Of a stretch of DNA of 64,000 nucleotides, positions 1 through 64,000 are shown in pieces (within the stretch, counting starts at the first letter, position 1; every line of letters begins with the position of its first letter). Both the position numbers and the translations under genes were made by a program. The notes below the pieces were generated by a model. It ran no database searches. It saw only the letters and a list, made by a program, of their open reading frames with translations, and was not told the DNA's origin. The DNA lies in the IMG/VR virus record IMGVR_UViG_3300017786_003484, positions 62,001-126,000 of that record; one strand, written 5' to 3'.

Positions 1-293
1 AATATAGGATTAAATTCTTCCTCGCATAAAACAGCATAACTTACATGCCTAAAATGTCGATTTCTTGTTGTGAATGTATAGATATGACTGATACCAATAG
101 TATCAGGAACTCCTGGATGTCCGAGTTCTTCGACTAGCTCTCTTTTAAGTCCTTCTAAGTCGCCTTCGTTGCCTATGAGTTTTCCTCCCCATAACCCCCA
201 ACACATACTATGACGCTCTTCTTCACTTCTTAATTGCATCATCGCTCTTTGTGTTTTCTGACATATAATTAATGCTCCTACTGCTCTTAACAT
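1..293 (-). CDS. Nudix hydrolase (runs off the left edge; not in ORF track)
   Basis: Manual translation from ATG at 293: MLRAVGALIICQKTQRAMMQLRSEEERHSMCWGLWGGKLIGNEGDLEGLKRELVEELGHP..., containing a perfect Nudix box G-x5-E-x7-RELVEELG. Confidence 0.85.
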   Translation of the reverse strand, partial: MLRAVGALIICQKTQRAMMQLRSEEERHSMCWGLWGGKLIGNEGDLEGLKRELVEELGHPGVPDTIGISHIYTFTTRNRHFRHVSYAVLCEEEFNPI

Positions 294-300
294 GATAAAA

Positions 301-1674
301 CTAGTTAACTATCCTCCAATAACCTTGTTCAAATATTCCTTCTATTGCTATTACCCAAGTTTCTCCGTCGTAATACAACTTCTCACCTGAGTTAGCATTA
401 GTAGTATACCCTATTGTGTTTACCGCCGTTGAGTCGAAACTGACTACCCAATCTGTACCATTATATTCAATAATATCGTCTTCTCCTGCTTCTAATAATC
501 CCCACGGACCTCCATCAAATGGGACAATATTATTAACTAGTAGATATCTCTGACCGGTTGCTTCTGCTGGTAAATTTCCAACTCCGGGTTGTGATTTCTG
601 TGGATTAATAATACCATTGATAGAAGTAATTGTATCATTTGGCAATGTATCTTGATTCAATGTAAAAGCAATTAGATTTTCGTTGCCACTTACAATAGCA
701 TCACATATTAATATAACTTCGTCGGCTTCGTCTGCAAAAGCTGAACTTGGACCTATTCTTAATCTAATTTCTGTAATACCCGGTTTGAATCCACCATGCA
801 AATTAAAATGGGTTGTCCAATTTAATAAATCTGTACCTTGTGTTCTATCAATATTAGTATTATCATTATTTAATAATTCAATATTATCTGAATTTACTTT
901 AATATGTCTATTTTCAAAAGTAAGCCATTGTCTTTGTGTATTTCCGTTAAAATTAATATTTAAACTTTCAATACTTACATTATCAATATCTTCATATGCA
1001 GATTGTAATATACTATGAATAAGAACTTGTCTTTTAATTTTTGCAGGTGGTGTTAAGTAGATTGGTAATTGATATATCAAACTTGAAACATCAATAATAT
1101 CATCTTGTCCATTTGGAATCTGTCTTGCTGTCCATGTGGTATTGATTAACTCAACAACTCCTAAACTTGTCCAATCAAATGGATTATCACTACTTTGTAA
1201 GTTAACACTTGGATTAAAGAGCAATAGTATTTGCTCTAGTAATTGTAACTTTTGTTCTGTATTACTAGTCCATATATCAACATTAAGAGTTAGGTCATAA
1301 GGAATAGGAGATATTCTTTCTAGTGTATAAGACTCGCCAAGTTCATCTAAAAACTCATTATTATTAGAATCAAACTTCTTTTCTAATACTTGAGCTCTAT
1401 CAATATGAGTTGGATTTAATCTTCTTTCCGGACTAGGAATTAATTCTGAGATATAAACAGATATAAACGGAACAGTATTGATTTTATTTTCTGAATTTTC
1501 TTTAATAATATGAGATGCCATTCTGCTAGTATCGCCATATCTAACCGGTACTAAATGAAAGTAATCTGCTCCATTGTCGTCTTTACCCATCTTAACAGAA
1601 AATCCGCCAAATACTCTCATAAATTGTACTAGCCATCTTCTTATTTGTTGATCATAAAAATATGTTTGTGCCAT
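301..1674 (-). CDS. gp15: Tail sheath stabilizer/tail terminator, T4 gp15-like
   Basis: N-terminal YFYDQQIRRWLVQF, VPVRYG and PIPYDLTLNVDIWTSNTEQKLQLLEQILLLFNP match the gp15 pattern; located with neck genes. Confidence 0.8.
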   Translation of the reverse strand: MAQTYFYDQQIRRWLVQFMRVFGGFSVKMGKDDNGADYFHLVPVRYGDTSRMASHIIKENSENKINTVPFISVYISELIPSPERRLNPTHIDRAQVLEKKFDSNNNEFLDELGESYTLERISPIPYDLTLNVDIWTSNTEQKLQLLEQILLLFNPSVNLQSSDNPFDWTSLGVVELINTTWTARQIPNGQDDIIDVSSLIYQLPIYLTPPAKIKRQVLIHSILQSAYEDIDNVSIESLNINFNGNTQRQWLTFENRHIKVNSDNIELLNNDNTNIDRTQGTDLLNWTTHFNLHGGFKPGITEIRLRIGPSSAFADEADEVILICDAIVSGNENLIAFTLNQDTLPNDTITSINGIINPQKSQPGVGNLPAEATGQRYLLVNNIVPFDGGPWGLLEAGEDDIIEYNGTDWVVSFDSTAVNTIGYTTNANSGEKLYYDGETWVIAIEGIFEQGYWRIVN

Positions 1675-1919
1675 TATTTTTTATCCTGTTTCAATATTTG
1701 TTTTTGCATTTCCTCAAGAGTTTCATTGTTTACACATTGTATATTTAACTCTGTTATGTTTGGAAAAGCCGATCTTAAACCTTTATCTAAACCGTCTGCA
1801 TATATTGTTTGGTATCCCTTGCAATCGTTAGCATTTTCAAATTTTAAAGACGTGTTTATTTTTAACTCAACCTCTTCAGATCCTGCAAACATTACTAAAG
1901 CCACTAGAAACCAAGTCAT
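1674..1919 (-). CDS. Small protein with hydrophobic N-terminus and a Cys pair
   Basis: 81 aa; abuts gp14-like and gp15-like genes; MTWFLVALVMFAG...FENANDC...IQC. Confidence 0.65.
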   Translation of the reverse strand: MTWFLVALVMFAGSEEVELKINTSLKFENANDCKGYQTIYADGLDKGLRSAFPNITELNIQCVNNETLEEMQKQILKQDKK

Positions 1920-3020
1920 CTAATCATCCGTCCTAGGTTTTTTAAATACTTTAGATAAAGTTTGCTTTTCGCTAGTAATACCTTTTTCGTCTGCTGGATT
2001 ACTAGATCTAGTTTTGTTATCATTATTAATAAATGCATTAGTTGGTGTTCTAGGTCGTAAGTCGCCTCCAAATCCTGCTTGTTCAACACTATCAAATATT
2101 CTAAGCCATTTTTTACCTATATACTGGAATAATCTATTAGGAACAAAATCACTTCTAATAAAATATTCTTGCTGGTCAGGATTGCTAGGAAAACTTAAAC
2201 CAGATGAAACTAAATTCTTATCTGGTAATCCACCTACTTTAATGTCTTTTACAGGTCCGCTATCCGGATCTGCTGTTGGCTCTTTTCCTTCTTTTTCTCC
2301 AAAGAAAGATGAATCGTCCCATAAGCCTGAGTCGGGTACAAGTACCTCTGACGAAGCAATAACTGCTTCAGAAATTTCAACTTCTTTTTGGTAGGTACTT
2401 AATGCATTCTTTAAACTATCTTCATCTTCTGGATCACCAAGTATTCCTCGATATTCCTGTGCATCCATCATTGGAGATGCTTTTATTCTCCATAAATGAG
2501 GCCACCATGTAGGACCAAAACCTTCTGCGGCCCTAGATGCATCATTAATAACATAAAATTTATTAATGCTCTTTGCACCAGCATCTAACAGTAAGTCATC
2601 ATTTAAGTGAGGTAATTCTATAACATCACCAGCCATAAGTTTTCTACCTAATATAGAAGCCATATCGTTTGTATGGAAAGTAATAAAAATAGTATCAGCA
2701 CTAAGGAATAAACCAAACTGGCTTAAATCAAAGTCAGTATCTGCAACATTATATGTTCCTCTTAATTCGTAAATTGTAGTATCATAAACACGATCTCTAT
2801 TTTCTAAAAATAGTAAATCTTGTATATCCAACTCAGATACATCACCTTTTGCTTGTAAATTTGGTTGTGCAGGATCATTTGTTTCTCCCTGCGACGCAGG
2901 TCCTAAATACTTGTGGATATAGATAGAGGTACCACCTGCATTAACAGCTTCTCGTATAATGCGGTCTTGGTAGTGATAATCCTTACCTTTATCGTTATTC
3001 CAGAGTTGAATTCTTGGCAT
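1920..3020 (-). CDS. gp14: Head closure/neck protein, T4 gp14-like
   Basis: IREAVNAGGTSIYIHKY, DLLFLENRDRVYD, FDLSQFGLFL..DTIFITFH, GDVIELPHL motifs; SD AGGAG upstream. Confidence 0.75.
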   Translation of the reverse strand: MPRIQLWNNDKGKDYHYQDRIIREAVNAGGTSIYIHKYLGPASQGETNDPAQPNLQAKGDVSELDIQDLLFLENRDRVYDTTIYELRGTYNVADTDFDLSQFGLFLSADTIFITFHTNDMASILGRKLMAGDVIELPHLNDDLLLDAGAKSINKFYVINDASRAAEGFGPTWWPHLWRIKASPMMDAQEYRGILGDPEDEDSLKNALSTYQKEVEISEAVIASSEVLVPDSGLWDDSSFFGEKEGKEPTADPDSGPVKDIKVGGLPDKNLVSSGLSFPSNPDQQEYFIRSDFVPNRLFQYIGKKWLRIFDSVEQAGFGGDLRPRTPTNAFINNDNKTRSSNPADEKGITSEKQTLSKVFKKPRTDD

Positions 3021-3045
3021 AAATGCTCCTTAATTACATATATTG

Positions 3046-3051
3046 TATTTA
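3046..3051 (-). promoter_or_regulatory. Late-type TAAATA promoter for gp14/gp15 operon
   Basis: TATTTA on + strand (TAAATA on -) 26 nt upstream of the 3020 start; T4 gp55-type late promoters are TATAAATA. Confidence 0.45.
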
Positions 3052-3068
3052 CCGTTCTTAGATTTAGG

Positions 3069-3097
3069 TTGACACCAAGGTAAGAATACTATATACT
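3069..3097 (+). promoter_or_regulatory. Sigma70-type early promoter
   Basis: TTGACA-17 nt-TATACT upstream of the 3131 ORF. Confidence 0.75.
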
Positions 3098-3130
3098 TAC
3101 TAGTAGTTAGTTAGAAATAGGAGAACATCT

Positions 3131-4345
3131 ATGGCTTTGCCAAAAGTAACAAAACGTAAAAAACCTCGTGCCGCTAGGCGTGTTAGCACAGGAGAGCCTA
3201 AGTTTGAAGGAATTGAATCTCTAAACGGACAAGAGTATTGTAAAACATACAGGCAGATGTCCGAGTATTATCGTTTAGACTGTAAGAGCTCTGACTATAA
3301 AGGTTGGGTTGTTGCATATTGCAAAGAACATGAAGAATTTAAAAGTAAATCAACTATAGTTAATAAAGTTCCAGATAGCAGATTTGGTCCTAGTCTGGGT
3401 TGTAGTGCTAGGTTGTTATCAAGAGGATGGCCAGACTATCATCCTGCATATGCAGAATATTGGGAAAATCTAGCAGGTACAATGGGAGAGGTTGCTCCTT
3501 TAAGTACATGGCTTGATAAAAACATAAAAGAGATAATTGAAGTTGGCGAGACAATCGTTGAGGAAAAGAAAGCGATTGAGAAAAAGAGTGCAGTTCCTAA
3601 ACAAACAATACAAGATAGATTGAAAGAACAACTTGATGATCTGCTAGGTGAAATTGAAGGTGCAGTAGATGACTTTACTGAGCAAGGTAAAGCATTTGAT
3701 GCATATAAATTTTTACAGTCAAATAACTTAGCGGCAAACTCTGCTCCTCAAATTGCTGAATTTTACAAGCCATTAATTGCTGAAATTGAAGAATACTTAA
3801 AAGGTGATTGCGAACAGTTAAACGAAGCATATGCTCACTTAGGAAAACGTGATGCTAAGAATTTTATTAAATTTTTGCAGTCTATTGTTGACGGAGCGAA
3901 TGCATATAAGGCAATGAAAATTTCTACTAGGGCAAAACCTAAGAGAAAACCAATTCCAGCAGAACGTATTGTTAGGAAACTAAAATATCTAAAAACATAT
4001 ACACTAGGAGGACTTGAATTCAAGAGTGTTGATCCAAGAGATATATTGCAATGCTCTGAACTTTGGACTTATAATACAAAGACAAGAAAACTTGGTAGAT
4101 TTGTTGCCGCAAAGCACGGTGATGTTGTAGTATCTCACCTAACAGTTAAGAGTACTAGTATTACAGGACATGATACTGATAAGAGTATTAGCAAAACACT
4201 TCGTAGGCCAGAAGAACAACTTACAGAATGGAAAAAGGCTAGTCGTCCTGAGTTACGGAAATTTTTAGGTAAAATTAAAGGAACAGAAGTTAAACTTCGT
4301 CCTAGGATATCAGAAGAGACGTTATTACTAAAAATTATAAAGTAG
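3131..4345 (+). CDS. Phage hypothetical protein
   Basis: 404 aa, SD AGGAG, basic N-terminus; no recognisable catalytic motif. Confidence 0.8.
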   Translation: MALPKVTKRKKPRAARRVSTGEPKFEGIESLNGQEYCKTYRQMSEYYRLDCKSSDYKGWVVAYCKEHEEFKSKSTIVNKVPDSRFGPSLGCSARLLSRGWPDYHPAYAEYWENLAGTMGEVAPLSTWLDKNIKEIIEVGETIVEEKKAIEKKSAVPKQTIQDRLKEQLDDLLGEIEGAVDDFTEQGKAFDAYKFLQSNNLAANSAPQIAEFYKPLIAEIEEYLKGDCEQLNEAYAHLGKRDAKNFIKFLQSIVDGANAYKAMKISTRAKPKRKPIPAERIVRKLKYLKTYTLGGLEFKSVDPRDILQCSELWTYNTKTRKLGRFVAAKHGDVVVSHLTVKSTSITGHDTDKSISKTLRRPEEQLTEWKKASRPELRKFLGKIKGTEVKLRPRISEETLLLKIIK

Positions 4346-4396
4346 CAACCTATATGTTCTAATATAATTGCCATAAATAATACGGAGACAAAATTT

Positions 4397-5143
4397 ATGG
4401 CAATTACTACAGAACGCAACAAAGTTATCAAATATATCGAGCTATCTCTTGGTGAAGGAATGGTTGATGTAGAATTAGACAAAGAACACTATGATATGGC
4501 TATTGATAAAGCGGTTGCCAAATACAGGCAACGTAGTACTCGTGCCGTTGAAGAAAGTTTTATGGTCTTAAAACTTAGTCCACAAGAGAGCACCTATATA
4601 TTACCAAGCGAGGTAATGGAAGTTAAGCAAGTATACAGAAGAAATGCCGGTGGTATCTCTGCTAGTGCAACTGACTTTGAACCTTTTGAAGCAGGTTACT
4701 TGAATATGTATATGCTAAATGCAGGACGAGGTGGCGGACTTGCTACATTTGAATTATATATGGGTTATAGAGAGCAAATGGGCAAAATGTTTGGAGCTCA
4801 TCTAATATTTAATTGGAATGAAGTAACAAAGAAAATCCATCTACATAGAAAAATTAGAAGTGATGAGGAATGTATTCTTCATATCTATAACCATAGACCA
4901 GACGAAATGTTACTAAGTGATTCACATTCCAATCCATGGTTAAAAGACTATGCTTTAGCAGTAGCAAAAATGTCTTTAGGACAAGCTCGTAGCAAATTTG
5001 GAGCCTTAGCTGGACCACAAGGTGGAGTACAGTTAAACGGTAACGACCTTATTGCACAATCTCAAGCTGAAATTGAAAAACTAGAAGCCGAACTTATTAA
5101 TTACGTTGACGGCGGAACTCCTATTAGCTTTATATTTGGTTAA
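4397..5143 (+). CDS. gp13: Neck protein, T4 gp13-like head-tail adaptor
   Basis: LGEGMVDVELD..HYDMAIDKA and WLKDYALAVAKMSLGQARSKF..LAGPQGGVQLNGNDLIAQSQAEIEKLE motifs; TAAATA at 4374-4379. Confidence 0.85.
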   Translation: MAITTERNKVIKYIELSLGEGMVDVELDKEHYDMAIDKAVAKYRQRSTRAVEESFMVLKLSPQESTYILPSEVMEVKQVYRRNAGGISASATDFEPFEAGYLNMYMLNAGRGGGLATFELYMGYREQMGKMFGAHLIFNWNEVTKKIHLHRKIRSDEECILHIYNHRPDEMLLSDSHSNPWLKDYALAVAKMSLGQARSKFGALAGPQGGVQLNGNDLIAQSQAEIEKLEAELINYVDGGTPISFIFG

Positions 5144-5151
5144 ACAATGTT

Positions 5152-5180
5152 TTGACAATACAGTCAAATAATGCTATAAT
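5152..5180 (+). promoter_or_regulatory. Consensus sigma70 promoter
   Basis: TTGACA-17 nt-TATAAT with an extended -10 TG. Confidence 0.8.
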
Positions 5181-5207
5181 AAATTATTATAGTTAGGATT
5201 TACCAAT

Positions 5208-5720
5208 ATGCAATTACCCAAATTACTAGTAGTAGGACACGGAAGACACGGCAAGGATACTGTATGTGAACTGCTGGCAAAATATGGTTATACTTTTCAA
5301 TCAAGTTCAAAGTTTTGCTCAGAACTGTTTATATTCAACGATACTAAAAACAAGTATGGATATAAGGACGAGGAAGAATGTTATGCTGACAGACATAACC
5401 ATAGAACTGAATGGTACGAAATGATACATGATTATTGTAAGGATGACTTGGCTAAACTTGGAAGAAATTTATTTGCAAAGCATGACATATACTGCGGTCT
5501 GAGAAACAAACGTGAATATTTTGCTATGCAAAACGAAATAATTTTTGATTATGCAATATGGGTAGATAGAGCAGATCACTTAGAATTAGAAGATCCAAGT
5601 AGTATGAGTATTGAACAATGGATGTGTGATTTTACTATTGATAATAATGGATCATTAGATAGATTAGTAAAAAATGTTGATATACTTGCACAACGACGCT
5701 TAAACTTAACGTTGTCCTAG
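5208..5720 (+). CDS. Deoxynucleoside monophosphate kinase-like P-loop protein
   Basis: VVGHGRHGKDTVCE P-loop, GLRNKRE, DFTIDNNGSLDRL: T4 gp1/dNMP kinase-like pattern. Confidence 0.7.
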   Translation: MQLPKLLVVGHGRHGKDTVCELLAKYGYTFQSSSKFCSELFIFNDTKNKYGYKDEEECYADRHNHRTEWYEMIHDYCKDDLAKLGRNLFAKHDIYCGLRNKREYFAMQNEIIFDYAIWVDRADHLELEDPSSMSIEQWMCDFTIDNNGSLDRLVKNVDILAQRRLNLTLS

Positions 5721-5828
5721 AAATCTATAAATTAACTACCCTAATAAATAGCCGGTTTTACTGGTCCTTTAGCTAAATACATCTGAGAAGGGCAGACGCC
5801 CTGTAAACTAAACTCGGAGAAAAAAATT

Positions 5829-8195
5829 ATGGCAACTTTAGTTTCCCCAGGTGTATCGGTTTCCGTCATTGACGAATCCGCTTATGCATCGGCCGGTAAT
5901 GGAACAGTTCCTGCGATTTTCATTGTAACGCGATCTAATAAATTAGCACCAGATGGAACTATTGCAGAATATACAAAATCCAAATATGCTGGTTTACCTC
6001 TAACTATCACTAGTCAGAGAGAATTAGTTCAGCTATATGGAGAACCAGAATTTACAATCGTAGATGGTACCCCAGTACACGGACATGAATTAAACGAATA
6101 CGGTCTTCTAGCCGCATACTATTATTTAGGTGTTGCAAACAGAGCAATCGTAACTCGTGCAGATTTAAACGTAGAAGAAATGGAACCGTTAGATGTAGCA
6201 CCAACAGGAGATCCAGTAAATGGAACTTATTGGTTTGATACAGCAAGTACTTCCTTTGGAATTTTTGAAGGTAACGGTACAGCATGGATTGCAAAAAGTG
6301 TAACACTTTTTGATGGAACACCAACAGGTGGTTCAGATGGTGATTATGCTCTTGACATTTCAGCAGATTTAAAAGAATTTTATAAAAACGAGTCAGGAGT
6401 ATGGAACAAACTTACAACCGCAGATATTGCAGGTACAGTTAACATTGCTCCTCACTATAACTTTCCAACACCAACATCAGGAGATGTATGGTTTAAAACA
6501 ACTTCACCAAATAGCGGATTTAGTCCAGTTATCAAAAAGTATAGCAGTTCAACTGGCTCATTTGCACAACAAATTATTGGTCCAAATTTACCAGATCAAC
6601 TTGTTGCTTATGTTGATGATACTGCCGCCGCAACGGCATTTGGTACATCATTAGATGGAAACGATCTTTATATTAAGATTGCTGATCCTAGTGAAGCAAA
6701 CTTTGAGGTTCGTAGATATGACGGATCTTCTTTTGCCGCTAATGTACAAGAAGTTAAAGCAACTGCTCCAGTAGGTGCTATTGTTGACGGAACACTATGG
6801 TATGACGCAGGAACCACAGCTGACGTTTACAGAAAAGCATCATCAGGATGGGAGCCAGTAGGTGCTGGTAACATTACAGTTGATACTATTGAGCCATCAG
6901 GTCCAACAACTGGAGATGTTTGGGTTGATACTAATGACCTTGTAAATTATCCTTTGCTTAAAGTATATGATGGCGCAGAATTTGTTGCTTTTGATAATGC
7001 AGATCAAACTACTCCAACCGGTGTATTGTTTGCTGACTTAACTGCTACTCCACAAGATTCAACAGGAGCAGGCGGTGTTGCTACTGCAATGGACAGCGAA
7101 GCACCAGATCCAGCTTTTTACCCTGAAGGAATGCTTCTTTTCAATACAGCAGTAAGTTCAGGTAACGTTAAAAAATGGAACGATACTGCAGGACATTTCC
7201 AAAGTGAATCAGGCAATAGAGACTCCGGTCCTAAAGCAGGATCCATGTATGCATTTGATAAAGCTCAACGTAGAGTTGTTGCTAAAAGATTGCAGGCAGT
7301 ACTAACAAGCGGAGAAGAATTAAGAGAAGAAACACTTAACTTTAACTTAATTGCAACTCCAGGATATCCTGAGTGTATTGATGAAATGTTAACACTAAAC
7401 ATTGATCGTAAGGAAACAGCATTTATTATTGCTGATACTCCAATGAAACTTGGAACTAATACAGCAGAAGTTAATGCTTGGGCACTTGGAACCAATGCTG
7501 GTACTAACGGAGAAGACGGATTGACAACAAGAAATGCGTCAATTGGACTTTATTATCCATCAGCACTATCAACTGATTTATCAGGTAATGATGTTGCAGT
7601 TCCAGGAAGTCATGCAGTACTAAGAGCTTATGCTTATAATGACGAAGTAGCTTATCCATGGTTTGCTCCAGCTGGTTTAACCAGAGGACAGGCAAGTGGT
7701 GTTAGTAACTTTGGTGTTGTTACAGCAGAAAATGAGTTCAAGAACGTTGCATTAAACAATGGTCAACGTGATGCACTTTATACGAAGAATATTAATCCAC
7801 TATGTAACTTTCCAGGAACTGGACTTTACCTTTGGGGACAAAAGACACTTCATCCATTTGCATCAGCACTTGATCGTGTAAACGTTGCACGTCTATTAGC
7901 GTTCTTACGTGAAAGATTTGACGTTGTTGCTCGTCCGTTCATTTTTGAGCCAAACGACAAGATTACAAGAGATCGTGTATTATTAGTATTCAATGCTTTC
8001 ATGGAAGACATGGTTGCTAAGAGAGCTGTTTATGATTTCTTAGTAGTATGTGACGAAACTAATAACACTAATGCAAGAATCGATCGAAACGAATTGTACA
8101 TTGATATAGCAATTGAGCCAGTTAAAGCGGCTGAATTTATCTATATTCCAATTCGTGTAGTTAACACTGGCGCGATAGCCGGTGCAAATGCATAA
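5829..8195 (+). CDS. gp18: Tail sheath protein
   Basis: LVSPGVSVSVIDES start, FNLIATPGYP, YAYNDEVAYPWFAPAGLTRG, RDALYTKNINP, WGQKTL..SALDRVNVARLL, FIFEPND, IEPVKAAEFIYI. Confidence 0.95.
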   Translation: MATLVSPGVSVSVIDESAYASAGNGTVPAIFIVTRSNKLAPDGTIAEYTKSKYAGLPLTITSQRELVQLYGEPEFTIVDGTPVHGHELNEYGLLAAYYYLGVANRAIVTRADLNVEEMEPLDVAPTGDPVNGTYWFDTASTSFGIFEGNGTAWIAKSVTLFDGTPTGGSDGDYALDISADLKEFYKNESGVWNKLTTADIAGTVNIAPHYNFPTPTSGDVWFKTTSPNSGFSPVIKKYSSSTGSFAQQIIGPNLPDQLVAYVDDTAAATAFGTSLDGNDLYIKIADPSEANFEVRRYDGSSFAANVQEVKATAPVGAIVDGTLWYDAGTTADVYRKASSGWEPVGAGNITVDTIEPSGPTTGDVWVDTNDLVNYPLLKVYDGAEFVAFDNADQTTPTGVLFADLTATPQDSTGAGGVATAMDSEAPDPAFYPEGMLLFNTAVSSGNVKKWNDTAGHFQSESGNRDSGPKAGSMYAFDKAQRRVVAKRLQAVLTSGEELREETLNFNLIATPGYPECIDEMLTLNIDRKETAFIIADTPMKLGTNTAEVNAWALGTNAGTNGEDGLTTRNASIGLYYPSALSTDLSGNDVAVPGSHAVLRAYAYNDEVAYPWFAPAGLTRGQASGVSNFGVVTAENEFKNVALNNGQRDALYTKNINPLCNFPGTGLYLWGQKTLHPFASALDRVNVARLLAFLRERFDVVARPFIFEPNDKITRDRVLLVFNAFMEDMVAKRAVYDFLVVCDETNNTNARIDRNELYIDIAIEPVKAAEFIYIPIRVVNTGAIAGANA

Positions 8196-8217
8196 ATAAA
8201 CGTAAGGAGATAAGAAA

Positions 8218-8814
8218 ATGGCAGTTTCAGTAAGTAAATTTAATGTACCTGGTACAACAGATGCCGCACTTGTTAGCCCTAAGTTATCTTACAGATTTAG
8301 AGTTACTTTCACACAATTAGGTGAAGGAGACACAGTAAGTTTAACTAGTCAGGTTGTAAGTGTTAGTCGTCCTTCCGTTACACACGACGACATAACAATC
8401 GACGTTTATAACTCCAGGATTTATATGGCTGGTAAGCATACTTGGGATCCAATTACATTAACAGTTCGTGACGATGTCACAGGTGCTGTTGGTAATTCGT
8501 TAGCCCAACAGCTTCAAAAGCAAATGGATCACGGAGGACAAACTGGACAAACAGCAGGCGGCCAATACAAGTTCACTACAGTTATTGAGAACTTAGATGG
8601 TAGCGAAGGCGCTGAAGTACTTGATGCTTGGGAGTTAGCAGGTTGCTATATCCAAAACATTAACTATGGTGAAAACAATTATGCTACAAGTGATCCATTA
8701 CAAATTACTGTAATGATCAAGTTTGATAATGCTAATCATACTGTTGCAGGAACGGAAGTTCTAACAGGAGCGGTCGCAGGTAACTCAACTGACAACGCAA
8801 CGGCATCTAATTAA
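8218..8814 (+). CDS. gp19: Tail tube protein
   Basis: PKLSYRFRVTF, YMAGKHTWDPITLTVRDD, WELAGCYIQNINYG; directly after the sheath gene. Confidence 0.9.
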   Translation: MAVSVSKFNVPGTTDAALVSPKLSYRFRVTFTQLGEGDTVSLTSQVVSVSRPSVTHDDITIDVYNSRIYMAGKHTWDPITLTVRDDVTGAVGNSLAQQLQKQMDHGGQTGQTAGGQYKFTTVIENLDGSEGAEVLDAWELAGCYIQNINYGENNYATSDPLQITVMIKFDNANHTVAGTEVLTGAVAGNSTDNATASN

Positions 8815-8881
8815 ACTAGTGGTTAATTAAAACGATAAATATAAGTGAGACGGAAACGTATTGCTTATATAAGAATAAAGC

Positions 8882-8903
8882 AAAAGGGCCGTTAGGCCCT
8901 TTT
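8882..8903 (+). terminator. Intrinsic terminator
   Basis: AAAAGGGCC-GTTA-GGCCCTTTT after the tube gene. Confidence 0.75.
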
Positions 8904-8926
8904 GTTGCGACAACGGAGAATAATAC

Positions 8927-10123
8927 ATGCCTTTTAATTCATATGCTTTTAAGCAAATAGGAAATCTTGGTAACTCAGGAGACTTTGTTGCTGACAGATC
9001 TCCTTACCTTAAGTATCAATTTATTGCTGAGTTTTCTTTAGATGATGCTAATAGAGATGCACCTCCAGGCGAAGATACGTTTCAAGGTAATGATAGCTCC
9101 AGAGAAGATACATCACAACAATTTACTTTAAAAACATTTGAACTACCACGTTGGACAATAGATAGCCAGGTTATTAATCAGTACAATCATAAATCAGTTA
9201 TCCAAACTAAAATGAATTTTGAACCTATTACCATATCATTTTATGATCAACAAAATGATGCAGTAGAAACATTTATCAGTGATGTTGTAAAAGGACAGTT
9301 TGATGCAACTGACGGTTCTAAAAATTTATCTAATAGGCCAATGACAATAAAAGTTCATATGCAACAAACATCAGATGGAGCTCTAAGAAACGACTTAGAC
9401 GAAACTGAATTTACAGGAAAAACATATGAATTATATAATGCTTATATTGTTGATGCACAACACGATACATTAGACTATTCGGCAAGTGATGCGGTATTGT
9501 GGACACTTTCCATTAGATACGAATTTATGTCCTGGCACGAAGATGCAGGAAAGAACTTTAGTAACGTTGATATAGACAAAGACGGAAATTATATTAGACA
9601 ATTTCCAGCAAATAAAGCACCTGAAGCTATTCCAGATACAAAGAAAAAAGCAGATCCTCCTCCAAAGACAGTAGTAAAGTCAGTGGTAAAAGAAAGAGAA
9701 GTAGTGTTTAACAAGAAGTCACTAACTGGTAGCGAATCTCAAGAAATAATAGATGCTAGGAAAGATAAAATTAAGACCAGTCAAGCAGTTAATCAAAGAG
9801 ACTTAAAACCTAATGCTCCTGTTGAAGAAGTATTTCTAAAACGTCTTGATAACTCAAATGGAAAACAAATTCTTCAAGCAGTTAATAGAAAAACTAGAAG
9901 ATCTCTTTCACCATCGGAAGCCGCCGATGTTGCTAGAATTGTAAGACAGCAAGATGATAAATTAGGAGCAGGAGTACTTGAAGCTCAAAGAAATAAACTA
10001 AGCCCTGATGCTAGAAAAGCATTACAGCAAATTAACTCGTCACAAAATACTAAGGTAAGAGAAGATATCCAACGTAAGGATAACATACTTAGAACACAAC
10101 GAGATGCATCTAGGAGAGGTTAA
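8927..10123 (+). CDS. Tail tube-like baseplate/tube initiator (gp54/gp48-like N-domain) with charged C-terminal extension
   Basis: KTFELPRWTIDSQVINQYNHK..QTKMNFEPITISFYD and LDYSASDAVLWTLSIRYE resemble the tube fold. Confidence 0.6.
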   Translation: MPFNSYAFKQIGNLGNSGDFVADRSPYLKYQFIAEFSLDDANRDAPPGEDTFQGNDSSREDTSQQFTLKTFELPRWTIDSQVINQYNHKSVIQTKMNFEPITISFYDQQNDAVETFISDVVKGQFDATDGSKNLSNRPMTIKVHMQQTSDGALRNDLDETEFTGKTYELYNAYIVDAQHDTLDYSASDAVLWTLSIRYEFMSWHEDAGKNFSNVDIDKDGNYIRQFPANKAPEAIPDTKKKADPPPKTVVKSVVKEREVVFNKKSLTGSESQEIIDARKDKIKTSQAVNQRDLKPNAPVEEVFLKRLDNSNGKQILQAVNRKTRRSLSPSEAADVARIVRQQDDKLGAGVLEAQRNKLSPDARKALQQINSSQNTKVREDIQRKDNILRTQRDASRRG

Positions 10124-10506
10124 TGAGTGATATTATACCACAAGTAAAATTTGATCAAGCAGTACAGAAAGTCTTAAACTTGGGCTTAGGAAGAACACCA
10201 GCAGAAAATGTTGTTCAGAATCTATGGAAAGCAAGTATTGACTTAGGACTTGAGTTTAATAACTTAATTACTCAAGCAACTAAGACTGGAAAGTTAGTGG
10301 TTACTCAAGATGTTTTAAATAATATTAATACCAATAATAATCCAGACGGTATCTCGTATAATGTAAAACAGCCTCTTAACATTCCACCGGTTGTATTAAG
10401 AGAGTTTCGTGTTAATAATTATGATTATGCTTATACAACACAACTTGGAGAATTAATTACTACACAAGATCCAAACGAGGCGTTATTAACTGAAGCCGGT
10501 ACATAA
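10123..10506 (+). CDS. Hypothetical protein (late operon)
   Basis: 127 aa, translationally coupled. Confidence 0.65.
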   Translation: MSDIIPQVKFDQAVQKVLNLGLGRTPAENVVQNLWKASIDLGLEFNNLITQATKTGKLVVTQDVLNNINTNNNPDGISYNVKQPLNIPPVVLREFRVNNYDYAYTTQLGELITTQDPNEALLTEAGT

Positions 10507-10508
10507 AA

Positions 10509-10961
10509 ATGGCCAACAATTTTAAAAAAGGAACCTATTCGGTTCTCAACCCAAACAAGTACACAGGTAAAGGAGCTCCAACATATAGAAGTGGTTGGGA
10601 GTTAACCTTTATGAGATTCTGTGATAATAATCCTAATATTATATCTTGGGCAAGTGAAGCAGTTAGAATACCTTACAGAAATCCATTTACTGGAAAACAA
10701 ACAACTTATGTCCCAGACTTTTTAATAACTTATATGGGAAAAAATAATCAACGTAGAGCAGAACTAATCGAAGTTAAACCTAGAGCTCAAGTTACTTTAG
10801 AAGTAGCTCGTAGCCAGAAAGAAAAAGCGTCAGTAATACTTAATATGGCAAAGTGGGAAGCCGCTAGAGCCTGGTGCAAAGGAATGGGTTGTCAATTCCG
10901 TATTATAACAGAGGAAGATCTTTTTAATAAGGCTAGTCCTAACAGAACACGTCGTAAATAA
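10509..10961 (+). CDS. gp4: Head completion nuclease, T4 gp4-like (TnsA-N fold)
   Basis: YRSGWELTFMRFCDNNPNIISWASE..IPYRNP, YVPDF, LIEVKP, NMAKWEAARAWC...FRIITEEDL. Confidence 0.9.
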   Translation: MANNFKKGTYSVLNPNKYTGKGAPTYRSGWELTFMRFCDNNPNIISWASEAVRIPYRNPFTGKQTTYVPDFLITYMGKNNQRRAELIEVKPRAQVTLEVARSQKEKASVILNMAKWEAARAWCKGMGCQFRIITEEDLFNKASPNRTRRK

Positions 10962-11017
10962 CCTAATTTTTGGTTCAAAGTGAACACCCGTATGGTATTA
11001 AGATCATAAGTATATAC

Positions 11018-11539
11018 ATGACTAAGAAATTAGAAGAGGTATTTGGATTTTCTCCCGAAAGTGATGATGAAAACGATAGTACCGACCTAAACAACACAAT
11101 TGACGCAGAAGTCAATATCGAGCCAGTAGTAGTGGATGAAATAAGATCTGCTCAGGCAGTAATAGATATGGCGAGTCGTATAGATACGGCTTTACCAACT
11201 GTTACAGATATGGCTAGTGCTGAAAGAGAATTAGATAACCTTGCACAAAAGGCAGAAGGTCAAAGCGATAGATTAATGGATTTAGGCTTTAATGTTGATG
11301 ACAGAAATGCCGGTAAAGTATTTGAAGTAGGAGCCACATTACTTAAAGTAGCAGTAGACGCCAAAGTATCTAAGTTAGAAAAGAAACTTAAAATGGTAGA
11401 ATTACAGCTAAGAAAAGCAAAACTTAACCAGTCAGACGATAAGGATGATACAAATGTCATAGACGCAGATTCAACTACCTTGGCTAGTAGGAATGACTTA
11501 GTGCAAGCAATACTAAATCGTGTGGGTCAGAATAAATAA
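11018..11539 (+). CDS. Probable terminase small subunit (gp16-like)
   Basis: LMDLG...GKVFEVGATLLK and TTLASRNDLVQAIL resemble T4-like gp16 PRAYEVAGQLIK and FVGSTAELQK; start moved to ATG 11018. Confidence 0.55.
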   Translation: MTKKLEEVFGFSPESDDENDSTDLNNTIDAEVNIEPVVVDEIRSAQAVIDMASRIDTALPTVTDMASAERELDNLAQKAEGQSDRLMDLGFNVDDRNAGKVFEVGATLLKVAVDAKVSKLEKKLKMVELQLRKAKLNQSDDKDDTNVIDADSTTLASRNDLVQAILNRVGQNK

Positions 11540-11559
11540 GAGTATGAGGAGATATAATT

Positions 11560-12156
11560 ATGCCCACTTTATTAGAATATATTAACCAATTACAACGGGA
11601 ACACAAATACCGTGTAAAAATGGTTTTTTCGCCTAGCGAAAAACAGCTCGAGACTTTAGAAAGACATATGAAAAAATATGATGCTCTTGAAGTTGGAAGA
11701 CCTGAAAAACTTATGCTACAAGCAATCCCTGCAGACTTTCCTAACTATGGAGGTCACGAGGTTGTGGTAATGGACGTTACTACAAGATTGCCAATTCAGC
11801 CTGTTATGTTAGAGACAGAACTTAGAGAACTTTGTAGAGTACCAGAAGGAACTTTAAAAGTATTTGGTGCTGACGAGCCATTGGAAAAGCAAACTCAAAA
11901 ATCAATGGAAGAAACAGATGAAGAATACGAAGCAATTACAGGAACAGAATACCAAGACAAAGAAGCAAATGAAGTTTCTGCTAAAGATGTAGCAGGCGAC
12001 GAATATGTTTCTAAACTTGTAGACTCTGCATCAGAAGATGACAGCAGAAAAGTAGTATTATCTAAAGAATCAGATGCTACTACATCTGGACCAATCCTAA
12101 ACGACAAGACAGTTTCTGATAGTCCACTAACAAAAGCAAACAAAGGAGCAAACTAA
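11560..12156 (+). CDS. Hypothetical late protein
   Basis: 198 aa, SD GAGGAG, TAAATA at 11533-11538. Confidence 0.75.
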   Translation: MPTLLEYINQLQREHKYRVKMVFSPSEKQLETLERHMKKYDALEVGRPEKLMLQAIPADFPNYGGHEVVVMDVTTRLPIQPVMLETELRELCRVPEGTLKVFGADEPLEKQTQKSMEETDEEYEAITGTEYQDKEANEVSAKDVAGDEYVSKLVDSASEDDSRKVVLSKESDATTSGPILNDKTVSDSPLTKANKGAN

Positions 12157-12157
12157 A

Positions 12158-14185
12158 ATGGCAAATAATAATGATGACATTAAAAATGTATTATTAGCAC
12201 TTAATCAATTTACTCCTGCTGATGCAGTATTAACTGTCGATAGTGAAACTAAGAATACTGATATTGTGCAGGAAGGAATTAGAGTTACCAAAGAAGGTAT
12301 TGAAGAAGCATGGGACACGTTAGAGTCTCCTAAGGCTAAAGAAGCTACTGCTGAAGCAGATACAGAGGTTACAGAGCATAACAGCGGTGAAGATGTTACT
12401 TTAACAGTTAACACTCCAACTGAAATCAAAGTACCAGCAGAGCAAGCAGATATGATTGCTAATATGCTTAAATTAGCAGGAGTTGAAGTTGGCGACAAAC
12501 CAGCTATGGACCAACCAGATATGGATATGGACAGCGGTGACGGAGAAGACTTACCTATGGTAATTCCAACTGATGACGAAGAAGCACCATTAATGGGTGC
12601 CTGTGCATCAGAAGGAAATGAATTCTCAGGTAAACGCCAAGATGCTATTGATGCTGGAGAAGACGAGTTTGAAGTTGACGGTAAAACTCATAAAGTTAAA
12701 GGCGACAAAAGCAAAACTGAATCAGAAGAAGTTCAAGAAGCCAAAGATAAGATGGTTTGTAAGCATTGTGGAGATGAAATTTATAAACCTAAATCAGATT
12801 GTGAATGTGATTGCAATGATCCAAAAGGTGATAATTGGGTCAAAGAAACATATGAAATGGCTGAAGTTGAAGAATCAATTGAAAAGGCATGGAACGAAAA
12901 TGTTACATCTGAAGCAGTTGGACAGTATGCAGATCCACTATACGATTTAATTGAAGAATTAGGAAGTCATCAGGTAGTAATGGATGAACTTATTCGTTAT
13001 TTAGATGCTGATCAAATTAAAGAGTTTGTTTCAGACTTCCGCAGACATCATGAAATGCCAGCAGATGGTCCTATTGATGATGACGATCCAAGGTACATGG
13101 ATGATGAAAATCTTCCAAAAGAAGGAGTTGAAATGAAAAAAGAATCAGACACAGCTTGGTCTACAGGAAATGCAATAATGTATAAAGGCAAAGAAATTGA
13201 TTTGCGTAAACTAGATTATGACATGCAAGACATAAGCGATGGCATATGGGAAATCAATGCTCCTGCGTATTACACAGACGGTACAGAAGTAGCAGATGGT
13301 GATTATGATGGTTTATATGATCTGCCAGAATTAAATGATTGGATATATCAAGATTATACGTCCGAGTCTATAGAAGGAGAACAACCAATGCAAGAAGCTT
13401 TTGACAAAGTAGATAGAATTACAGATATGGAAGAACTCAATCTTTACGATCCTGCAGAAATAGAAGCCGCTAAGTCAATGAGTGCAGAACAACTTAAAGA
13501 CGAGCTAATGGGCGACATCTATCATGTAATGGATAAAGCATCAGATGATTTTACTGACAATGATTATATTGTGGATGAAATGGGTGATAACTTTGCCTCT
13601 ATGCATTTAAACGCAGATGATGCAACATTGTCTTGTTATGCCGCAATGAGAGATTTAGTTGATGAAGATCCAGCAGACGTTTTACAAACAGGTCAAATGT
13701 GCCTTAAAATATTAGGTGCTCAACCATATGAAGCTAATGAGTCTAAAGATAATTTAGATCCTCAAGTAAATCGTATTGCTGAGTTATCAGGTATAACAAA
13801 CCCAGTAGCACAAGCAAACCCAGTAGCAGAAGCAGTTTCAACAACAGACCTTATTACAAAGTACCAAGGTGCAGAGGTTGATATTAACGATATGAATAGA
13901 TTGTTAAAACTATCTGGAATGGGCGAACTAGACGAGTCTAAACTAGCAAATGCACCAGCAGGAACTAGTATGGATGAGCCAACTGAATTTGACAAATTGC
14001 CAAGTGAAGTAGGTAAAGGTGCTGGTAACTCAGATTACATTAACCGTGCAGATGGCCAAGGAGAAAATCCAATGGGTATGCATAGTAGTGATGTTGAAGA
14101 GTCGTTTAATACAGCTTTAGGTGAATACCGCAAGTTTGTAGCAGAAGGCATTATGGGAAAAAAGACTAAAAAAGCTAAGAAGTAG
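12158..14185 (+). CDS. Large acidic, modular probable head core/scaffold-associated protein
   Basis: 675 aa, very D/E-rich, multiple [ILV]xE-[SA] sites, a Cys module CKHC..CECDC. Confidence 0.55.
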   Translation: MANNNDDIKNVLLALNQFTPADAVLTVDSETKNTDIVQEGIRVTKEGIEEAWDTLESPKAKEATAEADTEVTEHNSGEDVTLTVNTPTEIKVPAEQADMIANMLKLAGVEVGDKPAMDQPDMDMDSGDGEDLPMVIPTDDEEAPLMGACASEGNEFSGKRQDAIDAGEDEFEVDGKTHKVKGDKSKTESEEVQEAKDKMVCKHCGDEIYKPKSDCECDCNDPKGDNWVKETYEMAEVEESIEKAWNENVTSEAVGQYADPLYDLIEELGSHQVVMDELIRYLDADQIKEFVSDFRRHHEMPADGPIDDDDPRYMDDENLPKEGVEMKKESDTAWSTGNAIMYKGKEIDLRKLDYDMQDISDGIWEINAPAYYTDGTEVADGDYDGLYDLPELNDWIYQDYTSESIEGEQPMQEAFDKVDRITDMEELNLYDPAEIEAAKSMSAEQLKDELMGDIYHVMDKASDDFTDNDYIVDEMGDNFASMHLNADDATLSCYAAMRDLVDEDPADVLQTGQMCLKILGAQPYEANESKDNLDPQVNRIAELSGITNPVAQANPVAEAVSTTDLITKYQGAEVDINDMNRLLKLSGMGELDESKLANAPAGTSMDEPTEFDKLPSEVGKGAGNSDYINRADGQGENPMGMHSSDVEESFNTALGEYRKFVAEGIMGKKTKKAKK

Positions 14186-14194
14186 GAGTAGCTA

Positions 14195-15754
14195 ATGGCA
14201 AACAGACCTAATTTTAGTTTTGTTAAATCGCCTTATCAATTAGAGAGATTCACGGACGAACAAATCCGTGAACTCTCCCTTTGTGCAAACGATCCAATTT
14301 ATTTTATCGATACTCATTGTTGGGTACAACATGCAGTTCGAGGTAAAATACCTTTCAAACTTTATCGTTATCAACGTGATTTATTAAAATGCTATCATGA
14401 AAACAGATATAGTATTAATATGCTTGGAAGACAGATGGGCAAAACTGCCTGTGCGGCCGCATACCTAGTATGGAGAGCATTATTTGTTGCTGATAGTACA
14501 ATACTTATTGCGGCACATAAATTTGCTGGTGCTCAAGAAATTATGCAAAGGGTTCGTTATACATATGAAACACTTCCAGAATTTCTAAAAGCAGGCGCAA
14601 CTAGTTATAATAAAGGTAGTATAGATTTTGACAACGGAAGTCGTATCATGTCAGCAACAACCACAGACAATACCGGACGTGGTATGTCTATATCTTTATT
14701 ATATGCTGATGAGTTTGCCTTTGTTAAGCCTAGAATTGCAACTGAATTTTGGACATCAATTTCACCTACACTAGCAACAGGTGGTAAATGTATTATTACA
14801 AGTACTCCAAACCAAGATGACGACCAATTTGCTCGTATATGGAAAGAAGCGGAAAAGAAGATTGATGACTTTGGAAATCCTAATACTGACCCTACACTAG
14901 GACAAAACGGATTTGCAAATATACAATTTAAATGGGACAGACATCCAGAAAGAGATAAAGATTGGGCAATGGAAGAACGTTCTAAAATTGGAGAAGAAAG
15001 ATTTAGAAGAGAACACGAATGTGAATTTATTATTGCAGATGAAACATTAATTAATCCTTTAAAATTAGTAAACATGAAAAGCCAAGATGCAAAATTTAAT
15101 TTAGGACAAGTCCGTGTTTACGAACAGCCTAATGCTACAGCATTTGTAATAGGATGGGATCCTTCATTAGGAACAGGCGGAGATATGGCCGCAATCGAAA
15201 TATATCGTTTACCAGATGTTGTACAAGTAGCAGAATGGCAACATAATAAAACAGATATACAAGGCCAGTTAAGACAACTTGTTAGTATGTTACGTTGGCT
15301 AGAAACCGAATGCCCTGACGCAGAACTATATTGGTCAGTAGAGAATAATAGTATTGGTGAAGCATCGTTAGTTTCAATTAAAGAATTTGGAGAAGAAAAC
15401 ATTCCTGGTAACTTTGTACAAGAAGTAAGAAAGCCCGGACAAACAAAAGGAAGAAGAGGATTTAATACAACGCATAAAAGTAAAATTACTTCTTGTATGC
15501 GTTTGAAGAGCTATATTGAAGGCGACAAAATGACAGTAAGAAGTCATAACTTGTTAAGAGAAATGAAAAATTTTATTGCTAAAGGTTCTAGTTTTTCTGC
15601 TAAAGAAGGGGAAACTGATGATTTAGTAATGTCTACAATATTAGCATTAAGAATTATTGAGGTAGTAATGGCATGGGATATGCCAACATATGAATATCTC
15701 ATAAATAGTGATACAGAAGAAGCAATTAAGCCTATGCCTATTGGCTTCTTATAA
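14195..15754 (+). CDS. gp17: Terminase large subunit
   Basis: GKIPFKLYRYQ, MLGRQMGKT (Walker A), LYADEFAFV (Walker B), ITSTPN, FRREHECEF, GWDPSLGTGGD, GETDDLVMS. Confidence 0.97.
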   Translation: MANRPNFSFVKSPYQLERFTDEQIRELSLCANDPIYFIDTHCWVQHAVRGKIPFKLYRYQRDLLKCYHENRYSINMLGRQMGKTACAAAYLVWRALFVADSTILIAAHKFAGAQEIMQRVRYTYETLPEFLKAGATSYNKGSIDFDNGSRIMSATTTDNTGRGMSISLLYADEFAFVKPRIATEFWTSISPTLATGGKCIITSTPNQDDDQFARIWKEAEKKIDDFGNPNTDPTLGQNGFANIQFKWDRHPERDKDWAMEERSKIGEERFRREHECEFIIADETLINPLKLVNMKSQDAKFNLGQVRVYEQPNATAFVIGWDPSLGTGGDMAAIEIYRLPDVVQVAEWQHNKTDIQGQLRQLVSMLRWLETECPDAELYWSVENNSIGEASLVSIKEFGEENIPGNFVQEVRKPGQTKGRRGFNTTHKSKITSCMRLKSYIEGDKMTVRSHNLLREMKNFIAKGSSFSAKEGETDDLVMSTILALRIIEVVMAWDMPTYEYLINSDTEEAIKPMPIGFL

Positions 15755-15767
15755 GGTAAATAACAGT

Positions 15768-16679
15768 ATGGCAAATAAAGAAAATATATCATCTGACTTA
15801 GTTGGAACTTTAACAGGGCTTAGTCATAGTGTAGCACTTCGAGATGACGAAGGTAGAGCAACTGTTAATGCAGATGCTTCTATATACCTATACATTAAAG
15901 ATAAAGGTATTCTTGTATTAGTTAAGAATGATGTCAAAGAAGTTGAAATTTGGTACGATCCTGCTTCAGCAGATATGGAATTTGTTAAAAACGAAATTAA
16001 ACCACGGGTAACTACTACAGCTAGAAGATATCTTTATAGCACAACAACTAGAAGTTATGACGGAGAAATTAGACCTAAAGATTTTGTACACAGAACACAA
16101 ACAAATGAAAGTAGGAATACAAGTAAATCCAGTTATCATCCGTTGGGCGAAACAAGAATTATTATTCGACACAATAAAAAAGTAGACGAAGAAAAACGCG
16201 GAGCTCGTAGCCGTAATATACAGGATGTTTTTATTGAACATAAAGGCGAAAGATTTAGATATCCGCACAAACATTTACTTGGTGCTAGAGTCATGGCATT
16301 ACACGTTGATCAAGGTGGAAAGCCTTGGGATCAACTAGGCGAAAAAATTAACGAAATTAGCAGACGTAGAAAAGACATTATGGAATTATTGCGTTGGAGC
16401 AAGAAAATTGAACCGTCATCGCAACTTGAAGAAATTAAAAGTCGTGCAAAAAGTGAAGTATTATTGCTTCGTAGAATAATGGATAGTGCCGCTAGAACTG
16501 GTAAATTAGATCGTATTATTGAACATAAACTAGTAATTAGACAGCCAGTATCAGAATCAAATTTAAATATTATACGAAATACAAATGTTAAACTTAAATT
16601 AATCCCCGGGTTAGAAATTATTAGGCCAGAGGGGTTAGTTACTGAAGAACTTAATATACTAACTAATAAATTATTATGA
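15768..16679 (+). CDS. Hypothetical late protein
   Basis: Likely start ATG 15768 just after TAAATA 15757-15762; ARSRNIQDVFIE..GERFRYPHKHLLGARVMALHV. Confidence 0.7.
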   Translation: MANKENISSDLVGTLTGLSHSVALRDDEGRATVNADASIYLYIKDKGILVLVKNDVKEVEIWYDPASADMEFVKNEIKPRVTTTARRYLYSTTTRSYDGEIRPKDFVHRTQTNESRNTSKSSYHPLGETRIIIRHNKKVDEEKRGARSRNIQDVFIEHKGERFRYPHKHLLGARVMALHVDQGGKPWDQLGEKINEISRRRKDIMELLRWSKKIEPSSQLEEIKSRAKSEVLLLRRIMDSAARTGKLDRIIEHKLVIRQPVSESNLNIIRNTNVKLKLIPGLEIIRPEGLVTEELNILTNKLL

Positions 16680-17410
16680 TCAATTGGCAGAATGCCTATA
16701 ATACACCTGGATGGATGCTTTGGAGAGATTTAATACTTTTAGGCATCATTGCTAAACATACATCAGAAAATTCAAATTTTATAGAAATTGGTAGTTTTGT
16801 CGGACGTAGCACTATGGCTATTAAAGACAATTTACCAAAAAGCACTTGTTTAACAAGTATCGATCCATTATCAACGCAGATTTGGTCTGCGTATAAAATG
16901 GGTCCAGGTTGTTTAGGAGATCAAAAGAATAAAGAAGATTCTAAGATATACAACAACTGGAAAGAAATGGTAAAAATAGCACAAGAGCATGACAGCTGGA
17001 TTCCTAGTTTTAAGTATTGTACAAATTTTGTTGAAAGTGATAAATGGAAGCTAATAACAAAAAGAAGTGACGAATACGAAATCCCACATGATATGAATAT
17101 TGATGCAGTTTTTATAGATGGTGACCATTCCACCGAACAAGTTGAACGTGATATCTGTAAGTTTATAGATGCAGATCCAAATGATGAGATGTTAATGCTA
17201 GGGCATGACTTAAACCTAGATCACCATGACGACATATATCCAGCATTAGTTAGAACACAACGACACCCACATTATAGACATAGAAGGCGCATATTAGTAC
17301 AGATGCAATTATCTGAAATATGGTTTCTTTGGCCTACAAAAGGCAAGTGGGCAACCCTTTTACCACAAATTATAAACGAAGTCAACCACGAAAGTGAATA
17401 TTTCTCCTAA
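16676..17410 (+). CDS. Class I SAM-dependent methyltransferase (Methyltransf_24-like)
   Basis: FIEIGSFVGRST motif I, AVFIDGDHS, MLGHD. Confidence 0.8.
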   Translation: MINWQNAYNTPGWMLWRDLILLGIIAKHTSENSNFIEIGSFVGRSTMAIKDNLPKSTCLTSIDPLSTQIWSAYKMGPGCLGDQKNKEDSKIYNNWKEMVKIAQEHDSWIPSFKYCTNFVESDKWKLITKRSDEYEIPHDMNIDAVFIDGDHSTEQVERDICKFIDADPNDEMLMLGHDLNLDHHDDIYPALVRTQRHPHYRHRRRILVQMQLSEIWFLWPTKGKWATLLPQIINEVNHESEYFS

Positions 17411-17438
17411 ATACCGTCTAAAACGGATAAATGGACAC

Positions 17439-17467
17439 TTGACTTTAACTAAGAAGATAAGTATAAT
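17439..17467 (+). promoter_or_regulatory. Sigma70 promoter of ssb-uvsX operon
   Basis: TTGACT-17 nt-TATAAT. Confidence 0.7.
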
Positions 17468-17549
17468 TACAATGTAGGCCGGGAAGGTTTACGTTGTTTG
17501 GCTCATAAGATATGAACAAATTAAGGCTCATAATAAGGAGAAAATAATT

Positions 17550-18572
17550 ATGGCAACTTTAGCAGAAATACGAGCTCGTCTAACCGAGCAAGCCGCAAAA
17601 TCGGGCGGTTCAACTCAATCCGGTGATAACGGGCTTTTCGCCCATTGGAACATTCCAGAAGGAACATCCGCAGTAATTCGCTTTCTACCAGACGGCGACG
17701 AATCCAATACATTCTTTTGGAGAGAACGTTTAATGATGCGTTTTGAATTTCCAGGCATTAAAGGCCAGGATGAAAATCGCAAATGCATTGTTCAAGTACC
17801 TTGTGTAGATATGTGGGGAGAGTCATGTCCAATTCATGCTCAATTACGTCCTTGGTTTAATGATCCAAGCATGGAGCAATTGGCTAGGAAATATTGGAAG
17901 AAACGTAGTTACGTTTTTCAAGGACTTATCGTATCTAGTCCAATGGATGAAGAAAATGTTCCAGATAATCCAGTTCGTAGAATGATTATTAGCCCTCAGA
18001 TTTTTACAATCATTAAGAGTGCATTAATGGACGTTGAGATGGAAGAGATCCCAACTGATTACGAACGTGGTACAGACTTCCGTATCAATAAAACCCAAAA
18101 AGGTGGTTATGCTGATTATAGTACCTCATCTTGGGCTCGAAAGGAACGTAGTTTAAACGAGGAAGAACTAGAAGCAGTTTCTAAGCATGGACTGTTTAAC
18201 TTAGATCAGTTTATGCCTAAACGTCCTGGTAAGGAAGAAGTTGATATTCAACTAGAAATGTTTGAAGCGTCAGTAGACGGCAAATTGTATGATCCAGAAC
18301 GTTGGGGCAATTACTATCGCCCTAATGGAGCAACCTTTGCTACTTCTACTTCAGCAACTAATCCAGCTCCGGCTACTCCGGTAGCAACACCTGCACCAGT
18401 AGCAGAAACGGCACCAGCACCCGTTGCAACACCTGAAGAAATGGGAGCAACCCCTTCTCCGGTAGCAGAAGCGGCTCCAGCGGCAGAACCAGCCGAAGCA
18501 TCTGGTGAGAAGAAACCTAGTGTTGACGATATCTTAAGCATGATTCGTAACAGGGAAACTACAGGTCAGTAA
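17550..18572 (+). CDS. gp32: Single-stranded DNA-binding protein, gp32-like
   Basis: MATLAEIRARL, AVIRFLPDGDE, CPIH, KYWKKRSYVFQG, DYERGTDFRINKTQKGGYADYSTS, acidic Pro/Ala tail. Confidence 0.9.
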   Translation: MATLAEIRARLTEQAAKSGGSTQSGDNGLFAHWNIPEGTSAVIRFLPDGDESNTFFWRERLMMRFEFPGIKGQDENRKCIVQVPCVDMWGESCPIHAQLRPWFNDPSMEQLARKYWKKRSYVFQGLIVSSPMDEENVPDNPVRRMIISPQIFTIIKSALMDVEMEEIPTDYERGTDFRINKTQKGGYADYSTSSWARKERSLNEEELEAVSKHGLFNLDQFMPKRPGKEEVDIQLEMFEASVDGKLYDPERWGNYYRPNGATFATSTSATNPAPATPVATPAPVAETAPAPVATPEEMGATPSPVAEAAPAAEPAEASGEKKPSVDDILSMIRNRETTGQ

Positions 18573-18651
18573 AGTAATATAGGAAGTTCCGGCAAAAACC
18601 TCCGTTACGGTAACCAGCGAGGTCTTCCTAATTACATATATAGGAGAAGAT

Positions 18652-19770
18652 ATGACAAATAAAGCATTTGACGTTTCTAAGTTTCGTAAAAACTTAACAA
18701 AAGCCGTGCCTGGTATGAGTACCGGTTTTAATGATCCAAGAGATTGGATTAGTACAGGCAATTATTGCTTAAATTACCTTATGTCAGGTGATTTTACAAG
18801 AGCAGTACCCCTTGGCAAAGTAACTATGTTTGCAGGAGAATCCGGAGCAGGTAAATCTTTTATTGCTTCTGGCAACCTTGTAAAAAATGCCCAAGAACAG
18901 GATATTTTACCAGTTATCCTAGATACTGAGAACGCATTAGACGAAGATTGGTTAAAAGCATTAGGCATTAACACAGACCCAGAAAAATTAATGAGGTTTG
19001 GAGTTTCAATGGTTGATGAAGTTGCTAAATTTATCTCAGAGTTTATGAAAGCATATAAGGATGAGTATGGAGATCTTCCGTATGAAGAGCAAAAGAAGAT
19101 TATGTTTGTTGTTGATAGTGTTGGTATGCTATTAACACCCACAGATATTAATCAGTTCGAAGGCGGAGATTTAAAAGGTGATATGGGTCGTAAAGCAAAA
19201 GCACTTACGGCATTGATTAAAAATACTGTAAACCGTATTGCTCCGCATCCTGTAGGTTTAGTAGTTACTAACCATACCTATGCAAGTCAAGATATGTTTG
19301 ATCCGGACGATAAAATTACTGGTGGTGCAGGATTTGTTTATGCAAGTTCTATGGTTGTAGCAATGAAGAAGCTAAAACTTAAGGTAGATGCAGACGGCAA
19401 CAAAACATCACAAGTACATGGTATTAGAGCCGCATGTAAAATTATGAAAACAAGATATTCTAAACCTTTTGAAAGTGTACAAGTAGAAATACCGTACACA
19501 ACTGGTATGAATCCATATAGTGGACTTGTTGAATTATTTGAAGCACGTGGTTTTCTTAAGAAGGAAGGTAACAAATTAGCATACACTATGTTAAATGGTG
19601 ATATTGTTAAGGAGTTCCGTAAGCAATATACCGGAGAAGTACTAGATAAAGTAATGCAAGACGTTATCGCTCGTGGACAAGAACTAGCATATAGTGGTAC
19701 CGAGGAAGATATTATTGATCCTGATACAGGTGAGGTACTAGAAGAAGCCAACGCAGTAGCAACAGAGTAG
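18652..19770 (+). CDS. uvsX: RecA-like recombinase UvsX
   Basis: WISTGNYCLNYLMSG, FAGESGAGKS, LDTENALD, FVVDSVGML, GDMGRKAKAL, VVTNHTY, GGAGFVYASS. Confidence 0.95.
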   Translation: MTNKAFDVSKFRKNLTKAVPGMSTGFNDPRDWISTGNYCLNYLMSGDFTRAVPLGKVTMFAGESGAGKSFIASGNLVKNAQEQDILPVILDTENALDEDWLKALGINTDPEKLMRFGVSMVDEVAKFISEFMKAYKDEYGDLPYEEQKKIMFVVDSVGMLLTPTDINQFEGGDLKGDMGRKAKALTALIKNTVNRIAPHPVGLVVTNHTYASQDMFDPDDKITGGAGFVYASSMVVAMKKLKLKVDADGNKTSQVHGIRAACKIMKTRYSKPFESVQVEIPYTTGMNPYSGLVELFEARGFLKKEGNKLAYTMLNGDIVKEFRKQYTGEVLDKVMQDVIARGQELAYSGTEEDIIDPDTGEVLEEANAVATE

Positions 19771-19773
19771 AAA

Positions 19774-20202
19774 ATGAAGGATTTGATGAAAAGAATAGGT
19801 CGTTATAGACTTATTTTAGATAGAAATAGTAACGAACCTTACCTGGAAAGATACTATCTATTCTTAAAGGATCGTGTAAACTTTCCTTTTAACATCTTCC
19901 TTCATAAGTTTCTTAGAAGTGACCCGGATGATTTACACGATCATCCGTGGTCATACTTCACTCTTATTCTTAGAGGCGGATATTGGGAGCATACGTTAGA
20001 CGGAAAGTACTGGCGAGGACCAGGACACTTTAGAGTATGCAAGGCAAATAGCTATCATAGAATTGAAATAGATCCTAATGTTGATGTATGGACATTGTTT
20101 ATGCCATTTAAGCAAAAACGAGAATGGGGATTTTTAGAAAAAGGTAAGAAATGGGTGCATCACAAGACATACTTGGATAAACTTGCTAAAAAAATTAACT
20201 AA
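19774..20202 (+). CDS. Cupin-fold protein
   Basis: LHKFLRSDPDDLHDHPWSYFTLILRGGYWE ... SYHRIEI, VWTLF: metal-binding cupin H-x-H...E...H. Confidence 0.7.
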   Translation: MKDLMKRIGRYRLILDRNSNEPYLERYYLFLKDRVNFPFNIFLHKFLRSDPDDLHDHPWSYFTLILRGGYWEHTLDGKYWRGPGHFRVCKANSYHRIEIDPNVDVWTLFMPFKQKREWGFLEKGKKWVHHKTYLDKLAKKIN

Positions 20203-20244
20203 GTATAGCGACTTGGTACCAAGTTTATTATGGAGAAAAAAAAT

Positions 20245-20475
20245 ATGAGTGATAATTCAGGAGAAATGTTAGCAGAAATATGGGTAGCATTAAAACCTTA
20301 CCTTGATAAAAAAGATAGACCAGATGCCGCACAGGCATTTGTACGAGTTTCAGAAGAGTATATTAACCTAGAAATTCATAGAGAAGAACTAAACGAAGCA
20401 GGAACAGAAATTAATCATGCATTAAATGAATTACTAGGCGAAGATGATGAGGATTTTGAAGAAGAGGACTACTAA
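20245..20475 (+). CDS. Small acidic hypothetical protein
   Basis: 76 aa from ATG 20245; acidic C-terminus. Confidence 0.7.
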   Translation: MSDNSGEMLAEIWVALKPYLDKKDRPDAAQAFVRVSEEYINLEIHREELNEAGTEINHALNELLGEDDEDFEEEDY

Positions 20476-20937
20476 ATGAGTACATGGTATAGAAAAGTTC
20501 AGTCAGATATCACACATTTACCAAATTGCATAGGGCATTTTGAGAATGAGATAGCTGAAGCCCGTAAAGAGCTAAAAATGAACGGAAGTCTCGAAAAAGC
20601 AAGTAGGGAAATGCCAGGACAGGTAGAATGGAGGTTTAATCAGCTACAAGAAATTGAAGCAATTCTCGAACATTTGAATATTGAGCTTAGGAAAGTACGA
20701 TCTGCTAAATTTAGGCAGTTTACAGAGCATTACAACCGTACATTAAGCAGTCGAGACGCAGAAAAGTACACAGATGGGGAGCCAGAAGTAGCACAGATGG
20801 AGAATCTCATCAATGAATTTGCATTGTTGAGGAATAAGTTCATAGGACTTACAAAAGCCTTAGATGCAAAGTCGTTTCAGATCAATAATATTACTAAATT
20901 ACGGGTTGCTGGACTAGAAGATGTGGAATTACGTTAA
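20476..20937 (+). CDS. uvsY: Recombination mediator UvsY
   Basis: FNQLQEIEAILEHL, YNRTLSSRDAEKYTDGE, ALLRNKFIGLTKALDAKSFQINNITKLRVAGLED. Confidence 0.85.
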   Translation: MSTWYRKVQSDITHLPNCIGHFENEIAEARKELKMNGSLEKASREMPGQVEWRFNQLQEIEAILEHLNIELRKVRSAKFRQFTEHYNRTLSSRDAEKYTDGEPEVAQMENLINEFALLRNKFIGLTKALDAKSFQINNITKLRVAGLEDVELR

Positions 20938-20993
20938 GTCATTGAATAATAACACAAATCTTTTTTTCAAAATCGTTTAAAATCAATGACTTA
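20935..20993. repeat. 11-bp inverted repeat upstream of tandem early promoters
   Basis: TAAGTCATTGA (20935-20945) and TCAATGACTTA (20983-20993). Confidence 0.75.
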
Positions 20994-21009
20994 GTGGTCC
21001 ATAAAAAGG

Positions 21010-21137
21010 TTGACCTTATGGTCCTTTTGTCTTATACTGTATAGACAATGAGGAAACAGATGGTACATACAGTAATAAAAAAAAGTTACAAAAAAGACAA
21101 AATAAAGGTTGACCTTTGGTCCGTTTTGTCTTATACT
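21010..21137 (+). promoter_or_regulatory. Two near-identical tandem sigma70-type early promoters
   Basis: TTGACC-17-TATACT at 21010-21038 and at 21109-21137; both read AAAGGTTGACCTT(A)TGGTCC(G)TTTTGTCTTATACTGTA. Confidence 0.8.
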
Positions 21138-21181
21138 GTAAGTACAATAAGAGTTCAACCACGCGAAACGAAGGAAAATTA

Positions 21182-22213
21182 ATGTCAGCTTTTATAAAAA
21201 TTACAAATGGTAAGTATCGCACTTTTACAGTACATAACAAGGTACTGCAATTGGTAGCAGATTACAACGAAAAAGGCGGTTATGTAACTGTCGTTGCAGA
21301 TGACTCCTTTGGTGAGTTTGCAGATAAACAAATCCGTGTTAAAGTTAAAAGCATGGAAGATATTACTCCTGCTAATGCTGGTGAAGCATTTAACAAGGAT
21401 GATACTCCTATTAAAGAAGTACATGATGCAGAATATGATGCAAAACGTTTAGAAGAAATTGCAGAACGTTTTGAGATTCTAGAAGATATGACTGATGCCG
21501 CTATTGAAGGTACAGTTCGTGCAATGATTGTTGTAGGACCTCCAGGTGTTGGTAAGTCTTTTGGTGTTGAACGTACTCTTGAAAAAGCGGCTATGTTTGA
21601 TAAAATTGCAAATATGGCTCCTCGTTTTGAGGTTGTTAAAGGTGCAATGAGTCCGATCGGTTTGTATTGTAAATTGTATCAGTATTCAGGTGCTGGTAAT
21701 GTGCTAGTATTTGATGACTGTGATAGTGTTTTAATGGACGATTTGTCCTTGAACATTCTTAAAGCGGCTTTGGATAGTTCTAAGAAACGTATTATTTGCT
21801 GGAATACAGATTCTGCAATGTTACGTCGTGAAGGTGTTCCAGATCGTTTTGAATTTAAAGGTAGTGCTATCTTTATTACTAACATTAAATTTGATAATGT
21901 ACGAAGTGCAAAACTTAAAGATCACCTTAGTGCTCTTGAGTCACGTTGTCACTATTTGGATCTTACACTTGATTCAGCATATGACAAGATGCTTCGTATC
22001 AAGCAAATAATGAGAGATGGTATGCTTAACTCATACAACTTCTCAGAAGAAGAAAACAAAATCATTTATGATTATGTTGAAACCAACCAGGACAGGCTCC
22101 GTGAGCTTTCACTTCGTACAGTGATTAAGGTTGCAGACCTTTGCAAGATGACTGGTATAGATGGTAAATGGAAAAGGCTTGCAGAAACCACAGTAATGAA
22201 ACGAAGCTTCTAA
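21182..22213 (+). CDS. AAA+ ATPase with N-terminal accessory domain
   Basis: IVVGPPGVGKS Walker A, LVFDDCD Walker B, IFITN sensor, ALESRCH Arg finger; start at ATG 21182. Confidence 0.85.
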   Translation: MSAFIKITNGKYRTFTVHNKVLQLVADYNEKGGYVTVVADDSFGEFADKQIRVKVKSMEDITPANAGEAFNKDDTPIKEVHDAEYDAKRLEEIAERFEILEDMTDAAIEGTVRAMIVVGPPGVGKSFGVERTLEKAAMFDKIANMAPRFEVVKGAMSPIGLYCKLYQYSGAGNVLVFDDCDSVLMDDLSLNILKAALDSSKKRIICWNTDSAMLRREGVPDRFEFKGSAIFITNIKFDNVRSAKLKDHLSALESRCHYLDLTLDSAYDKMLRIKQIMRDGMLNSYNFSEEENKIIYDYVETNQDRLRELSLRTVIKVADLCKMTGIDGKWKRLAETTVMKRSF

Positions 22214-22224
22214 AGGAGGTATAA

Positions 22225-22662
22225 ATGTTTAAGAAATCACTTTTAACTATTGCTACACTAGCCCTTGTAAGTACAGGTGCTAGTGCGGCTGAGAAAATGG
22301 AGGTAAAGTACAAGGATAAGGTTTGGAAAACTGTAGTCGCTACTGATTCGATGTCCGATTCTTCTTATTGTAAAGTTACCTCGGTTAAGCGAAAACATAT
22401 TACTGCAAATCCTAGTATGGTTTATGTTAACACAAAAACCAATGGAATTGTAAGTTATCAGATACGTTTAGATAGTAATCCGGCACTACCAAAGCAGACT
22501 TCTACGGTGCTAGAACGTGATACTGGATTTATTATGATCCCGTCTACCACTTATATTGGTAAGAGTAGAATGAGGATTGTAGGTACTTCGGTTAAAGGTA
22601 AGTCTATATTCGAAGATGTAGATTTGCAGTCATTGAATATGGCAACAAAGGCTTGCCTATAA
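22225..22662 (+). CDS. Exported hypothetical protein
   Basis: Signal peptide MFKKSLLTIATLALVSTGASA; SD AGGAGG. Confidence 0.7.
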   Translation: MFKKSLLTIATLALVSTGASAAEKMEVKYKDKVWKTVVATDSMSDSSYCKVTSVKRKHITANPSMVYVNTKTNGIVSYQIRLDSNPALPKQTSTVLERDTGFIMIPSTTYIGKSRMRIVGTSVKGKSIFEDVDLQSLNMATKACL

Positions 22663-22701
22663 AGAATATAGGTGTTGACATTCGCGTGGTGGCACCTATT
22701 A

Positions 22702-22729
22702 GTACCCTCCTTCGGGAGGGTACCTTTTT
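22702..22729 (+). terminator. Intrinsic terminator with UUCG tetraloop
   Basis: GTACCCTCC-TTCG-GGAGGGTAC followed by a T-tract. Confidence 0.9.
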
Positions 22730-22748
22730 AATTCGGTAAACAAGAACA

Positions 22749-22777
22749 TTGACTTTTAAGTCGTTTGAAAGTATACT
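22749..22777 (+). promoter_or_regulatory. Sigma70 promoter giving a probably leaderless uvsW mRNA
   Basis: TTGACT-17-TATACT, then 6 nt, then ATG 22784; no SD. Confidence 0.7.
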
Positions 22778-22783
22778 ATTAAT

Positions 22784-24238
22784 ATGTCAGGAATATGTAC
22801 ATTAGAAATAAGAGATGAGGTAAACGTTCGTTTTCACGAGCTATCGCCGAGTACTCGACGATCGTGTGAAGCAAAATTAAAATATATGTTGCCTTATGCA
22901 TATCATGTACCAGCCTACAGGCTAGGAAGATGGGATGGTAAGATTGGATTTTTTACAGCCGCTGGATCAACGTATTTGAATTTGCTTGATCGAGTTTTAC
23001 CTATATTAGATAACGAAGGCTGGAGTGTTGAGCTTGTTGATAACAGAATTAAACATAGTTTCGAGTTTGAGCAAGTTACCGAAGACACTTTTTCTGGCAT
23101 TACTTGGCCTAAAGGACATGTTGCAGAAGGACAATCTATTAAACTTAGAGATTACCAGATAGAATGTATTAATAGGTTCCTTGCTAACCCGCATGGTGTA
23201 CAAGAAATAGCAACAGGTGCAGGTAAGACATTAATGACAGCCGCATTGAGCTTAATGTGCGAGCCTTACGGTAGAACGTTGGTAATTGTACCTAACAAAG
23301 ATTTAGTTAAGCAGACTCAAGAAGATTATATTAATTTAGGTTTAGATGTTGGTGTATTTTTTGGTGATGAAAAGGATGCAAATCATAAACATGTTATTGC
23401 TACATGGCAAAGCATAAATTCTTTAATTAAAAGATATAAAGATGGTAAGAGTAATGTTAGTATTGATATCTTAACAGATGATTTAATTTGTGTTATGGTA
23501 GACGAAGTACACATGGCAAAAGCAGATGTACTTCGTACAATGCTAACAGGTCCTTTTGCAAATATTCCTATTAGGTGGGGTTTAACAGGTACAATACCTA
23601 AAGAAGAACACGAATATATTAGTTTAATTTGTAGCCTAGGTGGAGTATTACATAGGCTACAGGCAAGCGAACTTCAAGATAAAGGTGTTCTGTCAAATTG
23701 CAATGTTAAGATATTGCAATATCAAGATAGTGTTGAATATAATAACTATCAAGAAGAACTGTCGTTTCTTACTACTAACAAGGAACGTATGACAGAGATA
23801 GCAAAGAAGATGGATACGATTAGTGATACAGGAAATACGTTGATATTAGTAGATCGGATTAAAACAGGTCAGATGCTAGAAGAAATGCTACCTGATTGTG
23901 TATTTGTATCTGGATCAATGAAAAGTAAAGATCGTAAAGCAGAATATAATGAAGTGCAGACACTAGACAATAAGATTATTGTTGCAACATACGGAGTTGC
24001 AAGTGTAGGCATTAATATACCTCGTATTTTTAACCTAGTATTAGTAGAACCGGGTAAGAGCTTTGTAAGAACTATTCAAAGTATAGGTAGAGGTATAAGA
24101 AAAGCAGAAGACAAGGACTTTGTACAGATATGGGATATTACTAGCAATGCAAAGTTCTCAAAAAGGCATCTAGGAAAACGAAAGAAGTTTTACGACGAAG
24201 CAAATTACCCACACGAAACACAGAAGGTAAAATATTAA
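22784..24238 (+). CDS. uvsW: SF2 DNA helicase UvsW
   Basis: LRDYQ Q-motif, ATGAGKT, MVDEVH, GLTGT, ATYGVASVGINIPRI, QSIGRGIRK. Confidence 0.92.
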   Translation: MSGICTLEIRDEVNVRFHELSPSTRRSCEAKLKYMLPYAYHVPAYRLGRWDGKIGFFTAAGSTYLNLLDRVLPILDNEGWSVELVDNRIKHSFEFEQVTEDTFSGITWPKGHVAEGQSIKLRDYQIECINRFLANPHGVQEIATGAGKTLMTAALSLMCEPYGRTLVIVPNKDLVKQTQEDYINLGLDVGVFFGDEKDANHKHVIATWQSINSLIKRYKDGKSNVSIDILTDDLICVMVDEVHMAKADVLRTMLTGPFANIPIRWGLTGTIPKEEHEYISLICSLGGVLHRLQASELQDKGVLSNCNVKILQYQDSVEYNNYQEELSFLTTNKERMTEIAKKMDTISDTGNTLILVDRIKTGQMLEEMLPDCVFVSGSMKSKDRKAEYNEVQTLDNKIIVATYGVASVGINIPRIFNLVLVEPGKSFVRTIQSIGRGIRKAEDKDFVQIWDITSNAKFSKRHLGKRKKFYDEANYPHETQKVKY

Positions 24239-24744
24239 TGAACATTTTAACAGTAGACAATGAAACATATGATTTAGATAGACTTCCAACTGAAGTAGAC
24301 GGAGATTTAAGGTATAGTGTATTAGATTATAGCAATGCCCAGGATGTAGACTATCTCTTTATACCTTTGGTATTCTTAGAAAGTTTTTCTTGCCCAGCCG
24401 CCGTGCTAAGGATTGGAGAAGCTGAAATTAAAATGCCATTAGACTGGAGTCTAATTATAGGAGAACCAGATCACGGAGAACCTGAGATTGTAAATATAAT
24501 GAGTTTGAATGACAGAGGCTTTAATGCATTTGAGTTTAATCCAGTAACTGGGTATAAGGCAAATTGGGTTCCGGTAGAAATTGTAAATGTATACCAAGAA
24601 GTAAAATGGTATGTTCCTAAATTAAAGTTTGGTCATATTTTGACTGTACCATTGAACTCTGGTAAAGGATCTCCTTGTACATTTTTTCTCAAAGAGTCAA
24701 CAAAGGTTCCTGAAGTACTTGACCTTAACAAGATTTGGTTTTAA
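24238..24744 (+). CDS. Hypothetical beta-rich protein, possible degenerate Hint-like fold
   Basis: 168 aa coupled to uvsW; strand pattern IKMPLDWSLII...EIVNIMSL...VEIVNVYQEVKWYVPKL. Confidence 0.55.
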   Translation: MNILTVDNETYDLDRLPTEVDGDLRYSVLDYSNAQDVDYLFIPLVFLESFSCPAAVLRIGEAEIKMPLDWSLIIGEPDHGEPEIVNIMSLNDRGFNAFEFNPVTGYKANWVPVEIVNVYQEVKWYVPKLKFGHILTVPLNSGKGSPCTFFLKESTKVPEVLDLNKIWF

Positions 24745-24752
24745 ATAGTATT

Positions 24753-25238
24753 ATGCCAGCAAAGAAAAAAGCATCAGCAGTACATAAAGTTAATATACAT
24801 GAGATAATGAATGCAATTGATTATCGTAATGGCAATTATTATACTGACTTAGATGATGAAAGTAAGAAGTCTGTTAGTACATATATGGCACAACGTTGGG
24901 CGAGCCAGGTACAAGGATCGCAGGAAATACAGGAACATTACTTGCTAATGGTTAACGATTTAAGCAATATTGATTATATTGCAACTACTAGCGGACATGA
25001 AGAATTACGTTATAGAGTTTTAGCATTGATTGGATTGGGACAAAAATTAAGGCATGAATTTGTTCCGCCTAAAGGAGCAAAAAAAGATAAACTCAGAGAA
25101 TGGCTTTTAGAGTTATTGCCTCATTGTAATGATGACGAGGTAGAATTGTTTAGAGAAATTAACGACTCATCGGTTCTACAGGATATTGCAACGGCTAAAA
25201 ACACGCCAGATAAAAAGTTAAAGGATTTGTTTAAATAA
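24753..25238 (+). CDS. Possible clamp-loader small subunit (gp62-like)
   Basis: IMNAIDY..YMAQRWAS..LLMVND..RYRVLALIG.GQKLRHEF helical pattern resembles T4 gp62; replication context. Confidence 0.45.
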   Translation: MPAKKKASAVHKVNIHEIMNAIDYRNGNYYTDLDDESKKSVSTYMAQRWASQVQGSQEIQEHYLLMVNDLSNIDYIATTSGHEELRYRVLALIGLGQKLRHEFVPPKGAKKDKLREWLLELLPHCNDDEVELFREINDSSVLQDIATAKNTPDKKLKDLFK

Positions 25239-25240
25239 GC

Positions 25241-25912
25241 ATGGGAAACGAATATCAGTGTAAATACTGTATGAAGAAGTTTGCTAGGGAACGTACTCTA
25301 TCAAGCCATATGTGTGAAAAGAAAAGAAGGTGGATGTCAATAGATGAACCTTCATCTAGAATTGCTTTTCAAGTTTGGTACGACTTCATGAAGTATGTTG
25401 CTCCACAGACAAAGAAGGAAAGAAGCACAGACGATTTTATTCGTAGCCCAGATTATATAGGTTTTGTAAAGTTTGCTAATTACATTATAGAACTTAGACC
25501 CAATGAAACAAATAAATTTATTAAATGGTTGTTTAAGCATAGTGTTAAACTTAGTAACTGGAATAAGAGAGAAACGTATTCTCTTTATATACAAGAAAGT
25601 AGTAAGACTGAAACGGTTGAACGAGCAGTAGAACGCATGGTGTTGTTAATGAAGTCATGGAGCGAAGAAACCGGAAATTCTTGGGAACAATACTTCCAGG
25701 AGGTACCAACAGCAACAGCCGTGAATTCGATAGTCATGGGAAGAATTAGTCCTTGGATCATATATTCGTCTAAGTCTGCACAAGATTTATTAGATAGAAT
25801 GGAACCAGGACAATTAGAGACGATAACAGGGAGCATAGACACAGAATGGTGGACAAGAAAAATCCAAAAGAGCCAGACGGAAGTGACTTGGTGCAACAAA
25901 ATTTTGAATTAA
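25241..25912 (+). CDS. Zinc-finger-containing hypothetical protein
   Basis: N-terminal YQCKYCMKKFARERTLSSHMC C2H/C motif. Confidence 0.7.
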   Translation: MGNEYQCKYCMKKFARERTLSSHMCEKKRRWMSIDEPSSRIAFQVWYDFMKYVAPQTKKERSTDDFIRSPDYIGFVKFANYIIELRPNETNKFIKWLFKHSVKLSNWNKRETYSLYIQESSKTETVERAVERMVLLMKSWSEETGNSWEQYFQEVPTATAVNSIVMGRISPWIIYSSKSAQDLLDRMEPGQLETITGSIDTEWWTRKIQKSQTEVTWCNKILN

Positions 25913-26055
25913 AACAACATGTTGATAATTTAGAAAAGCTAGAAACTAGAATTATGCTTTTTGACGAAAAACTTAGTTTATTAGCAAAAGAAATGATTGA
26001 TATGAAGAACAGACAAGAAGAGCTAATACAGATTATTAAGCAGGGATTAAGATGA
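25846..26055 (+). CDS. Small coiled-coil hypothetical protein
   Basis: 69 aa, heptad-like, overlaps flanking genes. Confidence 0.45.
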   Translation: MVDKKNPKEPDGSDLVQQNFELKQHVDNLEKLETRIMLFDEKLSLLAKEMIDMKNRQEELIQIIKQGLR

Positions 26056-26636
26056 GTAGGCCAGACGTAGATATCGACTTTGGTAACCGAGAAGAATTAT
26101 TGCATATACTAGATGGAGTTCCTGCGATGATTTCTACTAACCAAGGTGCAACTAAACATAAGACTGGAGTATACTTTCATCCAGTTTCAGTTGATCCATT
26201 TACTGGTTGGTGCAACCTAGATCATAAAGAAGCAGAAGATGTAGGGTTCTTTAAGTTAGACTTGCTTAATGTAAGTTTTTATTCTAAAGTAAAAGATAAA
26301 GAACAGTTAGATAAATTAATTGCTAAGGAGCCTATTTGGGAGTTATTAACACATGATGATTTTTCTAGTCAGCTCTTGCATGTCAACGGACACGGAGATA
26401 TACTTCGTGCAACAACTCCAACTTCTATTGAACAATTAGCCGCAGTATTAGCAATGATACGTCCTGCAAAACGTTATCTTATAAACAAGAATTGGGATAC
26501 TATAATGAAAGAGGTTTGGGTAAAACCTAAAACCGATGAATATTTCTTTAAGAAATCTCATGCAACAGCCTATGCTATTATGATTGTAGCACAGATGAAT
26601 CTACTATGCGAAGAACTAACTAATCCATCTTCTTAA
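26052..26636 (+). CDS. dnaE: Miniature family C DNA polymerase (DnaE palm/finger core only)
   Basis: PDVDIDF, HKTGVY, FFKLDLLNV, LAMIRPA and YFFKKSHATAYA are DnaE motifs, all within 194 aa. Confidence 0.85.
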   Translation: MSRPDVDIDFGNREELLHILDGVPAMISTNQGATKHKTGVYFHPVSVDPFTGWCNLDHKEAEDVGFFKLDLLNVSFYSKVKDKEQLDKLIAKEPIWELLTHDDFSSQLLHVNGHGDILRATTPTSIEQLAAVLAMIRPAKRYLINKNWDTIMKEVWVKPKTDEYFFKKSHATAYAIMIVAQMNLLCEELTNPSS

Positions 26637-26994
26637 CAAGACTAATTTGACGTCTTTTAGTTCTTTTTACAATTACATTTTCTAAACTAGTTAAATGTCC
26701 AGCCAACATTTCAAAATCTTTGGTGGCATATGTTTGTAAGCAATATGAAAAGTTTTTCATTGTAGTTCTAAGAACAATATTAATTGGTAGTAACCGATTA
26801 CTTCCCCACCACCATTCTTCACCTGCTTCAATAAATGCTAATTTCTCTTCTGATGTTTTTAAAAGGTCATACCGGTATACTGTAACAACAGTATTATCGC
26901 TATTTTGTATGATTCCGACAATTTCCTTATCTGCATAGCGAACTAAACTCATAAAAGGGAATTCTTCTAAAAATTGCTGTATTTTTGTATCCAT
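26620..26994 (-). CDS. Hypothetical protein
   Basis: Likely start ATG 26994 (MDTKIQQFLEEFPF), TAAATA on - strand at 27006-27011. Confidence 0.7.
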   Translation of the reverse strand: MDTKIQQFLEEFPFMSLVRYADKEIVGIIQNSDNTVVTVYRYDLLKTSEEKLAFIEAGEEWWWGSNRLLPINIVLRTTMKNFSYCLQTYATKDFEMLAGHLTSLENVIVKRTKRRQISLVKKMD

Positions 26995-27056
26995 ATTACT
27001 ACTTCTATTTAGTAGGAGGACCAGCCGGTTGTTTGTCGTAACTGATAAATAAACAT

Positions 27057-27863
27057 ATGGGAACATTAAACTCAACAGTCGCGAAAGCAAACTTAAACTA
27101 TGCAGGTGCTGGAACCGGTGCTTCGTTAACAAGACATCATGCTTCTTATACAGATAGAACTATTAGGTGGTTTCAAGGAGTTGATAATCTATTAGATTTA
27201 ACAATTTCTGGTAGTGATAGACGACCATTAAGTCTGCTACACAAAGAAGTCATGCTTATCCTATGGGATAACTACACCAGCACAACTATATTTAAAAGAC
27301 GTGCAATTCCAACAGTAGCAGAAAACGGAGAAGCAAGATTAACCATTTATGCAAGAGATTTAATGACCTCACCACCAGGACGTTATATGTTAAGTGCTAC
27401 AATAGTAGACGGTAGAGGTCTTGAAACAGCATTAACATGGGATCGTTCACAACGGGCTCATTGGGACGTTGAAATTATGGAGGCAGTAGTGCCAATAGGT
27501 AGATCTACCTTTGAAATTACAGAATGGCCTCAAGCAGTAACAGGAACAGATTCGTTTGCAAGTTCATCTACAAACGGTCCATCATATTATAGAAAAGATA
27601 CCAGTCTATTTTCATCAGCAATATATGCAAGTAACTTTACTGGAACAGTTATACTTCAAGGTACTTTAGATGATGTAATCACTGAAGATACTTTATGGGC
27701 AGATTTGGTTCCTCAAGATTCAAACACTCCGATAATTACATATACAGGATTCACAGGAATTGATCCATTCAATTATTATGCAGGCGTAAGATGGCTTCGT
27801 ACAATAATCACAACAGATGTCACTAATGCTGGTACATTAGATAAAATCCTAATTAGAGTATAA
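27057..27863 (+). CDS. Probable virion structural protein (Ig/BppU-like beta domains)
   Basis: Beta-rich, NLLDLTI..D..PL.L ... GEARLTI...L....GRY pattern; TAAATA at 27046-27051. Confidence 0.5.
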   Translation: MGTLNSTVAKANLNYAGAGTGASLTRHHASYTDRTIRWFQGVDNLLDLTISGSDRRPLSLLHKEVMLILWDNYTSTTIFKRRAIPTVAENGEARLTIYARDLMTSPPGRYMLSATIVDGRGLETALTWDRSQRAHWDVEIMEAVVPIGRSTFEITEWPQAVTGTDSFASSSTNGPSYYRKDTSLFSSAIYASNFTGTVILQGTLDDVITEDTLWADLVPQDSNTPIITYTGFTGIDPFNYYAGVRWLRTIITTDVTNAGTLDKILIRV

Positions 27864-27864
27864 A

Positions 27865-28053
27865 ATGAAATTTAAAAAACGTGAATTAACAGACCTCGAG
27901 AACCGTCTGGTGGCTTTAGCTACGATACCTACATCTTTAGGAATATATTATCTATTTCTTTTGTATATAATACCTTGGTTGTATGAACAATGGCCTATAT
28001 TACAACATTACTTTTCAATGAAAATAGATCAAAACGGAATACATTTCTCTTGA
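27865..28053 (+). CDS. Small single-pass membrane protein
   Basis: 62 aa with hydrophobic LVALATIPTSLGIYYLFLLYIIPWL. Confidence 0.55.
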   Translation: MKFKKRELTDLENRLVALATIPTSLGIYYLFLLYIIPWLYEQWPILQHYFSMKIDQNGIHFS

Positions 28054-28078
28054 CATTCACCCAATAATATACTATAAT
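28050..28078 (+). promoter_or_regulatory. Consensus sigma70 promoter, probably leaderless primase mRNA
   Basis: TTGACA-17-TATAAT, 6 nt, ATG 28085. Confidence 0.75.
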
Positions 28079-28084
28079 AGTATT

Positions 28085-29044
28085 ATGAATGTTGTAGAGT
28101 CTACACTCCGAGGTAATCTTCCTCCTTTAAAAACAAATAGTAGCGGTTGGCTGACTATGAATTGTCCTATGTGCATTCACAACGGAGAAAGCCGTCCTGA
28201 TTCAAAAGGAAGAGGCGGTTGGCGTTTTGATAATGACAAAACAGCATACCATTGTTTTAACTGTGGGTATACAACTGGTTGGCGACCTGGAAGTAAGTTA
28301 GGTTTCAAGTTAATTAAGTTGATGCGAATATTAGGCATTGACGAAGCTGAAATACAACGACTTAAAATTTTGTTATGGGATCAAGTTATTGAGGAAGTAG
28401 CAGAAGAAGAACAAGAAGTGTTTAATAAGGAATGGCCAGAAATTCCATATCCTTTTGAACTAACAGATTTAAGAGACGAGGCTGTTGAGTACCTAACAGG
28501 TAGAGGTATATTTGAATTAGCAAAGTGGGAGCAAACAGATCAAATAGGAATGAAACAACGTATTATTTTACCTTATACAGATAATTCAAAAGTAGTTGGT
28601 TATATGGCACGTTGGATAGGCGATCCTCCTAAAGGAACTGCTAAGATGTTAAGAAAGTCTCCAGATGAATTTGTTTTTAATTTAGATAAGCAACCAAAGA
28701 AACGTAAATATACAATAGTATGCGAAGGTGAATATGATGCCTTAGCAATAGGCGGTGTTGCCATACTATCTAATAAAATTAGCAAATATCAAGCACAACT
28801 AATTGAGGATTTAGATACAGAACCGGTAATGTTAGCAGACAAAGATCCAGGTGGCAAGTCGTTAGTTGAAGATGCAATTAACTTAGGATGGAATGTTAGT
28901 TTTCCAGACTGGCCAGCAGGAATAAAAGATGCAAATGAGGCAATATTGCATTTTGGAAGAGTAGCAACCTTGCAAAGTATATTAATGGCGATTGAACACT
29001 CGCCTTTGAAGGTTAAATTATTAATGAGGAGATGGTGTGTATAG
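28085..29044 (+). CDS. DNA primase (Zn ribbon + TOPRIM), gp61/DnaG-like
   Basis: CPMC...HCFNCG zinc ribbon; IVCEGEYDALAI, LADKDPGG, KDANE TOPRIM motifs. Confidence 0.9.
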   Translation: MNVVESTLRGNLPPLKTNSSGWLTMNCPMCIHNGESRPDSKGRGGWRFDNDKTAYHCFNCGYTTGWRPGSKLGFKLIKLMRILGIDEAEIQRLKILLWDQVIEEVAEEEQEVFNKEWPEIPYPFELTDLRDEAVEYLTGRGIFELAKWEQTDQIGMKQRIILPYTDNSKVVGYMARWIGDPPKGTAKMLRKSPDEFVFNLDKQPKKRKYTIVCEGEYDALAIGGVAILSNKISKYQAQLIEDLDTEPVMLADKDPGGKSLVEDAINLGWNVSFPDWPAGIKDANEAILHFGRVATLQSILMAIEHSPLKVKLLMRRWCV

Positions 29045-29270
29045 TTTAACGTTGATCTGGAAAGAAGGACAAAATGATAATGCCTTTTGGGAAGAGGTAA
29101 TCTTATGGATGACTACAGAATTTGGGTTACCCTCATATAAAGTAAGTAATTGGAAGGCTAGACCAATAACACGTTGGGCATATCAATCATCGCTAGACGA
29201 GATGAGATTTAAATTCCGTAATAAAGAAGACCAAATGTTAGCAAAACTTAGATGGGGCAATGATGGCTGA
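29037..29270 (+). CDS. Small hypothetical protein
   Basis: 77 aa; RFKFRNKEDQMLAKLRW; coupled between primase and helicase. Confidence 0.65.
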   Translation: MYSLTLIWKEGQNDNAFWEEVILWMTTEFGLPSYKVSNWKARPITRWAYQSSLDEMRFKFRNKEDQMLAKLRWGNDG

Positions 29271-30657
29271 AGATGAAATTAAAGAATATAGTTACGAATT
29301 ACAGAAACTTTTTTTAGAGTTTCTTATTTCTAGCAGGGACTTGGCGGCTAGGTGTAATAATGTATTAGATCCAGAATACTTTGATCGTAGATTGCGACCA
29401 GCGGCAAAATTTATTAAAGAATACATTACAGAACATAGTAACGTACCTGATGCAAAACAACTTTCAGCAATTACTACTATAGAAATACAGGAAATTGGCG
29501 ATAAAGCAGAAGAACATAAAAATTGGTTCTTAGATGAGTTTGAAGGATTTTCTAGACATAAAGCACTAGAAGGTGCAATTTTAACTAGTGCTGATTTGCT
29601 TGAAAAAAGTAATTATGGAGAGGTTGAAAATTTAATTAAGTCCGCAGTACAGGTTGGCCTTCCAAAAACATTTGGCACAAATTACTTTGAAAATCCTAAG
29701 TCCAGATTAGAAGGGCTTAAAGATGCAAATGGACAGTTAACAACCGGTTGGGCAACTGTTGATAATAAGCTATATGGTGGATTTAATAGAGGAGAACTAA
29801 ACATTTTTGCAGGTGCATCTGGTGCTGGTAAGAGTTTGTTTCTGCAGAACTTAGGATTAAACTGGGCAAAAGCAGGATTGAATACTGTCTACTTTAGTTT
29901 GGAGTTAAGTGAGGGGTTGTGTTCTATGAGAATGGATGCAATGCTAACCGGAACATCTACTAGAGATGTTTACAAGAAAATTGATGATATTGATTTAAAA
30001 GTTCGCATGATTGGAAAGAAAGCAGGATGTTTACAGATTGTACAGTTACCAAATAGTGTTACTGCCAACGATCTATTAGCATGGATTAGAGAGTTTCAAA
30101 CACAAAGGAAAGTACAAGTTGATGCAATACTTGTAGATTACTTAGACTTAATGATGCCAGCAGGACAAAAAATTAGTGTTGCTGATTTATATATTAAAGA
30201 TAAGATTGTTAGTGAGGAATTGAGAAACTTAGCAGTTACTGAAAATCTATTATTTGCAACTGCATCGCAGTTAAACAGAAGTGCAGTAGAAAGTGTTGAA
30301 TTTGACCATAGTATGATTGCTGGTGGTTTAAGTAAGATACAAACAGCAGATAATGTGTTTGGTATCTATAGCACTCCTAGTATGCGAGAAAGAAATAGAG
30401 TACAACTACAGTTTATGAAGACAAGAAGCAGTAGTGCAGTAGGACAAAAACTTGAATTAGACTTTGATCCAACAACATTACTAATTTCTGATTTAGCAGA
30501 AGATGCTGAACCGGTTGCAAGTTCAGCAACTACGGTGTTTAATAAATTGCATAAAACATCTAGTACAATAGTTTCGCCAGCAGAGCAACCACAAGCAACA
30601 TCTTCTTCTGTTAATAGGGATAAACTTAGAGGATTAGGATTAACGAGAGATGTCTAA
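29260..30657 (+). CDS. Replicative DnaB-like helicase (gp41-like)
   Basis: FAGASGAGKS, YFSLELSE, ILVDYLDLM, ELRNLA, ATASQLNRSA, GGLSKIQTADNVF, MKTRSS. Confidence 0.93.
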   Translation: MMAEDEIKEYSYELQKLFLEFLISSRDLAARCNNVLDPEYFDRRLRPAAKFIKEYITEHSNVPDAKQLSAITTIEIQEIGDKAEEHKNWFLDEFEGFSRHKALEGAILTSADLLEKSNYGEVENLIKSAVQVGLPKTFGTNYFENPKSRLEGLKDANGQLTTGWATVDNKLYGGFNRGELNIFAGASGAGKSLFLQNLGLNWAKAGLNTVYFSLELSEGLCSMRMDAMLTGTSTRDVYKKIDDIDLKVRMIGKKAGCLQIVQLPNSVTANDLLAWIREFQTQRKVQVDAILVDYLDLMMPAGQKISVADLYIKDKIVSEELRNLAVTENLLFATASQLNRSAVESVEFDHSMIAGGLSKIQTADNVFGIYSTPSMRERNRVQLQFMKTRSSSAVGQKLELDFDPTTLLISDLAEDAEPVASSATTVFNKLHKTSSTIVSPAEQPQATSSSVNRDKLRGLGLTRDV

Positions 30658-31140
30658 ATTTTCTTTTTCATCTCTTGGCGGAATAACATCTGGAGTTTCT
30701 TCAGCAGTCTCACCGTCATCAAATTCTACATTTGGATCGTCTTTAGCATCTGATGTTGCAGATAGGTTATAATTCTGAATGGTATTTCTTAATCTAATAG
30801 TTAATGCGGCATCATCAGCAATAATATCAGCCATTGCTATAAAAGCAACTGTAATTAATTTCATTTCGCTTGTTCCCATAGGAGCACCACTTCGCATTTT
30901 GTTTAGTGCTTGTACAAACCTAGATTGTAATTCATCACTAACTAAAGGTCTTAATGTAATTTTTAAGCGATTTAATTCAGTAGTAGTAATGTCATGGGAT
31001 ACATTGCCTGTTGTTTTTGATACTTTTTCCTTAGGAGGATTGTTACCAACTGATCCGTCAGCACCTGGTGTTGACGAAAAATCTTCGTTAATAACAGATA
31101 AACGATTAATAAATTCACGTATTTCTTGGGCAGATGTCAT
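30640..31140 (-). CDS. Hypothetical late protein, probable internal head protein
   Basis: SD TAGGAG, TAAATA on - strand at 31165-31170, VINE-D site near N-terminus. Confidence 0.65.
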   Translation of the reverse strand: MTSAQEIREFINRLSVINEDFSSTPGADGSVGNNPPKEKVSKTTGNVSHDITTTELNRLKITLRPLVSDELQSRFVQALNKMRSGAPMGTSEMKLITVAFIAMADIIADDAALTIRLRNTIQNYNLSATSDAKDDPNVEFDDGETAEETPDVIPPRDEKENLDISR

Positions 31141-31164
31141 GTTTTCAAATGTCTCCTATGAATG

Positions 31165-31179
31165 TATTTACCATAAATA
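31165..31179. promoter_or_regulatory. Back-to-back late-type promoters
   Basis: TATTTA-CCA-TAAATA between divergent genes starting at 31140 (-) and 31188 (+). Confidence 0.55.
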
Positions 31180-31187
31180 GAGTTACT

Positions 31188-31442
31188 ATGCAAATAAAAA
31201 CTAAATCAATTCTAGAAGAAATTACAACGATTGTTCCTAAAAAGGACAAGCATTTAATGGTAGAAGGTCTTGCAGTACAAGCTCTTGCTAGAATATCAAA
31301 CTTGATGAGGGTCATTGAAACTTCATATCCGCCGGATCAAGCACAAGATTTAACTAGACGTTTGCAACTAGCTATTAAAAATGGAGATCCTAAGAAGTTC
31401 ACTCGAGGTGTTAGGATAATTAAAGAAAACGAAAATAAATAA
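31188..31442 (+). CDS. Hypothetical protein
   Basis: Likely start ATG 31188 (MQIKTKSILEEI). Confidence 0.65.
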   Translation: MQIKTKSILEEITTIVPKKDKHLMVEGLAVQALARISNLMRVIETSYPPDQAQDLTRRLQLAIKNGDPKKFTRGVRIIKENENK

Positions 31443-31447
31443 ACAAA

Positions 31448-32728
31448 ATGAAGATTAAAGACTTAAATGAAAATGATAACTTTCAGATTGACGAAGGCGT
31501 ATTTGGCGATTTAGCAAAACGAGTAGTTAACAAAACAAAAGATGTTGCTAACGGTGTTGGACTTGCTGTTCGCGGACAAGGAGCCAACGAGTTTGCTAAA
31601 CTTACTAACCTAATTGATCAAAAAGCAGTACAGATGTTTAATACTGCTAGACCAGGCGAAAAAGATGCAACTGGTAAAGACTTACCTTTAGGTGATATCG
31701 TAAAGATGGTTGGTAAAGCAATTATGCAGGCAACTAACAATGCAGTTGGTACAAAACAGTTATTAGTTTATATCAAAGAAAATAAAAGAGAAATTATTAA
31801 GAACGTTAATGTAGCAGATAGAGGCGCCGCTGGAGCAGATCAAATGATTCAGTTAATGTTACAAGGTGGTAGTGCTACAGCACCTGAAGGCTTTGGTGTT
31901 GAAGAATGTGTTAGATCAATTTCATTGATTTTTTCTGTTACATTTTTACATATGCAAATCGAAATGGGACAACCTGGACAAGATCAACAGGCAGGCGGAC
32001 CTACACAAACACCAAGTGAAGCTGAAAAGGCAATGGATGATAACCCAGAGTACCAAACAGAATTAAAAACATTCGAACAATTAACTACTAAACTTGCCGG
32101 AGAGTTATATACACCTGGTAATGCATTCTTAGCAAACATACAAGCAAATAATGAATTTCCTGCAAAGCAAGAAGCATTTATTGTTGGATATGCAACAGCC
32201 GTTAAAGCAAAATACTTTAATGCAGATTTAAAAGCATTGGAAACTGCCGCAAACTCAACTACACCAGAATCAGTTATTGACGACAACCAATGGAGAGCAT
32301 CTTTCTTTGGACATATTTCTCCGCAAGTAGCTCAGCAAGTACAACAAAATGCAGACGTTACATCAGCAATACAAACTTTTAAAAATGATTTAGATTCTAT
32401 TACTACTTCTTTTGCTAAATTAGCATTTATTGAAAAGACAGCAAACGAAGTAGCAAATGTTGACGCAACAATGAAAAAATTAATTGACTGGGTTGAAAAA
32501 GCAATTTCGCTTATTAAGACATTACAATTAGGTAAAGCAGGCGGAGGAGCAACAAGTGCTACAACACCACAAGCTGGTAAACCTGATGACGAAGAAGTTT
32601 CTAGTACTACTCAAGGTGGTCCAATGGACGATCCAAATCTACCTAACTGGGAAAAGGTTAAAATGGGATATGATGCATTAGATGCACAAGGGCAAGAAGC
32701 ATTAGTAAAGGCATTGTTTAACAAATGA
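31448..32728 (+). CDS. Hypothetical, probable internal head protein
   Basis: Starts MKIKDLNEND...IDEG; Ala/Gln-rich. Confidence 0.7.
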   Translation: MKIKDLNENDNFQIDEGVFGDLAKRVVNKTKDVANGVGLAVRGQGANEFAKLTNLIDQKAVQMFNTARPGEKDATGKDLPLGDIVKMVGKAIMQATNNAVGTKQLLVYIKENKREIIKNVNVADRGAAGADQMIQLMLQGGSATAPEGFGVEECVRSISLIFSVTFLHMQIEMGQPGQDQQAGGPTQTPSEAEKAMDDNPEYQTELKTFEQLTTKLAGELYTPGNAFLANIQANNEFPAKQEAFIVGYATAVKAKYFNADLKALETAANSTTPESVIDDNQWRASFFGHISPQVAQQVQQNADVTSAIQTFKNDLDSITTSFAKLAFIEKTANEVANVDATMKKLIDWVEKAISLIKTLQLGKAGGGATSATTPQAGKPDDEEVSSTTQGGPMDDPNLPNWEKVKMGYDALDAQGQEALVKALFNK

Positions 32729-34344
32729 AAATAAAAAATATAAACAAAAGAACAGCATTACTTGAAAGTGTATGTTATGATTTAGATAAAGAGCAACGAT
32801 ATATTGTTGAAGGAGTAGTATCAGCCTGGGACGATTTACTTGAGGTTGAGTTAAGACAAGATCAAATCAATAACTTATTTCCTTTAGTACAAAAGTTATC
32901 AGACGAAACAGGTAAAAATAGAACGGCAGTAGGATTAACAAAAGATAAAATTGTAGATACAACAAAAGCCGCCAATGAATATTTAAATAAAGTTGGAAAA
33001 TTATTACAAGATACAAAACCAGTAGAAAATTTTGATAATAAATTTGAAAAATTAAAAACAGATATTAAAACTAAACTAGGTGCAGATAGCAAAATTACTA
33101 CTGGGATAGAAAATTTAGGCAAATATGCTAAAATGAACCCTGGTAAAACAGCATTCGCTATTGGTGTTATGACTGCCTTAGTTGGTATTTCAACTGGTGG
33201 AAGTGCAATAGCTATTGGTGTTGCCGCTACACTCTTAAAAGGTTCTGTTGAAGTACTCAAAGGAGAGAAATTATCTACCGCTGTTGGAAAAGGATTAAAG
33301 ACAGGTGTTATTTCTGGACTTGCCGCAGGTGCATTTAATGCAGTTGGCGATTGGTTGTCAGGTTTACAGGCAGAGGTTGTACCATTTGAAGGATTAGATC
33401 AAATTACTTTTGATGTATCAGGTACAGATGTAATGCCAGGATTTGAATGGAAAGGCTCTATGAGTTTTGAGAATCTAACCGTTCTTCCTTCTGATGCAGA
33501 TTTAGCTGGACAGTTAGTAGCAGAGTTTGCTAAAGGAGATGCATCAGCATTTGATGCCTTAGCAGAATTGGCAAAGAAGTCGTTTACACCAGAGTATACA
33601 GAGCAAATGGCACAATTTGTATCAAATGCAAAAGACATTGCTTTACAAAATGATGCAACTTATCAAGCCATTGTACAAATTCAACAAGGAATAGCATCAG
33701 CCGCCGGCGGTGCAGTAGCAGGTAAGAGTGTAAGTGATGATAGAGGAGAAGATCAACAAGAGTTATTTCAATCGTATACTAATAATGGAATTTTATTAAC
33801 AGAAAGAAGAATTGAAAGATTGTTTGATACTGTAGGGTATTACAATACAAATCCAAATATTGAATTTTTAGGCGAAGGACCAGTTTGGGATACCATTAAG
33901 AAAGATGCTATTGCAAAAGCAAAAGAACTTGCTAAGCCAACTGTAGATAAAGCTAAAACAGTTAGCGGAAATACAATGAATGTTGTTACAGCAGATAAAC
34001 TTAAAAAAGCATGGAAGACAGCAGGAAGTCCAACTGACAGTGAAGTGCTTGCAAGGTTCTTAGAAAAAAATAAAGTATCTCCTGACGTTATTGCAAGTGC
34101 CTATAAAGATTTAAAACTTCCAGATCCAAATGACGATTCGTCACCAGAAGAAAAAGAAGAGAAGGAGTTAGCACTCCGTAAAACTCCACAGATGAAAGAC
34201 GGACAATATGAGTTAGATCTTGCTTCATTGCCACCAGCAGTAAGGCAAGCAACAAGCAATTTATGGGACGAGTTTAATAAACTTACTCCACAGGAACAAG
34301 AAAAGTTTAAAGCAGATCTAAAGAAATCGGAAAATATAACATGA
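32725..34344 (+). CDS. Hypothetical protein with central hydrophobic Gly/Ala segment, probable ejected head protein
   Basis: MKIKNINK..LLES start; FAIGVMTALVGISTGGSAIAIGVAATLL potential membrane hairpin. Confidence 0.7.
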   Translation: MKIKNINKRTALLESVCYDLDKEQRYIVEGVVSAWDDLLEVELRQDQINNLFPLVQKLSDETGKNRTAVGLTKDKIVDTTKAANEYLNKVGKLLQDTKPVENFDNKFEKLKTDIKTKLGADSKITTGIENLGKYAKMNPGKTAFAIGVMTALVGISTGGSAIAIGVAATLLKGSVEVLKGEKLSTAVGKGLKTGVISGLAAGAFNAVGDWLSGLQAEVVPFEGLDQITFDVSGTDVMPGFEWKGSMSFENLTVLPSDADLAGQLVAEFAKGDASAFDALAELAKKSFTPEYTEQMAQFVSNAKDIALQNDATYQAIVQIQQGIASAAGGAVAGKSVSDDRGEDQQELFQSYTNNGILLTERRIERLFDTVGYYNTNPNIEFLGEGPVWDTIKKDAIAKAKELAKPTVDKAKTVSGNTMNVVTADKLKKAWKTAGSPTDSEVLARFLEKNKVSPDVIASAYKDLKLPDPNDDSSPEEKEEKELALRKTPQMKDGQYELDLASLPPAVRQATSNLWDEFNKLTPQEQEKFKADLKKSENIT

Positions 34345-35513
34345 AGATAAATGAAGTTATAATACAACATAAAAAAGTAATAACAGAAGCAAAAGCAAGA
34401 ATTGATCATCCTGAAGATATTATCTTTGATGACAACGGAACACAAGGTGCAATGAGAGCTCTTGATGCGATGGTACATGCTTCGCAAAATCACGGAGAGA
34501 CAACTTCAATCAAATGGGACGGAAGCCCAGCAGTAATTTTTGGATGGATGGATAAAAATTCTTTTATTGTAACAGATAAAGCAGGCATGGGTGCAAAGAA
34601 ATATAACGGAAAGCCTACTAGTGCCGCAGATGTACAGTCTATGATTTTTAACAGAAGGCCAGACGAAGAAGGTAGGCAGTATTATGCAAATAAGTTTGCA
34701 AGCATATATGAACTGTTAAAGAAGGCAACTCCAAAGAGTCTAGTTGGCCAAATGATACAAGGTGATTTACTTTATATGAGTGCTGATGATATTGTTCATA
34801 CAGACGAAGATGTTACATTTGGTCCAGTTAAAGTTAGATATACAATTGACAAAGATAATCCAGTAGGTGCTAGAATTGCCAAAAGCCAATGTGGTATAGC
34901 AGTACATAGTGTTTATGATTCTGTTGAATCTGCTAGTGCCGCAGACGGAGAACCATCACCGGTAACTCCTAAATCTTTAGGATTGAAGGATAGTCCAAAA
35001 TTAGTAATATTTGGTCCAGAAACACAGATACCAACAGATACTGAAATTTCATTACCGATGTCAGAAGTAGAATCCTTAAGAAACTTAATTAAAAGCGGTC
35101 CAGCACAACTAATTGATGATATGTTAGATCCGTTTACTATGGGTAGTCTTAAAATAGCAAACTTACCAGAATTATTTAAAAAGTTTGTAAACTTTAAAGC
35201 CAGAGGCGGAGAAGATATTGGCTCTGCACCTGAATTAGCAAATGAATTTATCAAATGGATCGAAGGTCCAGCAGGATTAACAGACAATAAGAAGAAAAAT
35301 GTGTTATCGCACCTAGAACAATATAAAGCACCTTTTGAAATGGCTTGGCGTATTGTTTCTGCACTAAGTAATATAAAGCATACAATTAAGGATCAGTTAG
35401 ATACTCATGTAACTGGAATTAGAACAAACAAAGGCCACGAAGGTTTTGTATCTGCTACACCGCATGGTAAGATTAAATTTGTTAATCGACCAAACTTTAT
35501 GAAGAAGGACTAA
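34341..35513 (+). CDS. RNA-ligase-like covalent nucleotidyltransferase (DUF6267-like)
   Basis: ARIDHPED, SIKWDGSPAVIFG (motif I KxDG), IQGDLLY, HEGFV (motif IV), KIKFVNR (motif V). Confidence 0.65.
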   Translation: MKINEVIIQHKKVITEAKARIDHPEDIIFDDNGTQGAMRALDAMVHASQNHGETTSIKWDGSPAVIFGWMDKNSFIVTDKAGMGAKKYNGKPTSAADVQSMIFNRRPDEEGRQYYANKFASIYELLKKATPKSLVGQMIQGDLLYMSADDIVHTDEDVTFGPVKVRYTIDKDNPVGARIAKSQCGIAVHSVYDSVESASAADGEPSPVTPKSLGLKDSPKLVIFGPETQIPTDTEISLPMSEVESLRNLIKSGPAQLIDDMLDPFTMGSLKIANLPELFKKFVNFKARGGEDIGSAPELANEFIKWIEGPAGLTDNKKKNVLSHLEQYKAPFEMAWRIVSALSNIKHTIKDQLDTHVTGIRTNKGHEGFVSATPHGKIKFVNRPNFMKKD

Positions 35514-35517
35514 AGAC

Positions 35518-36351
35518 ATGGCTGAAAAGTATACAGCAACTGAATGGGCAACAATGGAAGGTGGGCATACCGTAGAACCTCTTACAGAAGATTCGTTTTC
35601 TTTTATCAAAGATAATTGTAACGAAAGTAAAATGTTTCGAAACACACATCTTAATTCTTTGACATTAAGAGATGCAGTTGATGCCGCCTTTTTAAATATG
35701 ACAACATTGTATATGTTATCATGTGAATTTGAAACTGCTCCGTTTGCTCAAGATTATGCTAGAAAAAGTATGATATTTGGAAACTTTAGTCAAAGTCGTG
35801 TTAGTTCAACTGATTTATACCAAGCATTACATATGTCAATATACAAAGACACTACACAGGGAGGAAAACTTAAAGCACCTGAGCAAAATGCCGCTTTAAG
35901 AGTTAGACTTCATATCAACGAAAAGATGGTTAAAGACTTTTTAAGAGGTATTGCATCCGGACGTTTAGATAAAACAACTGCAAAAAGACTTATGTATAGG
36001 CTTGAAAGCCAAATGAATATTACTATTAGTAACTATAAAAGTTTACGCAGGTTAATTACAGATTGGGAGCATCTTACTACCTTCCAAAAGCAAACCTGTG
36101 TAACTAGATTACTACAGTATTATAGAACAAGAGGCAGACGTAGTGATATATTTGCAACTCTTTCAACCTTTGCTAATCATAAGTCATGGGAATTAAAAGC
36201 AAAAGATAATGCAGAAGTTAAAGCAGTAGGACCGGCAAACGCAGTACACGGTACTAGTTCTTCTAAAAACTTTATATCAAGTATTGCAAAGGTAGGCGGT
36301 GCTGGAGTAGCAGGTTATGCCGCGGCGAGATTACTTGGCCGACTAAGGTAG
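35518..36351 (+). CDS. Hypothetical protein
   Basis: 277 aa, CNES site, Gly/Ala-rich C-terminus. Confidence 0.7.
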   Translation: MAEKYTATEWATMEGGHTVEPLTEDSFSFIKDNCNESKMFRNTHLNSLTLRDAVDAAFLNMTTLYMLSCEFETAPFAQDYARKSMIFGNFSQSRVSSTDLYQALHMSIYKDTTQGGKLKAPEQNAALRVRLHINEKMVKDFLRGIASGRLDKTTAKRLMYRLESQMNITISNYKSLRRLITDWEHLTTFQKQTCVTRLLQYYRTRGRRSDIFATLSTFANHKSWELKAKDNAEVKAVGPANAVHGTSSSKNFISSIAKVGGAGVAGYAAARLLGRLR

Positions 36352-36355
36352 TAAA

Positions 36356-36781
36356 ATGACAGCAGTTAGTAAAAGATCTTGGAGTATTCCTGGCTCTCAT
36401 TTTGGTGGAGACCCAGAATTCTATTCTTGTTGGACGTTATATGATATAAGCAATGACGAAGGACAATCATCAGAAAATTTAGAAAAACTTATGGGTATTG
36501 CAACAGTAAGATCTCAGCCTATTCTTGCTGGAGTAGAAATGATTATTGACCAAGATATCACAAACGGGCTATTTGGCAGTAAGTTTTCAGGAAAACATAA
36601 TGTATGGACTTACAAATGGATTGTCGACAAAGTAGGTATCATGACAGAAGACACACTTAACAAAGAAGCACATGGACTTACTATGCATGTAGGGTTACAA
36701 GAAACTGCTAAGTTAACTAAGCAGATATATACCAGGGGTGTTAATACAAACATGTTCTTTGTCCGGCATGATTCCTTATAA
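36356..36781 (+). CDS. Hypothetical protein
   Basis: 141 aa in same operon. Confidence 0.65.
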   Translation: MTAVSKRSWSIPGSHFGGDPEFYSCWTLYDISNDEGQSSENLEKLMGIATVRSQPILAGVEMIIDQDITNGLFGSKFSGKHNVWTYKWIVDKVGIMTEDTLNKEAHGLTMHVGLQETAKLTKQIYTRGVNTNMFFVRHDSL

Positions 36782-36916
36782 AGTCATAAATATCTAGTAA
36801 ACAAAAACATAGAATCAAACAACTCATACTGGCTCACATTGGCACTTTACGGACACTAAGCAGACTAACCTGCAAGAGCAACCCAGTCTATATTGCACTC
36901 AGTAAAGATAACAATA

Positions 36917-37213
36917 ATGAATAAAAAAATTAAAGTAGTATCCGGTGAGGCCGAGAATTTACAACTTCATGTTGAGCTATGTGCTGAACGTTATAATCGT
37001 ATGGAAGAGAAATTCACTGGTTTAGAAAACAGATTAGATTATCTCCAAAACGACTTCACAGAATTAAAAGAAAAAGCCGATTCAAATTTTAATGACCTAA
37101 AAGACTTAATCCACCAAACTGCTAATAAGAGATTTAACACCATGGTTACAACTACTGGTACTGTAATTGTTGCCTTAATAGGTATGCTAGGTTATATAAT
37201 TATTAATAACTAG
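36917..37213 (+). CDS. Coiled-coil protein with C-terminal membrane anchor (XhlA/holin-like architecture)
   Basis: HVELCAERY..MEEKF..LENRLD..; C-terminal TGTVIVALIGMLGYIII. Confidence 0.6.
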   Translation: MNKKIKVVSGEAENLQLHVELCAERYNRMEEKFTGLENRLDYLQNDFTELKEKADSNFNDLKDLIHQTANKRFNTMVTTTGTVIVALIGMLGYIIINN

Positions 37214-37227
37214 TATTGGAGGCTTTA

Positions 37228-37548
37228 ATGGAGATTTTAGTAGAATCAAGAATAGTATGGGCAAGATCCGGTAACAAGGTAAAACGTAAAATACGTTGTA
37301 CTACCGGTAAACGTCGTGGCCGTATTGTCAGCACAGTCGGAGCCTGTAATAAAAGAATAGATATTAAAAAGAGGTATATCTTTAAACGTGCAAAGCAACG
37401 TTTTAAGTCTAGAATGTCTATTAAGCGTCAAAGAACAAAACGTTATAATCCAATTTCGAGAAGAGTCAGACGATTAAACAGGCAAAAAGGGCATCGTAAC
37501 CCTATTAGGCCAGGAATTGGACGTAAAACAACGATAAAAAGAAAATAG
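37228..37548 (+). CDS. Extremely basic Arg/Lys-rich protein
   Basis: About 40 R+K in 106 aa; SD GGAGG; ILVE-S site at N-terminus. Confidence 0.7.
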   Translation: MEILVESRIVWARSGNKVKRKIRCTTGKRRGRIVSTVGACNKRIDIKKRYIFKRAKQRFKSRMSIKRQRTKRYNPISRRVRRLNRQKGHRNPIRPGIGRKTTIKRK

Positions 37549-37603
37549 TTATATAGTCTTATTTGGCTAAATAAAACAATAAACAGATACCAGGAGGTTT
37601 AAT

Positions 37604-38254
37604 ATGAAGTTTAACGATATTTCCAATAATACAAGTCCAGCCCAAGCCGCTCGTGACGCATTATTGAAGCAAAGCATTGAGATCGATGAATCAGTTCAAG
37701 GATCCAAGCTAAGAGATCACTTAGGGGATCTACAAAAAGAACTTGATACATTATCAAGCAAAGGTGGAGAAGAATACACTCGTGCAGTTTTACATAAAGC
37801 AGTCTATGAAGATTTAGCAAATGTAGATGCGGAGCCTATTTTTGAAGCAGAGCTTGGTGACGAAGATATTGAGCAAGCAGAAATTATTATTGCCGCTAAC
37901 GGTCTTAGTAAAGAGTTCCAAGGCATGATTGAAGATTGTGCTGATATGCTCGGAAGTGACCTTATTACATTAGTTGATCAGATCAAATCTAAGTTTGGCG
38001 ATGGAGCTGGAGAACAATTTGGCACCTCAATTAGAGATTCATTGCAATCCGCAATGGACGTTCTTACTACAACTAAAGACGGCGTTGACTCTGCTATTAA
38101 TGGACTTAAAGATCCAATGTCTATACCAGCAACTGATGATGCAGGAATGGATGATATGGCAGACACAGGAATGGATGATGAGGCAGTTATGCCTGCTATG
38201 TCCGGACCAGAAGAAGAGCCAACCGGTAGGGAACTAAAGAGTGAACTTGAGTGA
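37604..38254 (+). CDS. Acidic helical protein, probable head core/scaffold component
   Basis: MKFNDI start, IDES and IFEA sites, acidic C-tail; TAAATA at 37568-37573. Confidence 0.65.
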   Translation: MKFNDISNNTSPAQAARDALLKQSIEIDESVQGSKLRDHLGDLQKELDTLSSKGGEEYTRAVLHKAVYEDLANVDAEPIFEAELGDEDIEQAEIIIAANGLSKEFQGMIEDCADMLGSDLITLVDQIKSKFGDGAGEQFGTSIRDSLQSAMDVLTTTKDGVDSAINGLKDPMSIPATDDAGMDDMADTGMDDEAVMPAMSGPEEEPTGRELKSELE

Positions 38255-38576
38255 GATAACATCAATTGATGGTGATTTTGCTAGTGCAATAAAAATGTTC
38301 TTGATAAGAGCATCATTAGATGGCAAAGATACCTTACCAATGGAAGAACTTGTTGGAATGTTAGCAAAACTTGGGTTTCAAGCCAATGGACAAGAAACTG
38401 GAATTAGGAATTACATTACTACATTAAAAGGCAAGAATCCTGATTTAGTTTCCGACGTTAATGATACAGATGTAATTTTAACAACAATGCCAAGCGATCC
38501 TGGTGACGCTGAAGACAATGAAGAAAAAGTTGATGACATGGCATTACAGAACGCAAAGGCAGACTTAGGAATATGA
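38241..38576 (+). CDS. Acidic hypothetical protein
   Basis: 111 aa, MNLSEI start. Confidence 0.65.
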   Translation: MNLSEITSIDGDFASAIKMFLIRASLDGKDTLPMEELVGMLAKLGFQANGQETGIRNYITTLKGKNPDLVSDVNDTDVILTTMPSDPGDAEDNEEKVDDMALQNAKADLGI

Positions 38577-38920
38577 GTAGAATATTTTATACAGCAACAG
38601 AAGCAAGATCTCAGGCACTTCAAGACCTGGTAATCTTAAACGAAGTAAGAGATCTAGAGATTGCAGTAATAACAGCAACCGGAACTGGTGCTGTTGAAAC
38701 CGAGGTGGTCACCACAACCACCATGGCCGCTCTTTCCACCGATGCAAATTTTGTTACAGCATCAGAATATTATGATACTTTACAAGGTACAAGAGATGAT
38801 AGACAAAAATCTTTACAAATAACTAAAGTTATAAAGTACTTTGAAGACTTAGGATATACTATAGATCCAGTAACTAACCAATCCACCAGTACTACCTTTA
38901 AATGGAAGATTTCCTGGTAA
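38573..38920 (+). CDS. Hypothetical protein
   Basis: 115 aa, coupled; VIKYFEDLGYTI..W terminus. Confidence 0.65.
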   Translation: MSRIFYTATEARSQALQDLVILNEVRDLEIAVITATGTGAVETEVVTTTTMAALSTDANFVTASEYYDTLQGTRDDRQKSLQITKVIKYFEDLGYTIDPVTNQSTSTTFKWKISW

Positions 38921-38928
38921 TTTTCTTC

Positions 38929-38957
38929 TTGACAATGTAGTAAAATCCTGTTATACT
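38929..38957 (+). promoter_or_regulatory. Sigma70 promoter, probably leaderless exonuclease mRNA
   Basis: TTGACA-17-TATACT, 6 nt, ATG 38964. Confidence 0.75.
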
Positions 38958-38963
38958 TAACAG

Positions 38964-39632
38964 ATGATAAAACATAATCTAATATACGACTATAAAAAAT
39001 TAAATAGAATAGACGGTAAGCAACGTTTATACGAAACACCTGCTGGTGATAAAGTACCAAGTGTTACAACTATCTTATCAAAAACAGGCGACAATAGTGG
39101 TCTTATTGCTTGGCGTAAACGTGTCGGAAATGAAGAAGCAAATAGGATTTCAAAAGAATCAACTGGCTTAGGAACACTAGTACACACTCATGTTGAAAAC
39201 TATCTACTAGGAAAAGAACGTCCGGGTGGTAAGAATCTTGTACATGAAATGGCTACAAGAATGGCAGATAAGATTATTAACGAAGGTTTGCCAAGTGTAA
39301 CAGAAGTATGGGGAATGGAAGTTCAGTTATACTTTCCAGGTTTATATGCAGGAACAACAGATCTAGTTGGAATGTACGAAGGTGTTCCTGCAATTATGGA
39401 TCATAAGACGTCTAAAGCATTAAAAAAAGAAGAGTGGATGGAAGACTATTTTATTCAGACTTGTGCATATGCTTTAGCACATAATGAATTGTACGGAACA
39501 GATATCAAAAAAGGTGTACTTTTCATGACCACAAGAAATGATAATTATAAAACTTACATTATAGAAGGTAGTAAGTTTAAACAATATACAGAAAAATGGC
39601 TCGAAAGAGTGGAAACTTTTTATAGCAGATAA
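38964..39632 (+). CDS. PD-(D/E)XK exonuclease
   Basis: PSVTTILS, AWRKRVG, GTLVH, YAGTTDLVG, IMDHKTS, QTCAYA. Confidence 0.88.
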   Translation: MIKHNLIYDYKKLNRIDGKQRLYETPAGDKVPSVTTILSKTGDNSGLIAWRKRVGNEEANRISKESTGLGTLVHTHVENYLLGKERPGGKNLVHEMATRMADKIINEGLPSVTEVWGMEVQLYFPGLYAGTTDLVGMYEGVPAIMDHKTSKALKKEEWMEDYFIQTCAYALAHNELYGTDIKKGVLFMTTRNDNYKTYIIEGSKFKQYTEKWLERVETFYSR

Positions 39633-39649
39633 ATAAGAGACTGGCGGTA

Positions 39650-40090
39650 ATGTACGATCAAACTTTTTGGGAGACAGATAAGCATAACAGAATGCTACTC
39701 TGGAGGAAATGGAGGAGAACTTTAGAAGACCTTCCCCAATCCACTCTATATAATACTATTGCTATGTGGTGGAAGATGGTTCCTATGTCAAATAATACTA
39801 TTGATATATGGGATCAGGAATCATGGCCATCACCGTGGGAATTAATAGTGTTTCCTAGTTTTTGTTACCCCAGTAGAGGACTAGGAATTTACTATACACT
39901 TGCTTTGATAGGTATACAAAGCAACTTAGTACTTGCCCAAAAGGATAGTGAAACAACTCTTCTGGTGACATTAGAAGATAAAAAACTGTTAAATTACTAT
40001 GAAGGAGAAGTTCTTGACACTTCTCAATATTCATATGAAGAATTAAAAATTTTCGCTCCGGCTGATATGTACAAGCTGGTTAAAGTATAA
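39650..40090 (+). CDS. Hypothetical protein
   Basis: 146 aa; WRKWRRTL, WPSPWELI. Confidence 0.65.
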   Translation: MYDQTFWETDKHNRMLLWRKWRRTLEDLPQSTLYNTIAMWWKMVPMSNNTIDIWDQESWPSPWELIVFPSFCYPSRGLGIYYTLALIGIQSNLVLAQKDSETTLLVTLEDKKLLNYYEGEVLDTSQYSYEELKIFAPADMYKLVKV

Positions 40091-40150
40091 CTGTATTGCA
40101 TGGTGTAATAGAAATAAGTACTCTACAAAGAAATATAAAAGGATAACAAA

Positions 40151-42460
40151 ATGAACGAAACGGTAAATGTAGTAAAAAGAAATGGATCAGTTGAACCATT
40201 AGATATCAACAAGATTCATGTAATGGTAGAAGAGGCATGTGAAGGACTAGCAGGAGTAAGTGTTTCCCAAGTAGAGATGAATGCAGATTTACAATTTACA
40301 GATAAGATTGCAACATCAGATATACAAGAAATTTTAGTAAGAAGTGCAAGTGACTTAATTAGTTTAGATCATCCAAACTATCAATATGTTGCGGCTAGAC
40401 TTTTATTATACGGTCTCCGCAAAGATGTATTTGGTAAGTTTGATTATGCTCCTCTTTATGACCTAGTAAAAGAAAATGTTAAACAAGGAGTATATGATGC
40501 TGAGTTATTAGAAATTTACTCAGAAGAAGATTGGAATCAACTTGATACATATATGAATCATACAAGAGACTTAGACTTTACATTCGCTGGAATGAGACAA
40601 GTAGCTGACAAATATCTAGTACAAGATAGAAGTTCAGGACATATATACGAAACACCACAATATATGTATATGTTAATTGCCGCAACTATTTTTGCAAGTT
40701 ATCCTGATAATAAAAGGTTATCATATATTCGCCGTTACTATGATGCTATTTCTACATTTAAAATTAATATTCCGACTCCAATTATGTCGGGTGTTCGCAC
40801 TCCAATAAGACAGTTTGCTTCTTGCGTTCTAGTTGACGTAGACGACACATTACCTTCGATCTTTAATAGTTCTTCTGCCGTTGGATATTACATTGCTCAA
40901 CGTGCTGGTATTGGACTTAATTTAGGTCGTGTTCGTAGTATTGGATCTAAGATTCGTGGTGGTGAAGTAGCACACACTGGAGTTATTCCTTTCCTAAAAG
41001 TTTTTGAATCAGTAGTGCGTTCATGTACACAAAATGGTGTTCGCGGTGGAAGTGCTACAGTACATTTTCCTATCTGGCATAAAGAGATTGAGGATATTAT
41101 TGTACTAAAGAATAATAAAGGAACGGAAGATAACAGAGTCCGTAAGCTCGACTATTCAATTCAGATCAGTAAGATCTTTTATGAAAGGCTAATTGAAAGT
41201 AAACCAATTAGTCTTTTTTCACCTCATGACTGCCCAGGATTATATGAGGCATTTGGTGATAATGATGCATTTGACGAATTATATTTAAAGTATGAAAAAG
41301 ACAAAAGTATTCCTAGGACTGAAATCCCAGCATATGAATTGTTTACAAGCATTTTAAAAGAACGTGCAGAGACAGGACGTATCTATATTATGAATATAGA
41401 TCATTGTAACCATCATAGTAGTTTTGATGCTAAAGTTAGAATGAGTAATCTATGTCAAGAAATTACTTTGCCAACAACACCTATTCAAGGTCTTGAGGAT
41501 GGTGCTGGAGAGATTGCATTATGTATCTTAAGTGCTATCAATGTTGGAACATTAAGAAACTATGATGATTTAGAAAATTTATGTGATTTAGCAGTTCGTG
41601 CTTTAGATCAGATAATTGATTACCAAAATTATCCGGTTAAAGCCGCAGAGCTATCCACTAAGGCAAGGCGTAGTTTAGGAATTGGATATATTGGACTAGC
41701 ACATTATCTAGCCAAAAGAGAATTACATTATAGTGATGACAAAGCCGCTCAAGAAGTTGGACGTTTAACAGAGGCTTTTCAGTATTATCTAATCTCGTCA
41801 AGTGTTGAATTAGCAAAAGAGAAAGGTGCTTGTTCTGCATATAATGAAACAAAATATAGTAGAGGTGTTTTACCTATTGATACATATAAAACTGACATTG
41901 ATGAGTTCTTAGGAACCAAGTTAGAGTTAGATTGGGAGGAGTTAAGAGCAAAAGTTAAAGAACATGGTATGAGACATAGTACATTATCAGCTCAGATGCC
42001 TTCAGAGAGTTCTTCTGTTGTTAGTAACGAAACAAATGGTATTGAACCACCAAGAGCATTTATGAATACTAAGAAAAGTAAGAAAGGTCCGTTAAAACAG
42101 ATCGTACCACAGTATAATAAACTTAAAAACAACTATAGTTTCTTGTGGGACGAAGGAGTCAATCAAGGCTATATTAAAATTGTTGCCGCAATGCAAAAGT
42201 TCTTTGATCAAGCAATTAGTGGCAACTGGAGTTATAACCCTAAGTTATATGAAAATAATGAAGTACCAATGAGTGTTATGTTTAATGACTTATTAACAAC
42301 TTACAAATATGGTTGGAAAACAAGTTACTATCAAAATACTTACGACTCAAAAGGAGAAGACGAAGAATTATTAGGTGAGGTTCCTGAGGAGTTTACCCAA
42401 CTTGCGGAGAACCCAAGTATTGTAATAGAAGAGGAAGAGTGTGAGGCATGCAACATTTAA
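40151..42460 (+). CDS. nrdA: Ribonucleotide reductase class Ia alpha subunit with ATP cone
   Basis: VVKRNG ATP cone, PTPIMSGVRTP..QFASCVL, TQNGVRGGSA, MSNLCQEI, CILSAIN, QMPSESSS, KTSYYQNT, CEACNI. Confidence 0.98.
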   Translation: MNETVNVVKRNGSVEPLDINKIHVMVEEACEGLAGVSVSQVEMNADLQFTDKIATSDIQEILVRSASDLISLDHPNYQYVAARLLLYGLRKDVFGKFDYAPLYDLVKENVKQGVYDAELLEIYSEEDWNQLDTYMNHTRDLDFTFAGMRQVADKYLVQDRSSGHIYETPQYMYMLIAATIFASYPDNKRLSYIRRYYDAISTFKINIPTPIMSGVRTPIRQFASCVLVDVDDTLPSIFNSSSAVGYYIAQRAGIGLNLGRVRSIGSKIRGGEVAHTGVIPFLKVFESVVRSCTQNGVRGGSATVHFPIWHKEIEDIIVLKNNKGTEDNRVRKLDYSIQISKIFYERLIESKPISLFSPHDCPGLYEAFGDNDAFDELYLKYEKDKSIPRTEIPAYELFTSILKERAETGRIYIMNIDHCNHHSSFDAKVRMSNLCQEITLPTTPIQGLEDGAGEIALCILSAINVGTLRNYDDLENLCDLAVRALDQIIDYQNYPVKAAELSTKARRSLGIGYIGLAHYLAKRELHYSDDKAAQEVGRLTEAFQYYLISSSVELAKEKGACSAYNETKYSRGVLPIDTYKTDIDEFLGTKLELDWEELRAKVKEHGMRHSTLSAQMPSESSSVVSNETNGIEPPRAFMNTKKSKKGPLKQIVPQYNKLKNNYSFLWDEGVNQGYIKIVAAMQKFFDQAISGNWSYNPKLYENNEVPMSVMFNDLLTTYKYGWKTSYYQNTYDSKGEDEELLGEVPEEFTQLAENPSIVIEEEECEACNI

Positions 42461-43557
42461 AGAAAACCGTATTTAATAAAAATAAAGTAGATTATACAAA
42501 ACAACCGATGTTTTTTGGTGAAGAATTAAACTCTCAACGTTTTGATGAGTTCCGTTATCCTGTGTTTGATAAGTTAACACAAACACAACTTGGATATTTC
42601 TGGAGACCAGAAGAAGTTAGTTTACAAAAAGATAGAAGTGATTATCTAAACTTTACTGATTCTCAGAAGTTTATTTTTACAAGTAACTTAAAGTATCAAA
42701 CGTTACTCGATAGTGTTCAAGGTAGAGGTCCGGCGATTGCATTTGTACCTTATTGTTCGTTACCCGAGCTAGAAGCATGTATGATTACTTGGGATTTCTT
42801 TGAAACTATTCATAGCCGCAGTTATACTCATATTATTAAAAACATATATCCTGATCCTAGCGAGGTTTTTGATACTATTCTTGACGATGAAAAAATTGTT
42901 GCTAGAGCAGAAAGTGTAACAAAAGCATATGATGATTATATCAATGATGCACAATATTACTCAGCCACAGGTAAAGGTGATTTACGAGAAATTAAGAAAA
43001 AATTATATCTAGCAATGGTTAATGTTAACGCATTAGAAGGTTTGCGTTTTTATGTATCTTTTGCATGTACCTTTGCATTTGGTGAATTAAAAACAATGGA
43101 AGGTTCTGCTAAGATTGTTAGTTTAATTGCTAGAGACGAAAGTCAGCATTTAGCAGTTAGTACACATATTATTAAGAATTGGATGAAAGGTGATGATCCA
43201 GAAATGGTTTCTATTGCTAAAGAATGTCAAGATGAAATTGGACTCATTTATGATAAAGTAGTAGAGGAAGAAAAGGAATGGGCAGATTATTTGTTTACAA
43301 ATGGTTCTATTGTTGGACTAAACGAAAAACTATTACATATGTTCATTGAGCATACTGCAAACAAAAGACTTAAGAGTTTAGGATTACCAATTCGTTATAA
43401 CCAGAGTCCAAACGATAATCCGTTACCTTGGACACAACATTGGCTTTCAAACAAAGGAGTACAAAATGCTCCGCAAGAAACAGAAATTGAAAGTTATGTT
43501 ATTGGTGGAATTAAACAAGACGTAGACAAAGACACATTTACAGGATTTAAATTATAA
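42448..43557 (+). CDS. nrdB: Ribonucleotide reductase class Ia beta subunit
   Basis: FWRPEEVSL, QTLLDSVQGR, FETIHSRSY, LEGLRFYVSF, IARDESQH, PQETEIESY. Confidence 0.98.
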   Translation: MQHLKKTVFNKNKVDYTKQPMFFGEELNSQRFDEFRYPVFDKLTQTQLGYFWRPEEVSLQKDRSDYLNFTDSQKFIFTSNLKYQTLLDSVQGRGPAIAFVPYCSLPELEACMITWDFFETIHSRSYTHIIKNIYPDPSEVFDTILDDEKIVARAESVTKAYDDYINDAQYYSATGKGDLREIKKKLYLAMVNVNALEGLRFYVSFACTFAFGELKTMEGSAKIVSLIARDESQHLAVSTHIIKNWMKGDDPEMVSIAKECQDEIGLIYDKVVEEEKEWADYLFTNGSIVGLNEKLLHMFIEHTANKRLKSLGLPIRYNQSPNDNPLPWTQHWLSNKGVQNAPQETEIESYVIGGIKQDVDKDTFTGFKL

Positions 43558-43883
43558 TGTTAGTATCAACTAAAACAAGAAAAAAAGGAGATGTGATCTC
43601 TATAAAACTATCAAATGGCGAAGAGCTTATTTCTAGTTTTGTCGAAGAACAGGATACACATCTCCTTATTGATAGGCCAGTAGTTTTACAATCTGGTCCC
43701 AAAGGAACTCCAGCTTTGATGCCGTTCTTTATGACAGCATCACCTGATGCTACAAGAGACATACAGTTAAGCAAAACTCATATTGTTATGATTGCTGATA
43801 CTGATGCTCCTTTAGCCAAGCAGTATACCTCAGCAATGTCAGGAATTATACAAACAGGAGCCATTCCAGGGTTGCAAGTTTAA
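43557..43883 (+). CDS. Small hypothetical protein (possible Sm/SH3-like beta fold)
   Basis: GDVISIKLSNGEELI...LLIDRPVVL. Confidence 0.65.
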   Translation: MLVSTKTRKKGDVISIKLSNGEELISSFVEEQDTHLLIDRPVVLQSGPKGTPALMPFFMTASPDATRDIQLSKTHIVMIADTDAPLAKQYTSAMSGIIQTGAIPGLQV

Positions 43884-43894
43884 TAAATACTTGT

Positions 43895-44179
43895 ATGACT
43901 GAAGTTCACAGAGATACAGATTCTAGAATATGCGGAGCACAAACCGTTGTTGCTGGTAACTCAACTGTCTTTGCAAATAATTTACTGGTAAGTGTTGATG
44001 CAGATCCTAATTCACACGGCTCCGGCAGTATTATTGCAAGTACAAAAAATGTTTATGCTCATAACAAACTAATTGTTGAGAACGGTGATGCCGCTAACCC
44101 GGATTCATTATGCCCAATACCACCTCATTGTGGCCCAGACACTAGTTCAGGGTCTCCTAATGTATTTGTAGGAAGTTAG
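43895..44179 (+). CDS. PAAR-like baseplate spike tip, T4 gp5.4-like
   Basis: VHRDTD..CG, TVFANN, NVYAHN..IVENGD, H/C metal ligands, GSPNVFVG end. Confidence 0.85.
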   Translation: MTEVHRDTDSRICGAQTVVAGNSTVFANNLLVSVDADPNSHGSGSIIASTKNVYAHNKLIVENGDAANPDSLCPIPPHCGPDTSSGSPNVFVGS

Positions 44180-44180
44180 C

Positions 44181-46043
44181 ATGGTTAATATTCCAGTAAT
44201 CCCAGGAGTCAATGTTCAAACACAAGGAATACTCAATAAGTCTATTAAAGACATAATTTGTGCGATACTCTTTGGCGGTATTGGAAACCTTTTAAAAGGA
44301 AATATCATATGTATTGAAGCAAATATAAACGAGATGCTTGAAGATGCTGGATATGCTAACTTATATGATATAAAAGACGAATTAAGATTACTACAAGATG
44401 AAGTTAAAGCATTTAACGACCATTTAGGTATAAATGATATAACGCAAAGGATTAATGATGCGTTAGCAGAAGTAAGATATCTACTAAGTCTAGGAGGATT
44501 ATGTCCTGTTCCAATTAAGATACCAAATATTAACGGAGATATATTAGATCAAGTCACTGATAATGTTTTTAATAACTTACAAGGTGTATTAAGTGCATTT
44601 GGTCCATTGCTAAAACCTAAAATTTGTATTGATGCACAAGGAAGAATAAACACAGGATCTTTTGATCCAGGTAGTATACTTGATAATATCAGGAAAGCAT
44701 CACAAAATGCGTTAAATGCTGGAAGTGTAATACCATCAAGTATTACATCAGGCTTTAATAACCAAATAAGCGGTGTTACAAGCAGTATTAAACAGGCAAG
44801 GGCAATAGAACTATTTCCAGACTTTAGACACAAGCATAACTTATTAACAGGAGCACCTGTTGTTGCTGGACAACCAGCGATAACTATTGCCGCTAGACCA
44901 TCAGATGCTGATATTGCCGCAGTAGCTGGACTTTCGACTACAAGTGGCCCAGCATTTGAGGCCGCAGGAGCCTCTTATCCTCCTCAAGGAAATCCTAATT
45001 TAACAGATGCAACTAAGCAAGCACAACAGTTGGTTGCCAATGTTGCAAATAGTGCAAACTATCCTATTAATGCTGATAAAAATCTATGGGCAAGAGCATT
45101 GGGACCTGAAGTATATGCATTAGCATTAGATGCTTTAAACGGAGATGACCCATTTGTAGGTCAATCTCAAGATGTCTATGATTATTGTGGAAGAGTAGTT
45201 TCGCAAGAAACACAAACTATTACCGGAGATCCATTAGGTGCAGGATTGTCAGATACTACAGATGCAAATCTAACACCAACACCAATAAACTATAGTTTAC
45301 TATGGATTGATGCACCAGCACAAAGTAGGGTTGGTTGGGCAGTTAGTGGAATTACAGAAGAAGCATTAGTACCAGATGACTATGGTTGCGAAGTACTAAC
45401 ACCAGCACTAGCATTAAACCCTGAAATTGAGTTATTTCAAGGCAAATCTCATATACTAAGTCTGCCACCAAGTAACCCAAATGTTAATTCTTTGGAAATA
45501 AGCAATTTTGGCTATAAAGATAACGGTTTAAGTGCCGTACGGACCCAAATTTCCTACGAAATGCCAGTTGGACAGGAATTTTACATATACGAAGCCAAAT
45601 TAGACGGTTCAGGTAATAGAGTACCCGATATAACGAAGAGATGGACAAATGGACTGGTTCGTTTTGAATTTTCTGAATACTTAGATGAAGCAAATGGCAG
45701 AAACGAAGATCAAATTACTTGGGCTCAATCATTTATTCCGGATTTAATTCCAGATCCAAATGATACCAATAAGCAATTTGATTCTCAAGGACGATTGTTA
45801 AAGAGTACTTTGATTCAGGCACCGCTACCTCCTGAACCTGGAGAAGTTTGGACTGATAATGGATCAGTAGTATACGATAGTCCTACAGGTGGCAATCCAA
45901 TCTTAGTAAAAACTTGGAAACGAGCAGTAGCAAATCTTGTACTTGGCGAGAATATGCTTATTGAAGTAGACAGTACCTTCCCTGATTACCTAACCTACAG
46001 TAATGAGGCTGGTACCGTATTTGGGCTACTAAAAATAACGTAG
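44181..46043 (+). CDS. Large hypothetical protein, probably baseplate-associated
   Basis: 620 aa immediately after the PAAR gene; IICAILFGG, LGGLCP motifs. Confidence 0.55.
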   Translation: MVNIPVIPGVNVQTQGILNKSIKDIICAILFGGIGNLLKGNIICIEANINEMLEDAGYANLYDIKDELRLLQDEVKAFNDHLGINDITQRINDALAEVRYLLSLGGLCPVPIKIPNINGDILDQVTDNVFNNLQGVLSAFGPLLKPKICIDAQGRINTGSFDPGSILDNIRKASQNALNAGSVIPSSITSGFNNQISGVTSSIKQARAIELFPDFRHKHNLLTGAPVVAGQPAITIAARPSDADIAAVAGLSTTSGPAFEAAGASYPPQGNPNLTDATKQAQQLVANVANSANYPINADKNLWARALGPEVYALALDALNGDDPFVGQSQDVYDYCGRVVSQETQTITGDPLGAGLSDTTDANLTPTPINYSLLWIDAPAQSRVGWAVSGITEEALVPDDYGCEVLTPALALNPEIELFQGKSHILSLPPSNPNVNSLEISNFGYKDNGLSAVRTQISYEMPVGQEFYIYEAKLDGSGNRVPDITKRWTNGLVRFEFSEYLDEANGRNEDQITWAQSFIPDLIPDPNDTNKQFDSQGRLLKSTLIQAPLPPEPGEVWTDNGSVVYDSPTGGNPILVKTWKRAVANLVLGENMLIEVDSTFPDYLTYSNEAGTVFGLLKIT

Positions 46044-46044
46044 G

Positions 46045-46224
46045 ATGGAGATATTTTTGATATGTTTGGTATTGTTCTTGCTCATTGTAGCAATTATGAG
46101 TATAGGCCTCCTAAAAGGCCGTTCTGTAAGAGGAACATGTGGTGGTGCAGGTTACGTTTGCTCCATGTGTGGAGAGGTAAGTGTACTCCCTCAGAAGAAA
46201 AAGGTTGACATTACGGACCTTTAG
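46045..46224 (+). CDS. nqrM: NqrM/DUF539-like Na+-NQR maturation peptide (59 aa; not in ORF track)
   Basis: MEIFLICLVLFLLIVAIMSIGLLKGRSVRGTCGGAGYVCSMCGEVSVLPQKKKVDITDL: one TM helix, M.IG, G[ST]CGG, CxxC. Confidence 0.75.
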   Translation: MEIFLICLVLFLLIVAIMSIGLLKGRSVRGTCGGAGYVCSMCGEVSVLPQKKKVDITDL

Positions 46225-46233
46225 TGCTATGTT
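46205..46233 (+). promoter_or_regulatory. Early promoter of the AAAGGTTGAC family
   Basis: AAAAAGG-TTGACA-17 nt (TTACGGACC...)-TATGTT. Confidence 0.6.
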
Positions 46234-46269
46234 ATACATAATAGTGTAATATATGAAAGGATTTAAGTG

Positions 46270-46650
46270 ATGCATGTTAGTAAATTGTCTATTGTTGCGG
46301 CGTTGTCGCTCATAATGATGTTAATAACATTTAACATAGCAACGGCTCACGAATATTCATACAAGCATTATCATAATTCTCATGATAGTTGGGACGTTGA
46401 CAGGTATGATGATTATAGTTACTATCACAGTGATTATTATAAACGTTATAAAAGAAATGATCGCGAAAGAGAACATTGGGATTGGTATTATGACGATAAG
46501 AGTGGCCCAGAAAGAGAGGACACATATTACATGCCAACACCTTCTCCAATAATCGTGCAACCTGTTCCTCCTATAGGTTATGAAAGAGTTATTGCATATG
46601 ATAACTTATGTCATTGCAATATATACGTTCTTGTACCTATCAGACAATAA
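46270..46650 (+). CDS. Exported His/Tyr/Asp-rich low-complexity protein
   Basis: Signal peptide ending ATA-HE; HEYSYKHYHNSHDSWDVDRYDDYSYYHSDYY; C-terminal CHC. Confidence 0.6.
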   Translation: MHVSKLSIVAALSLIMMLITFNIATAHEYSYKHYHNSHDSWDVDRYDDYSYYHSDYYKRYKRNDREREHWDWYYDDKSGPEREDTYYMPTPSPIIVQPVPPIGYERVIAYDNLCHCNIYVLVPIRQ

Positions 46651-46758
46651 TCTTAAAACCCTACCTATTAGGTAAATATTGGTAATATTGCTTTTATAAA
46701 TCTGATCGATACAGATTTTAGAATATTATTGACCTAGAAGGAAAGGAGAATTATACAA

Positions 46759-47838
46759 ATGGAGCCAATTAAATTAAAGTGGCTAATAGCTCACGAGCCA
46801 CAATACCTATTTGTCCGCACGGCAAAAGCATTCCAAGAAGAATTAGAAAAAAGATGTCCAGGAGAGTTTGATATTGAAATCCTAGACATGAAAACTTACA
46901 TTCAAAAGTACGATGAAGTACCAGAATTACATCTTAAACCAGCATCTATAAAAAACTTAGAGAAAGACTGGGAAAATAGCAATAATATGGGCGGCGGAAT
47001 TTTTAAATCTGTGGCACAATCAGAGATAGGCAAGAAATGGAAAGCATATTTTTCTGCAATTAAGGATGGACGTATTGACATTAGTCAAACACAAATTACA
47101 GTTATAGGATCTTTCTTATATAAGCCTTTTCACTCTTTAGACCTTCCATTCCTATTCAAGGATCATGACCATGTAACCAGAGCATTAGACGGATGGATTG
47201 GTAAAAAACTTCGCGGCGAGCTGGAAGATAGAACTGGAGTTAAATCTTTAGGTTTTACTTACTCAGGCGGATTTAGAATTATCGGTTCTAACCATGATAT
47301 TGAAGGAGTATCTGACTTAAAAGATACAACTGTACAGACTGTTCCGACTACTACTGCAATGTTTAATAGTCCAGAAATTGGCAGTACTGCTATTCCTAGA
47401 AGGTCAATGGATATTCAAGAAGCTAAAGATTTTGCTAAAGATAGTAACTCGGCTGTTGAAACAACTTACCTAAGATTTAAAGGAACAAATATTTTAAAGA
47501 CAAACCATTCTATGTTCTTAACTAGTATTTTAGCAGGATCAAAATTATTTGACAAGCTAACACCAGAACAACAAGAAGCTTTCAAAGAATCTGCTTATGC
47601 AGTATCAAAGATTGAAAGAAAATGGTCACTTGAAGACTGTGAAAAGTATGAAAGAGAAGCAGAAGAGAAAGGAATTCAGATAAGAGATATTACTCAAGAA
47701 GAATCTGATTTTCTTGCTTCTAATGCTCGTGTTTCGTACGAAGATTATTTTTCAACTGATCATCAAAACGGTGGTAAAGTGCCAGACGAGCTTTATCATA
47801 AACGTAAACGTATTGTTGACGATATTAAAGCAATATAA
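46759..47838 (+). CDS. dctP: Divergent TRAP substrate-binding protein (DctP fold) without signal peptide
   Basis: GRIDI, LDLPFLFKDHDH, LGFTYSGGFR, KLTPEQQEAFKESA; SD AAGGAG before the ATG and no hydrophobic leader. Confidence 0.8.
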   Translation: MEPIKLKWLIAHEPQYLFVRTAKAFQEELEKRCPGEFDIEILDMKTYIQKYDEVPELHLKPASIKNLEKDWENSNNMGGGIFKSVAQSEIGKKWKAYFSAIKDGRIDISQTQITVIGSFLYKPFHSLDLPFLFKDHDHVTRALDGWIGKKLRGELEDRTGVKSLGFTYSGGFRIIGSNHDIEGVSDLKDTTVQTVPTTTAMFNSPEIGSTAIPRRSMDIQEAKDFAKDSNSAVETTYLRFKGTNILKTNHSMFLTSILAGSKLFDKLTPEQQEAFKESAYAVSKIERKWSLEDCEKYEREAEEKGIQIRDITQEESDFLASNARVSYEDYFSTDHQNGGKVPDELYHKRKRIVDDIKAI

Positions 47839-47845
47839 GTAACAA

Positions 47846-47897
47846 AATAGACTAGATAGGTAATTCAATTTTAAAACCCTATCTAGTCTATTCTTTT
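47846..47897 (+). terminator. Long hairpin terminator
   Basis: AATAGACTAGATAGG / CCTATCTAGTCTATT 15-bp stem followed by CTTTT. Confidence 0.65.
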
Positions 47898-47957
47898 GAT
47901 AAATAAAGTTAACATGTGTATAGCACATGTTATTAATTAAAAAGGTACAAATAAAAT

Positions 47958-48176
47958 ATGGCAATAGAACTAACAGGCAAAGTAAAATGGTTTCAAGACG
48001 CAAAAGGATGGGGTTTTATTAAACCTGACGATGGTTCCGATGATGTTTTTGCACACTATTCAGCAATTAATTCGGATGGCTTTAAATCATTAAAAGAAGG
48101 TCAAGCAGTAACATTTGAAGTAATTCAAGGTGCTAAAGGACGTCAAGCCGCCAATATCAATTTAATTGAATCTTAA
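47958..48176 (+). CDS. cspA: Cold-shock protein
   Basis: GKVKWF..KGWGFI (RNP1), DVFAHYSAI (RNP2), [20 protein letters not shown]. Confidence 0.97.
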
Positions 48177-48309
48177 GACTAACTCTCCATAAATTATAAC
48201 AATAGTAATCTTAAAGACTAAATAGATTATGGTAGTACATGTATAGGAACATAGAGTAACTATGCATATAACATCTGTTTACAGAAAATAGATAAGGCAT
48301 TAGAGATTC

Positions 48310-48807
48310 ATGAGTTTAACTGACTTCATCGACAGAAGTATAAGTCGATTTGCAAAATATTATTCTTGGTTTGCATTACTAATGGTATTGTTCGTTGTGA
48401 TCAATGTCTTGGGAAGATATTTCTTTGACATTCGCAATGATTATGCAGTTGATTCAACATGGCAATTATACGGTATGCTTATTATGTTTGGTTGCAGTTA
48501 TTCATTAGGAAAAGAAGCACATATTAGAACAGATCTGTTCTGGAACAATTATAAAGATCGTACAAAAGCAATTATTGACTTTGTAAGTTATCTCTTACTA
48601 TTCTTTCCTTCATTTGCACTTATCACATACATCAGTTTCAATGATACATCAGCCGCTATTGAGATGAACGAACGTAGTTCTGAAACAATGGCCCAGCTTA
48701 TTATATGGCCTATGAAGATTGGTATCACACTTGGTTTAGTACTTTTGATGGTACAAGCATTGAGTCAAATGATCAAATGTTATAGAAGGATTTTTATCAA
48801 TGAGTAA
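48310..48807 (+). CDS. dctQ: TRAP transporter small permease
   Basis: Four TM segments; VLGRYFF, WQLYG, HIRTDLF. Confidence 0.92.
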   Translation: MSLTDFIDRSISRFAKYYSWFALLMVLFVVINVLGRYFFDIRNDYAVDSTWQLYGMLIMFGCSYSLGKEAHIRTDLFWNNYKDRTKAIIDFVSYLLLFFPSFALITYISFNDTSAAIEMNERSSETMAQLIIWPMKIGITLGLVLLMVQALSQMIKCYRRIFINE

Positions 48808-50194
48808 TGAATGGTTAGCAATGACAATGTTATTTACAATGATTGCTGGCATATTTGTTGGAGTTCCAGTTAGTTTTACACTAACATTCTTAGCATTAAT
48901 TTTTGGATTAATGGGATTAGGATTAAGTGTGTTTGATCTCACATATCTCAACCTATTAGGAGGACTTTCAGATGAAGTGCTGATGAGTATTCCTATGTTT
49001 ATCCTTATGGGTTATGTTGCTGAACGAGCCGGACTGGTAGAGAATTTATTTGAGAGCTTAAAAAAGGTACTTGCAGGAGTTCCAGGCAACTTATACATTG
49101 TTGTTATCTGTATTGCAGTATTAATTAGTTTAGCAACAGGAGTAGTCGGAGCATCAGTAACACTATTGGGCATTATGGCCGCTCCAAGTATGATTAAGCA
49201 AGGATACGATCCTAAACTATCAGCAGGAGTAATAGCAGGAGGCGGATCTCTTATCATGATCCCTCCATCCATTCCCCTTATTGTAATGGCGCCTACAATG
49301 AATCTTAATATCATTGACGTATATGCGGCCGCAATAGGACCAGGATTAGCGATTGCATTTATGTATCTAGTATACGTTATATTCCTTATAAAAACAAAGC
49401 CAGAGGTAGCACCTATGATACCTGTGGAAGAAAGAGTAAAAGTAGATTTCAAGTTAATTCTGTTAACGTTATGGCATATTGTGCCATTAGCATCATTGAT
49501 TCTTATTACATTAGGATCAATGTTATTTGGACTAGCAACTAGCACAGAAGCTGGTGCCTTTGGTGCCTTTGGTGCTTTATGTTTAGCCGCTATTAACAGA
49601 AGATTAACTTTAACAAATATTCAAGAAGCATTATTAAAAACTACCAATACGTCGGCAGTGGTAATGTTATTAGCAATTACGTCAACAATATTTGGTGCCG
49701 TATTTGCTTCCTTGGGTGGTGACAAAATCATTGTATCAGTACTAACTTCAATGCCTATACCCGGATGGGCAATAGTTGGAGCGATATTAGTGTTATGTCA
49801 TATTTTAGGCTGGCCCTTTGAGTGGCCAGTGGTAGTGCTAGTGTTCTTACCAATTTTCTTACCAGTATTAATTGATACTGGTGTTGACTTAATTTGGTTT
49901 GCGGCCGCTTTGGGTGTTATTTTACAAACAGCATATTTAACACCTCCTGTAGCCTTAACCGGATACTACCTAAAACAGGTGGTGCCTTCGTGGGATCTTA
50001 AATTAATATTCAAAGCAATGATGCCCTTTATGTATATTCAGGTTGTTTGTGTTGTAATATTGTTTATTACACCTGGCCTTGCAACATGGTTACCTAATTA
50101 CCTAGCAGAGCAAAGAAAAAATATAGTACAAGAAGTACTAGATGAGGATGTCAAAGGACAGGAAGTCGACTTCCTAGGTGTCCTTGGACAATAA
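48800..50194 (+). CDS. dctM: TRAP transporter large permease
   Basis: GVPVSF, IPMFILMG, GVVGASV, MIPPSIPLIV, ATSTEAG, AYLTPPV..GYYLK, PGLATWLP. Confidence 0.95.
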   Translation: MSNEWLAMTMLFTMIAGIFVGVPVSFTLTFLALIFGLMGLGLSVFDLTYLNLLGGLSDEVLMSIPMFILMGYVAERAGLVENLFESLKKVLAGVPGNLYIVVICIAVLISLATGVVGASVTLLGIMAAPSMIKQGYDPKLSAGVIAGGGSLIMIPPSIPLIVMAPTMNLNIIDVYAAAIGPGLAIAFMYLVYVIFLIKTKPEVAPMIPVEERVKVDFKLILLTLWHIVPLASLILITLGSMLFGLATSTEAGAFGAFGALCLAAINRRLTLTNIQEALLKTTNTSAVVMLLAITSTIFGAVFASLGGDKIIVSVLTSMPIPGWAIVGAILVLCHILGWPFEWPVVVLVFLPIFLPVLIDTGVDLIWFAAALGVILQTAYLTPPVALTGYYLKQVVPSWDLKLIFKAMMPFMYIQVVCVVILFITPGLATWLPNYLAEQRKNIVQEVLDEDVKGQEVDFLGVLGQ

Positions 50195-50213
50195 TATTTT
50201 GGAGAATAAAAAT

Positions 50214-51308
50214 ATGAAACGTTTCATCGGAGCGATATCAGCTATCGCAATGTCATTTGGCGTAGTGGCTTCAGTAGCAACTGCAAATGCCAAAGAACTA
50301 CAGATTGCATCTAGTTTTGGAGCAATCTCAACTTTTAACGAGCAAGCAAACTTTCTTGCCGAAAGAGTTAAAGTATTAACTGACGGAAAAATTGATATGA
50401 AAATCAGACCTTCCGGCGCATTAGTTCCTTCTTTTAAGGTTCTAGATGCTACGGCGTCAGGTGCAGTAGATGGTGCATGGACTCAGTCTTATTACTGGGT
50501 AGGAAAGTCAAAGACTCTTGCATTGTTTAATAGTCCGTTGGGAGGACCTTACGGTATGGACGGGATTGATTTCCTAGGTTGGATGTTCCACGGTGGTGGA
50601 CTTGAATTGTATAACGATTTTTATCAGAATGAGTTAAAAATGGATGTACAGGCACTTCCAGCAATGCCTACTCAGAATCAGCCATTAGGTTGGTTTCATA
50701 GACCAATTAAAGATCTAGCAGATCTTAAAAACTTTAAATGTCGTCAAACTGGCGCCAACGTAGAACTTTATGCTCGTATGGGTATGCAGACTATTGGTAT
50801 GCCAGGTGGTGAGATTATGGCCGCGGCCCAAAAGGGTGTTATTAATTGTGCTGAATTCGTTGGTGGTTTAGAAGACGAACGTCTTGGATTTCCAACTGTA
50901 TGGAAATACTACTACTTGAATTCATTGCATGAGCATTCAAATACTGGTGATCTATTGATTAACGGTAAAGTGTGGCGTTCAATGACTAAGCAACAGCAGA
51001 CCGCTGTTCGTTCTGCCGCTTATGAGTCATATCTATGGTGGTTAACTGATATTCAAGCAAAAAATGGTCAAGCACTTGCTAGAATGATCAAAGAGCATGG
51101 CGTTAGAGTTATGAAGACTCCAGCAGATATTTTGGTTGCTGAGTTAGAAACTATTGACGAAATGTTAGCAGAAAATGCCGCAAAGGATCCTTATTTTGCA
51201 AAAGTACTTGCTTCTCAGAAAGCATGGGCAAAGAAAGTAGTTCCATTTAAGAACGTAGCATTTACGCCTTATAACTATGCCGCAGATTACTACTGGAAGA
51301 AAAAGTAG
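50214..51308 (+). CDS. dctP: TRAP substrate-binding protein, TakP-like subfamily, with signal peptide
   Basis: MKRFIGAISAIAMSFGVVASVATANA signal; GALVPSFKVLDA..GAVDG, YYWVGK, WMFHGGGLEL, GWF.RPI..L.DLK..KCR, AEFVG, LGF. Confidence 0.93.
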   Translation: MKRFIGAISAIAMSFGVVASVATANAKELQIASSFGAISTFNEQANFLAERVKVLTDGKIDMKIRPSGALVPSFKVLDATASGAVDGAWTQSYYWVGKSKTLALFNSPLGGPYGMDGIDFLGWMFHGGGLELYNDFYQNELKMDVQALPAMPTQNQPLGWFHRPIKDLADLKNFKCRQTGANVELYARMGMQTIGMPGGEIMAAAQKGVINCAEFVGGLEDERLGFPTVWKYYYLNSLHEHSNTGDLLINGKVWRSMTKQQQTAVRSAAYESYLWWLTDIQAKNGQALARMIKEHGVRVMKTPADILVAELETIDEMLAENAAKDPYFAKVLASQKAWAKKVVPFKNVAFTPYNYAADYYWKKK

Positions 51309-51328
51309 TTTTAAAAGCATATAACGTT

Positions 51329-51361
51329 AAAAATAGGGTGCTTTATGCATCCTATTTTTTT
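51329..51361 (+). terminator. Intrinsic terminator
   Basis: AAAAATAGGGTGC-TTTAT-GCATCCTATTTTTT. Confidence 0.8.
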
Positions 51362-51502
51362 GGCTATAACTTCTATATTTGTTATAAATGTATAAATACA
51401 CTTGGATAGATACGGTTTAATACCTTATCGGAAAAAGCCAGTTTTCTATCTCAATGTTACTTGAAGTAATATTGTTTTCTTAAGAAAAAAAAGGAGTCAA
51501 TT

Positions 51503-52441
51503 ATGACACAGAAAATTAGATGGGTTCTAGCACATGAGCCAATTGAATTATTTCTAAGAGCGGCAAAAGTTTTCGCATCAGAAGTTAATGCAAAAGCAGA
51601 AGGCGCACTAGATATTGAAGTTATGACAATGAATGAGTATTCTGCAAAGTATAATAACGGTGTTGTTGTTACTAAGCACGAACTTGTTGATATGATTAAC
51701 AGAGGCGACATTGAAATGTCCCAAACATACACAGTAGACATTGGCGAATATGATCACGAATTCCGTGCATTAGATATGCCATTCCTATTTGAGTCACACG
51801 ACCACGCAACTAAAGTGTTCGAAGGCCCAATTGGTCAGTCACTACTAGACGGATTAACAGAATCAGCTGGTGTTAAAGGTTTAGCCTTTACATACTCCGG
51901 TGGATATAGAATTATTCCTGGACAAGAAGGAATTGATACTATTGAAGATATTAGAGATCTTAAACTTCGTACTTCTTTCTCACCTGTTGCTATTGAAACA
52001 TTCAAAGCAGTTGGTGCAAACGTAGTTCCAATGGAACTAGAAGAAATGACAGATGCAATCCAAGATGCAGACATTCAAGTTGGTGAGTCTACTTACCCAC
52101 GTATCTATGCATTAGGACAAGACAGAGTTTCTAAGGTTATTAACCACACAGAACACTCATTGTTCTTAACAAGCATCTTAATCAACCAAGACTTCTTTGC
52201 AACTCTTGGTGAAGAACTACAAGGTATTGTTGTAGACGCCGCTAAAACAGCCGCTAATTACGAACGTGTAATCAGCATTGAAGACGTTGCACTTACACAA
52301 GCTAAAGCTGAAAGCGATGGCATTGAAGTTCGTAGAATGTCAACAGAAGAAAAAGCTCGTTTCAAAGCCGCTACTGCTCATGTTTATGACATGTTCCCAG
52401 AGTTAGCTGGAACAGTTAAGAAGATCCAAGATACAAAATAA
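51503..52441 (+). CDS. dctP: Second signal-less DctP-fold protein
   Basis: RGDIEM, LDMPFLFESHDH, AFTYSGGYR, DLKLRT, GANVVPM, NHTEH; SD AAGGAG directly before MTQKIRW; TATAAATA at 51391-51398. Confidence 0.88.
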   Translation: MTQKIRWVLAHEPIELFLRAAKVFASEVNAKAEGALDIEVMTMNEYSAKYNNGVVVTKHELVDMINRGDIEMSQTYTVDIGEYDHEFRALDMPFLFESHDHATKVFEGPIGQSLLDGLTESAGVKGLAFTYSGGYRIIPGQEGIDTIEDIRDLKLRTSFSPVAIETFKAVGANVVPMELEEMTDAIQDADIQVGESTYPRIYALGQDRVSKVINHTEHSLFLTSILINQDFFATLGEELQGIVVDAAKTAANYERVISIEDVALTQAKAESDGIEVRRMSTEEKARFKAATAHVYDMFPELAGTVKKIQDTK

Positions 52442-52462
52442 GATATCTTAGAACTACTATGG

Positions 52463-52490
52463 AAAAGGCGCTAATGGCGCCTTTTCTTTT
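52463..52490 (+). terminator. Intrinsic terminator
   Basis: AAAAGGCGC-TAATG-GCGCCTTTT-CTTTT. Confidence 0.8.
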
Positions 52491-52546
52491 GGGTAAATTA
52501 TCAACCAAAAAGGATTATAAGTAGAAGTAACAAAGAAGGAAATATT

Positions 52547-52771
52547 ATGGATAAAGTTTTTGTTTTAGTAATTTCAATGTGGGGACACAATGGAACAGCA
52601 TGGGAATATATTGGAAACCAATCAGTTTTAAATCAAGACATGACATTACAACAATGTCAAGTTTTGTCAGACGAAGAAAAAACTTGGACTAAGCACGATA
52701 CAAACGAGTTTTATCGTATTCAAATGCAATGCTATCCTAAGAGATGCGCCGGTCAAAAAACCTGTAAATAA
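52547..52771 (+). CDS. Small Cys-containing hypothetical protein
   Basis: 74 aa; VFVLVISMWG...TLQQC...MQCYP. Confidence 0.65.
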   Translation: MDKVFVLVISMWGHNGTAWEYIGNQSVLNQDMTLQQCQVLSDEEKTWTKHDTNEFYRIQMQCYPKRCAGQKTCK

Positions 52772-52834
52772 CAACTAACGGATGTAAGTTCTTTAACACG
52801 TTAACTAAATATTAGCAATGGATAGGAGAACATT

Positions 52835-53920
52835 ATGCCGGCAAGAAATCATAGAAATTGGTTAAAGAAACCATTAGTAGAATATGTTAGTAGCGAAATA
52901 TATTCAAGTCAAGAAATATTTGAAGAAGAAATCGAAAGTATCTTTTCAAAGGTGTGGGTACCAGTATGCCACATCAGTGAAATGTATAACAAATTAGACT
53001 ATCGAACATCACAAATTGCTGGACATAATATTATTGTGTACAATACCGGAGATGGTGTACGAGCATATCGTAATTATGGCAGTTGGGCACCTACTGGAAC
53101 ATTGCAAGCACCTATTGTAACAGTTGAACCACAACTACATAGCGAAGTAAAGCACGGAGGTATGGTATGGGTAACACTTGATCCTAATCCTACACAGAGT
53201 GTTGAAGAGTGGACAGCAGGTGCATTTGATTGCATTGCTGATGCTATTGACACAGAAGAACTAGAAATTTTTCATTATCATAAAGCAATTATTCCTACCA
53301 ACTACAAACTATGGCATGATACTAACAGTGAATTCTATCATGACTTCATGCATTACTTTAATCGTGTAACTGGTTTCAACGATGAGTATTTTGCTAGAAA
53401 GAATATTCCCTTTGATAACGGGCATGTGAACGTTAGTAGTTTTACTGTAAATTATACAGAGTTTGATAAAGAAGGCGATAGAGGTGAACTAAGTTTTCCT
53501 AACTTACCTCCAAACCAATGGTATATGGTAGATTTGTTTCCTGGCTTTAACTTTAATTTACGTGGTAGTGCATATCGTTCAGATAGTGTTACGCCACTTG
53601 GACCAAATAGTGTACTAATAGAGTTTAGAGGATACGGTTTAAAGAAAGATACTCCAGAAGAAAGACAAACTCGTATTAAACATCATAATACTATCTGGGG
53701 ACCGTTTGGCAGAAACTTACATGAAGATCTTTTAGGTGTAACCGGGCAAGGAGCATCAATGTCTCCAGGCACAGAGAAAAGAAATATTTTACATGGAAGA
53801 CATGAAAATAGTACTATACATGATGAAGTTGGTATGCGTCACTACTATGCAGAATGGGGAAAATATATGGAGTTAGATCCTAGTAATCCAATAAAAGAGG
53901 TTGACAAAAAGGCCGCATAG
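52835..53920 (+). CDS. Ring-hydroxylating oxygenase alpha-subunit homolog lacking the Rieske cluster
   Basis: IFEEE.E.IFSKVWVPVCHISE, RAYRN, GGMVWVTL, NYKLWHDTNSEFYHDFMH, LFP, HEDL, RHYYAEW; no CxH/CxxH. Confidence 0.85.
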   Translation: MPARNHRNWLKKPLVEYVSSEIYSSQEIFEEEIESIFSKVWVPVCHISEMYNKLDYRTSQIAGHNIIVYNTGDGVRAYRNYGSWAPTGTLQAPIVTVEPQLHSEVKHGGMVWVTLDPNPTQSVEEWTAGAFDCIADAIDTEELEIFHYHKAIIPTNYKLWHDTNSEFYHDFMHYFNRVTGFNDEYFARKNIPFDNGHVNVSSFTVNYTEFDKEGDRGELSFPNLPPNQWYMVDLFPGFNFNLRGSAYRSDSVTPLGPNSVLIEFRGYGLKKDTPEERQTRIKHHNTIWGPFGRNLHEDLLGVTGQGASMSPGTEKRNILHGRHENSTIHDEVGMRHYYAEWGKYMELDPSNPIKEVDKKAA

Positions 53921-53929
53921 TGTTATAAA
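53901..53929 (+). promoter_or_regulatory. Promoter of tmRNA gene
   Basis: AAAGAGG-TTGACA-17 nt-TATAAA. Confidence 0.7.
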
Positions 53930-54023
53930 TATAATACAATGGTGAAGCATAACAAACGTTGTACAGGACTCGGGGGCAGTACCCGACGCCTCCACCATAA
54001 ACACACGAACGAGGAATGGAACT

Positions 54024-54209
54024 ATAAACAGTTTTAAAGATAAGTGTAGAATATTTTATATCGTTAAAGGTCATCTTAACGTATCTACACAAACAATAGA
54101 AGATTGTTACGATTATTATTTTAGAAGAATGTGGAATAATAACGAGTGTTACATATACGAAGAAGGTTTTGAAGAATCGTATCGTGTTTTTATGATGGGG
54201 GCGAAATAG
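54024..54209 (+). CDS. Putative 61-aa protein in the tmRNA intervening segment (not in ORF track)
   Basis: Stop-free frame (I/M)NSFKDKCRIFYIVKGHLNVSTQTIEDCYDYYFRRMWNNNECYIYEEGFEESYRVFMMGAK*; SD GAGGA 8 nt before an ATA; no in-frame ATG until codon 37. Confidence 0.55.
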   Translation: MNSFKDKCRIFYIVKGHLNVSTQTIEDCYDYYFRRMWNNNECYIYEEGFEESYRVFMMGAK

Positions 54210-54282
54210 GATCGACTGGCAAGTAGTAGGAATGTGGAGTTGTCCGGATGTAAGCTCGGTTAACGCGAACAAAACGATAATT

Positions 54283-54327
54283 GCAAACGATAATTTTGCA
54301 TCTGAGGATTTTGCCCTAGCGGCTTAG
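54283..54327 (+). other. tmRNA proteolysis-tag reading frame ANDNFASEDFALAA*
   Basis: GCA AAC GAT AAT TTT GCA TCT GAG GAT TTT GCC CTA GCG GCT TAG; ANDN start and ALAA end. Confidence 0.93.
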
Positions 54328-54381
54328 TTACTCTGGGCGGGTACTGCCTGGAAACAGAAGTGCCACTTAAAGTGAATAACA

Positions 54382-55107
54382 ATGATTGAAAATTTCTATA
54401 CAAGTGACTTTTTAAAGATTCGGTATATGTCTTCTCCGCAAGAACGATCCTCAAATAGAGTACTAATATGGTTTTCTGGAATAGCTGGAGCACTTGGCTC
54501 AAAAGCAAGACCAAGTGGATTTTTTAAAAGTTTAAACATTGATTCAATTATTTGGGTAGATGAGAAAGCACCTTTCTCTTGGGGCAATAGTATAGATATT
54601 GAAGAACTTTGTAAAACACTTCTGCCTCTAACAAAAAATAAAGAATTACTATTTTTTGGAAATTCAATGGGAGGTTTTCTAGCAATATTACTTTCTAAGT
54701 ATCTTAAACCTATAAAGGTTATTACAATGAATCCTCAATATAGTGTTCATCCTGATATAATATTAGAAAAGAGATGGCCTGAGTTTATCAATGTAATTAC
54801 ACAGTTTAAACACAAAGATCTGACTAACAGTTTTATTCCTGATACTGATTATGCAATAATGTTTGGCGTTGATGATCAGGACGAATTGCATTTTAGGTTA
54901 TTCAATACCCACCGTAATCTTCCAAATGTACAGATTATTAAATTTTTAGATTACAAAACTAACTTAGATAATGCCGCACATCAGGCAGGGGTATATCTTA
55001 ATAGACTTGGCATCTTCCGTGATGTTATTGCAAACTTTTATAATAGTAAATCACTGAAAGAAATTTTTATAAAAAACTCCGTTAGATATACAGGGCTGAA
55101 ACATTAA
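54382..55107 (+). CDS. Alpha/beta hydrolase-fold protein
   Basis: LIWFSG, FFGNSMGGFLA (GxSxG), MNPQYS. Confidence 0.7.
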   Translation: MIENFYTSDFLKIRYMSSPQERSSNRVLIWFSGIAGALGSKARPSGFFKSLNIDSIIWVDEKAPFSWGNSIDIEELCKTLLPLTKNKELLFFGNSMGGFLAILLSKYLKPIKVITMNPQYSVHPDIILEKRWPEFINVITQFKHKDLTNSFIPDTDYAIMFGVDDQDELHFRLFNTHRNLPNVQIIKFLDYKTNLDNAAHQAGVYLNRLGIFRDVIANFYNSKSLKEIFIKNSVRYTGLKH

Positions 55108-55156
55108 TACTAACTAGTATAAAGAAAACTTTTTGAAAAAATAGGAGAAGTAAGAT

Positions 55157-55924
55157 ATGAAAAAGACCATTGATGTGTATGACGGGCTTATTAGTAAAGA
55201 ACTACAACACGAAATACACGAATATGCACTTAATCATACATGGTATAGTGCATTACGTCATAACTGTGATTATGATGCTACAGTAGATCCACTAAACAAT
55301 GAATTAGGCGAAGGCGAACGAGGAATTATCCGACATCCGTATGGTAATAGTACTGATATGGTAAAAACTAGGCATCCGTTAATCTATAAACTGTTTCAAG
55401 AAATAAATGATAAAGTACTAGGAGGCAAAGCAGATATTGATGGTATAAAAGAAGATATTGGCGGACTTCGAAGTGGCAAGAACGTTTATAGTGACGGACA
55501 AAACTTCTTCCAAAAATACGATTATGACAATACTATTAAAGGTTGGACATGTTATATGAATGCAAAATGTCAGGCTCCAAAGAAATCATTGAAACCAGGA
55601 ATAGGATACATTCACAGAGATAGCGGCCCTGATTACGTTGATAAGACTAACTATGCAACTGTACTATTTGTTACTAATCCAAAATGGTTGCCAAGTTGGG
55701 GCGGAGAATATAACTTTTTTGGAGATGATTTAGATGGTGCTGAAATACATTCTAAGTACGGCTATCCCATAGGATTTCCAACAAACATTGTTGGTCATAA
55801 ACCAGGTAGAATAATTGTATATAGACACGATCAAAATCATATAAGTCTTCGTATAGCACCAGATGCTGAAGGAATGCCTGTTAGGGTGGCATTTAGGGTA
55901 AACTTGAATGATGATAATGAATAA
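55157..55924 (+). CDS. 2OG-Fe(II) oxygenase
   Basis: IHRDSG (HxD), TVLF..NPKW..SWGGE, KPGRIIVY....H, RVAF. Confidence 0.85.
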   Translation: MKKTIDVYDGLISKELQHEIHEYALNHTWYSALRHNCDYDATVDPLNNELGEGERGIIRHPYGNSTDMVKTRHPLIYKLFQEINDKVLGGKADIDGIKEDIGGLRSGKNVYSDGQNFFQKYDYDNTIKGWTCYMNAKCQAPKKSLKPGIGYIHRDSGPDYVDKTNYATVLFVTNPKWLPSWGGEYNFFGDDLDGAEIHSKYGYPIGFPTNIVGHKPGRIIVYRHDQNHISLRIAPDAEGMPVRVAFRVNLNDDNE

Positions 55925-55973
55925 TTAGAAAGTAACATTAGTTACATACACACACAGAAAAGGAGACATAACA

Positions 55974-56255
55974 ATGTCTGATACAATCAAAAACTATAAT
56001 GATGCTATGAGTGCATCATTCCCTAAGGTAACATTCAATAAGAATGGATACGAAATCCGCACACAAGTTCTTGAAATGGCAAAAGAACAAGAATGGAATG
56101 ACTTTCATGCTAAACTTCAAGCATGGGAACAAACAGTGGTGCGTGATCCAGACACATCAGAGGTAGTATCAACAACTTTATTACCTTCAGTCCCAGGCGT
56201 ATCCGCAATTCTTGAGACCGCTGAAGAGTTTTATAACTTCATTAATAAGAAATAA
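55974..56255 (+). CDS. Small phage hypothetical protein
   Basis: KNGYEIRTQVLEMAK...ILETAEEFYNFI; SD AGGAG. Confidence 0.75.
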   Translation: MSDTIKNYNDAMSASFPKVTFNKNGYEIRTQVLEMAKEQEWNDFHAKLQAWEQTVVRDPDTSEVVSTTLLPSVPGVSAILETAEEFYNFINKK

Positions 56256-56369
56256 AACTTTTAAAACAACTCTGCCATCTTTAGTAGATTAGCAGTAGAA
56301 ACTGACGGTAGCTAGAAATCCGATTACAAAAAAAGTAGCATTATAAAAGGGGTGGTTACCAAATAAACC

Positions 56370-56400
56370 CGAGGAGCCCAACGGTTAGGCTCCACTTTTC
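56370..56400 (+). terminator. Probable intrinsic terminator
   Basis: GGAGCC-CAACGGTTA-GGCTCC-ACTTTTC. Confidence 0.5.
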
Positions 56401-56419
56401 TTAACAGCTATATATTAAC

Positions 56420-57058
56420 ATGCTATCAACATATGCAAATAAACAAAATACTCATCTTGTAATAGATACAACAACTAATGGAATATTAATTGCAGTACAT
56501 AGCAACGTTGTTGCGAATGCAATATGTTTTAAAATATTGAATACAGAAGCAATGTCTATTAGGCTAGTAGATTTCAACGAGGAAATAAATCCATTGCTTA
56601 AACCACAGTTTAATGAGTCTAGTAATTTTATATTAACTAAAGTTGGACACAACTTAACACCTCAATCAACAGCAAATGTTGGACAACTTGTAAAAAGTAC
56701 AGATGGCAATGGCCGTTTTGGTGTAGCTAAAATGTCTGAAGTAACAGATGAGTGGATAGCATTAAGAAAGAAAGCACATAATATCAAAGAAGTTATAGCA
56801 AGTAGCGATCTTCGAGTTCTTAGATCAGCAACACCGAGCAAAAAGTTCTTTGGAGACACTATTACCTTTCCTTTTATTAAAAAAGAACTTGATAAATGTA
56901 ATCCACAGGAAGATCAATACACAGATGCTATTCGAGAATGGGCAAATATAGTAAATGTTCCTGTAAAAAAAGGATTTGAAATGCTATCAGCAGAAAGCAA
57001 TAATATTACTCATTTGGTTAATAATTCAAGAATATTTTGGAGTAAAAAATGTCTTTAA
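56420..57058 (+). CDS. Hypothetical protein, paralog of 58079-58798
   Basis: Shares ML.T..N..N..LID and EL.KC.P.EDQYT...EWA with the 58079 ORF. Confidence 0.7.
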   Translation: MLSTYANKQNTHLVIDTTTNGILIAVHSNVVANAICFKILNTEAMSIRLVDFNEEINPLLKPQFNESSNFILTKVGHNLTPQSTANVGQLVKSTDGNGRFGVAKMSEVTDEWIALRKKAHNIKEVIASSDLRVLRSATPSKKFFGDTITFPFIKKELDKCNPQEDQYTDAIREWANIVNVPVKKGFEMLSAESNNITHLVNNSRIFWSKKCL

Positions 57059-58086
57059 ATTATGCTTTTAGTACTAAATTAAAACATGGTAGTGAATATG
57101 CTAAGAAAGACATTGCTGTTTTTCGTTCTCTTTATCATATGGATCCAGATCCATTTTTAGTTGATAGAACTGACTCTGTGGTCTTTCCTTTCTCAGAAAA
57201 CAATTATTTTCCAATGATACAACCGTTATCTAATGTTATGAGTTGGGAAGAATGTACAAAAGAGAGAGTTGAAGAACTAATATCCTTTGACAAAGAACTT
57301 TATGTTATGTGGAGCGGAGGAATAGATAGTACATTAATGCTTTTATCTTTTATGAAATATAGTAATATGAATAATGTTACAATAGTTTTAAACATGGACT
57401 CAATTAAAGAATATCCTTATTTTTATAAAAGGTTTATAGCTCAATGTAATTATAAATTACTGTCAACTGAACAATTAATGAATAATGCATTGCTAAATGA
57501 CATCAATGGATTAATAGTATCAGCCGAACATGCTGATCAGTTAGTTGGATCTCCTTTGGCTCAGTTACTTGCAACAACATCAGGTAGAACAATGCTTGGT
57601 CTTCCATTTGATGAAGAAAATTTCAGCAAATTTTTAACAAACTTAAATGTTCCAGTACATCATATTGATACAATAATGGAACTCTATAACATTAGTATTA
57701 AAAACAGTCCTCGTCCAATTAAGAATATGTGGGATCTCTGTTGGTGGCATGGATTTAACTTTAAATGGCAAACCATCTACATGAAACTGGCTATTAGAAT
57801 AAAAAATCCTTTGAATCTTTTAACTTTCTACTCTTCGGTAAACTTTCAAAATACCAGTATACACCAAGAAGGTAATACACTTGATCTAAAGAAAGTTTTT
57901 AAAGATATAATCGTTAATTATACCGAAGATACTGAATACCTAAGAAAAGAAAAATTTGCATCTTCAACATTATATTATGGACTAACCTCTTCGACAGGAT
58001 TAGACAAAAATTGGAATAAAATTAATGTTGATATGATTGAATACTATAATAAAGATAACACTATAAAGGAAATAATGAATGCTTGA
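57049..58086 (+). CDS. PP-loop ATP pyrophosphatase (asparagine-synthetase C-domain-like, no glutaminase domain)
   Basis: VMWSGGIDST PP-loop; IVSAEHADQLVG resembles AsnB GeGaDelFgG. Confidence 0.8.
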   Translation: MSLNYAFSTKLKHGSEYAKKDIAVFRSLYHMDPDPFLVDRTDSVVFPFSENNYFPMIQPLSNVMSWEECTKERVEELISFDKELYVMWSGGIDSTLMLLSFMKYSNMNNVTIVLNMDSIKEYPYFYKRFIAQCNYKLLSTEQLMNNALLNDINGLIVSAEHADQLVGSPLAQLLATTSGRTMLGLPFDEENFSKFLTNLNVPVHHIDTIMELYNISIKNSPRPIKNMWDLCWWHGFNFKWQTIYMKLAIRIKNPLNLLTFYSSVNFQNTSIHQEGNTLDLKKVFKDIIVNYTEDTEYLRKEKFASSTLYYGLTSSTGLDKNWNKINVDMIEYYNKDNTIKEIMNA

Positions 58087-58798
58087 TACTTTTAGCAATA
58101 GAAAAAATGTTACAATGATGCTTATAGACCAAGAAGATTTCAGTATATTAACTGTTACATCAAGTGTCTCGGTACTTAATGCATTGTCAGAAGGTTTTGA
58201 TAACTCTGTACCTGTACTTGGAAGAATAACAAATCCTGATGCGTTAAAAGCACTAAGAACTTATAATCAATCAGCTTCTCAAGCTCTGTTAGCAAATGTT
58301 GGACTTGATGATCTAACTCAAGAAATTGAAACCAAAGCAAATTGGGACACGATTGGACTAACACCAATTAGCTTTGGCTTAAAGCCAATGAACGAAAAAA
58401 CAGAAGGGTTTGTATTAAAAAGAAAGATTGCAAATAGAAGACAAAATGTACTGTCTCAAATTGAATCTAAATTAGAACGTTATGCTAGTCGAGTTATTAA
58501 TTCTTCTCTTGATGATATTTTTATTCCTTATATGTCAAACGAACTTAGTAAATGTAAACCAGATGAAGACCAATATACCAATCCTGTAATTGAATGGGCA
58601 ATAGCATCAGGTTTAGATGTAAAACAAGCATATCATGAGTTAAGCATGGTAACAAGTTCTGCTAATTTAACTACTATGCGTCTTCATGCTCATTGGAGGT
58701 TCTTTGTAAATCAAGTTAATAAGCTCGACTTTCAAGTTGACGGAATACTAGAAAAAGTTATTGCTGATGCTGAACTAAAACTTAGGTCTGGGCTATAA
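58079..58798 (+). CDS. Hypothetical protein, paralog of 56420-57058
   Basis: ELSKCKPDEDQYTNPVIEWA vs ELDKCNPQEDQYTDAIREWA. Confidence 0.7.
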   Translation: MLDTFSNRKNVTMMLIDQEDFSILTVTSSVSVLNALSEGFDNSVPVLGRITNPDALKALRTYNQSASQALLANVGLDDLTQEIETKANWDTIGLTPISFGLKPMNEKTEGFVLKRKIANRRQNVLSQIESKLERYASRVINSSLDDIFIPYMSNELSKCKPDEDQYTNPVIEWAIASGLDVKQAYHELSMVTSSANLTTMRLHAHWRFFVNQVNKLDFQVDGILEKVIADAELKLRSGL

Positions 58799-58823
58799 AC
58801 GGATAAAAATCACAAAAAAAAGG

Positions 58824-58852
58824 TTGACTATTGGATACAGTTATGTTATATT
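58824..58852 (+). promoter_or_regulatory. Early promoter of the AAAGGTTGAC family
   Basis: A-tract-GG-TTGACT-17 nt-TATATT. Confidence 0.65.
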
Positions 58853-58901
58853 AGTAACATAGTTAGAAAGACTCTAACTACTTTTGATAAAAGGAAATTA
58901 A

Positions 58902-59198
58902 ATGTCAAAATCTACAACGTCAATCAGATCATTCGATCTAGAAACGAAGCAAGGCAAACTTTTTAACGCATTGGTTATTGAAAAGCAGGCCCTAACAAAG
59001 TCAGCAATTAAGAATAGATTCGGTATTGCTAATCCAACAGCGACTGTTTCTAACATTCGTCAAAGAGGATATGCTATCTATGCAAACCAACGTAAAGCCG
59101 GTAATGGCGTACATGTAACTGAGTATTCACACGGTGCTCCGTCACGTCGTATGGTTGCTTTGGCCTATAAGGCTCAGGGAATGGGTATTACTGTTTAA
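58902..59198 (+). CDS. Winged-helix DNA-binding protein
   Basis: LTKSAIKNRFGIANPTATVSNIRQRGYAIY HTH-wing pattern. Confidence 0.65.
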   Translation: MSKSTTSIRSFDLETKQGKLFNALVIEKQALTKSAIKNRFGIANPTATVSNIRQRGYAIYANQRKAGNGVHVTEYSHGAPSRRMVALAYKAQGMGITV

Positions 59199-59221
59199 TC
59201 AGTAGTTTCTAAAACTGACTA

Positions 59222-59249
59222 AAAATAGGGGGAGAAATCCCCCTATTTT
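59222..59249 (+). terminator. Intrinsic (possibly bidirectional) terminator
   Basis: AAAATAGGGGGA-GAAA-TCCCCCTATTTT. Confidence 0.88.
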
Positions 59250-59295
59250 CTTGACATAAATATCAGGCATTGAATGCAAGAAAGAGAGTATACAC

Positions 59296-60156
59296 ATGTC
59301 AAAACGTATCCTAATTATGGGATTACCAGGATCTGGAAAAACAACTTTAGCTGAGAAGTTAAAAACTTATATAGAGGCAGAAGCCGGTATAAGTTCAGCA
59401 CCATTAGATAAACAAATTAGAGTAATTGAATCTCCTAAACTAGACGAATATAAATGTACAGTAGATTGGTTCAACGCAGACGAAATCCGTAAGAAGTTTG
59501 ACGACTGGGATTTTAGTCATACTGGACGCATTAGACAAAGTATTCGTATGTTTGATTTATCTCAAGAATCAGATGCTGATTTTGTTATTTGCGACTTTGT
59601 TGCACCGTTAGTAGAAATGAGAAACAATTTTAAAGCAGATTGGACAATTTGGATTGATACAATTAAAGAAGGTAGATATGAAGATACCAATAAAGCATTT
59701 ATTGAACCTGAGGTATATGACTTCCGTGTACCAGAACAAGATTGTGAAAAATGGGCTAGATATATTTGCGACAGAATTGTAAAAGATGAAAGAAGACCTA
59801 TGTTTGACTGGAGGAAAGAAACAGTACAGATGCTAGGCCGTTGGCAACCATGGCATGATGGACATCGTGCATTATTTGAAAGACTAATTCAACGTACAGG
59901 ACAGGTTGTAATACAAATTAGAGATGTACAAGGATGGGAAGGTTCTAATCCTTTTGAAATTGATCAAGTTAAACGTTTTATTAAAGCAGACTTAGATCCA
60001 TTGTACCAAGGACAATATGAAATTCAGATTGTTCCTAATATTGTACATATTGGCTGGGGTAGAGGTGTAGGTTATACGTCAGGAGAAGAAACCTTTGACG
60101 AATCAGTAACAGAAATTTCTGCAACTAATATTAGAAAAGGAATGGGACTAAAGTAG
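59296..60156 (+). CDS. Adenylylsulfate-kinase-like P-loop domain fused to a HIGH-motif nucleotidyltransferase domain
   Basis: IMGLPGSGKTT, NADEIR, DFS..GR.RQ, ICDFVAP (CysC-like); C-terminal GRWQPWHDGH. Confidence 0.8.
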   Translation: MSKRILIMGLPGSGKTTLAEKLKTYIEAEAGISSAPLDKQIRVIESPKLDEYKCTVDWFNADEIRKKFDDWDFSHTGRIRQSIRMFDLSQESDADFVICDFVAPLVEMRNNFKADWTIWIDTIKEGRYEDTNKAFIEPEVYDFRVPEQDCEKWARYICDRIVKDERRPMFDWRKETVQMLGRWQPWHDGHRALFERLIQRTGQVVIQIRDVQGWEGSNPFEIDQVKRFIKADLDPLYQGQYEIQIVPNIVHIGWGRGVGYTSGEETFDESVTEISATNIRKGMGLK

Positions 60157-60157
60157 A

Positions 60158-60412
60158 CTAACGTCTTTTCTTTTTATTAGAAACTAAGGCGTGTTGTTCT
60201 AGTGCCTCACGTCTTAGTTTTTCTATATCATCTTCTTTTGAAAATTTAGGCTTTTCTCTCATGCTTAATTGAGCATGAAATTTCTTTTTAACTGGTTCAG
60301 GGTCCTCTACGTTTCTTATAAGCATGGTTATGGCTTTGTAGCCGTCGCCCATAAAGATTAATTTATTATCTTTGTATAATAATGTTTTAGAAGAGGTTTC
60401 TTGGTTTATCAT
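60158..60412 (-). CDS. Hypothetical protein
   Basis: Likely start ATG 60412 (MINQETS); the longer track start overlaps the Cys-rich ORF. Confidence 0.6.
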   Translation of the reverse strand: MINQETSSKTLLYKDNKLIFMGDGYKAITMLIRNVEDPEPVKKKFHAQLSMREKPKFSKEDDIEKLRREALEQHALVSNKKKRR

Positions 60413-60419
60413 AAAATTT

Positions 60420-60551
60420 TCATGTACGAATATTGTCATCTTTACACTCGCATTTTTGGCATACATCATTAGGACAAGTTTGACATTCTGGTGAATAGCA
60501 ATGACACCTGCATTTACATTTACTACAATATCTTTCTGGACTACCTGTCAT
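60420..60551 (-). CDS. Metallothionein-like Cys-rich peptide (43 aa; not in ORF track)
   Basis: MTGSPERYCSKCKCRCHCYSPECQTCPNDVCQKCECKDDNIRT: 10 Cys + 1 His; SD GGAGAG; fills the gap in the - strand operon. Confidence 0.75.
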   Translation of the reverse strand: MTGSPERYCSKCKCRCHCYSPECQTCPNDVCQKCECKDDNIRT

Positions 60552-60559
60552 GTACTCTC

Positions 60560-60889
60560 CTACTTTTTGCCTATTGAATTTAAACTATCCATAACATTAT
60601 CGATATTTGGCTCCTTGCTATTTGGATTATACACACATTTATATTGCTTTGGACAATTCTGATCAAACATTAATTCGTAAGTTTTGTTACCGCCTTTGTA
60701 TATACATGCTTGTTGTCCACTTCTTGACTGGATAATCTTTGCTAGTCGGCAGGTTGTCATACTAGGCGGTATTATATCTCCTCTTTGAATCTTTTGTTGA
60801 CGAGTATAATCTTTTTTACTACCATATGTTTTTGCTCCTGCGATTGCAATACTTGGAATCAACAATAACATTACTATATATTTAATCAT
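60560..60889 (-). CDS. Exported small protein with four Cys
   Basis: Signal MIKYIVMLLLIPSIAIA; TCRL...ACIY...CPKQYKC. Confidence 0.7.
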   Translation of the reverse strand: MIKYIVMLLLIPSIAIAGAKTYGSKKDYTRQQKIQRGDIIPPSMTTCRLAKIIQSRSGQQACIYKGGNKTYELMFDQNCPKQYKCVYNPNSKEPNIDNVMDSLNSIGKK

Positions 60890-61106
60890 ATAATTTTACT
60901 CTCTTTGGGTCAATTAAAGAAGGTTCGCATACAGCAGTATATGATCTTCTTTTTGGTACATCTTCACCAGCAGTTCTATTAGGAACTGCTGGTTGTTGAT
61001 TCAATCTACTTGCAAAATATTTGCAATCGTCTATGTTGCGAAAGTACATATCATTGCTAACTATTTGAGTACCTAAGTAAACAGTTAACAAGAATGCATG
61101 AATCAT
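60882..61106 (-). CDS. Small Cys-pair protein
   Basis: MIHAFLLTVYLG...FRNIDDC...AVCEP. Confidence 0.65.
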   Translation of the reverse strand: MIHAFLLTVYLGTQIVSNDMYFRNIDDCKYFASRLNQQPAVPNRTAGEDVPKRRSYTAVCEPSLIDPKRVKLYD

Positions 61107-61573
61107 TATAAGTTTATCACCGCAACAACAAGTATGCCAATGACAACCATAGCAGATAATATAACAAATCCAATTAACTTTAGATTTTCAAGTAGCTCTG
61201 CACTTTCTTTTGCCTTCTTTTTACGTCTAACTAATTCTGCTTCTTTTGCGGCCTGTATTCTATTTGCTCGTTCCTGAATGATACCTGCCCATGTTCCAGG
61301 ACCAAATCTTAAATTAATCATATTTGCTACCTCTTGCATCTGCTCTTGTGCAATTTTAGCATCTATTGTTTCTCTTGCTATATTACTTGTACTAAATTGG
61401 TCTGCTATAGAGATGTTTCCACTTCTTTTGGAATTCATCTGACTATTTCCTTCGAACATTTTGTCAATGGCATCAGCTATATCGCCTATGTCTTTACATG
61501 TTTCTATTTGGTCCTTAATGAATGATACACTCTGTTTGACCAAAGCGATGCCTGCTAGTGTTTCCGCTATCAT
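61106..61573 (-). CDS. Membrane-anchored hypothetical protein
   Basis: ETLAGIALVK N-terminus, FGPGTW, C-terminal TM IGFVILSAMVVIGILVVAVI; TAAATA on - strand at 61631-61636. Confidence 0.7.
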   Translation of the reverse strand: MIAETLAGIALVKQSVSFIKDQIETCKDIGDIADAIDKMFEGNSQMNSKRSGNISIADQFSTSNIARETIDAKIAQEQMQEVANMINLRFGPGTWAGIIQERANRIQAAKEAELVRRKKKAKESAELLENLKLIGFVILSAMVVIGILVVAVINL

Positions 61574-61780
61574 TACAACTCTCCTTTCTATTGAGAAGAG
61601 ACATTTTACAAACTGTCTGGATATTACATGTATTTAACAAAACAGGCCCAATTTTTATACTTTAGGTACGACAATACCTGTTATAAACTTATAAGTATAT
61701 GGTTGGTTAAGCAAACTGGCGAGCAGTTTTGTATTTTAACTAATACTCAAATCCTATAATAGGAAATAAAGGAAAAATCA

Positions 61781-62683
61781 ATGAAGATATTACCCTTAGC
61801 CACGATCGCAGTATTCGTGGGCATCTTTACGGCGAATGCTGGTGAAAAACTAGCACTTCCGTCTACAGAAGGTGTAGACATTACAACATATGGTGAAGTC
61901 CGAGCATATGTTGAAACTTCGACTGTTAATGATGTTGATACAGCAATTAAAACATCAGACAGTAAAATAGGACTAAAATTTAAGACTAAAGAACCAGTAT
62001 ATGTCTTTGGAGAAATGTCAGCTAATGTTGATCTATCCTCAGACGGAGCAGACGATGTAACAACTCGGTTTGGTTATATTGGCGTAGGTACCAATGCATT
62101 GGGAGAAATTTCACTTGGACGTACAATGAGCATTATGGATTCATTTGTTGATAAAGCAGATGTGTTTATGGGTGCAGGAAATCAAGGAGTTCAGAAGACT
62201 CCTTTTACTATGAATAACAGTTTGAAGTATACTGGTAGTTTTAGCGGAGTCGATGTTGGCTTTCAAACACAAATGACTGATGATGCACAAGACCATGACT
62301 TGGATTTATATCAAATTGGTTTAGGCTACAAAGGCATTGGTGTTGCATATGCAAGAGATGAAATTAATTCATCTGACTACTATGGCTTGGGTGTTTCTCA
62401 AAAGTTTGGAAAAATTGGAGCATATGCTAGTGTATCGGTATTAGATGATGATACACAAGCAAATGATGCAGTTGGATATGAACTTGCTGGTTCATATGAT
62501 TTAAACGAAAAACTAACACTACAAGGCGGTTGGCAAGATACTGATGTTACATCAGATGACGGTAACTTGACAATTGAATCACAGTATGAGATTGCAACTC
62601 AATCAGTATTTTTTACTAATATTGATTATGACTTAACAACAGAAGATGCAACTCTTCGAACAGGTCTTAGCTTTACATTCTAA
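61781..62683 (+). CDS. Gram-negative outer-membrane porin
   Basis: Signal peptide, ITTYGEVR, SKIGLK, RFGYIG..T..LGEISLGR, NSLKYTGSFSG, alternating beta strands, C-terminal Phe (LSFTF). Confidence 0.9.
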   Translation: MKILPLATIAVFVGIFTANAGEKLALPSTEGVDITTYGEVRAYVETSTVNDVDTAIKTSDSKIGLKFKTKEPVYVFGEMSANVDLSSDGADDVTTRFGYIGVGTNALGEISLGRTMSIMDSFVDKADVFMGAGNQGVQKTPFTMNNSLKYTGSFSGVDVGFQTQMTDDAQDHDLDLYQIGLGYKGIGVAYARDEINSSDYYGLGVSQKFGKIGAYASVSVLDDDTQANDAVGYELAGSYDLNEKLTLQGGWQDTDVTSDDGNLTIESQYEIATQSVFFTNIDYDLTTEDATLRTGLSFTF

Positions 62684-62748
62684 GCTAGTTTTGAATACTT
62701 ACCCTCCTCTAGTAATGATATATAATATTATATAGAGGAGGGTAAAGT

Positions 62749-63471
62749 TTGCCACTAATAGAGCAATATCCTAATTATAAATTCTTAGAAACCGTGTTTA
62801 GACTCGGACATCTAGATAAACTCAAAAAAGCATTTTATGACAGCAAGCCAGTATGGAACCAAAGAGCAACAAAAACATTCTTTGCTGATTGCGGCTGGTA
62901 TAAGTATCCTTATTGTTGTTTCGTTCCTGGTTATGAAGAATTAAATGCTCCAAACGTTATTGGTTTACTGCAATCTGAGATATACAATGCAACAGTTAAC
63001 ATTGTTAAAGAACTGTGGGTAGCACTATATAAAGAAACTGACGAAGAATGGATGCCTTTCGGAGCAGAACTTAACTTAGTAAATCCTGGCAGGAAAATTC
63101 AACCTCACACAGATAATCATTTCTATAGCAATTATGCAACTAGATGTCATGTTGTATTAGAAACTAATAGTAATGTAGAATTTACATTTGGAAACAACGA
63201 ATCACCAACATTTAATGTAGGACATTCTTTTATTTTCAACAATAAAAGAAGGCACGAAATATGCAATTTTGGAAGCACAAACAGAGTTCATTTAGTAGTA
63301 GATTTTTTACCCAAGAACATATTTCCTTATACAGAAAGAACTCTTGCTCCGTTTGGTACTGACAACTCGTGTCATATCATTAATACTATACGTTCAAGAG
63401 ATCATCCTTTGCATAATAAATATGTAGACTATGTTGATAATATACCTATACCTAAAAGAAAAACTATATGA
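62749..63471 (+). CDS. Aspartyl/asparaginyl beta-hydroxylase-like 2OG-Fe(II) oxygenase
   Basis: PGRKIQPHTD, RCHVVL.TN, FNNKRRHEI.N.G...RVHLVVD; TTG start with SD GAGGAGG. Confidence 0.8.
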   Translation: MPLIEQYPNYKFLETVFRLGHLDKLKKAFYDSKPVWNQRATKTFFADCGWYKYPYCCFVPGYEELNAPNVIGLLQSEIYNATVNIVKELWVALYKETDEEWMPFGAELNLVNPGRKIQPHTDNHFYSNYATRCHVVLETNSNVEFTFGNNESPTFNVGHSFIFNNKRRHEICNFGSTNRVHLVVDFLPKNIFPYTERTLAPFGTDNSCHIINTIRSRDHPLHNKYVDYVDNIPIPKRKTI

Positions 63472-64000
63472 TTTCAGACAATGTTAATCAACCTGTTCAG
63501 GCACATCCTGAATATTTTATCCCTCTAAATTTAACACTACCTCAAGTAGATATCGAAGCACTTAAAGGCGGCATTATTGCTGATTTAAGCGTCAAGCACA
63601 AGGATAGCGATAGATTATGGTTTAATACTGCTATCGCATCTGGTAATCCATTAGAAGAAACGCAGAGAGTAGCAAATGATTTCTTAGAACAATATAATCT
63701 TGAGGCAAGTACTATGGGAATATTTGTTGTTAATGCTAATACATACGATTGGAATATACATAGCGATTCTCAACTTTTAGAAACTAGATTAAATTTTTAT
63801 GAGCTAACAACGGCACCTGGAATAGTAAGATGGTTTCCGGATACAAATGATGGGTATGAAGAGATACATAAAAATATAGAAGGCAATGAATTTGTTGACT
63901 ATGTATGGCCCTGGGTAATAGAATTCAAGCAACAACATAGAGATTGGAGCAAAGTACCACCGGCTATTTGGTCAACTTCTACATCTTGCACTAGTGCATT
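63468..64000 (+). CDS. Probable 2OG-Fe(II)/cupin-like protein (runs off right edge; not in ORF track)
   Basis: ATGA overlap with previous stop; frame open to the window end; WNIHSDSQLLETRLNFY (HxD...R.N). Confidence 0.65.
   Translation, partial: MISDNVNQPVQAHPEYFIPLNLTLPQVDIEALKGGIIADLSVKHKDSDRLWFNTAIASGNPLEETQRVANDFLEQYNLEASTMGIFVVNANTYDWNIHSDSQLLETRLNFYELTTAPGIVRWFPDTNDGYEEIHKNIEGNEFVDYVWPWVIEFKQQHRDWSKVPPAIWSTSTSCTSA

What the first reader, a model, noticed from the sequence alone, without database searches (positions are those of the whole stretch)
60420..60551. Unannotated phage metallothionein-like peptide
The 43-aa peptide has spacing CxxCxCxCHC-x4-CxxC-x4-CxxCxC, a strong SD, and sits neatly in a - strand operon of small envelope proteins. 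It has no signal peptide, so the Cys should be reduced and metal-binding. It could buffer Zn, Cu or Cd, or store metal for the many phage metalloenzymes.
Basis: partly seen in the sequence, partly recalled or inferred. Interest (0 to 1): 0.6.

Follow-up and report, generated by a model that had tools for sequence, protein, structure and literature searches.

The report
Phage-specific cysteine/histidine metal-cluster mini-protein
The 43-codon gene is real and belongs to a large, previously unnamed family of tiny proteins found almost only in marine T4-like phages, whose 11 conserved cysteine/histidine positions point to a bound metal cluster, probably zinc, though acting as a metallothionein remains untested.

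Summary
An AGGAG lies 5 nt before the ATG, and there is no hydrophobic N-terminus.

It is a conserved gene, not a chance ORF. I found 205 related loci in IMG/VR, 60 clusters at 50% identity among 1.84 billion proteins (all 37-105 aa), and only 2 hits (both MAG contigs) in 185,579 prokaryote species genomes. In the reading frame pS is 0.84 against pN 0.21; the other two frames show no such gap.

The core is C-x2-C-G-[H/C]-x-C-H-C-x(2-4)-C-x2-C-x-N-D-V-C-x2-C-x-[C/H], which gives 11 ligand positions. Cys and His swap at two of them, and the ligand count is kept even where the spacing changes. This argues strongly for metal, most likely Zn, bound in a cluster. Most members have 9 Cys + 2 His, the same ligand count as cyanobacterial SmtA (Zn4Cys9His2).

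No Pfam, NCBIfam, PHROGs or PDB sequence match exists and no fold match was found. It is therefore metallothionein-like in composition only, not a member of a known metallothionein family.

The gene sits in at least three different genomic contexts and is absent from the same slot in close relatives. A metal-buffering role is plausible but unproven. A structural zinc module that docks on a partner is a serious rival.

The parts
60420..60551 (-). 43-aa Cys/His-rich mini-protein gene, stop codon included
   Evidence: The ORF is. It is single-copy in the 244-kb virus record. Purifying selection is shown.
60444..60533 (-). Conserved core, codons 7-36, holding the 11 predicted metal-ligand positions: C9, C12, C14 (His in most relatives), C16, H17, C18, C23, C26, C31, C34 and C36. 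It also holds the conserved residues R7, N28, D29 and V30.
   Evidence: From alignments A2 and A3, the per-codon table and the ligand-swap counts.
60557..60561 (-). Shine-Dalgarno AGGAG, 5 nt upstream of the ATG and overlapping the TAG stop of the 109-aa gene
   Evidence: An AGGA/GGAG/GAGG core lies within -17..-4 in 48 of 67 distinct homologous ORFs, and 61 of 67 start with ATG.
60158..60439 (-). Downstream 93-aa soluble, basic protein. Its start overlaps the last codons of the peptide gene in another frame.
   Evidence: The same family lies downstream of the peptide in 22 of 63 peptide types. No Pfam, PHROGs or NCBIfam hit.
60560..60889 (-). Upstream 109-aa protein with a signal-like N-terminus and 4 Cys
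   Evidence: There are 44 related viral loci. It lies upstream of the peptide in 19 of 63 types.
60882..61106 (-). 74-aa protein with a weakly hydrophobic N-terminus and 2 Cys
   Evidence: In relatives this family usually lies downstream of the 93-aa gene.
61106..61573 (-). 155-aa protein with a C-terminal transmembrane segment; first gene of the - strand module
   Evidence: Kyte-Doolittle 3.03 at residues 135-153. There are 29 related viral loci. Metatranscriptome contigs start about 40 nt upstream of it.

Best explanation
The gene encodes a stand-alone cytoplasmic mini-protein of about 4.8 kDa. It has no room for a hydrophobic core and most likely folds around a compact metal-thiolate/imidazole cluster built from 11 conserved Cys/His ligands in about 28 residues. 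Zn(II) is the most likely metal. I infer 3-4 ions per chain, with some bridging thiolates as in metallothionein domains. Cd(II), Co(II) or Cu(I) are possible alternatives.

It belongs to a virus-specific family spread through several lineages of marine T4-like phages as a mobile accessory gene.

Shown here: the gene is real, is under purifying selection, has conserved and interchangeable Cys/His ligands, is restricted to viruses, and matches no known family.

Inferred: metal binding, the metal's identity and the stoichiometry.

My preferred physiological reading, held at modest confidence, is metallothionein-like. During infection the protein would capture and hold scarce Zn (or a similar metal) in the host cytoplasm. 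It could then hand the metal to phage metalloproteins or withhold it from host systems.
For: The ORF and its Shine-Dalgarno sequence are confirmed.

The family is large: 39 clusters by word search, 60 clusters at 50% identity among 1.84 billion representatives, all 37-105 aa and none fused to a larger domain, and 205 loci in IMG/VR. Only 2 hits, both MAG contigs, were found in one genome from each of 185,579 prokaryote species.

Selection acts on the reading frame: pS 0.84 against pN 0.21, compared with 0.29/0.33 and 0.27/0.34 in the shifted frames. Every ligand Cys uses both TGT and TGC.

Nine Cys and H17 are invariant in 83 sequences. Position 14 is His in 136 sequences and Cys in 27. The last ligand is Cys in 159 and His in 4. 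Cys/His exchange is typical of Zn ligands.

Variants that delete the N-D-V segment, or that insert 13-15 residues, still keep five Cys in the second half.

The majority ligand set of 9 Cys + 2 His equals that of SmtA's Zn4Cys9His2 core (PMC10119931).

No signal peptide or transmembrane segment is present.

AlphaFold2 finds almost no secondary structure. Its confidence rises from 57.5 to 68.8 with a deeper alignment, as expected for a fold that depends on metal.

In more distant relatives, the slot after the 109-aa gene holds a different small 4-Cys protein, DUF1289.

The operon, including 113 of the ORF's 132 nt, is present at 100% identity in metatranscriptome contigs, while the flanks are not covered.
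Against: There is no experimental or computed metal stoichiometry.

There is no sequence match to any metallothionein family or to any PDB metallothionein, and no fold match.

Non-ligand residues (N28, D29, V30, and G13 in most members) are nearly invariant. Many clades also carry conserved C-terminal motifs: IPxSF in 43 of 163 sequences and DARxW in 12 of 163. Both features suggest a defined fold that docks on a partner rather than a simple metal sponge.

The gene is missing from the same slot in close relatives (L033, L034, L038, L041-L046), so it is dispensable.

No metal transporter, sensor or other metal-homeostasis gene is a consistent neighbour.

The RNA evidence comes from assembled contigs only. 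It gives no strand information, and DNA carry-over is possible.
Confidence: 0.5

Rival explanations
1. It is a structural zinc-cluster module that works by binding a macromolecule, not by handling metal. The metal only holds the 28-residue knot in shape. The variable C-terminal tail and the surface residues would dock on a host or phage protein, or on nucleic acid, for example as an inhibitor, an adaptor or a regulator of host takeover.
For: The fixed ligand spacing includes three C-x2-C knuckles, one followed by Gly. N28, D29 and V30 are nearly invariant. Recurrent C-terminal linear motifs (IPxSF, DARxW) occur in sequence-divergent clades. It is single-copy in this phage. It behaves as an accessory gene that moves between hypervariable regions full of small host-takeover-type ORFs. 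The nearest named clusters by language-model features are small zinc-finger proteins, but only at chance-level scores.
Against: Eleven ligands in 28 residues is far denser than in ordinary zinc fingers and leaves very little surface that is not ligand. The window's own clade lacks the tail motifs; its tail is constrained by overlap with the next gene instead. There is no conserved partner gene across contexts. No partner is identified and no fold match exists.
Confidence: 0.33
2. It is an iron-sulfur or redox-active mini-protein. The Cys/His set would bind a [4Fe-4S] or [2Fe-2S] cluster, or cycle between thiol and disulfide, acting as a small electron carrier or redox sensor.
For: The Cys density is high. 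Cys/His ligand swaps also occur in some Fe-S proteins. A DUF1289 protein, a 4-Cys family, occupies the equivalent slot in distant relatives. One cyanophage-like context has a plastocyanin-type copper protein immediately upstream.
Against: There is no ferredoxin-type C-x2-C-x2-C-x3-C-P motif and no Pfam Fer4, HiPIP or rubredoxin hit for any of 40 members. Eleven conserved ligands are more than one Fe-S cluster needs. No Fe-S assembly or redox partner gene is a consistent neighbour.
Confidence: 0.08
3. It is a precursor of a ribosomally made, modified peptide (SCIFF/ranthipeptide-like or lanthipeptide-like), or an exported disulfide-rich peptide.
For: It is a small Cys-rich ORF. Its size and Cys count resemble 'six cysteines in forty-five residues' precursors; I draw this resemblance from memory and did not test it as homology.
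Against: There is no NCBIfam or Pfam hit. Only 4-10 residues precede the first Cys, so there is no leader. No signal peptide is present. No radical-SAM or other maturase appears among the Pfam-annotated genes within +/-5 kb in four different contexts. Invariant His and Cys/His swaps fit metal ligation, not thioether formation.
Confidence: 0.03
4. It is not a gene: a chance or antisense ORF.
For: The ORF is very short. Another frame with 10 Cys in 30 aa exists in the window as an antisense artefact.
Against: There are hundreds of homologues with saturated synonymous change but conserved protein sequence. Start codons and Shine-Dalgarno sequences are conserved. No frame in 100 shuffles reaches this Cys density.
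Confidence: 0.01

Closest known systems
Bacterial metallothionein SmtA/BmtA (Pfam PF02069; PDB 1JJD)
   Same: Both are small cytoplasmic proteins that use Cys and His as ligands. The majority form of the phage family has 9 Cys + 2 His, the same ligand count as SmtA's Zn4Cys9His2 core (PMC10119931). Both occur in marine settings where BmtA is thought to manage scarce Zn or Cd (PMC3323870).
   Different: There is no detectable sequence similarity: Pfam hmmscan of 40 members at E<=10 and a profile search of PDB sequences at E<=10 both fail to find it. The ligand spacing is different. The core is shorter (28 against about 50 residues). The SmtA zinc-finger fold elements are not predicted. The family is found in phages, not in cells.
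Animal metallothionein alpha and beta domains (M4Cys11 and M3Cys9 clusters; my own knowledge of the family)
   Same: The ligand density, 11 in about 28-30 residues, is comparable. Both use C-x-C and C-x2-C motifs, lack a hydrophobic core, and have little predicted secondary structure.
   Different: The phage family has an invariant His, a Tyr in most members and the nearly invariant N-D-V triplet. There is no sequence match. It is a single domain only.
Zn3Cys9-type cluster modules inside larger proteins (CXC / pre-SET domains; my own knowledge)
   Same: Both pack many Cys into a short stretch that forms a polynuclear Zn cluster with a purely structural role. This is the model for the rival explanation.
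   Different: Those are domains of large eukaryotic chromatin proteins. Here the module stands alone, and no Pfam match to them was found.
Pelagibacter phage HTVC008M gp049 (YP_007517915.1, 40 aa, hypothetical protein)
   Same: This is the only cultured-phage candidate I found. It starts with C-x2-C-G-H and ends with C-x2-C-x-C-x2-C. It lies about 1.4 kb from that phage's porin gene, much as the window's gene lies near a porin gene.
   Different: The match is weak (E 0.034, 11.6 bits). It has 7 Cys + 3 His, lacks C16 and the N-D-V segment, and has a long non-Cys middle part. Homology is unproven.
DUF1289 (PF06945) small 4-Cys proteins
   Same: In more distant relatives of this module, a DUF1289 gene occupies the same position, immediately after the 109-aa gene. 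Both are small, cytoplasmic and Cys-rich.
   Different: It is a different family with a different Cys pattern. The window peptide does not match PF06945.

Membership tests
Metallothionein (operational class, not one homologous family) | Low molecular mass (<10 kDa) and very high Cys content with C-x-C / C-x2-C motifs | tested here: met
   The protein is 43 aa with 10 Cys (23%), or 10 of 28 residues (36%) in the core. Motifs are confirmed.
Metallothionein (operational class, not one homologous family) | Binds several metal ions per chain in metal-thiolate clusters | not testable with these tools
   This is only inferred, from 11 conserved ligand positions and Cys/His swaps. It needs ESI-MS, ICP-MS or 113Cd NMR.
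Metallothionein (operational class, not one homologous family) | Physiological role in metal buffering, storage or detoxification | not testable with these tools
   No metal-homeostasis gene is a consistent neighbour. There are no expression data against metal concentration.
BmtA/SmtA bacterial metallothionein (PF02069) | Significant match to the family profile or to the SmtA sequence | tested here: not met
   There are no Pfam hits for the window peptide or for any of the 40 members at E<=10. The A2 profile does not find 1JJD or any other metallothionein chain in the PDB at E<=10.
BmtA/SmtA bacterial metallothionein (PF02069) | Zinc-finger (treble-clef-like) fold with a hairpin and a helix around site A | tested here: inconclusive
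   The AlphaFold2 model has pLDDT 68.8 and only a 4-residue helix. Foldseek and VIA-align find no match. A model built without metal is unreliable.
BmtA/SmtA bacterial metallothionein (PF02069) | Ligand set Cys9His2 | tested here: met
   The majority of the family has 9 Cys + 2 His (136 of 163). The window's clade has 10 Cys + 1 His. Only the count matches, not the arrangement.
Eukaryotic metallothionein families (Pfam Metallothio and related models) | Match to any of the Pfam metallothionein profiles | tested here: not met
SCIFF / ranthipeptide-type RiPP precursors | Match to the NCBIfam/TIGRFAM precursor model, and a radical-SAM maturase encoded nearby | tested here: not met
   There is no NCBIfam hit. 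No Radical_SAM gene appears among the Pfam-annotated neighbours in four contexts.
Ferredoxin-type Fe-S proteins | C-x2-C-x2-C-x3-C-P motif or a Pfam Fer4-type match | tested here: not met
   The motif is absent from the alignment. There is no Pfam hit.
DUF1289 (PF06945) | Match to PF06945 | tested here: not met
   The window peptide has no hit. The small ORF in the same slot in L053 and L058 does match, at E 3e-9 and 1e-10.

The most novel reading that the evidence does not exclude
This would be the first virus-encoded metallothionein family. Marine T4-like phages would carry a mobile 40-50-aa gene whose product assembles a Zn4(Cys9His2)-type cluster, convergent with cyanobacterial SmtA. The phage would use it to take over the host cell's trace-metal economy (Zn, Cd, Co or Cu) during infection. 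That would make it a trace-metal auxiliary metabolic gene in waters where free Zn is picomolar.
Probability: 0.3. Interest if true: 0.75.

Novelty: new variant of a known kind. Interest (0 to 1): 0.55.

Why it matters
Phage auxiliary genes for phosphate, carbon, nitrogen and sulfur metabolism are well known. My library searches found no described phage-encoded metallothionein or comparable trace-metal-holding protein.

This family is abundant. I found 205 IMG/VR loci, and near-identical copies of this very locus occur in marine and seawater metagenomes from at least a dozen studies. It is restricted to viruses. It is also small enough to synthesise chemically, so metal stoichiometry and affinity can be measured directly.

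If it handles metal, it adds trace-metal control to the ways ocean phages reprogramme their hosts. If it is instead a zinc-knot adaptor, it is a new minimal fold and a handle on an unknown host-takeover step. Either way it gives a name and a testable hypothesis to a widespread 'hypothetical' small ORF that most pipelines overlook.

Tried and rejected
1. megablast and tblastn of the locus, the peptide and its neighbours against 50,697 deposited phage records found no matches. A cyanophage-like relative (P0033) gave only chance hits at E>=0.3, and the Cys core was evidently masked by the low-complexity filter. Absence from cultured phages is therefore not proven by BLAST. PHROGs also has no family for it.

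2. A profile search of three cultured phage genomes found nothing in C48C1 or S-T4, and only a weak hit in HTVC008M.

3. Pfam, NCBIfam and PHROGs scans of the peptide and its four operon neighbours found nothing informative.

4. AlphaFold2 was run twice. The 40-sequence alignment gave pLDDT 57.5 and the 83-sequence alignment gave 68.8. Foldseek against the PDB and VIA-align against 48,161 chains found no match.

5. ESM Atlas look-alikes returned only the protein's own unnamed clusters. The named ones were at chance level.

6. The sigma-70 promoter scan was not above shuffles. No T4 late-promoter motif (TATAAATA) lies near the operon.

7. An apparent fusion of the domain to a two-helix membrane protein (P0100) turned out to be a gene call that reads through a TAG stop. 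It is two adjacent genes, not a fusion.

8. Complex prediction was not used. I do not claim a specific binding pair, and no neighbour is conserved across contexts.

9. The idea that the N-terminus is a RiPP leader was rejected, because it is only 4-10 residues long.

Full report
**1. Observation**

window:60420-60551 on the - strand is an ATG-started ORF of 43 codons.

An AGGAG lies at 60557-60561, 5 nt before the ATG, and overlaps the TAG stop of the upstream gene. The protein has no hydrophobic stretch; the best Kyte-Doolittle score over a 19-residue window is -0.60.

In 100 shuffles of the window, no reading frame reached 10 Cys in 30 residues. The real window has two such frames. The second (18354-18533, - strand) is antisense to a long + strand ORF and is noise.

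**2. Where the window comes from**

The window is bases 62001-126000 of a 244-kb IMG/VR virus record estimated to be 74% complete. It encodes a tail sheath, large terminase, UvsW-like and gp41-like helicases and ribonucleotide reductase.

Its terminase is 48-49% identical to those of jumbo phages such as PA5oct and Phosso. GC content is about 35%. It is therefore an uncultured marine T4-like jumbo phage.

Near-identical copies of the 1.6-kb stretch around the gene occur in marine, seawater and viral metagenomes from at least a dozen studies.

**3. The gene is real and conserved**

- Related viral contigs found through the neighbouring 109-aa gene carry a homologous small ORF in the same place.
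- A word search with an alignment of these ORFs found 39 clusters.
- An exhaustive profile search of 1.84 billion representative proteins found 60 clusters at 50% identity. All are 37-105 aa and none is fused to a larger domain.
- A pattern scan of IMG/VR found 205 loci.
- The same scan over one genome from each of 185,579 prokaryote species found two hits. Both are on MAG contigs and are most simply explained as binned phage DNA.

Over 63 distinct core nucleotide sequences, the proportion of synonymous differences is 0.84, which is saturated. The non-synonymous proportion is 0.21. In the two shifted frames the figures are 0.29/0.33 and 0.27/0.34.

Every conserved Cys uses both TGT and TGC, and R7 uses five different Arg codons. 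That set was selected with a Cys-containing pattern, so its Cys invariance is partly circular. The profile-selected sets do not have this problem and show the same thing.

An AGGA/GGAG/GAGG core precedes 48 of 67 distinct ORFs, and 61 of 67 start with ATG.

Metatranscriptome contigs from one study cover 60439-61613 at 100% identity but not the flanking intergenic region or the convergent gene. Three other RNA libraries hold parts of the operon. This is weak support for transcription: the data are contigs, give no strand, and DNA carry-over is possible.

**4. Anatomy of the family**

The core is C-x2-C-G-[H/C]-x-C-H-C-x(2-4)-C-x2-C-x-N-D-V-C-x2-C-x-[C/H].

In 83 aligned members, C9, C12, C16, H17, C18, C23, C26, C31 and C34 are invariant. 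N28, D29 and C36 are conserved in at least 90%.

Among 163 sequences with the standard spacing, position 14 is His in 136 and Cys in 27, including the window's clade. The last ligand is Cys in 159 and His in 4.

Eight sequences lack the N-D-V segment and three have a 13-15-residue insertion after C23. All of them still carry five Cys in the second half.

So 11 ligand positions are kept, and Cys and His are interchangeable at two of them. This is the behaviour expected of metal ligands, especially Zn ligands.

Eleven ligands in about 28 residues leave no room for a hydrophobic core. AlphaFold2 predicts almost no secondary structure, and its confidence rose only from 57.5 to 68.8 with a deeper alignment. 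Foldseek and VIA-align find no similar solved structure.

**5. Genomic context**

In the window the gene is the fourth of five tightly packed - strand genes.

| Gene | Coordinates (- strand) | Features |
|---|---|---|
| 155 aa | 61106-61573 | C-terminal membrane anchor |
| 74 aa | 60882-61106 | weakly hydrophobic N-terminus, 2 Cys |
| 109 aa | 60560-60889 | signal-like N-terminus, 4 Cys |
| 43 aa (the peptide) | 60420-60551 | no hydrophobic stretch, 10 Cys |
| 93 aa | 60158-60439 | soluble, basic |

The last codons of the peptide gene overlap the start of the 93-aa gene in another frame. This explains why the D-D-I-Q-T-type tail is conserved in this clade.

Across 63 peptide types, these four neighbour families each accompany the peptide in only 19-22 types.

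Close relatives have the 109-aa and 93-aa genes directly adjacent, with no peptide between them (L033, L034, L038, L041-L046).

Other members lie in cyanophage-like or pelagiphage-like T4 genomes:
- between hsp20 and uvsX;
- immediately after a plastocyanin-type copper-protein gene and before a lysozyme gene;
- beside a lipase gene.

The gene is therefore a mobile accessory gene whose function does not depend on the 'envelope' operon.

In more distant versions of the module, the slot after the 109-aa gene holds a DUF1289 protein, another small 4-Cys protein.

**6. Comparison with known families**

Pfam, NCBIfam and PHROGs give no hit for the peptide. Pfam gives none for any of 40 members at E<=10, metallothionein families included.

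A profile search of all PDB sequences at E<=10 returns only two chance hits. It finds no metallothionein, including SmtA.

The family is therefore not a member of the BmtA/SmtA family or of any eukaryotic metallothionein family.

It does meet the operational, compositional definition of a metallothionein (PMC3323870). The majority ligand set, 9 Cys + 2 His, equals that of SmtA's Zn4Cys9His2 core (PMC10119931). That match is a lead on stoichiometry, not a test.

Among cultured phages I found only a weak candidate relative, HTVC008M gp049 (E 0.034). BLAST searches of deposited phage records are unreliable here, because the Cys core is masked.

Literature searches found no description of a phage metallothionein or of this family.

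**7. Interpretation**

I consider metal binding by a compact Cys/His cluster very likely, at about 0.8. Zn is the most likely metal.

What the protein does with the metal is open.

The metallothionein-like reading is capture, holding and perhaps donation or withholding of scarce metal during infection.

The main rival is a structural zinc knot that docks on a partner. It fits the nearly invariant non-ligand residues and the recurrent C-terminal motifs: IPxSF in 43 and DARxW in 12 of 163 sequences.

The remaining readings have little or no support:
- An Fe-S or redox role, because there is no ferredoxin-type motif or Fe-S family hit.
- A RiPP precursor or exported peptide, because there is no leader, signal peptide or maturase.
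- A chance ORF, because of the family's size and selection pattern.

**8. Verdict**

The family is new to the libraries I could search, virus-specific and abundant. I class it as a new variant of a known kind, the small metal-cluster or metallothionein-like proteins. It has moderate to good interest, and the biochemistry needed to test it is cheap and decisive.

Noticed in passing
window 61781-62683 (+): The phage encodes a Gram-negative porin (Pfam Porin_4, E 8.7e-20) with a signal peptide, divergent from the small-gene module. Pelagibacter phage HTVC008M also has an annotated outer-membrane porin (gp042) about 1.4 kb from its weak relative of the Cys-rich peptide.
   Followed up: partly
L053:1275-1385, L056:1051-1167, L057:741-854, L062:994-1104 (also L051, L055, L058, L068, L071, L072): There is a second family of Cys-rich mini-proteins of about 37 aa. 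Its pattern is C-x2-C-x-C-Y-x-C-x-C-x2-C-x-C-x-C-H with an acidic tail that often ends VQGVPV. It lies about 750 nt upstream of the 109-aa gene homologue in more distant phage contigs. It has no Pfam hit. hhalign against the main family gives 81.5% probability over 20 columns, which may be distant kinship or Cys-driven bias.
   Followed up: partly
L053:2329-2481, L058:1562-1699 and the same slot in L051, L054, L056, L057, L061, L062, L068, L071, L073: In distant relatives of the module, the position directly after the 109-aa gene is occupied by a DUF1289 (PF06945) 4-Cys small protein instead of the family studied here. Two unrelated small Cys proteins therefore occupy the same slot.
   Followed up: partly
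L050:5502-5609, L054:5469-5573, L059:3269-3409: These small ORFs end in a C-x-C-x-C-x-C motif after a basic helical-looking part, and lie a little downstream in the same module of distant relatives. I did not check their conservation or coding status.
   Followed up: no
L168:1522-1644 (NC_020484.1 30276-30398): HTVC008M gp049 is a 40-aa hypothetical protein that begins C-x2-C-G-H and ends C-x2-C-x-C-x2-C. It is the only candidate relative in a cultured phage (E 0.034 with the family profile).
   Followed up: partly
L170:172-441: The database protein P0100 looks like a fusion of a two-helix membrane protein to the Cys-rich domain. It translates only if a TAG is read as Gln. It is really two adjacent genes. 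The same small membrane-protein family lies within about 1.5 kb in 11 of 63 peptide types.
   Followed up: yes
window 59296-60156 (+): A 286-aa protein has an N-terminal P-loop kinase part (APS_kinase/KTI12-like) and a C-terminal cytidylyltransferase-like part. It matches phrog_10255 'kinase' at E 8e-43 and is convergent with the small-gene module.
   Followed up: no
window 62749-63471 (+): An Asp/Asn beta-hydroxylase-type 2OG-Fe(II) oxygenase (PF05118, E 3e-13) lies next to the porin gene.
   Followed up: no
L082/L083:4483-5150: In a cyanophage-like T4 contig, the family member lies 90 nt downstream of a plastocyanin-type copper-protein gene (PF00127) and near hsp20. This is one context only, so it is at most a hint of a copper link.
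   Followed up: no
window 18354-18533 (-): A stop-free frame with 10 Cys in 30 aa lies antisense to the 340-aa + strand ORF at 17550-18572. I treated it as a by-product of that gene's codon content.
   Followed up: partly
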